DNA of 32,000 nucleotides, from contig ACYB01000004.1 in assembly GCA_000175855.1 (NCBI GenBank), forward strand, positions 1 through 32,000. The letters run 5' to 3'. Below, in pieces: positions 1 to 32,000 of this stretch; the first letter of the stretch is position 1, and the number at the start of each line of letters is the position of its first letter. The notes under the pieces are model-generated. The model had not been told where the DNA came from. It was given only the letters and a program-made list of their open reading frames with translations, and searched no databases. Source of the stretch: Raphidiopsis brookii D9 (GTDB lineage: Bacteria > Cyanobacteriota > Cyanobacteriia > Cyanobacteriales > Nostocaceae). Position numbers and translations under genes: made by a program.

Positions 1-434
1 GTTTTTAATATTAATTAATCCGAAATTACGAAAAAAAGACTGCGATCGCTGTATGGAAAAGGGTTTTTAAAAAGTCATTTTGCAATTTACCACCGACTTT
101 GAAAACGCCCTGTTTGGGTAGTTAAGAAAGGCGATCGCCCGAGTGCTTCGCCCTTTACTTAATCAAAACTGTCAACTACACAAAGAAGCTAGTAACGGGA
201 ATAGTACCAAAACTTGGCAACACACCACTGTACCCTGTTATATTCACTAAGAGGTTTGAGATCGATTAACATCAGAGCTAAATCACCCCATAATTCCATG
301 CCATAAATCCATAATTCTCCGTAAAGAGCAAAGCTAAAATCACTCTGACGTGAGTAGTTGAGGTTAAAAATATTATGCTATAATAGTAATCCTCGCTCCT
401 CTTAGAACGAAGAAATAAAGAATGTCGATTTGAA

Positions 435-2921
435 ATGGAGTTACCTACGATGATGTTTCCTGATGAATTCTCTCTTATTCAACCGGTAATCCCTATTGAT
501 ACTGGTGGATTGTCAACCTCCTCATCAGTTGGGTATGGACTGGACTTAGAACAATCCCTACAATATGGAAATCAACAAATTCAGTCCCTATCAACTACAA
601 ATTTATCACTACTTGACAACACTCTTACCAGTGCGCGCAACATTGGCAGTCTTACCGGTAGCCAAACCTTCTCGGACTTTGTTGGCAGCAGCGACACTAA
701 TGATTACTACCGCTTTAATTTGATCCAGTCCAGTAACTTTAATCTCAGTTTAACTGGACTAAGTGCCGATGCGGATACCCAATTATTAAATAGCAGCGGT
801 ACTGTAATCCAAAGTTCCCAGAATGCCGGTAGGGCAAGTGAATCCATTAGTAGATCCCTAAGTGCTGGCACTTATTACGTAAGAGTTTACCCTAATCTTG
901 GCAATACTAACTATAGTCTCACTCTTTCCGCTGCTCCTGCAGATCAAGCTGGTAATACACTAGCTGCTGCCCGTAACATTGGTACTCTTAGCGGTAGCCA
1001 AACCTTCTCGGACTTTGTTGGCAGTGTTGACACCAATGATTACTACCGTTTTGACCTCACCCAAACCAGTACCTTTGGTCTATCCCTGAATGGACTAAGT
1101 GCCAATGCGGATACCCAATTATTAAATAGCAGCGGTACTGTAATCCAAAGTTCCCAGAATGCGGGCACGACAAGTGAATCCATTAGTAGATCCCTAAGTG
1201 CTGGCACTTATTACGTAAGAGTTTACCCTTACAGTGGCAATACTAACTATAGTCTCACTCTTTCCGCTGCTCCTATAGATCAAGCTGGTAATACACTAGC
1301 TGCTGCCCGTAACATTGGTACTCTTAGCGGTAGCCAAACCTTCTCGGACTTTGTTGGCAGTGTTGACACCAATGATTACTACCGTTTTGACCTCACCCAA
1401 ACCAGTACCTTTGGTCTATCCCTGAATGGACTAAATGCCGATGCGGATACCCAATTATTAAATAGCAGCGGTACTGTAATCCAAAGTTCCCAGAATGGGG
1501 GTACGACAAGTGAATCCATTAGTAGATCCCTAAGTGCTGGCACTTATTACGTAAGAGTTTACCCTTACAGTGGCAATACTAACTATAGTCTCACTCTTTC
1601 CGCTGTGTCGAGTCCACCACCACCCACATCTGGATTCAATTCTACCTACGGCTATGGAATGATTAACGCTGCTAGATCTGTAGCTGCTGCTTTAGGACAA
1701 AGCAGTCCCTTCCCTGATGTAGCTAATCTAGGGGGAAACAATTGGGGCAATGATCTAGTCGGATCACCAGAAGTTTGGTCTCGTGGTTATACTGGACAAG
1801 GTGTGGTAGTAGCGGTAGTAGACACTGGTGTGGACTATACCCACTCTGATCTGGATGCCAATATTTGGGTCAATACCAGAGAAATATCAGGTAACGGGAT
1901 CGACGATGATGGTAATGGTTATATTGACGACATTCGAGGTTGGGACTTTGTCGGCAATGATAATGATCCTCGAGACGGCAATAGCCATGGTACCCACGTT
2001 GCTGGCACCATTGCTGCGGAAAATAATGGTACTGGTGTCACTGGTGTTGCCTACAATGCCCGTATTATGCCTGTAAGGGTGTTAGATAATAATGGAAGTG
2101 GCAGTAATCTCGGTGTAGCCAATGGTATTCGCTATGCTGCTAATAATGGTGCCCGAGTAATTAACCTGAGTCTGGGTGGTGGTTATAGTTCCGACATTTA
2201 CTCAGCCATTCAGTACGCCACTACTAGGGGATCCATTGTAGTTATGGCTGCTGGCAATGATGGATCATCCCAACCTGGTTACCCAGCTTACCATGCGACG
2301 GAGTACGGATTGGCAATTGGTGCGGTTGATAGTAGTAGCAACATTGCCAGCTTCTCCAATCGGGCTGGGACTGATAATGCGATGCGCTACGTGGTTGCAC
2401 CTGGGGTAAGTATCTACTCCACAGTTATTAACAATGGCTATGCCACATATAGTGGCACTTCTATGGCTACACCCCATGCAGCTGGTGTGATCGCCTTAAT
2501 GCTAAGCGCTAATAGTTCTCTTACTCCAGCTCAGGTGCGCGACATTGTTACTAGTAGAACTACTTATCTTGCCGGTGTGAATTCTTTTGGGGTCGCGACA
2601 ACATCCTACTCAACACAGTATAATAGGTCTAGTCTTGATTACGATCTACCTTCTGGAAACCCTGGTGTTGAGACTGTTCAGGTGTCCAATAATACTATTA
2701 ATAATATGATCACTACTAATTATTACCCCTCCTACCTAAACCAGAGTCTTACCTTTAACCTCCCCCTAATGATCTCAGTCCCACAACTGATTCCACTAGC
2801 ATCAACCCATCAAGTCAAGATAATGATTACGTCTACCTGGAGGATAATGGTAACTACTCCTTCAATCTCTCAACTGTTCTGGGACTCTCGGGTAAACCAA
2901 TGTGGACTATCCCTAGTTTAA
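435..2921 (+). CDS. Peptidase S8 (subtilisin-like serine protease) with three N-terminal PPC-type repeat domains
   Basis: 828-aa ORF from ATG. S8 triad contexts VVAVVDTGVD (Asp), GNSHGTHVAGTIAA (His) and YSGTSMATPHAAG (Ser). Three ~112-aa repeats (DTNDYYRF..GTYYVRVYP..NYSLTLSA). No recognisable signal peptide. The frame of the last ~55 codons is doubtful because a second frame is open from the C5 run at 2762-2766. Confidence 0.85.
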   Translation: MELPTMMFPDEFSLIQPVIPIDTGGLSTSSSVGYGLDLEQSLQYGNQQIQSLSTTNLSLLDNTLTSARNIGSLTGSQTFSDFVGSSDTNDYYRFNLIQSSNFNLSLTGLSADADTQLLNSSGTVIQSSQNAGRASESISRSLSAGTYYVRVYPNLGNTNYSLTLSAAPADQAGNTLAAARNIGTLSGSQTFSDFVGSVDTNDYYRFDLTQTSTFGLSLNGLSANADTQLLNSSGTVIQSSQNAGTTSESISRSLSAGTYYVRVYPYSGNTNYSLTLSAAPIDQAGNTLAAARNIGTLSGSQTFSDFVGSVDTNDYYRFDLTQTSTFGLSLNGLNADADTQLLNSSGTVIQSSQNGGTTSESISRSLSAGTYYVRVYPYSGNTNYSLTLSAVSSPPPPTSGFNSTYGYGMINAARSVAAALGQSSPFPDVANLGGNNWGNDLVGSPEVWSRGYTGQGVVVAVVDTGVDYTHSDLDANIWVNTREISGNGIDDDGNGYIDDIRGWDFVGNDNDPRDGNSHGTHVAGTIAAENNGTGVTGVAYNARIMPVRVLDNNGSGSNLGVANGIRYAANNGARVINLSLGGGYSSDIYSAIQYATTRGSIVVMAAGNDGSSQPGYPAYHATEYGLAIGAVDSSSNIASFSNRAGTDNAMRYVVAPGVSIYSTVINNGYATYSGTSMATPHAAGVIALMLSANSSLTPAQVRDIVTSRTTYLAGVNSFGVATTSYSTQYNRSSLDYDLPSGNPGVETVQVSNNTINNMITTNYYPSYLNQSLTFNLPLMISVPQLIPLASTHQVKIMITSTWRIMVTTPSISQLFWDSRVNQCGLSLV
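618..1604 (+). repeat. In-frame tandem triplication with 336-bp period (units 618-953, 954-1289, 1290-1604)
   Basis: Direct reading. Units 2 and 3 differ at only 4 positions that I could find over ~315 aligned nt. Unit 1 is more diverged in its first half and near-identical in its second half. Confidence 0.95.
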
Positions 2922-4289
2922 TTTAGGTAAGTAAGGATTGGACACTTCTAGCTGTGCTGCTATGCTAATCAACATAGCTTCAGCAGCAGGTTTGCCAACT
3001 AATTGCACACTCAAGGGTAAACCTTGATCATCAAATCCCATAGGTAAGGCTATGGCGGGTAATCCTGTTGCATTTGCTAATGGACATGGTGCAATCCAAT
3101 TAATGATTTTTTGAAGTGTCTCATCCGGCTTTAGTTGACTCCATTCACCAATTTTCATCGCTGAATGTAGGTAAACTGGTAACACCAATATATCTATCTG
3201 ATCGAAGAAAGACACTATCTGCCGTGACAATATTTGCATTTGTGTTACTGCTTTTAAATACTCACCAGCTGATCCAGTTCTCTCTAAGAGAAACTGGTTG
3301 AGAGGTTGTAGTATATGTGCCGGTATTCCGGAAGCAGCTACTCCCGCTTGCCATACAATTTGAAATGGTTTGACTAAACCACTTATATCCGGACACTTTT
3401 CTACTACCTCATATCCCAATTCTTCTAATAATTGAACCGCCTTTAATACCCCCTGTTGACAGTTAGCATCTGCCTCCCCTATGGAAGAAATACTAGTGCT
3501 AAAAGCTACTCTTAATCCAGGTGTTTTCTCCTGGGTAGATGCCAAAAAGGAAGGTTCTGGATTACTTAACCAAAAAGGATCTCCCGGAAAATATCCAGAA
3601 ATTGCATCTAGCATAGCAGCTGCATCAGCTACTGTTCTGGCCAGGGGACCACTGGTAGCTATGGTACTAGTACCAGGAGCATTAGTTACCCTTCCCCTAG
3701 CAGGTTTAATCCCTACTAAGCCGCAACAAGCCGCAGGTACTCTAATAGAACCACCCCCATCAGAACCTTGGGCGATCGCACATAATCCAGCTGCAACAGC
3801 GGATGCAGCACCACCACTAGAACCACCAGGAGTATATTCTAGATTCCAGGGATTTCTAGCTGGGGGAAAACCTGCAGGTTCAGTATAGGGATAAGACCCC
3901 AGTTCTGAGGTAGCTGTTTTTCCCAGGATGACAAAACCCGCTTGTTTGATTTTGGTAACCACCCCATCATCATAATTGGGGATGTTATTAAGTAAAGCTG
4001 GATTACCAAAGGTGCAGGCAACACCCGCTACAGCATTCAAATCTTTGATTGAAATGGGAACGCCAAAAAAGGGTGGTAATTCAGTTTCCTTGGTATTAGC
4101 TAGTGTTTCTGTTTTATAACGACTGTCAGCTATGGCTGAGTCCGCCATAACTGTGAAGTAACTACCCAATTGAGGGTTAAAACGAGAAATCCTGTCTAAA
4201 TATAATTCTGTGAGTTCTAGAGGAGATACTTCTCGCCCGCGAATTAACCTAGCTAGCTCCAAAGCGGGGGTAAATGCTAAATCAGTCAT
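2913..4289 (-). CDS. Amidase-signature family amidase (GatA-like fold, substrate unknown)
   Basis: 458-aa ORF. Amidase signature GGSSGGAASAVAAG, catalytic-Lys context VPISIKDL, and GSDGGGSIRVPAA. Its 3' end overlaps the convergent protease gene by 9 bp. Confidence 0.85.
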   Translation of the reverse strand: MTDLAFTPALELARLIRGREVSPLELTELYLDRISRFNPQLGSYFTVMADSAIADSRYKTETLANTKETELPPFFGVPISIKDLNAVAGVACTFGNPALLNNIPNYDDGVVTKIKQAGFVILGKTATSELGSYPYTEPAGFPPARNPWNLEYTPGGSSGGAASAVAAGLCAIAQGSDGGGSIRVPAACCGLVGIKPARGRVTNAPGTSTIATSGPLARTVADAAAMLDAISGYFPGDPFWLSNPEPSFLASTQEKTPGLRVAFSTSISSIGEADANCQQGVLKAVQLLEELGYEVVEKCPDISGLVKPFQIVWQAGVAASGIPAHILQPLNQFLLERTGSAGEYLKAVTQMQILSRQIVSFFDQIDILVLPVYLHSAMKIGEWSQLKPDETLQKIINWIAPCPLANATGLPAIALPMGFDDQGLPLSVQLVGKPAAEAMLISIAAQLEVSNPYLPKLN

Positions 4290-4309
4290 CAGTTATCTGG
4301 GGATCTGGT

Positions 4310-5140
4310 TTAAAGTGATGATCGGTCAGTTAAAATTTCATAACCCGTTTCCGTGACTAACACAGTATGTTCAAATTGGGCAGATAAAGCATTATCAACA
4401 GTAACAGCAGTCCATCTATCACTTAATATTTTAGTAGTTTTTGAGCCAGCATTAATTATGGGTTCAATGGCCAAGGTCATACCAGCACGTAATTTAACAT
4501 TAGGAATTTCACGAGTTCTATAATTAAAAACTGCAGGTTCTTCATGGAGGTTTCTACCCACCCCATGACCTGTGAACTGCTCTACCACATTAAATCCAGT
4601 TGTTTTAACATAGTCTTCAATCCCACCAGCAATATCAGCCAGGTGGGCACCAGCTTTAACCTGTTCTATACCTGCATATAAAGCTTTCTCAGCTACTTCA
4701 ATCAGTTTTGCTGCATCCGGACCAACACTGCCCACAGCAATGGTAATGCAAGAGTCACCATGGAAACCCTGATAGTATGCGCCCGTGTCAACCTTTAATA
4801 CATCTCCCGAGCGAATCACTTTTTTATGACTGGGAATACCATGTACCACCTCGTGGTTGATGCTAGAACATATTGAAGCTGGAAATCCATGATACCCCTT
4901 AAAACTGGGAGTTGCACCCATTTCTCGGATACGTTTTTCTGCGTGTGCATCCAGATCCGCAGTGGTCATCCCCGGTTCAACCAATTCAGAAATTTCTTTG
5001 AGAACAGTAGCAACAATCCTAGCTGATTGTCGCATGATATCAACCTCACGAGGAGATTTGATTTCTATTCCCCGACGTTGCTGTGATATGGAGGGTTTAG
5101 CCTGCACTGGTAAGGTAATTAATTCGCTGAAAATGTTCAT
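4310..5140 (-). CDS. map: Type I methionine aminopeptidase
   Basis: 276-aa ORF. MetAP metal-ligand contexts [37 protein letters not shown] and QFEHTVLVT. Confidence 0.9.
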
Positions 5141-5761
5141 CGTCTGATTTAGTCGCTGTTAAACAGCTAAGGTTTGCTCTGGTTGAGATTTGATTCCAAA
5201 ATGGACCCAGTCCCCCACACTCCTATTCTAATACCTCCACGCTAGATTTGTTGACGCTTCCGTCACTCCGTCACTAAAAGCGATTCTCTGTTCGTCCAGG
5301 TACCTTACCTATCAAGCGTTCACCTGATAGATAGTAGGTAGTCTGTCCCAGGGCATAAATATGCAACTTCCTTTTTATCAATGAATATGTGCAGTTAAGT
5401 TTATCTGAATACTTGGTATAAGCATAACAATATGATAACAAGTACCAGCGTATGAATAATAATAAATTATTGATATTCTTAATATATTATTAAGAAAAGA
5501 ATTCTGTGACTTGTAATACAGTTTTTCCACATTTTTAGTTGTTAGGGTAATATAAGCCTGTGCCTTATTTAGTGAAGGCTAAGATGCAGTATCTCAAAGA
5601 TTAAAGTCTAGGGATCAGTTTCCATAGAACGGCTAATATAAATTTCTATATCCCAAGAATGAGGATTAATAAGATTAGCTCAGAGATGATGAGCAAAATC
5701 GAAAAAAGATTTTTTTGGTCTCGGTGAAAAAATTAACAAAAAGTTATCCAGGGAGTTTAAA

Positions 5762-5953
5762 ATGCCAGTCTTACACAATAAAGTCCACTGTCCCAATTGT
5801 GGCAAAATGGCGGAGCGCTATTTTATTTCTGAGAGTCAAGTTACTAGAACCCAATGTTCAGCTTGTGACTATTTAATGATCAACTGTAGTCGCACAGGTA
5901 GAGTAATTGAAGCTTATGCGCCAGGCATTTATGCTGGAAAGATACTGGTTTAG
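5762..5953 (+). CDS. Small zinc-ribbon-like protein (two CxxC pairs), function unknown
   Basis: 63-aa ORF with CPNCG..CSACD. GGGAG lies ~8 nt upstream of the ATG. No family name recognised. Confidence 0.45.
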   Translation: MPVLHNKVHCPNCGKMAERYFISESQVTRTQCSACDYLMINCSRTGRVIEAYAPGIYAGKILV

Positions 5954-5984
5954 CTTAAAATTAGCATATACACTTGTTGTTTAA

Positions 5985-7044
5985 TCATCTTTTGCTGCTT
6001 CTCAGTTGACCGCAGGCTGCATCTGCTTCCAAACCGCGAGAATATCTGACGCTGACTGCTATTTTTTGCTGTTGCAGAATATTTACAAATGCATGGATTC
6101 TATCGCGGTTTGGTCTTTGATAGTCTGCTTCTTGAATGGGATTATAGGGGGATTAAATTGACGTGACTTTGAAAACCCCGCAACCGTTGGGATAACTCCA
6201 AAGCTTGTTCTGGTAAATCATTAACACCGGACAAAAGAATGTACTCAAAGGTGACCCTTCTTCCTGTAATTTCCACATATTGTCGACATTCCGCTAATAA
6301 TTGTTCTATGGGGTAGGTTTTAGCACTAGGAATTATTTGTTCTCTTAAGATCTGGTTGGGTGCGTGTAGACTAACAGCAAGAGTAACTTGTAAATGGTGT
6401 TCAGCTAGTTGACGAATACGGTCACGAATACCTACAGTAGAAACTGTCAAAGAGCGTTGTCCAATTCCTAGATCTTGATTTAAACACTTGAGAGCTAGAA
6501 TCACATTCTCTGTATTTAACAACGGTTCACCCATTCCCATAAACACAACATGACTTACTCGTTGTTGGAAATCTTCTTGTACTGTGAGTACTTGGTCCAC
6601 AATTTCCCCACGATTGAGATTGCGTTTAAACCCACCTTTGCCAGTAGCACAAAAGTCACAAGCCATTGGGCAACCAACCTGAGTAGAAACACATACTGTT
6701 AATCTCTTATCACTGGGAATGCCAACGGTTTCGATAATTTCACCATCTGCTAGATTTAGTAAATATTTTACTGTGCCATCCGTGGCTGAACACTGATAGT
6801 TAACCGATGAGCGACCTATGGAAACATCGGTAACTTGTTCGCGCCAAGTTTTAGGAAATACAGATATATCACTAATTCTATGTACACCGTGGTGATAGAT
6901 CCAATTATGTAGTTGCTTACCCCTATATCCCGGTTGTCCCTGCTGTTGTACCCAGGTGGTTAATTCATCCACTGAAGCACCAAGCAGGGGGGGGAGCAGA
7001 GGAGTTTTAAGAGGGTTAGAAACTGTTTGCTGACTTGTGGACAT
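5985..7044 (-). pseudogene. rlmN: 23S rRNA/tRNA adenine-C2 methyltransferase RlmN (radical SAM), interrupted by a 1-nt frameshift in a homopolymer
   Basis: The upstream frame (7044..6142) has [18 protein letters not shown] and HVNLIP, then L-stop. The adjacent frame 6146..5985 reads [53 protein letters not shown]. The frames meet at GGGGG 6147-6151 (CCCCC on the coding strand). Start at ATG 7044 (MSTSQQ..) is preferred over the track start at 7113. This could equally be an assembly error. Confidence 0.85.
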
Positions 7045-7217
7045 TTTTAGACATTGCTCTGAGTTTGGGTACTTTTTGATGACAAGCAGGAGAGAATTTG
7101 CCAGCAATGACAAATACTAAAAAATATGATATCATAAGTAATTCTCTATTGTGGTGGGTGAAAAATAAATATAGATGACCCAGCACGTCCGCATAGTCCG
7201 CATTCGGAATTGAATTT

Positions 7218-8579
7218 ATGGCACTGCCAATTGTAGCAATTATCGGTCGCCCCAATGTGGGCAAATCTACTTTTGTGAACCGTTTAGCAGGGGATCAAAC
7301 AGCAATAGTTCACGATGAACCTGGTGTTACACGAGATCGTACCTATCGTCCGGCATTTTGGCAAAATCGGGAGTTTTTGGTGGTTGATACTGGAGGTCTA
7401 GTGTTTAATGATAATACGGAATTTCTCCCCCTCATACGTCAACAAGCAATAACCGCACTCTCAGAAGCTTGTGCTGCCATATTTGTTGTAGATGGACAAG
7501 CTGGTCTGACTCCTGCAGATGAGGAAATTGCTGAGTGGTTACGTCAACAAACTGTTCCCACTCTCCTGGCTGTGAACAAATGCGAATCACCAGACCAAGG
7601 TGTTATTCAAGCTAGTGAATTTTGGGAGTTGGGACTGGGAGAACCTTACCCCATATCCGCTATTCATGGCAGTGGTACGGGTGATTTGCTCGATGAGTTA
7701 ATTAAATATACTCCTCAAGTTGAAGATTTACAGGAAAATTCGGAAGTTAAAGTAGCTATTGTTGGCCGTCCTAATGTTGGTAAATCCAGTCTCTTAAATG
7801 CTTTTGTGGGAGAAGAAAGGGCAATAGTTAGTCCAATTTCTGGAACTACCAGGGATACTATTGATACGCTGATTGAACGAGAGGGACAGGCTTACCGGTT
7901 GATTGACACTGCAGGAATTAGGAAAAAGAAACATGTGGAATACGGGACGGAATTTTTCAGTATTAATCGTGCTTTTAAAGCGATCCGTCGTGCTGATGTG
8001 GTCCTATTAGTGCTGGATGCTTTGGATGGTGTTACAGAGCAGGATCAAAAATTAGCTGGACGGATTATTGAAGATGGTCGTGCTTGTATAATTGTGGTCA
8101 ATAAATGGGATGCCGTAGAAAAAGACTCTTATACTATATATGACCATGAAAAAAGCTTAGAAGCAAGATTACACTTTACTGAATGGGCAGATACCATATT
8201 TGTTAGTGCTGTGACTGGACAAAGAGTAGAAAAGATTTTAGACCTGGTTAATAAAGCTGCTGAATCCCATAAACGTCGTGTCAGCACATCCGTGGTTAAT
8301 GAAGTTCTCACAGATGCAGTCAGTTGGCACTCACCACCAGCTTCACGCAGTGGTAAACAGGGTAAAATCTATTATGGTACCCAGGTCAGTAGCCAACCAC
8401 CTACCTTTGCATTGTTTGTTAATGATGCTAAACGGTTCAATGAAAATTATAGACGTTACATAGAAAGACAGTTTCGCAAGCAATTGGGTTTTGAGGGAAC
8501 ACCCATCCGCATCTTATGGCGTAGCAAAAAAGTTCGAGAAATGGAAGTTGGTACTCTTAACCGAGCAACTCGTGTCTGA
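7218..8579 (+). CDS. der: Ribosome-biogenesis GTPase Der (EngA)
   Basis: 453 aa. Two tandem GTPase domains, each with GRPNVGKS(T/S), DTGG/DTAG and NKCE/NKWD, plus a KH-like C-terminal domain. Confidence 0.95.
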
Positions 8580-8624
8580 AAGACCTTTTTATAGAAAGTT
8601 ACTTGGGAATTTAGGAATTCACAC

Positions 8625-9563
8625 ATGGACTTATTGCGATCGCTTCCTTTGGGATTATATTTAGATGCTCCTCAAACTTGGCTACATAAATTAGATTCAC
8701 GAGTGAAATTAATTTGGTTGTTAAGTTTTCTGACCAGCTATGTATTTGCCAACAACTACTGGCGTGTGTTACTAGTATTAATGCTGATTATTTTTACTTT
8801 GATTGCCAAAATTCCTCTCAGGGTATGGCGTCAACAAATGGGGTGGTTGCTAGTACTATCAATTATGGTGTTCGCCATCATTTCTATTAGTCCAGATGGT
8901 ATGAGCATAGACTATCAACCACGCCTACCAGCAAGTGAACAAGTATTAAGTCCACCACCAGTTCCATCAGTAAAATCTGAGAATGGGAACAAGTCGAGCT
9001 TGCCAGCAAACAGCCAAAAAAAATATAAGTATATCTTATTTCACCAAGGCCCGGTTAAAATAAGTCGCCGGTCATTAAGTTTAGCAACTAGTTTAAGTAC
9101 TATTGTATTTACATTAATCTATAGCAGTAATTTATACTTATTAACAACTGCACCAGAGGAGATCACATCAGGTATAGAGAGCTTAATGCAGCCTTTAAAA
9201 AAGTTGCACATTCCCGTCACTGAAATTACCCTGACACTAACCCTATCATTGCGATTTATTCCCCTAGTTTTAGAAGAAATTCAAAATCTAATCCGTTCTG
9301 TAATGACCAGGGCGATAAACTGGAAAAAACTGGGATTAAAAGGGGGTATAAGGGTCTGGTTAATTGTTATGGAAAGACTATTAGAGAACTTGCTATTGAG
9401 AGCAGAACAAATAGCAAATGCGATGACAGTGAGGGGTTTTACCAGTCCCAATGAACATCAGGTCAAATGGCACGAACTACAATTAAAACCACCTGATTGG
9501 TTGGCTGTGGCAGTTTTAATTGTATTTTGGGGATTAAGAATAGCTTTTGGTGCCCTTAACTAG
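8625..9563 (+). CDS. ecfT: ECF-transporter T component (EcfT/CbiQ family) with a hydrophilic insertion
   Basis: 312 aa with multiple hydrophobic segments. C-terminal Ala-Arg-Gly-type motifs (SVMTRAINW, NAMTVRGF). Pro/Ser-rich ~45-aa insert (PRLPASEQVLSPPPVPSVKSENGNKSSLPANSQKK). Confidence 0.65.
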   Translation: MDLLRSLPLGLYLDAPQTWLHKLDSRVKLIWLLSFLTSYVFANNYWRVLLVLMLIIFTLIAKIPLRVWRQQMGWLLVLSIMVFAIISISPDGMSIDYQPRLPASEQVLSPPPVPSVKSENGNKSSLPANSQKKYKYILFHQGPVKISRRSLSLATSLSTIVFTLIYSSNLYLLTTAPEEITSGIESLMQPLKKLHIPVTEITLTLTLSLRFIPLVLEEIQNLIRSVMTRAINWKKLGLKGGIRVWLIVMERLLENLLLRAEQIANAMTVRGFTSPNEHQVKWHELQLKPPDWLAVAVLIVFWGLRIAFGALN

Positions 9564-11224
9564 TTTTTACCTGTAGTATTACCCATAGTATTAATACTAG
9601 AAGAAGGCGCAATTAGACGAAATGGGAAAAGAGGTGTAGAGGCGAATTGGGAATATTCGGGAGTGAGAAAAACATTATACTTATTAGCATCTGGTGTTAG
9701 TTGTGCGGCCATGGCTAAAGAAATCGCCTTCACATAATTGCGCACATCCGCTGATTTTGCTCCCACCACTTCTCGACTGGTAATGGGAGTGTTATTTGTG
9801 TTTAGAAAAGCATTAACTACTAGGGGATCCACTACACTGAAATGGCTAGCACCCACCGCAGCAGCTAACCACTTGGGAGATGGAATACGGTTAAAACCGT
9901 TAATTTGTTCGGTCAAACTTGGGGTGACATGGTCAGCGGATGCGGTAAATACTAGGGTAGGAACTTTTATCTTTGTCAAACCAGTTTCACCAAATAAGAG
10001 GGACGAAGCTGGTTTTAGAGCTACTATTTGTTTGACTCTTTGATCTTGTAGTTGATAGTTATTTTGTGGCAATTGTCTGGCCAGGCACATAAAACTTTGA
10101 ACATCACTCAATTTACCAGCATTTTTTTCGCAACTGCTTTTTAGACTAGCAATTTGTAGTTCACCACCAGCTAATGCTAATGCTGTAGTCCCACCCAGGG
10201 AATAACCAACAAACATGACTTTATTAGTGGTTAGTTTTCCCTGTAAGGAATTATTGGGATTTTGGTTAACCTTCGCCAATTCATCCAGAACAAAACTTAC
10301 ATCCTGGGGAAGAGCTAAAAATTCTTGATAGTTCAAACCTACTTTGCCTTTATTAGTAAAAAAATTACTACCAGGATTTTGTAAAGCTGCAACCACGTAA
10401 CCATAAGAAGCCAGATGTTGAGCTAAATATTGTAGGTCTGTACCTGCTGAACTAGAGCTATGAGAAAAGACAATTAAGGGTTTTTCAATATTGTTTTCAC
10501 CATTAGTAGGATTTGACCAATAAATATCCACGATAATATTACGTTTACGTTTATCATCACTCAAGTTTAACCTAGATATTTCTACTTTCTGCGTTCCGGT
10601 TTGGGTGGGATCAAATGGAATATTTATGGATGGTTTTTGCCTATCAATTTGGGGACTGTTCATCAGTAGAAATTGCTGAGTCTGGAAAAAATCCATATTT
10701 AAAAACTTTCCTACCGTTAAAACCTGTGGTAGATTCAGTCTCAGAGTTTGACTAGGGTATGCTGCAATAAAACTGAGCATAGATAAACCTTCTGGTGAAC
10801 TAGCAGCCAATATTAAACCGGATCTAACTGCTTGTACACCTGATTGATATTGACGACGATCAAAGACCGTTGCTATGTCGTTGATTACTGTTTGACCTAA
10901 TTGAGTATTCAGTAACCAATTTAAAGTCACTACATTTATGGGTATTCTAGTTTTTAATCCTTGTACCAACCAGTTACGTTGTTCTTGGCTTAGTGCGCTA
11001 GTATAAATCTGTAGACTACCTGGCAATTGCCCAGTTTCCGTGGCTTTTTTCAGCTCTGCAACAGAAGTCGACTCTTCTAGGAATCCATAACGTATAGTTA
11101 CCCTATCTGCTGCATAGACAGTGGTACACATTGTCAAATATTGTGTCCAGGCGATCGCACTTAATAGTCCTGTAAATATGGTAGCTTTTTTGTGGTTTTT
11201 TCTGGTTAGGGGATTCTTTATCAT
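9560..11224 (-). CDS. Secreted alpha/beta hydrolase with N-terminal DUF1400-like domain
   Basis: 554 aa. N-terminal hydrophobic signal, nucleophile elbow GYSLGG, and a cyanobacterial DUF1400-like N-terminal region (ADRVTIRYGFLE..SVAELKKATETGQLP). Confidence 0.7.
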   Translation of the reverse strand: MIKNPLTRKNHKKATIFTGLLSAIAWTQYLTMCTTVYAADRVTIRYGFLEESTSVAELKKATETGQLPGSLQIYTSALSQEQRNWLVQGLKTRIPINVVTLNWLLNTQLGQTVINDIATVFDRRQYQSGVQAVRSGLILAASSPEGLSMLSFIAAYPSQTLRLNLPQVLTVGKFLNMDFFQTQQFLLMNSPQIDRQKPSINIPFDPTQTGTQKVEISRLNLSDDKRKRNIIVDIYWSNPTNGENNIEKPLIVFSHSSSSAGTDLQYLAQHLASYGYVVAALQNPGSNFFTNKGKVGLNYQEFLALPQDVSFVLDELAKVNQNPNNSLQGKLTTNKVMFVGYSLGGTTALALAGGELQIASLKSSCEKNAGKLSDVQSFMCLARQLPQNNYQLQDQRVKQIVALKPASSLLFGETGLTKIKVPTLVFTASADHVTPSLTEQINGFNRIPSPKWLAAAVGASHFSVVDPLVVNAFLNTNNTPITSREVVGAKSADVRNYVKAISLAMAAQLTPDANKYNVFLTPEYSQFASTPLFPFRLIAPSSSINTMGNTTGKN

Positions 11225-11355
11225 GGTTTTTAGTTATGGTTAGATTAATCTCTTTACTTAAAGTGATTGTAACCTCCTTTGGTGAGAACGACCAGATTAA
11301 ATGGGTTTACAAAAACTTCATGTTTGTCACTTGTTCATAAAACAATTGCATCAAT

Positions 11356-11796
11356 ATGCGCCGTTTGATTATCTATGGTCTAATTTTTACACTTTCTTGC
11401 TTGGTAATTATCTGGTGGCCAGTCAATGATTCTAATTGCAGTCCCATAACCCTGGCAAAATTAAAAAAGTCTAATTTTCAGGTCACAGCTACTAAAGTTA
11501 GTGTGCAACCTTGGTTGGGTCAACATCATATATATGGAATATTTCAAGTCCCTGATCCATACAAGGAAAGTCAGTTTTTTATGTTATCTATTCCCGGAGG
11601 TCGTCAGTACTGTGCCCGTCCTTTTGGATACAGCGAAAATTACGATGATGTATTCGCCGAACCAGGAAATATTTTAATCAGATACTATGTACCTACTCGT
11701 ATGGGCATAAAAATGATTTTTCAAGGGCTATTTTTTCAACTAAACAATCCTCAAAACTGGAGCTTGACCTTTCCTAAAACAATCTCTAAGGAATAG
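11356..11796 (+). CDS. Hypothetical membrane-anchored protein
   Basis: 146-aa ORF with one N-terminal hydrophobic helix and no recognised motif. Same strand as the two downstream genes. Confidence 0.4.
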   Translation: MRRLIIYGLIFTLSCLVIIWWPVNDSNCSPITLAKLKKSNFQVTATKVSVQPWLGQHHIYGIFQVPDPYKESQFFMLSIPGGRQYCARPFGYSENYDDVFAEPGNILIRYYVPTRMGIKMIFQGLFFQLNNPQNWSLTFPKTISKE

Positions 11797-11912
11797 TCAT
11801 AAAGATTAGCAGACGATGGCAAGTTTGACAGGTTGTCTTTTGACAAAATCACCAATCTGATCCCAACATACTGGTTATGTCCTAACTACTCAGGGATTGA
11901 GGACTTTAATTT

Positions 11913-13139
11913 ATGTTGGACCTAGTGCTAATTACTATCCTGGGTTTTCTGGGAAGCTTTGGTCACTGCATTGGCATGTGTGGACCTTTAGCAGTAGCTT
12001 TTTCTTTTTCTTACCCGGAGAAAACTCAATCCTGGCAACGACAACTACAATTTCATATTCTCTTAAATTTAGGTAGAACATTTAGCTACGCTTTAGTTGG
12101 CACTGCTATAGGCACACTTGGTTCTGTATTGGTACAAGGTGGACAATTAGGTGGAGTTGGTAGTGAGTTACGCAGATGGATAGCAATAATTACTGGAGTG
12201 ATGTTAATCTGGCTAGGATTAGCACAGGTTAAACCACATTTAATACCTAAAATTCCCATATTTCACCCTTTATTACAAAATAGTTTACATAATCGATTAA
12301 GTGCTGTAATGGTAAATTTATCATTACATACAAAATGGTGGACACCAGCACTTTTAGGTATGACCTGGGGACTAATGCCCTGTGGTTTTTTATATGCTGC
12401 TCAAATTAAAGCAGCAGCTACAGGAAATGGATGGCATGGGGCGATAACTATGTTGGCATTTGGTCTGGGCACCCTACCAACCATGTTAGGAGTAAGTGTT
12501 TCCACTTCCTTGATGACTAAAGACCAGCGTGGTCAACTATTTCGTCTAGGAGGGTGGGTAAGTATGATTATTGGTATAATTACCATATCCCGCACAGGGG
12601 AAACCATGGTTGACTATAGTGGTTATGCCGCCTTAATCTGCTTAATTTTGGCTTTAATTGCTCGTCCCATGCACGTTTGGTTACCAGCTCTTATGGGTTA
12701 TCGTCGAGGACTGGGTGTGGGAGCATTTCTGCTATCATTAGTACACACAATTCACAAATTAGAACACTTCTTAGCATGGAATTTATCAGCTACTTGGTTT
12801 TTACCAGTGGAATTTCAGTGGGGAATGGGTGCAGGTGTTTTGGCTTTAGTTTTTATGACCCCTGCTGCTTTTACAAGTTTTGACTTTATCCAAAAGTCTC
12901 TAGGTCCAAACTGGCGTCGAATCCATCTTTTGACGATTCCAGCTTTAATATTGACTACTATTCATGCAGTTTTGATTGGTTCCACCTATTTAGGAGCTTT
13001 AAAGTTAACTATCTTTAATCAAATAGCAACCTTATTATTAATATTCATTATTCTCGCGGTTTTAATGATGCGATCGCCTTTATTTTGGTCAATTTTGAAC
13101 TTAAAAAAATTCTATACTCCTTTAAAGCAAAAGAACTAG
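11913..13139 (+). CDS. Membrane protein: DsbD_2/UreH-like (TauE/SafE-annotated) domain fused to a ferric-reductase-like (MsrQ/YedZ-type) transmembrane domain
   Basis: 408 aa. The N-terminal GHCIGMCGPL motif and LMPCGFLY are typical of the DsbD_2/UreH-like family. The C-terminal ~170 aa has His-bearing helices (LLSLVHTIHKLEH, ILTTIHAVLIG) like heme-b ferric reductase domains. Confidence 0.6.
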   Translation: MLDLVLITILGFLGSFGHCIGMCGPLAVAFSFSYPEKTQSWQRQLQFHILLNLGRTFSYALVGTAIGTLGSVLVQGGQLGGVGSELRRWIAIITGVMLIWLGLAQVKPHLIPKIPIFHPLLQNSLHNRLSAVMVNLSLHTKWWTPALLGMTWGLMPCGFLYAAQIKAAATGNGWHGAITMLAFGLGTLPTMLGVSVSTSLMTKDQRGQLFRLGGWVSMIIGIITISRTGETMVDYSGYAALICLILALIARPMHVWLPALMGYRRGLGVGAFLLSLVHTIHKLEHFLAWNLSATWFLPVEFQWGMGAGVLALVFMTPAAFTSFDFIQKSLGPNWRRIHLLTIPALILTTIHAVLIGSTYLGALKLTIFNQIATLLLIFIILAVLMMRSPLFWSILNLKKFYTPLKQKN

Positions 13140-13155
13140 TTGATATTTTACAGAT

Positions 13156-13791
13156 ATGATAATTAAAGCAACTTTATACAGAAATAAAATAATATTCTCC
13201 TTGCTATTTGTACTAGTAACAGCAACATTTACCAATACAGTTAAGGCTCACACAGTAAAAGTATCAAACGATATAGGAGCTACTATTCACATTGAACCAA
13301 ATGATCGGGCTCGTGCTGGTGAAGTTGCACTAACATGGTTTGCTTTAACCGAAAAAGGTGGTAAAATCGTGCCCCTAAGAGATTGTAACTGTCGCTTAAC
13401 CATTTATGCTCAACCACATACACCCGGGGAACCCGCTCTACTTGAACCACCCTTAAAACCTATGAATGTGGAAAGATATGAGGGTATACCAGGAGCGGAA
13501 ATTACATTTCCTAAACCAGGAGTTTATGAACTGCAACTAACGGGAAAACCAAGGACAGGAGAGAATTGGCAACCTTTTGAGTTAAAATTCGAGGTGATAG
13601 TAGCTACGGGTAAGCCAATAGTAGCAGAGGAACTGAAAAAAAAAGACCAAAAAAGCGGTAATTCGTCAAAAGGTTTAGACCTAGTTAAACCATTGCTTAT
13701 AGGGGTAATTATAATTTCATCAATAGGGATTATAGTATTTTTATCAAACCTAGTAAAAGGTAAATTGAAACGCGATCGCGATCAAGACTAA
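13156..13791 (+). CDS. Secreted, C-terminally membrane-anchored beta-rich protein with predicted N-terminal His (possible metal-binding)
   Basis: 211 aa. Signal peptide ending ..TNTVKA followed by HTVKV, a Lys-rich linker, and a C-terminal helix LLIGVIIISSIGIIVFL. Starts 16 bp after the upstream gene. Confidence 0.5.
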   Translation: MIIKATLYRNKIIFSLLFVLVTATFTNTVKAHTVKVSNDIGATIHIEPNDRARAGEVALTWFALTEKGGKIVPLRDCNCRLTIYAQPHTPGEPALLEPPLKPMNVERYEGIPGAEITFPKPGVYELQLTGKPRTGENWQPFELKFEVIVATGKPIVAEELKKKDQKSGNSSKGLDLVKPLLIGVIIISSIGIIVFLSNLVKGKLKRDRDQD

Positions 13792-13843
13792 TCTCTTATG
13801 CAGCTACTAAGTGATTTTGTACTTTTAGTCTAAAGTCCGGAGA

Positions 13844-14824
13844 TTACTGTAACTGTAATACTGTTAGGTATAAATTCTTTCTGGTTTCTGTTTTTAAAAA
13901 TTCTATTTGTAAAGGTTGCCATTGCTGCCATAATTGATAGCGATTGGTAGCTAGGAAGGTAATCATTTCAGTTAAACTGGATTCACGTTCTGATTTAAAA
14001 ATATTTACCAACCACTTGTTTAAAACTATGCTATCTTGCAGATTACCTAAAATTTCTTGAACTTGTTTAATTTGCACAAGCTCCTGTGTGAAGGATTGTT
14101 GGTATAAGTCGTCAAATAGATCTATTTGGTAGCGCACTCTTTTAGCATTTTTTCGCAGGTCATGGAGAATTTCTCCCTGGATTTGTAGGTTTTTTTCTAG
14201 CTCCTCAGGAGTCCATTTTACTGATGTAATCACTCCTGGATCTAGGGTTTCTGTGCCAATCATCCACCCTGGATGCAGGAGAAATCTGCTGATTTGCGGT
14301 AGAAGGAGTTCTGGTACTGCTTGCTGAATCTGCAATTGTGCTAGGGGACTGTAAATGGGTTTTTTTAGCCACCCCAGTAAGTCTCGTTTAAAGGATTTAT
14401 ATAGTTCAGATTTGAAGATTTTTTCCACCAATAAATAGACTAATTCTCGCTCTTGAGATATGGCAGAAAAAGCCCTTTTCAAAGAAGTTCGTTCAGGAGA
14501 CGATAGGTGTGGTTGATAGTCCCGCTCTAGAATTTCTTTTAACACATCTAAATCCCTGAGCTTCCCTAAAGTTCTAGCAATTTTACCAATACTTTGATCA
14601 TTCACGGATGAAGGTAATGCTAAAAACAAACTAAAACTGGTAACAGCAGTACGTAAACGTCGCATCCCCACTCTCATTTGATGTAACGCATTTGGATCGC
14701 TATCTTTCTTAACTAATTTCTCACATTTGAGGGTTTTATCAGCGATCTTGGTCAATGCTTGATGTCCAAAACTTCCTAAGCTTGTCGCTGGTAATGTTGT
14801 TAAATCTGTTGTCTTTAGTTTCAT
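13844..14824 (-). CDS. CHAD domain protein
   Basis: 326 aa, helical. Signature LHQMRVGMRRLR and a second basic helix LRKNAKRVRY typical of CHAD. Confidence 0.75.
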   Translation of the reverse strand: MKLKTTDLTTLPATSLGSFGHQALTKIADKTLKCEKLVKKDSDPNALHQMRVGMRRLRTAVTSFSLFLALPSSVNDQSIGKIARTLGKLRDLDVLKEILERDYQPHLSSPERTSLKRAFSAISQERELVYLLVEKIFKSELYKSFKRDLLGWLKKPIYSPLAQLQIQQAVPELLLPQISRFLLHPGWMIGTETLDPGVITSVKWTPEELEKNLQIQGEILHDLRKNAKRVRYQIDLFDDLYQQSFTQELVQIKQVQEILGNLQDSIVLNKWLVNIFKSERESSLTEMITFLATNRYQLWQQWQPLQIEFLKTETRKNLYLTVLQLQ

Positions 14825-15225
14825 AAATTAGTCGAAATAGCTTGTAATGGACAAGAAGAAATACACTGCTCACAGACAATACACCGCGATCGCGTGAATG
14901 TTAATTTGTATGTTTCTCGGTTCAAAGATAATGCTTCCGTAGGACAAACCCCTGTACACAATCCACAATCAACACATAGTTGATCATCAATAAATATTTC
15001 ACCCAAATTATGAGAAACAGCAATATGTTGCGATCGCATCCAGTCAATAGCTGCATCTAACTGGTCGATATCACCCGATAATTCTACCACCAGTTTACCA
15101 ATTTGATTAGGAGCAACCTGAGCGCGGATAATGTTAGCAGCTACGTTAAAATCCCTCGCCAGTCGGTAAGTAACAGGGATCTGAATCGCACGTTTAGGAA
15201 AAGTCAGGGTCACTCGTTTCTTCAT
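14821..15225 (-). CDS. NIL-domain protein fused to a 2x[4Fe-4S] ferredoxin domain
   Basis: N-terminal NIL-like region, then CVDCGLCTGVCP and CIVCEQCISSCP. ATG at 15225 is preferred over the track's GTG at 15237. Its stop overlaps the CHAD start (ATGA). Confidence 0.8.
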   Translation of the reverse strand: MKKRVTLTFPKRAIQIPVTYRLARDFNVAANIIRAQVAPNQIGKLVVELSGDIDQLDAAIDWMRSQHIAVSHNLGEIFIDDQLCVDCGLCTGVCPTEALSLNRETYKLTFTRSRCIVCEQCISSCPLQAISTNL

Positions 15226-15306
15226 AGAAAAAACCACATTTGGCTAAATTTGATAGACTAGATCTGGAAAATGCCTAATTGCTTAATAATTATTAATAAA
15301 TAAACC

Positions 15307-15891
15307 ATGATTCCAGATGCACCCCTTGATCCCAACACCCCCACCCAGTCAACCCTGGGAAATCGGGTCAGAAACTTCCTCATAGTAATTGTAGCGATCG
15401 CCCTCACTGGACTCCTATTTTTAGGAATGAGAAACCAAACCAGTACGGTTTCCCTTCAGGAACTAGACCAAGCATCTACCCCCCTAGAAATAGCTATAAC
15501 CAATAATCGACCCAGTCTAGTAGAATTTTACGCCGACTGGTGTACAGTTTGCCAAAAGATGGCACCGGACATAGCAAAATTGAAAGGTAAATATGGTGAC
15601 AAGATGAATTTTGTCATGTTGAATGTGGATAACAGCAAATGGTTACCAGAAATGCTTAAATATCGAGTGGATGGCATACCCCACTTCGTCTTCTTAGGTC
15701 ACCAGGGGGAAACTATAGCTGAAGCAATTGGTGATACACCTCGTAGCATTATGGATAGTAACTTGGACGCATTAATCACAGGTTCTCCCCTTCCCTATGT
15801 TCAAATGAATGGCAGAGCTTCTCAGTTTTCTGCTCCAGCTTCAACTAGTCAAGATGATCCTCGTAGTCATGGTGGACAAGTAGTTAATTAG
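15307..15891 (+). CDS. txlA: Membrane-anchored thioredoxin-like protein TxlA
   Basis: 194 aa. N-terminal transmembrane helix, redox motif WCTVC, and a thioredoxin fold (VEFYADWCTVCQKMAP). Confidence 0.8.
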   Translation: MIPDAPLDPNTPTQSTLGNRVRNFLIVIVAIALTGLLFLGMRNQTSTVSLQELDQASTPLEIAITNNRPSLVEFYADWCTVCQKMAPDIAKLKGKYGDKMNFVMLNVDNSKWLPEMLKYRVDGIPHFVFLGHQGETIAEAIGDTPRSIMDSNLDALITGSPLPYVQMNGRASQFSAPASTSQDDPRSHGGQVVN

Positions 15892-15961
15892 TTCAGGTAT
15901 TGTTGAAAAAATCAGGGGAAATGGGTAAATAACAGTTAAAACAGGTCTAAAAAATAGAATT

Positions 15962-17044
15962 ATGATTGGTGTAGCAATAGTTGGCAGCGGATTTGGACAA
16001 AAAGTACATATCCCGGCATTTATTTCCCATCACAAAACTAAAATATTTAGTGTCTATCACAGAGATATTAAGCAAGCACAATCTCTAGCAACAGCTTATA
16101 ATATTCCCCATTATAGCGACAATTTAGAAGAAATTTTGGCATTAGCAGAAGTACAAGCGGTGAGTATATCCACACCACCGTTTTTACATTACCCCATGGG
16201 TAAACAAGTATTAGCAGCAGGTAAACACCTCTTATTAGAAAAACCGACCACCTTAAATGTAAATCAAGCTAAGGAACTATATCAACTAGCAAAGCAAAAA
16301 AACATTATTGCCACGGTAGATTTTGAATTTCGTTTTGTTCCAGCATGGCAATATTTACATCAGTTATTGAGTGAAAACTATGTGGGAAATATTAGACTAA
16401 TTAAAATTGATTGGTTAGGGTCATCTCGTGCTAGTATGGAGCGTCCTTGGAATTGGTATTCCCAAAGAGAGCAAGGTGGTGGAGCTTTAGGTTCCCTAGG
16501 TTCCCATGCTTTTGATTATATTAGCTGGTTATTTGGAGAAGTGATAAGACTTAATGCCTATTTAACCACAGCAATCAACCAAAGAAGAGATCCGGTGGAT
16601 GGAGAATTAAAAGTAGTGAACAGTGATGATAATTGTTTAATTTCATTAGAGTTGGAGAAAGGAATACCTTGTCAAGTCTGTATTAGTGCGGTGGTGCAGG
16701 CTAAGAGAACTCATGCTATTGAAGTGTATGGAGACAAAGGGACATTAATTATAGCAAGTGAAAATCAAAAAGATTATATTTATGGGTTTAGGGTTTGGGG
16801 TTGTGAAATTGGGGGAAGTTTAACCGAATTGGAGATTCCTAAACAATTATTATTTCCCCAAGACCACGTTGATGGTAGGATTAGTGCATTTTTGCGAGTT
16901 GTAGACGAATGGGTGAATGGAATAGAAAACCAAAAACAGATTATTCCGTCATTGAAACAGGGAGTTTATTCCCAACTGTTGATGGATCTGTGTCAGCAAT
17001 CATCTAATTCTAGAAGCTGGGTAGATGTGCCAAGTTGGGAATGA
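15962..17044 (+). CDS. Gfo/Idh/MocA family oxidoreductase
   Basis: 360 aa. N-terminal Rossmann motif IGVAIVGSGFGQ and the EKP motif (LLLEKP) typical of the family. Confidence 0.8.
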   Translation: MIGVAIVGSGFGQKVHIPAFISHHKTKIFSVYHRDIKQAQSLATAYNIPHYSDNLEEILALAEVQAVSISTPPFLHYPMGKQVLAAGKHLLLEKPTTLNVNQAKELYQLAKQKNIIATVDFEFRFVPAWQYLHQLLSENYVGNIRLIKIDWLGSSRASMERPWNWYSQREQGGGALGSLGSHAFDYISWLFGEVIRLNAYLTTAINQRRDPVDGELKVVNSDDNCLISLELEKGIPCQVCISAVVQAKRTHAIEVYGDKGTLIIASENQKDYIYGFRVWGCEIGGSLTELEIPKQLLFPQDHVDGRISAFLRVVDEWVNGIENQKQIIPSLKQGVYSQLLMDLCQQSSNSRSWVDVPSWE

Positions 17045-17901
17045 TTTTGATTTATAGGATACTGTTCATTTTGATTTTGACGTAGATCTCCGGATAGATA
17101 TGGATAGTTAGTGATGAATAATTCCTTACCCTTGTCTGCTTTCTCCTGTTTGTAGTTGTTCATTCCGTATTGCAACTCCCACTCATAAATATGGGCAAAA
17201 GAAAAATTCTGTCGCACTTGTTCACAATTATCGTAGGTGATCAACCATTTATGTGAGCACTCTTTCATCAGGTTGGCAAAGCGAGAATGGTCAAAACCCG
17301 TATGCAAATCTCCTTTTTTACCATAAAGCCTAGATTTAGCATTGGTGAAATAAGGTGGATCTAGAAAGATAAATACATCATCCCCTGGTTCAGTCAGTAG
17401 GATACTGTAGTCGTAATTAGTCACATGGGTATTAGTAAAACAACTATCCAGTGCTGCTAACCGCTCAATAGAAGAGTCTGTAAAGCGACTGTGGAAAGAA
17501 GCATTGCTATAACCTCCGCTTTCAATTGTCCCCGAAAAGGTAATTCGGTTAAGAACGAAAAATCGCACAGCTCGCTCCAGTGGACTCATTTTACTTGTGG
17601 GAGCTGGGGAGAGAGATTTAAACAAGGCATGTCCATCCGTTGTCTGTTTTTTTACTTTCCACACGGACTCGACTAACTGTGGTAGATTAGTTTTGACCAT
17701 GGTCCAGAAGTAATATAGTTCAGGGTTGATATCATTTATCCAACAAGGTATATGATAGTGATTTTGTAAAACATAAAAGAATATGGAACCTCCCCCAACA
17801 AAAGGTTCGCGGAACTCTTTAAATTTAGGAGGTAGGTAGTGAGTAATTTGAGAAATTGCCTTTTGTTTACCACCAGGATAACGTAATGGACTTTTAAGCA
17901 T
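16993..17901 (-). CDS. dam: Dam-type (D12 class) N6-adenine DNA methyltransferase, orphan
   Basis: 302 aa. LRYPGGK, SAM-binding FVGGGS, and catalytic DPPY (FLDPPYF) in alpha-class order. No adjacent endonuclease ORF. The last 52 bp overlap the convergent oxidoreductase gene. Confidence 0.85.
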   Translation of the reverse strand: MLKSPLRYPGGKQKAISQITHYLPPKFKEFREPFVGGGSIFFYVLQNHYHIPCWINDINPELYYFWTMVKTNLPQLVESVWKVKKQTTDGHALFKSLSPAPTSKMSPLERAVRFFVLNRITFSGTIESGGYSNASFHSRFTDSSIERLAALDSCFTNTHVTNYDYSILLTEPGDDVFIFLDPPYFTNAKSRLYGKKGDLHTGFDHSRFANLMKECSHKWLITYDNCEQVRQNFSFAHIYEWELQYGMNNYKQEKADKGKELFITNYPYLSGDLRQNQNEQYPINQNHSQLGTSTQLLELDDC

Positions 17902-18249
17902 AATGGATTATATTTCAAGACAAAAGGAACTTGGGCAAGTTTTTGAAAATTAATCATAAGTTAAGCCGTAAATTATTAAAGATTAGAATCAAATCCCAGG
18001 GTAAATCGTGGAGGTGATTCTATATTATTATAATATGTATGATTGTTTGAAAAATGCCATACTCTGGGCAAATTAATCATCCAATCTGATCACACAACAC
18101 AATCTTTCCAAAGTTAGATACTGGAATTATGGCAGATTGATTTTTTCTCCCTTGAGACAATAGGTATTATTTCATCAGAAAGATGGAAAATATTAAATGT
18201 TTAGCAAAACTTAGGTTAGATTCAATAAACCTAAGGAGGGCAAGTTCCA

Positions 18250-19299
18250 ATGGTGGCGGTTTTAGATGACACTAAAAAGAATTCCATGGCGGTAAAACTG
18301 GGTGATATGAAATTACTCCAACAGTTATTACTGGATAACGAGGAAAGATTTTTGCTAGAATGTACCGATGGCGAAATAGCAGGAATTATTTCCAGAATGC
18401 TAAATGATGACCGGAAAAACCTAGCCCTTCTTAATACTGTGGTTGACCAGTTTGGTATGGAAAAAAATGCCGAACCCACGGTGCTGCAAACAGTTGAAAA
18501 GGTTCGTCAACTAATGGCAAGCGAAGAACTCAGTTTTTTTGATAAAGTCTTTCAACATGAACTGTTAAAGCATCAACAGGTAATGAATGGAACAACAATT
18601 CATAAAGCCGCTCAGAAGGTCGGCGCTGATATCATGGTAGCAATTAGACCTTTAAGTGCCATTAATTCGGAAAATCGTACGCACCAAGAACAATTAAAAG
18701 GAATTTTAGAAATCCTCGGTGTCCGAGAACTAACAGGACAAGACGCAGACCAGGGTATCTGGTCTCGGGTTCAAGACGCAATTGCTGCAATTACTGGTGC
18801 GGTTACCCCCGGTCATGAAAGGGAAAAAGTTACTATCCAGGATGCTATCCGCCAAGATCACAATCAGCTGAATATATTGTTCACAGACTTAATGCAAAGC
18901 AATGACTCCCAAAAAATTCAGGAATGTTTTGTAAAAATTAACCAGCTTCTCACTGTTCATATAGCCGCTGAAGAGGAAGTGGTTTATCCACAAGTCCGTG
19001 GGTTTTATGGGGAAGAAAATACTCAACAACTATACGACCAACACGCTCTTTGGATTCCCTGGTGGGAAGAACTCAGATTGATTAGTCCTAGCACACCAGA
19101 ATTTAAAAATAGACTTAGAGAAATTTGGGACCATGTTACCAATCATATTCGCCAAGAGGAAAATACAATGCTTGTGGCCATTGACAACAATATGAGTAGT
19201 AAAGAAACTGAACAGTTGGCTGCAAGATTTGTTTCGGTTAAGAATCAACTTGAGAAAAGAAATACAGGCGCTTATTATAGCCTTAGACAAAACGCCTAA
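18250..19299 (+). CDS. Two-domain protein with C-terminal hemerythrin (HHE cation-binding) domain
   Basis: 349 aa. C-terminal half has H..L, HIAAEEEVVYP and HIRQEENTML spacing typical of hemerythrin. N-terminal helical half is unassigned. AAGGAGG lies ~10 nt upstream of the ATG. Confidence 0.65.
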   Translation: MVAVLDDTKKNSMAVKLGDMKLLQQLLLDNEERFLLECTDGEIAGIISRMLNDDRKNLALLNTVVDQFGMEKNAEPTVLQTVEKVRQLMASEELSFFDKVFQHELLKHQQVMNGTTIHKAAQKVGADIMVAIRPLSAINSENRTHQEQLKGILEILGVRELTGQDADQGIWSRVQDAIAAITGAVTPGHEREKVTIQDAIRQDHNQLNILFTDLMQSNDSQKIQECFVKINQLLTVHIAAEEEVVYPQVRGFYGEENTQQLYDQHALWIPWWEELRLISPSTPEFKNRLREIWDHVTNHIRQEENTMLVAIDNNMSSKETEQLAARFVSVKNQLEKRNTGAYYSLRQNA

Positions 19300-19317
19300 A
19301 AACAACTAACAAACTAA

Positions 19318-19342
19318 CCGTCCATCCACAACAGATGGACGG
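19318..19342. terminator. Bidirectional stem-loop between the convergent hemerythrin gene and psbJ
   Basis: CCGTCCATC / CACAACA / GATGGACGG: a 9-10 bp perfect stem. T-rich on the plus side (TTTAATCTT) and on the minus side (TTAGTTTGTTAGTTGTTTTT). Confidence 0.55.
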
Positions 19343-19393
19343 TTTAATCTTGCTTATTCAGCTCATCAGACAAAAATGCGGATCAGGTTTTGA

Positions 19394-19513
19394 TTACAAT
19401 GAAGAACCAAGTCCGGCGTAGGCTCCGTAAAAGAAAATACCTACAACAGTAATTACACCTAAACCCGCGACTGTGGCAACAACCCACAGGGGAATTCTCC
19501 CGCCTCCAGACAT
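19394..19513 (-). CDS. psbJ: Photosystem II protein PsbJ
   Basis: Hand translation: [39 protein letters not shown]. Too short for the ORF track. Last gene of psbEFLJ. Confidence 0.9.
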
Positions 19514-19575
19514 GGTTTTTTCCTCCCTTAACAAATCAACAAAAAATCAGCAGTATGTTTCCAGCTCGTTAACAG

Positions 19576-19695
19576 TTAGTTAAAGAAGTAACTGGAAAAT
19601 AGAATCCCTAGAACGAAAATTAATAACAGTCCTAGGTATAAAGAAGTACGGTTTAGTTCAACAGGTTGTTGATTAGGATTAGGCGTTCTTTCCAT
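19576..19695 (-). CDS. psbL: Photosystem II protein PsbL
   Basis: Hand translation: [39 protein letters not shown]. Confidence 0.95.
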
Positions 19696-19704
19696 GATTT
19701 ACTC

Positions 19705-19842
19705 CTAGCGTTGAATAAACTGCATTGCTGCGATCGCACCCAAGAAGAAGACCGTTGGTACACCCAGGGTGTGAACTGCTAGCCATCTCACCGTAAAAAT
19801 TGGATAAGTAACAGGTTGATTGACGTTATTGCTGGTAGCCAT
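19705..19842 (-). CDS. psbF: Cytochrome b559 beta subunit PsbF
   Basis: Hand translation: [45 protein letters not shown], with the heme-ligand His in WLAVHTLG. Confidence 0.95.
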
Positions 19843-19851
19843 GTTCTTAAA

Positions 19852-20100
19852 TTACTTTGCGATAAATGTTTCTACTTGTTTCTTAGCTTCATAACGGTTG
19901 CTAACAATTGGTACTTCTTGACGCACTTGAGTAAAATACTCATTAGGACGAGGTGTACCAAATACATCATAAGCCAGACCTGTGCTGACAAACAACCATC
20001 CAGCGACAAATAAAGCAGGAATGGTGATGCTATGAATTACCCAGTAACGAATACTGGTTACAATGTCCGAAAATGGACGTTCTCCAGTGGTACCTGACAT
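19852..20100 (-). CDS. psbE: Cytochrome b559 alpha subunit PsbE
   Basis: 82-aa [34 protein letters not shown].. with the conserved heme-ligand His context. Confidence 0.97.
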
Positions 20101-20132
20101 TTAGACTACTACCTTTGCAAAAACTACTATTG

Positions 20133-20141
20133 ATTCTATCA
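20133..20141 (-). promoter_or_regulatory. Candidate extended -10 element (TGATAGAAT) for psbEFLJ
   Basis: Minus-strand TGATAGAAT ~32 nt upstream of the psbE ATG. No clear -35. This is a sequence-only guess. Confidence 0.25.
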
Positions 20142-20253
20142 AAAAAAGGTCATAGTCCCCATTATATTTGGAAGGGAGGTGCTATAAAAGCACCTTAGTG
20201 ATTAAGCCTAAGTTTGGCTTGATATTTTTCTACCACTAACTATGAGCTAATCT

Positions 20254-20590
20254 TTACTTAGCTTTATCAGCTTGCTCTACAGCTGCTTGAGATGCAGCCG
20301 TAGTACCCATACGAATTTCGGAAGTAAAGGAGGCCATACTAAAACCCCCAAAACGTTTAAGCACTCCCACACGCATCCGCAAATTGGGACTAGCAAACCA
20401 TAGCCGCTCTTCCGAGGACATGGTTTCATACTCTGTGATCAGAGTTAATGCACCATCGTTACCCATCTTATAGGTTCCAGCTACTGGCATTTTTTCTGCA
20501 TAACCCATTTCCCTCAATAGTTTACCTTCACCCGGTTTAAGTAAGTCGGGTACAGTGACTAAAACTGTGGAACCTTCATGTTTTGGTTGA
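20254..20590 (-). CDS. cpcS: Phycobiliprotein bilin lyase CpcS/CpeS family, exon 2 (5' boundary ambiguous, 20584-20590)
   Basis: The frame is open from 20604 and has no ATG (the track start is TTG). It encodes ..[61 protein letters not shown].., the C-terminal half of CpcS. Confidence 0.75.
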
Positions 20591-20627
20591 GTCGATGGAG
20601 GGTATTATCCTTCGCACCTCTCGTTTA

Positions 20628-20661
20628 AATCTGGGCGTGCGATTTTCACCGCACCCAGCTT
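20628..20661 (-). ncRNA. Group II intron domain V
   Basis: AAGCUGGGUGCGGUGAAAAUCGCACGCCCAGAUU: lower helix CUGGGU/GCCCAG, AC bulge, upper helix GCGGU/AUCGC and GAAA tetraloop, with AGC at the 5' base. Confidence 0.85.
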
Positions 20662-20670
20662 CCGATGTTC

Positions 20671-21792
20671 TTAGCTATAGCTTTTGCCTGGAGTGTTATA
20701 AAGGGTGTAACTTTGAACCTTACCATTTCCAGGAGAGTTTTGACTGGAGTTTACTTGTGGAAACGCCTTATTTATCAGTTGCTTACTGATTTGTCGGTTT
20801 TGTTTTGTTTCGCGATTAAACACCTTGAAAGCTCTGTACTTTATATGGTAGAGGGAAAATCTCGCCCCACTCATGTTGCAGTGGCGATGGTAATTTCTCC
20901 ACTCTCCTACGATCAAGCTCAATTTCTGTGCCTTGATAGTAGCTCCATAATTCGAGTTGTTGACTATGTGTTTCACTTTCTGGCGAAAAGCTTGGAAGTC
21001 TTTTAGTCCGGGGACACATCTCAACTTTCCGTTTTTTTGCACCTGAAAATGCCAAGTGAGAAAATCAAACCCATCTGTCGCTGCAATTAGTTTGGTTTCT
21101 TCCGTAGCTAATTCTATGCCATATTTTGCCAGGGAATGACGAACAGTGTCAAGTATTGTTTCTGGATGATCCTGGGGTTGGAGGATAATCACTATTTCGC
21201 TCCCATACCAAACTAATTTGCCTATATCTTCTATTCCCTTGAAGAAAATATTAGCCAGCAAGGAGGTTATCGGGTTCTCCGCTAAAACACATTCTGACCT
21301 AATCCCCCGTTTGATTTCCACAGGAGCTATTAGTCTTTTGCAAATTGCTCTTGGGTTGATTTTTTCCAGAGATTTCCCCAAATCAATTTTGATCACTCTT
21401 GTTTGATGACCAGGAATTTCCGATAGATATACTTGTAACATTATTTGTACATCCTGGGGGGAAAATCCTCGTTTCCATCCATAACTGTGGAGGTGGAAAT
21501 TAGTTTCATGAGCTGGCTCTAAGGCGTATTTAATCACCCAATGCCATGCTTGTTGTCTAATGGTAGGGGATAAAACCTCTGTAAGAGAATTTGCCTGTAA
21601 TACTTGACGAATGGCCAGTAATTGTGCTGACGTAGATTTTAAGATTAGCTTTTGAAGAGACTTAGCCTTGCGCAGGTCTCCAACTCGAACGGCTTTGTAC
21701 ACTCGTTTTTGTAAGCGGAAGAGATTGCGGCGAAATTGTCGCCAGGGTAACCTCTGCCAAGATTCACTAACATTTCTGTTGTGTCTAATCAT
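20671..21792 (-). CDS. Group II intron-encoded protein, degenerate RT / maturase-like (no YADD, no En domain)
   Basis: 373 aa. RT-0 region SWQRLPWRQFRRNLFRLQKRVYKA..LLAIRQV, LEP..SYGW.RG (RT2/3), GFDFLTWHF (RT7), and X/thumb-like LIVGEWRNYHRHC. The YADD position reads WYGSEIVII. Confidence 0.8.
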   Translation of the reverse strand: MIRHNRNVSESWQRLPWRQFRRNLFRLQKRVYKAVRVGDLRKAKSLQKLILKSTSAQLLAIRQVLQANSLTEVLSPTIRQQAWHWVIKYALEPAHETNFHLHSYGWKRGFSPQDVQIMLQVYLSEIPGHQTRVIKIDLGKSLEKINPRAICKRLIAPVEIKRGIRSECVLAENPITSLLANIFFKGIEDIGKLVWYGSEIVIILQPQDHPETILDTVRHSLAKYGIELATEETKLIAATDGFDFLTWHFQVQKNGKLRCVPGLKDFQAFRQKVKHIVNNSNYGATIKAQKLSLIVGEWRNYHRHCNMSGARFSLYHIKYRAFKVFNRETKQNRQISKQLINKAFPQVNSSQNSPGNGKVQSYTLYNTPGKSYS

Positions 21793-22348
21793 ACTTTAAC
21801 TCCAACTTGTGTATTCTGAACACCTCCGACCAATTACGGTCAGTCCTACCCGAAGTGAGGGAATTTTGCTTCTCGTCAAGCCTACTTGGGTTTTAACCTT
21901 CCCTAGACCCTCAATTCGTTTTTATTCGTTCCCCCGGTTAGATTGTTAGTTTCCTTAGGTGTAGTCAATTCAACTACTGGTTTCCCAAGACTCTGACCGC
22001 TAATCCAAGAAAATGCGGCGGGAAATATATCCAGTCAAGTCGGGTTTTAATATTGTGTCCCGCTTATGGGTAAGTTGCTTTTTTAGACTCTGTTTCACCG
22101 TAGAAACACCCCATTAGCACCAGTGTCATCCCACAACGGATGTCTGATTGCACCCTGTTCCCAGCTTCACCCTCCAGTTACCGAGTCTGGTCAGTGTGGG
22201 CAGATCGGGAGTCACACCTGAGTCTGGTGGATGGGACTTTCACCCATATCCAACTGAGAGTTCAACCTTCATCTACGTTCTATTAATAGTTGAGGTTGGT
22301 GAGGTTATTACGGATTAGTTACCGATGTTAGCCCACAACGAATCGCAC

Positions 22349-22581
22349 TCTTGGTCCCATTCCATGGTTCCTTTCCAGGTGACTCTTGCTCCACAAGAAG
22401 CTGCATCGGGAATAATGGAATACTGTTCACACAGTTTAATTACTTCTGGATGGTCTACGGTGAGTATGTCTATTACAATGTCTGATTTACCATCTTCTGA
22501 CTGTTTAAAGGCTAAATGGTGGCTAGTACGGTGGGAAAACCACTTTCCAGCACTTAATTCGAAAAACTCTTCCACATTCAT
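22349..22581 (-). CDS. cpcS: Phycobiliprotein bilin lyase CpcS/CpeS family, exon 1 (77 codons + 2 nt)
   Basis: ATG at 22581. [49 protein letters not shown]. The reading frame then runs into the intron ([10 protein letters not shown]). Confidence 0.85.
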
Positions 22582-22665
22582 GAATCTAATTATCCTAGAG
22601 GAAAATAGCTACTAAAGAAAATATACTCAAATATTTCCAATATTTCCATTTTAATCGGTTAACGA

Positions 22666-23364
22666 CTAGACCATAGGCCCAAATTTCATACTCCACTTCA
22701 CAGTGGACTTTTTTTTTAGGGATATGGTTGCAGCTTGAGAAACATGGGGATGACTATCCTTTTCTAAGTATTTTAGAGCTGAAATACTTTTAGCTGTGGG
22801 TAGGTTCCCTAGGGCTTCTGCTAATCGTTGTCTAACTAACCAGTCCTCTGATTGTACAAATCGCAAAATATGATCTACTGACTCAATTGACCTAATTTCT
22901 CCTAACGCTGAAATCGCTGCTTGCTGAATTACTATCTCCTCACTATCCAAAGCTTTAATTAGAATATTATATGCACGCTTATCTTTTATATTACCCAAGG
23001 CTACTGCTGCACTAAATCTAACTAACCATTCCGTATCTTCGTAGAAAGCTCTTGACAAAGGTTCTACTGCTCTATTATCTCCTAAATATCCTAGAGCCCC
23101 AGCTGCATCCGCACGAATCCCATAATCGGGATCGGTTTCTAGAATTCTCACTAGAATGGAATAACATTCTGAAGTTGATTTAATTCCTAATGCAAACACT
23201 GCCATAGAGCGTAGCTGTATGGATTCGTCATTAAGAACTTTTTTGATTAGGGGAACTGCATCCTCCGCAGGAACATGTCGTAATTGTGTTAGAGCTATCA
23301 TGCGATCGCGCAAGTTCGGACTTGCTAACTGGGTGGAAATTTCCTCTAAGCTGGGAACATTCAT
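22666..23364 (-). CDS. PBS-lyase HEAT-like repeat protein (CpcE/NblB-like)
   Basis: 232 aa. Reiterated HEAT-like units (RSMAVFALGIK, RADAAGALGYLGDNRAVEPL, VRFSAAVALGNIKDKRA, QQAAISALGEIRSIESV, VRQRLAEALGNLPTAKS). Confidence 0.75.
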   Translation of the reverse strand: MNVPSLEEISTQLASPNLRDRMIALTQLRHVPAEDAVPLIKKVLNDESIQLRSMAVFALGIKSTSECYSILVRILETDPDYGIRADAAGALGYLGDNRAVEPLSRAFYEDTEWLVRFSAAVALGNIKDKRAYNILIKALDSEEIVIQQAAISALGEIRSIESVDHILRFVQSEDWLVRQRLAEALGNLPTAKSISALKYLEKDSHPHVSQAATISLKKKSTVKWSMKFGPMV

Positions 23365-23424
23365 TATTACATCACTTTTCCATCAATACCTATTCTAGTC
23401 TGATTTGAGCTGGGGGGAAATGTT

Positions 23425-24114
23425 TTATTTTAAACTGGGTGGTAAGAGCAAATTGTCAATTTGATGAATCACACCATTGCTGGCACTAATATCTGGTTTG
23501 ATGATTTTGGCGCTGGTGCCTTTAGACTGACCATCACTTACATATACACTTTTATTTTTAGTCCTTACTTGAATTTGTTCTCCTTGTAAGCTTTTAATTG
23601 CCCCCGCTTTTAATTCCTCAGCTCCGATTCTTCCCACCACTACATGGTATCTTAATATGTCTACTAAAACTTGTTTGTTTTTGGGTCTAAACAAGTTCTG
23701 TAGCTCCCTTTTAGGAACTTTAGCAAATGCTTCATCTGTGGGAGCGAAAATGGTGAATTGTTCACCCTCTTCTAGAGTTTTTATTAGTCCTCCCGCTTCT
23801 AAGGCCCTAATCAGGGTTTTAAAATTACCTGTAGACTTGGCTACCTCAATGAGATTTTTTGCCTCCGTATCTTCTGGTATAAATATCGGTAGTTCCGGAG
23901 ATTTTGGATCTGGACTGGTAGTGGGTTGGTCGGGGGTTGGTGGGGTAGTTATTGTGGGATTGGATTGAACTATCTCCACTTTACTCCCCAGAGATGGTAA
24001 ATCCACACCCAAACTGATACTGGTTAATGCCAAAATCCCCAGGAACCCGGTGAATACTTTGACCTGACCAAATCTCCAACTGTTTGTCAAATTAGCTCTC
24101 AGTTTAAATTTCAT
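23425..24114 (-). CDS. Secreted fasciclin (FAS1) domain protein
   Basis: 229 aa. N-terminal hydrophobic signal, a Pro/Thr-rich linker, and FAS1 motifs TIFAPTDEAFAKVP and NGVIHQIDNLLLP. Confidence 0.8.
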   Translation of the reverse strand: MKFKLRANLTNSWRFGQVKVFTGFLGILALTSISLGVDLPSLGSKVEIVQSNPTITTPPTPDQPTTSPDPKSPELPIFIPEDTEAKNLIEVAKSTGNFKTLIRALEAGGLIKTLEEGEQFTIFAPTDEAFAKVPKRELQNLFRPKNKQVLVDILRYHVVVGRIGAEELKAGAIKSLQGEQIQVRTKNKSVYVSDGQSKGTSAKIIKPDISASNGVIHQIDNLLLPPSLK

Positions 24115-24230
24115 AGATTTTGTTTGTTAGTTATTTTTTGCCGTTATTAGTTTAGTTGACCCGTATCATATTCTATGAGACTATGGGAGAAGAAATATTT
24201 AAAATATTTATTTCTATCCCAGGTGTTAAG

Positions 24231-24383
24231 GGTAATTAACTATTTATCCATTTACTAACTTTTATCAACTAATGCTATAGTTTAAGTATGGTTTACCTAT
24301 TGATTGGAAAAGCAGTCAAAATTTTAGGTAAATTAACTAGTTATCCACTTGCTAACTTTTGGCAACTGGTGCTAAACTAAAAA
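24231..24383 (+). repeat. Imperfect ~55-bp direct repeat (24231-24285 and 24327-24383) in the fasciclin/GST divergent intergenic region
   Basis: GGTAATTAACTATTTATCCATTTACTAACTTTTATCAACTAATGCTATAGTTTAA versus GGTAAATTAACTAGTTATCCACTTGCTAACTTTTGGCAACTGGTGCTAAACTAAA. Aligned by eye, the copies start ~96 bp apart. Confidence 0.8.
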
Positions 24384-24466
24384 CGTATTTTTCCTTAACC
24401 TAATACTGGGAACCAAAGTTGTGTTGAGGAAGTTTAAAACATTTAAGAGAATATAATTAAGAGAAT

Positions 24467-25261
24467 ATGCTGGAATTATATCAATGGGAATTATCTCACT
24501 ATTCTGAGAAAGTACGTCTATGCCTTGATTATAAAGGCTTGCAGTACCGCAAAATTGAAGTTACACCGGGGATAGGTCAGTTGGAGCTTTTCCGCTTGAC
24601 TGGACAAAAACAGGTTCCTGTGTTGAAAGATGGTAGTAACTATATTGTGGATTCTAGTGAAATCGCTAAGTATTTGGATCTGGAATATCCCGATCGCCCT
24701 TTAATACCCAAGGAGGAAAAAAAACGCGCCCAGGCACTATTATTAGAAGATTGGGCTGATGAAACCCTTGGTGTTCTGGGACGTAAAGCTTTTTTTGCTG
24801 CTGTTAGTCAAGACCTGTCTTTTCGTAAATCACTTTTACCTCTATCAACTCCGGACTTTCTCAAATCCGTAGTGGCGGGTGTTCCCGGTGATATTTTGAG
24901 TGTCTTAGGTGTGGGAGTTGGCTTCACTCCGGATGCAATTAAATCGGCGATCGCTAATTTGAAGCAAGATTTAGAAATCCTCATGGAACTATTATCGGAT
25001 AGTCCCTACCTATTGGGGGATGAACCCTGTATAGCAGATCTAGCTGTAGCGGGGTTATCAATACTATTGAAGTTCCCCACGGGTCCCTATTTAGATTTAC
25101 CCGAATCTCTTAGAGGCAAGGGTCTACCCATTCTAGCAGACAATCTTGATTATGAGCGATTTTTCACTTGGCGCGATCGCATTTATTCGCAATTCAGGAA
25201 ACCTTTAACGGGTCAAACTCCTGCTACCACTAGTGGTCTAAGTTCCATAGAAATTGATTAA
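24467..25261 (+). CDS. Glutathione S-transferase family protein
   Basis: 264 aa. N-terminal thioredoxin-like GST fold (KQVPVLKDGSNYIVDSSEIAKYL) and a helical C-terminal domain. Confidence 0.75.
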   Translation: MLELYQWELSHYSEKVRLCLDYKGLQYRKIEVTPGIGQLELFRLTGQKQVPVLKDGSNYIVDSSEIAKYLDLEYPDRPLIPKEEKKRAQALLLEDWADETLGVLGRKAFFAAVSQDLSFRKSLLPLSTPDFLKSVVAGVPGDILSVLGVGVGFTPDAIKSAIANLKQDLEILMELLSDSPYLLGDEPCIADLAVAGLSILLKFPTGPYLDLPESLRGKGLPILADNLDYERFFTWRDRIYSQFRKPLTGQTPATTSGLSSIEID

Positions 25262-25270
25262 ATAGGACTT

Positions 25271-25327
25271 GTTGGTGACCTGAGCCGGAACGCTATAGGC
25301 GTTCTGGCATCAACCAACTAATTTTTT
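25271..25327 (+). terminator. Long hairpin plus T-run downstream of the GST gene
   Basis: Inner stem CCGGAACGC/GCGTTCTGG (9 bp with one G-U, loop TATAG), outer GTTGG/CCAAC, followed by TAATTTTTT. Confidence 0.45.
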
Positions 25328-25350
25328 AGATCAACTGAAATGAGTTTAAA

Positions 25351-27075
25351 ATGAGTTCTGGAAATCCATTAGGTTCGGTTATTAGAGGTTCGTTAACCAA
25401 GGGGTTAGAAATCAGATTACACTCTGATGTCTCCGTAGAAGATATGCGTGTTGGTAAATTTCTGGTCATCCAAGGTTCGCGTTCTCGTTTCTTTTGCATG
25501 GTAACTGATGTTGCTCTAGGAACAGCAAATGAACGGATTATAGCCAGTCCTCCCAATTGGGAAGATACTTTTTTAAGGGAGGTTTTGGCTGGTAGCAGTA
25601 CTTACGGTATCGTCACCTTGGCACCAATGCTCATGTTTACACCAGAAGATACGGAGCATGCTTCTAACGGTAAAACTGCCCAGAATTCAGCATTTTCTGG
25701 GAATGGTTTGGCATCTTTTCAACCTCAAACCGCAACCACAATGGAACTGCTACCGGTAAAAACCATACCTACTCACTTTAGTCAGGTTTACGAAGCTGAG
25801 GAATATGATTTTCGCAAAGTTTTTGGATGGGAAGACGATCAGCAGCGCAAAAACTTCTCGATTGGTAAACCCCTGGATATGGATGTGCCAGTTTGTATTG
25901 ACTTGAATCGGTTTGTAGAAAGGAGTAATGGGGTTTTTGGTAAATCTGGAACTGGTAAATCCTTTCTCACCCGGTTACTTTTAGCTGGTGTTATCCGTAA
26001 AAATGCTGCTGTCAACCTAATTTTTGATATGCACTCCGAATATGGTTGGGAAGCGGTAGCAGAGGGTAAAGAAGTAAGCACGGTCAAGGGTCTGAAACAA
26101 CTATTTCCTGACAAGGTAGAAGTTTACACCTTAGATCCGGAAGCGACTAAGCGAAGAGGTGTTAGGGATGCACAGGAGCTATATCTCAACTATGAGCAAA
26201 TAGAAGTAGAAGATCTGAAACTTTGTGCCAATGAGTTAGGAGTTAGTGATGCCTCAATGGATAGTGCCAGCATCCTATATAAACAGTTAGGTGACCGTTG
26301 GATTCCGGAATTATTGGGGATGACAGGGGATGACATCAAATTGTTTTGCGATGAAAATCCCGGTCATGTGGGGTCAATTGCAGCTTTGCAGCGCAAATTA
26401 ATGCGACTTGAGAACCTGAAATATATACGAAATGCACGTAAAGATAACTATATTAAGAAAATAGTGCAATCTTTGGAAGCTGGGAAAAATGTAGTGATAG
26501 AATTTGGAACACAGTCAAACATGCTATCATATATGTTGGTAACCAACATGATTACCAGACGTATACATGATCACTATGTTACCAAAGCGGACAAATTTTT
26601 GCACAGCAAAAATCCGCTGGATAAGCCAACACCACTAATGATTACAATAGAAGAAGCCCATAGGTTTCTTGATTCTGCAGTAGTTCAAAGTACCATATTT
26701 GGCACCATCGCTAGGGAGTTGAGAAAGTATTTTGTCACCCTTTTGGTGGTTGATCAGCGCCCATCGGGAATAGATAATGAAATCATGTCCCAGATTGGCA
26801 CCCGGATTACAGCTTTGCTAAATGACGAAAAGGATATTGAGGCAATTTTTACTGGGGTATCAGGTGGTAGCGTACTACGTTCAGTATTAGCGAAGCTGGA
26901 CTCTAAGCAGCAAGCTCTAATCCTAGGTCACGCGGTGCCAATGCCTGTAGTAATACGTACTCGGGCATACGATGGAGTGTTTTATAAAGAGATTGGTGAT
27001 GTAGATTGGCAAGAGATGTCGGATGTGGAGGTTTTTACTGCTGCTAAGCTGGCTAAAGCAGATTTAGGTTTTTAG
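25351..27075 (+). CDS. HerA/FtsK-like (DUF87) ATPase with N-terminal HAS-barrel-like domain
   Basis: 574 aa. Walker A GVFGKSGTGKSFL, Walker B/DEAH-like LMITIEEAHRFL, LLVVDQRPSGID..IGTRITALL, and an N-terminal barrel-like region (VGKFLVIQGSRSRFFCMVTDV). Confidence 0.7.
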   Translation: MSSGNPLGSVIRGSLTKGLEIRLHSDVSVEDMRVGKFLVIQGSRSRFFCMVTDVALGTANERIIASPPNWEDTFLREVLAGSSTYGIVTLAPMLMFTPEDTEHASNGKTAQNSAFSGNGLASFQPQTATTMELLPVKTIPTHFSQVYEAEEYDFRKVFGWEDDQQRKNFSIGKPLDMDVPVCIDLNRFVERSNGVFGKSGTGKSFLTRLLLAGVIRKNAAVNLIFDMHSEYGWEAVAEGKEVSTVKGLKQLFPDKVEVYTLDPEATKRRGVRDAQELYLNYEQIEVEDLKLCANELGVSDASMDSASILYKQLGDRWIPELLGMTGDDIKLFCDENPGHVGSIAALQRKLMRLENLKYIRNARKDNYIKKIVQSLEAGKNVVIEFGTQSNMLSYMLVTNMITRRIHDHYVTKADKFLHSKNPLDKPTPLMITIEEAHRFLDSAVVQSTIFGTIARELRKYFVTLLVVDQRPSGIDNEIMSQIGTRITALLNDEKDIEAIFTGVSGGSVLRSVLAKLDSKQQALILGHAVPMPVVIRTRAYDGVFYKEIGDVDWQEMSDVEVFTAAKLAKADLGF

Positions 27076-27507
27076 TTGCGAACCCGTGTGAGGCTCTTGC
27101 TTTGCCAATTTCGTAATATCCACCATGGAAAAACTAGGATTGGTTCGGTTATCAGGTAAGCTGTGGTAACACAAAAAACTACTCCTCAAGTCATAATAGA
27201 AGCATAGGTGTCTTGGTAGAATAGCAAATCCCCAGAGTTAATGATACAGCAGTGATGGGATTGTCGTAACATATTCCTGAGTTTTTAGGAACAAGGGTCG
27301 GGGTAACAGCGTCGTGATTACAAATACACTAAATCAACGACTGTGATAATTTTAATCAGCTTTGAAATCTAGCTTTGGAAATGTAGCTCGACTGAAAATA
27401 TACCTCCTTATCATAGTAATCAGGAGATAAGCGAGGGGATAGTCCCAAGAAAGAGTGGTTTTGTATAGGTGTATATAGGTGTATATAAAGTAAGGGGTAA
27501 AGTACTA

Positions 27508-28491
27508 ATGTCTACTGTTAAAAAAGAAAGTGATAATGGAAAAACCAAATTGACAGCGGATATGGTGCGAACCTATCTGCGAGAAATCGGTCGCGTACCG
27601 CTGTTGAACCGGGAACAGGAAATAATCTACGGTAAGCAAGTGCAGCAAATGATGATCTTAGTGGAAGCTAAGGAAGCACTAGCTAAAGAACTGGGGTATG
27701 AACCAAGTTTATCAGAATGGGCAATTTATGTTAACCAGTCGGAGAATGACCTAAAACATAAAATATCCACGGGTAAGCGAGCTAAGCAAAAGATGATTGA
27801 AGCCAATCTAAGACTAGTCGTAGCAATTGCTAAGAAGTACCAAAAGCGGAATATGGAATTTCTGGATTTGATTCAAGAAGGAACTCTGGGATTAGAACGG
27901 GGGGTAGAGAAGTTTGACCCTACCATGGGTTATAAGTTTTCTACCTATGCTTACTGGTGGATCCGTCAAGCAATTACCAGAGCAATTGCTCAACAAGGAA
28001 GAACTATTCGTCTCCCCATCCATATTACCGAAAAGTTGAACAAAATCAAAAAAGTGCAAAGGGAGTTGGCGCAAAAGTTAGGGAGGTCTCCTTCACCGAC
28101 GGAGATTGCTAAGGAATTGGAGTTGGAACCTGCTCAAATTCGAGAGTATTTGAATATAGCTCGTCAACCAATTTCCCTGGACGTGCGAGTCGGTGACAAT
28201 CAGGATACAGAGCTGCAAGAAATGTTAGAAGATGATGGCCTGTCACCTGAGCATTACACCACCCAGGAGTTTTTGCGTCATGACCTCAATAACCTATTAG
28301 CAGAACTGACTCCTCAGCAGAGGGAAGTGGTGACTTTGCGGTTTGGGTTAGAAGATGGGAACGAAATGTCTTTAGCTAAGGTTGGGGATCGGTTGAATAT
28401 TAGTCGCGAGCGGGTTCGTCAACTTGAACATCAAGCTCTGACACATTTACGTCGTCGTAGGAGTAATGTAAAAGAATATGTTACTAATTAA
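27508..28491 (+). CDS. RpoD-family group 2 sigma factor
   Basis: Regions 1.2 ([14 protein letters not shown]), 2 ([42 protein letters not shown]), 3 and 4.2 ([16 protein letters not shown]). No long region 1.1. ATG at 27508 is preferred over the track's GTG at 27469. Confidence 0.9.
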
Positions 28492-28539
28492 ACTAATTAA
28501 TAGTAATTAGCAATTAGCAGCTGACGGCGATCGCTTGTT

Positions 28540-29769
28540 CTATAGCGTAGTTTCACCATCTCCTGCGATCGCTAAAAAGTCAGCAATCTTCTCCACTGCA
28601 TTCTCCAATATATCCATTTCTTGTACTAACGCAAAACGTACATATCCTTCCCCACCTCGACCAAATCCTACCCCAGGAGCAACAGCTACCCCTGTTGCTT
28701 GTACTAATTCCGTACAAAATTTAATTGAATTGTTACTCCATTCATTAGGTAATTTTGCCCAAATATACATGGTGGCTTTTGGGGTATCTACTTCCCAACC
28801 GTTATTGCGTAGACTTTTGATAAAGCCATCTCGCCGTTGCCGAAAAATGTCAACTGTTCTTTTAACACTTTCTTGGTCACCGGTTAATGCGGCGATCGCT
28901 CCATTTAAAATGCCTAAATATTGATTAAAATCTATACTTGATTTTATTTGCTTTAAAGCTTGAATTAATTGAGCATTTCCAATGGCATAACCAATGCGGA
29001 AACCACCCATACTATAGGATTTGGATAAGGTAAAGAATTCTATACTGATGGTTTTCTCTGGATCTGCTTGCAAAATTGAAGGAGCTAAAGATTGAGAATT
29101 ACTTATTCCTCCCTGGGTAAAGACTAAATCCACATAGGGGAAATCATGTACTAGGACAATATTGTGTTGTTGACAAAATTCCACAGCTTCCTTAAAAAAG
29201 GATAAGGGAGCGATCGCACCTGTGGGATTGTGAGGATAACTTAGGACCATCATTTTAGACTGACTGACAATTGCTGGGGGAATATCAGTTAGTACGGGTA
29301 AAAAGTTATTTGTTGGCGTTAATGGCATGGGATAGATTTGCCCACTAGCTAAATACACTCCACCTGCGTGGGAAGGATAACCCGGGTCCAACAATAGGGC
29401 AAAATCGCCAGGATTAAGAATTGCTAGGGGTAAATGCGCAGTTCCTTCCTGGGAACCAATTAGTGGTAAAACCTCTGTTTCTGGGTTTATGGGAATACCA
29501 AATTTCTGTTCATACCACTTAGCTGCTACTTGTCGGAATTTTTGAGTACCTTTAAACAGCAAATAACCATGAGTTCCAGGATCATGCAGGGACTGGGCGA
29601 TCGCCTGAATCACATGATTTTCTGCTGGTAAATCCGAAGATCCTAGGGATAAATCAATTAACTTTTGTCCTGCAGCTATAGCTAAGGACTTAGCTGTATC
29701 CATATCCGAAAATACATTAGACTGTAAAGGTTGTAAACGTTGTGCAAATCGGATTTTATTTTTGGACAT
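28540..29769 (-). CDS. Class I/II PLP-dependent aminotransferase
   Basis: 409 aa. SYPHNPTG, PLP-lysine context TLSKSYSMGGFRIGY, and C-terminal GYVRFAL. Confidence 0.85.
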   Translation of the reverse strand: MSKNKIRFAQRLQPLQSNVFSDMDTAKSLAIAAGQKLIDLSLGSSDLPAENHVIQAIAQSLHDPGTHGYLLFKGTQKFRQVAAKWYEQKFGIPINPETEVLPLIGSQEGTAHLPLAILNPGDFALLLDPGYPSHAGGVYLASGQIYPMPLTPTNNFLPVLTDIPPAIVSQSKMMVLSYPHNPTGAIAPLSFFKEAVEFCQQHNIVLVHDFPYVDLVFTQGGISNSQSLAPSILQADPEKTISIEFFTLSKSYSMGGFRIGYAIGNAQLIQALKQIKSSIDFNQYLGILNGAIAALTGDQESVKRTVDIFRQRRDGFIKSLRNNGWEVDTPKATMYIWAKLPNEWSNNSIKFCTELVQATGVAVAPGVGFGRGGEGYVRFALVQEMDILENAVEKIADFLAIAGDGETTL

Positions 29770-29787
29770 GGCAATAAAAGTAAATAG

Positions 29788-30120
29788 TTAATTATTTAAA
29801 TTCTCATCCAACCAACCAAGAAGTTTTTCCTTGCCCATTACCCCCTCCACAGAAGCTTTTAACTCTTGAGATGCAATCAATCTCAATGCAGGCACACCTT
29901 CCACTTGATAGGTTTTGACGCTACTTGGATTGGGATCAACCTCCATCTTGACAATTTTCAGGCGATCGCCATATTTTTCCGCAGCTACATTCATCAATGG
30001 ATCCATCAACTTACAAGGACCACACCAGGAAGCCCAAAAGTAGACTAACACTGGCTGATCAGCAGCTAGAACCTCCGATGCGAATTCAGCATCAGTGATA
30101 GTTATTACACCCTTACTCAT
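29788..30120 (-). CDS. trxA: Thioredoxin
   Basis: WCGPC active site (YFWASWCGPCKLM). ATG at 30120 is preferred because GGAGA lies 5 nt upstream; the track start at 30132 adds MENF. Confidence 0.9.
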   Translation of the reverse strand: MSKGVITITDAEFASEVLAADQPVLVYFWASWCGPCKLMDPLMNVAAEKYGDRLKIVKMEVDPNPSSVKTYQVEGVPALRLIASQELKASVEGVMGKEKLLGWLDENLNN

Positions 30121-30156
30121 AAAATTCTCCATGCGATTATTTACAAGTCAACCCAC

Positions 30157-30181
30157 TGACCAGTTTACCCTAAACTGGTCA
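30157..30181 (-). other. Perfect 10-bp stem-loop between vipp1 and trxA
   Basis: TGACCAGTTT / ACCCT / AAACTGGTCA. There is no U-tract on the minus strand, so it is not a classic terminator. Possibly a processing or stability element. Confidence 0.35.
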
Positions 30182-30215
30182 TTATTGCTCATGCTGAAAA
30201 GTCAGGGAGAGTTAA

Positions 30216-31004
30216 TTATAATTTATCCAGTTGTTTTCTCAGTTCTTCCAACTCAGCATCTATGGGTTCAGCGGATTTGCTTTTATCCTTTTGGGAAGTA
30301 CTGCTAGATTCAGCAGGAGGTAATTCTCCCTTAGGTGTGGGAGCTGGTGATAGTATACTGGCCTTCAAAGCTGCCAATTCATCATCAATATCACTGCTAC
30401 CTTCTAGACGAGCAAATTGACTATCTAAATCCGCACCTACTAATTCCGCTGTAGACTGGGCACGAGCCTCTTGCATGAGAACTTTCTCTTCCATTCTTTC
30501 AAAAGCAGCCATGGCACTATTACTATTCATATTAGTCGCCATTGAGCCAATCTGCTCCTGAGCTTTAGCAGCAGTGATTCGTGCCTTAAGCATGTCCTTT
30601 TTATTCTTGTACTCAGCAATTTTACTTTCCAATTGAATCATGCTCTTTTTAAGAGTCTCCACCTGAGTAACTTGCTGGTCTAAACTGGTCTTGAGAGCTA
30701 TAGAGGTTTCGTTAGCACTTTTCTTCCGTTCTAAAGCCTGACGTGCTAGGTTCTCATCTCCTTTTTGCACAGCCAACTGGGCATTGTGCTGCCACTTACT
30801 CACTTCACTAACAGCATCATTATATTGTTTTTCTGTGCGTTTTTGGGCAGCTATGGCTTGTGCCACCCCCTGACGAAGTTCTACTAAGTCCTCCTGCATT
30901 TCCAGGAGGGCCTGTTCCAGCATTTTTTCTGGATCTTCCGCTTTATTGATTAAATCATTCAGATTGGCACTAACTACTCTCTTTAACCTATCAAATAATC
31001 CCAT
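30216..31004 (-). CDS. vipp1: Vipp1 / IM30 (PspA family with C-terminal extension)
   Basis: MGLFDRLKRVVSANLNDLINKAEDPEKMLEQALLEMQEDL.. . Long coiled coil plus a Vipp1-type C-terminal tail (..DDELAALKASIL..PIDAELEELRKQLDKL). ATG at 31004 is preferred over the track start at 31085. Confidence 0.85.
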   Translation of the reverse strand: MGLFDRLKRVVSANLNDLINKAEDPEKMLEQALLEMQEDLVELRQGVAQAIAAQKRTEKQYNDAVSEVSKWQHNAQLAVQKGDENLARQALERKKSANETSIALKTSLDQQVTQVETLKKSMIQLESKIAEYKNKKDMLKARITAAKAQEQIGSMATNMNSNSAMAAFERMEEKVLMQEARAQSTAELVGADLDSQFARLEGSSDIDDELAALKASILSPAPTPKGELPPAESSSTSQKDKSKSAEPIDAELEELRKQLDKL

Positions 31005-31135
31005 AATTTTTTCCTGCTTGTGTGTTTTTATTTGGAAGACAACGGCTTTATCAGCAAGTTTACAAAGCTGCTTTATTGAGATCAAGAGCTTGTGTAAAAA
31101 CGAATATCAACATAACTCCAGTAAATGAGAAAAGA

Positions 31136-31966
31136 TTAATTTCGTAAGCGAGCCTTGATTCCTCTAGCTTCTAGTTCCTGTAACCTTTGTTTGGCTTCCT
31201 CTGGAGTTAGGAATGCGCCTAGATAGATGTACTTTTGATTAGGTGACAAATAAGCATCGGGAACAATTTCCTTAGCTGCACTCAAGATAGTATCACTCTC
31301 ATTATCAGTGATCAGATAATAATAGGGATTATTGACCGTTTGTGCTGCTACATTAGAACCCTCACCTAGCTGTAACTTTCGCCTGGGGACTTCCTGTTGA
31401 ATTTGTCGTTTAATTCTTCCCCCACTAATACTAGCAAATTGGTTATTGGATGAGGTGGATGGATTAGATGAATTACCAGATGAAACCCCTAGGCCAGATC
31501 GAGAGGATGTATTTTGGCGGGTAGATTGAAGAGAAACCGGAACATTGGTAGATTTTGGAGGCGTTTTGGTGCCAGAAACCTGATTGACTGGGGAATTAGG
31601 TTGACTCGGGGATGGTAATTGCCCATTGTTTCCACTTTTCGACTGTGACAAGCTAGGAATTTGAGTACCAGAACTAAGTGATTGTGAACCAACAAAAGAT
31701 TGGTTGTTCACTGGAGGACTTTTTGTATTCCTAGAGGTGTTAGAGGAGGAAACTTCTGGATTACTATTAAACGGGTTAAACTTACTTAAACTTAACTTAG
31801 ACAGACTACGGAAATTAAATAGCACATAACCTAAACCTAAACTGGTCAAGAGCATGAGAAAAATATAAAAAACACCCAAGGGTGAGAGCAGACCACTCTT
31901 ACTCCGATTAGATTTCTTATGATTTAACTTTTCTAGTGGAGGTTGGAAGGCTGATTTCTCCTCCAA
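31136..31966 (-). CDS. Membrane-anchored low-complexity protein with C-terminal SPOR-like domain
   Basis: 276 aa. One N-terminal transmembrane helix, an S/N/P-rich spacer, and a C-terminus YYYLITDN..KYIYLGAFLTPEEAKQRLQELEARGIKARL resembling SPOR. Confidence 0.45.
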   Translation of the reverse strand: MEEKSAFQPPLEKLNHKKSNRSKSGLLSPLGVFYIFLMLLTSLGLGYVLFNFRSLSKLSLSKFNPFNSNPEVSSSNTSRNTKSPPVNNQSFVGSQSLSSGTQIPSLSQSKSGNNGQLPSPSQPNSPVNQVSGTKTPPKSTNVPVSLQSTRQNTSSRSGLGVSSGNSSNPSTSSNNQFASISGGRIKRQIQQEVPRRKLQLGEGSNVAAQTVNNPYYYLITDNESDTILSAAKEIVPDAYLSPNQKYIYLGAFLTPEEAKQRLQELEARGIKARLRN

Positions 31967-32000
31967 GGATGGGGAATCTCCCAGATTGGGAAAAATTTCT

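Follow-up and report, generated by a model that had tools for sequence, protein, structure and literature searches.

The window, a stretch of 32,000 nucleotides from Raphidiopsis brookii D9 (contig ACYB01000004.1), carries on its minus strand cpcS, a phycocyanobilin lyase gene of the CpcS-III type that is split by a group II intron in the same orientation (Table 1). In the list of open reading frames (ORFs) the gene appears as two pieces, an 88-aa ORF at 22581..22315 that ends in a junk tail of 10 residues, and a second ORF at 20517..20254. The initial annotation had read these fragments as parts of one CpcS/CpeS lyase, and the joined halves agree with this: they match the Pfam CpeS family PF09367 over profile positions 1-170 of 170 (E 1.4e-71, scored on a 189-aa version with the junction at 20591) and the CpcS structure 3BDR (E 1.4e-78). 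The intron is inserted after codon 77 plus two nucleotides, and translation across a 22349|20584 junction gives a CpcS of 187 aa, the length of its orthologues. In the alignment to intron-less orthologues that had been proposed as a check, the halves joined at this junction are contiguous, and the CpcS proteins of Nostocales are 73-86% identical to the spliced protein and colinear with it. The intron-encoded protein and the exon 1 ORF are identical in sequence to the R. brookii D9 proteins EFA74339.1 and EFA74340.1, while an exact look-up of two conceptual spliced CpcS proteins in the protein collection found neither. The psbEFLJ genes, which had been placed about 150 bp downstream on the same strand, begin 153 nt after cpcS. 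A promoter scan for the cpcS transcription start returned sites no more often than in shuffled sequence.

Table 1. Features of the split cpcS gene and its intron, listed in the direction of transcription (window coordinates)
Feature	Position	Strand	Description and basis
cpcS exon 1	22349..22581	-	ATG at 22581; last bases ...GGGACCAAGA; ORF list and contig L026
IBS2 AUGGG	22356..22360	-	complementary to CCCAU at 22070-22066
IBS1 CCAAGA	22349..22354	-	pairs with EBS1
Group II intron, 1764 nt	20585..22348	-	GUGCGAUUCGUU...UCGACUCAACC; RF00029 match, L026 junction, family alignments of both ends
Domain I	21925..22342	-	RNAalifold consensus and pair counts
EBS2 ACCCAU	22066..22071	-	variable loop in domain I
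EBS1 UCUUGG	22005..22010	-	loop of stem 22019-21996
EBS3 candidate, U	21968	-	pairs with A20584, first base of exon 2; alignment column 394
Domain II	21851..21918	-	RNAalifold consensus and pair counts, helix 23
Domain III hairpin, GUAA loop	21826..21843	-	RNAalifold consensus and pair counts, helix 26
Domain IVa-like hairpin	21809..21823	-	conserved helix 27; just upstream of Shine-Dalgarno GGAG and ATG of the intron ORF
Intron-encoded protein, 373 aa	20671..21792	-	in domain IV; Pfam/NCBIfam, alignment A1, dN/dS, AF2 model and Foldseek
Domain V	20627..20662	-	AGC triad, GAAA loop, AC bulge; Rfam and RNAalifold
Domain VI	20588..20623	-	Rfam and RNAalifold
Predicted branch-point adenosine	20592	-	bulged GA in Rfam alignment and RNAalifold consensus; 7 nt upstream of 3' splice site
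cpcS exon 2	20254..20584	-	starts A AAA CAT GAA; stop codon 20256-20254; L026 match

The 5' boundary of the intron lies where it had been predicted, with GUGCG at 22348-22344, and all relatives in the family start with GUGCGAUUCGUU. The 3' end had been set at 20591, and the true end is 6 nt further downstream. We place it at 20585 because of the junction in an environmental contig with an uninterrupted cpcS (L026; IMG 3300042579, Ga0451500_02554) and because conservation in the family, whose members end in CGACUC[A/U]ACC, continues through ...ACC. Bases 1-247 of the contig correspond to 22595-22349 of the window and bases 248-1257 to 20584-19575, which is an exact join of 22349 to 20584. A 3' splice site at 20591 conflicts with both lines of evidence. 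Removal of 20591..22348 does join the halves in frame, as had been noted, but it adds two residues (WDQDQPKHEG) that are seen in no orthologue, whereas the 22349|20584 junction reads WDQEKHEG against the orthologue WDEEKHEG and the two-residue gap is gone. The AC at 20592-20591 that had been taken for the intron terminus belongs to domain VI, where A20592 is the bulged adenosine at the predicted branch point rather than the penultimate base. The end implied by Rfam, 20586, would break the reading frame and falls 1 nt before the L026 junction. The intron thus terminates in ...AACC; its final CC, in place of the canonical AY, is found family-wide, and L026 sets the position of the end. The ligated exons are predicted to read ...GGGACCAAGA|AAAACATGAAGG, that is, ...ATGGAATGGGACCAAGA|AAAACATGAAGGTTCC.

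The ribozyme is intact. Domain V, with its GAAA tetraloop and AC bulge, was found at the place originally given for it, and the covariance-model search that had been suggested assigns domains V-VI (20663..20586) to Rfam RF00029 at 48.5 bits, above the gathering score of 40. The Rfam D1-D4 models gave no match to the intron even at E up to 1, and the structure of domains I-III was therefore taken from the family alignment, whose consensus has 140 pairs, 76 of them with compensatory changes. Of the cells of these consensus pairs 97.5% are paired, against 33-45% with slid partners; the slid-partner controls have 9-16 compensatory pairs, and none of 500 shuffles reaches the observed values. Covariation was also found in 14 of the 26 pairs of domains V-VI, and the GGGUGAAAGUCCC hairpin pointed out earlier in the 5' part, at 22247-22231, is a conserved, covarying helix. 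The G of the domain V triad faces A, not U, throughout the family, including the full-length and presumably mobile relatives. The intron is a putative member of the IIB type and the chloroplast-like (CL) lineage, and the domain IVa-like hairpin is, by analogy with the biology of LtrA and TeI4h, the probable binding site of the intron-encoded protein.

A gene that annotation lists as just two orphan fragments, interrupted by a ribozyme with a few lineage-specific mismatches (4 of 140 pairs in domains I-III, with a C.A and an A.C in domain VI, all absent from relatives), might be read as a pseudogene inactivated by the insertion of a dead intron, with another lyase substituting for it. Our data make this extremely improbable. 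The intron keeps 136 of the 140 domain I-III pairs; most full-length relatives keep 135-140, with the outlier L016 at 126. The ribozyme has diverged by 1.3-2.3% (0% in domains V-VI) against a dS of 0.08-0.15, a rate 5-10 times below that of synonymous sites. The dN/dS of the cpcS exons is 0.08-0.10, both frames and the exact junction are preserved across lineages, and a precise intron-less or spliced form of the gene exists in L026.

Of the exon-binding sites, EBS1 and EBS3 follow the flanking exons throughout the family, and EBS2 does so in some relatives only. Two UCUUGG hexamers had been offered as EBS1 candidates. The one at 22010-22005 stands, since in eight relatives (L009, L010, L011, L013, L014, L015, L016 and L019) its loop changes in step with the final six bases of the exon. 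The other, at 21990-21985, lies in the conserved junction AAGAGUCYAGGGAAUCC and does not track the exons of the relatives, and we regard its complementarity as coincidence. The proposal of ACCCAU at 22071-22066 as EBS2 is supported by its complementarity to AUGGG and by a match between this loop and the upstream exon in L011, L014 and L016, with 4 bp in L013; in L009 and L010 the loop has no clear match to the upstream exon. A strict search for an EBS3 column found nothing; column 394 emerged once G-U pairs were allowed, and it pairs with the first 3'-exon base in all ten sequences, as U-A, A-U or G-U.

These features suggest how cpcS may be expressed. The gene would be transcribed together with the intron, the ribozyme would fold into domains I-VI with the exons held by EBS1, EBS2 and EBS3, and A20592 would attack the 5' splice site at 22349|22348; ligation of the exons at 22349|20584 would then yield an mRNA for the 187-aa lyase. 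Since the intron lies inside cpcS in the same orientation, we infer that expression of the gene depends on splicing in vivo.

The ORF that had been described as RT/maturase-like does occupy domain IV, but its protein is degenerate, RT-dead and endonuclease-less. Alignment A1 shows that the 373-aa protein keeps the N-terminal extension and the thumb/X domain, that RT motifs 0-2 and 4 are deleted, and that YADD is replaced by YGSE, with YGSE, YGRE or YERE across lineages; neither a DNA-binding nor an endonuclease domain is present. The Pfam match to RVT_N is strong, while the other matches stay below their cut-offs (RVT_1 16.2 against 29.6, GIIM 22.3 against 23, TIGR04416 87.5 against 300). The best Foldseek match of the AF2 model is the TeI4h maturase, 6ME0_C. 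This loss of RT and endonuclease is apparently unreported.

The ORF has nevertheless been kept open. It is free of frameshifts in four lineages (dS 0.08-0.19) and in 31 cluster members, all its deletions are in frame, and its dN/dS is 0.25-0.37 (p 1e-3 to 1e-7), with a significant synonymous excess in six of six pairs. Constraint is strongest in the parts associated with RNA binding and maturase function, with a dN/dS of 0.06 in the N-terminal extension and 0.19 in thumb/X (residues 251-345); the RT remnant has 0.34 and the C-terminal tail 0.57. Because RT motifs and endonuclease are lost and purifying selection nevertheless persists, the protein looks, from its sequence, like a MatK-like maturase-only protein. 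The relaxed values in the last two parts would also suit an ORF that is a slowly decaying, functionless remnant in an intron spliced autocatalytically or by a host factor or a maturase encoded elsewhere. Such decay would be in keeping with a GIIM score just under the Pfam cut-off, with the stepwise nature of the deletions (8 residues of the RT4 region are still present in L005 but in none of the other lineages), and with the loss of the stop codon in L005, where the ORF reads on into domain V. The open, in-frame ORFs, the consistent synonymous excess and the concentration of constraint in the N-terminal extension and thumb/X argue against a remnant of this kind, which we consider unlikely. Where the intron ORF begins, synonymous change is low, and this may reflect constraint on the RNA rather than on the protein. 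Taken as a whole, the locus is probably best explained as a cpcS gene split by an intact, presumably spliced intron whose protein is a maturase only. We infer that this protein most likely aids the folding and splicing of its own intron, in the manner of MatK in chloroplasts.

The intron was found at the cpcS site in all sampled Cylindrospermopsis/Raphidiopsis, at the same position in four lineages, and more than 100 contigs of these genera carry the two split ORFs. It is present as a single copy at a single site in all contexts seen. The one exception to the split gene is L026, one of 13 members of the exon 1 cluster, whose flanks are 100% and 99.6% identical to those of the intron-bearing L003. 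A scan of metagenome contigs with the end of exon 1 gave 117 matches, of which one was a true cpcS (L062, intron-bearing), and no further intron-less junction. A literature search for evidence that the sample behind L026 is a metatranscriptome found nothing, and the contig may represent a DNA allele without the intron and not a spliced transcript. As an empty-site allele, exact and with nearly identical flanks, it would fit an intron that is polymorphic in presence and still mobile by means of an RT and an endonuclease that a full-length family member provides in trans; the intron-encoded proteins of Thermosynechococcus elongatus do mobilise ORF-less relatives in trans (PMC2882425). We think this very unlikely, as the split gene is found in all named Cylindrospermopsis/Raphidiopsis genomes of the protein clusters, the one copy always occupies the one site, and no Cylindrospermopsis protein is among the best 120 full-length homologues of the intron protein. 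A scan of genome contigs with the intron protein returned only full-length relatives of 44-59% identity and no Cylindrospermopsis copy, in a set that may lack the species representative or have it masked.

The insertion itself is already known. The CyanoLyase paper (Bretaudeau et al., NAR 2013, PMC3531064) mentions that CpcS-III is interrupted by a group II intron in both C. raciborskii CS-505 and R. brookii D9, and states that the insertion led annotators to call two ORFs. Intron and insertion site are those described here. The insertion takes up one sentence in that paper, in a passage that gives no boundaries, structure, intron class, protein state, distribution or splicing evidence. The genome paper of Stucken et al. 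2010 mentions neither introns, RT, maturase nor cpcS. Introns from Nostoc, Anabaena, Dolichospermum, Microcoleus, Phormidium and Pseudanabaena (L006-L020) have the ribozyme architecture of the cpcS intron, including its GUGCGAUUCGUU and CGACUC[A/U]ACC ends, the G.A of domain V and the positions of the EBS loops, and their proteins are 44-51% identical to the 373-aa protein. They differ in being longer (about 2.14-2.22 kb against 1.76 kb), in occupying many insertion sites, and in encoding 503-aa proteins with a full RT (YADD) and an HNH endonuclease. This suggests that the cpcS intron descends from a mobile family common in filamentous cyanobacteria and that it then became fixed and immobile in the Cylindrospermopsis/Raphidiopsis clade, its protein probably losing the RT catalytic core and the endonuclease while the N-terminal extension and thumb/X were retained.

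Among characterized introns, TeI4h of T. elongatus (6ME0) resembles the cpcS intron in being cyanobacterial, of the IIB type and located in an essential gene, and among the solved homologues of the 373-aa protein, that of TeI4h is the closest. The active site of TeI4h is mildly degenerate, YAGD (Mohr et al. 2010, PMC2882425). The TeI4h protein is full length and retains its endonuclease, and a change of one residue makes it highly mobile; in the protein described here entire RT motifs are missing, and so is the endonuclease domain.

Maturase-only intron proteins are rare in bacteria. In the section of a 2015 review that treats such proteins, the only known bacterial example is O.i.I2, in radC of Oceanobacillus iheyensis (PMC4424553). 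It too lies inside a conserved bacterial gene, and its ORF has stayed open although YADD and other RT motifs are missing from the protein; it differs in belonging to the mitochondrial-like (ML)/IIA lineage and in coming from a Firmicute, and that section mentions no clade-wide comparative or selection data for it. The chloroplast trnK intron with MatK, and also the plant mitochondrial nad1 intron 4 with MatR, are like the cpcS intron in being immobile, vertically inherited and located in a needed gene, and their proteins have likewise lost RT motifs and kept domain X. MatK differs in being organellar and of the IIA type, in being unalignable across RT motifs 0-4 and in serving several introns; the cpcS intron resides in a free-living cyanobacterium, its decay is less advanced and its protein has one evident target intron. 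We lean towards the view that an immobile, vertically inherited intron in a photosynthesis-related gene, with an RT-dead, endonuclease-less maturase kept by selection, represents a chloroplast-like route taken by a clade of free-living cyanobacteria. It would be only the second such case in bacteria, following O.i.I2, and the first to be supported by comparisons across a whole clade. This reading of the cpcS intron was not found in the literature searched. The cpcS intron would then be a rare bacterial case of an 'organelle-like' end state of group II introns, in which the ribozyme is intact and the protein retains its splicing role alone. Since cyanobacteria are the phylum ancestral to chloroplasts, it may offer a tractable model for the origin of MatK-type maturases.

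If our reading is correct, a cyanobacterium that forms blooms and produces toxins would rely on RNA splicing to assemble its light-harvesting pigment, and phycobilisome chromophorylation would need an intron-encoded splicing factor that is possibly open to regulation. In current annotations cpcS appears in every Cylindrospermopsis/Raphidiopsis strain as two orphan fragments with a 'reverse transcriptase N-terminal domain protein', and the exact exon coordinates given here make a correct annotation of the 187-aa CpcS possible.

The initial annotation had read two orphan minus-strand pieces as halves of one CpcS/CpeS-family phycobilin lyase split by a group II intron, an observation that our analysis confirms and an interpretation that it supports. 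When joined, the pieces give an end-to-end Pfam CpeS match (E 1.4e-71) and match the solved Thermosynechococcus CpcS structure 3BDR (E 1.4e-78). In the ORF list the C-terminal piece starts at a nominal TTG, before which its frame stays open. The gene order on the minus strand is a HEAT_PBS-repeat protein, the two cpcS pieces flanking the intron, then psbE, psbF, psbL and psbJ, the last four starting 153 nt past the cpcS stop. By exact look-up the intron ORF and exon-1 ORF are identical to EFA74339.1 and EFA74340.1 of Raphidiopsis brookii D9, and the same pair occurs in Cylindrospermopsis raciborskii CENA303 (GCA_002114155.1, contig NBYN01000031.1). The HEAT_PBS-repeat protein directly upstream is phycobilisome lyase-like, and a promoter-like site lies between its gene and cpcS.

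The insertion is already in the published record, in a passage of the CyanoLyase paper that reports it for strains CS-505 and D9 with sequences identical to the window (PMC3531064); the main claim of the annotation had therefore been published. The genome paper of these two strains does not mention the intron. According to a 2015 review, group II introns are known in cyanobacterial housekeeping genes, and bacteria seldom have degenerate intron proteins, O.i.I2 of Oceanobacillus iheyensis being 'the only known example' (PMC4424553). A literature search found no paper on the degenerate protein that this intron encodes. The maturase-only state of this protein, the clade-wide fixation and the exact anatomy appear to be new detail of a known kind.

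Coordinates of the features in the window
Feature	Coordinates	Strand	Remarks
HEAT_PBS-repeat protein	23364..22666	-	first gene of minus-strand series
Promoter-like site	22648-22620		
N-terminal cpcS piece (ORF list)	22581..22315	-	88 aa, non-homologous tail at its end
cpcS exon 1	22581..22349	-	
Group II intron	22348..20585	-	1764 nt
EBS2	22071-22066	-	ACCCAU
EBS1 stem	22019-21996	-	UCUUGG at 22010-22005
Second UCUUGG	21990-21985	-	rejected as EBS1
EBS3 candidate	21968	-	U
RF00029 match (group II intron domains V-VI)	20663..20586	-	48.5 bits, gathering score 40
Predicted branch adenosine	20592	-	7 nt from 3' end
cpcS exon 2	20584..20254	-	
ORF with tandem repeat	435..2921	+	828 aa
Tandem repeat	632-1605		336 nt, 2.9 copies, 93% matches

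The boundaries of the intron follow from a contig without it. Of the 13 members in the exon-1 ORF's 90% cluster, one is a 187-aa protein (P0259, ...MEWDQEKHEG...), and its contig, L026 (IMG 3300042579, 1257 bp), carries cpcS-psbE-psbF-psbL without interruption. In BLASTN, positions 1-247 of L026 correspond to window 22595-22349 and positions 248-1257 to window 20584-19575. This junction is unambiguous, and the intron therefore starts with GUGCG at 22348, as had been proposed, and ends in UCAACC at 20585, so that the 3' end, previously placed at 20591, moves by 6 nt. The earlier junction yields MEWDQDQPKHEG, two residues more than other Nostocales orthologues; in the orthologue alignment the halves are contiguous, and P0259 carries the junction without extra residues. 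The flanks of L026 are 100% identical upstream (247/247) and 99.6% identical downstream (1006/1010) to those of the intron-bearing locus L003. L026 is either a spliced transcript from a metatranscriptome assembly or the product of a very recent, precise intron loss. It starts 14 nt before the cpcS ATG and stops 1 nt past the psbL stop codon; both positions are near gene boundaries, as might be expected of an RNA-derived assembly, though this is no proof.

Homologues of the intron protein run into the thousands; among those of full length, the best are cyanobacterial RT/maturases of 503 aa with 47-50% identity, and at least 15 family loci were found in Nostoc, Anabaena, Dolichospermum, Microcoleus, Phormidium, Pseudanabaena and others. 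All retrieved family introns start with GUGCGAUUCGUU and end in ...UCGACUC(A/U)ACC, beyond which the sequences diverge; this is independent support for placing the end of the intron at 20585. Two oddities are family-wide. The introns finish in CC, not AY (3' ends of relatives L006-L020; window 20585-20588), an end that the L026 junction confirms for the cpcS copy, and in domain V the G of the AGC triad forms G.A in place of the canonical G.U (window 20627-20662; L003-L020), next to a pair that covaries between A-U and G-C. Being common to the whole family, neither represents decay particular to the cpcS copy. One full-length relative, L009 (Anabaena sp. UHCC 0187; 2300-2452 and 4665-4800), splits an ORF, MEFEWDE|HKNQQNQKKHGLSFEEA, which we take by eye to be BrnT/DUF497-toxin-like. 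The 5' exon there, GAATGGGACGAACA, is very similar to GAATGGGACCAAGA at the cpcS site, and EWD is encoded at both, a likeness that gives a hint of how the intron may have come to occupy cpcS.

A covariance-model search supports the ribozyme, RF00029 being the single match of the whole window against Rfam. Across the first 540-560 nt of 13 aligned introns, the domain I-III consensus has 140 pairs in 27 helices, 76 of them with compensatory changes. Paired cells amount to 97.5%, compared with 86.4% in shuffles (0/500 reach the observed value), and sliding the partners by 1-3 columns leaves 33-45% paired and 9-16 compensatory pairs. The window intron retains 136 of the 140 pairs, most full-length relatives 135-140 and L016 126. 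Domains V-VI add 26 pairs (14 compensatory), a bulged GA gives the predicted branch adenosine, and the cpcS lineage has two domain VI mismatches, one basal (C.A) and one in the distal stem (A.C). The loop of the EBS1 stem is hypervariable and in each relative includes a stretch complementary to the final 5-6 bases of that intron's 5' exon (UGUUCG/CGAACA in L009, CAAUCU/AGAUUG in L011, UGAGGC/GCCUCA in L013, CUUUUG/CAAAAG in L016), which bears out the proposed pairing of UCUUGG with CCAAGA. The second UCUUGG, also suggested as EBS1, falls within a conserved junction and is coincidental. The proposed EBS2 also holds: CCCAU pairs with AUGGG in the window, and the loop is variable, matching the upstream exon in L011, L014 and L016 and over 4 bp in L013, with no clear match in L009 and L010. 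In 10/10 sequences the EBS3 candidate column pairs with the opening base of the 3' exon, switching to A or G where the exon begins with U, which supports 20584 as the first base of exon 2.

The 373-aa intron ORF has a strong RVT_N match, with GIIM at 22.3 bits (cut-off 23), RVT_1 at 16.2 (cut-off 29.6) and the NCBIfam group II RT/maturase equivalog at 87.5 (cut-off 300). Aligned to full-length relatives, it lacks ~42 residues of RT motifs 0-2, ~12 of motif 4 (TPQGG region) and the entire C-terminal DNA-binding/HNH endonuclease region (~90 residues), and has YGSE at the position of YADD. Its final ~35 nt share homology with the closing codons of full-length ORFs; an internal in-frame deletion therefore removed the endonuclease and left the 3' part of domain IV in place. 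The deletions, with YGRE or YERE, recur in three further lineages (93%, 90% and 86% protein identity), all in the same cpcS-psbEFLJ context. The most divergent, L005, retains 8 RT4-region residues deleted in the others, which indicates stepwise decay. In L005 (270-1487) the ORF is also without its stop codon and runs 32 codons on through domain V, to 405 aa. The TeI4h RNP maturase of Thermosynechococcus elongatus (6ME0_C) is the best Foldseek match of the AlphaFold2 model (pLDDT 72.6; TM 0.61) and the best sequence match among solved structures.

Pairwise dN/dS of the intron protein is 0.25-0.37 in 6/6 comparisons (Fisher p 1.5e-3 to 1e-7), with 0.06 in the N-terminal extension, 0.19 in thumb/X, 0.34 in the RT remnant and 0.57 in the C-terminal tail. 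From its sequence, the protein is predicted to be RT-dead; it has no endonuclease domain, yet it is maintained, most plausibly as a maturase. Between lineages the CpcS exons have dN/dS 0.08-0.10 (dS 0.13-0.15), and the ribozyme diverges by just 1.3-2.3% (0% in domains V-VI), far under synonymous divergence. The two split ORFs are present on more than 100 contigs of C. raciborskii (CS-505, CS-508, S07, MVCC14, KL1, CENA302/303), C. curvispora, R. brookii and R. curvata, and among cluster representatives no intact CpcS is closer than 86% identity. Gene and intron are therefore both under selection clade-wide, which would require splicing. A scan of one genome per species gave no close copy of the degenerate protein, though many Cylindrospermopsis/Raphidiopsis assemblies carry it; the species representative may be missing or masked in that collection.

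Elsewhere in the window, the tandem repeat in the plus-strand ORF corresponds to a repeated protein module of ~112 aa.
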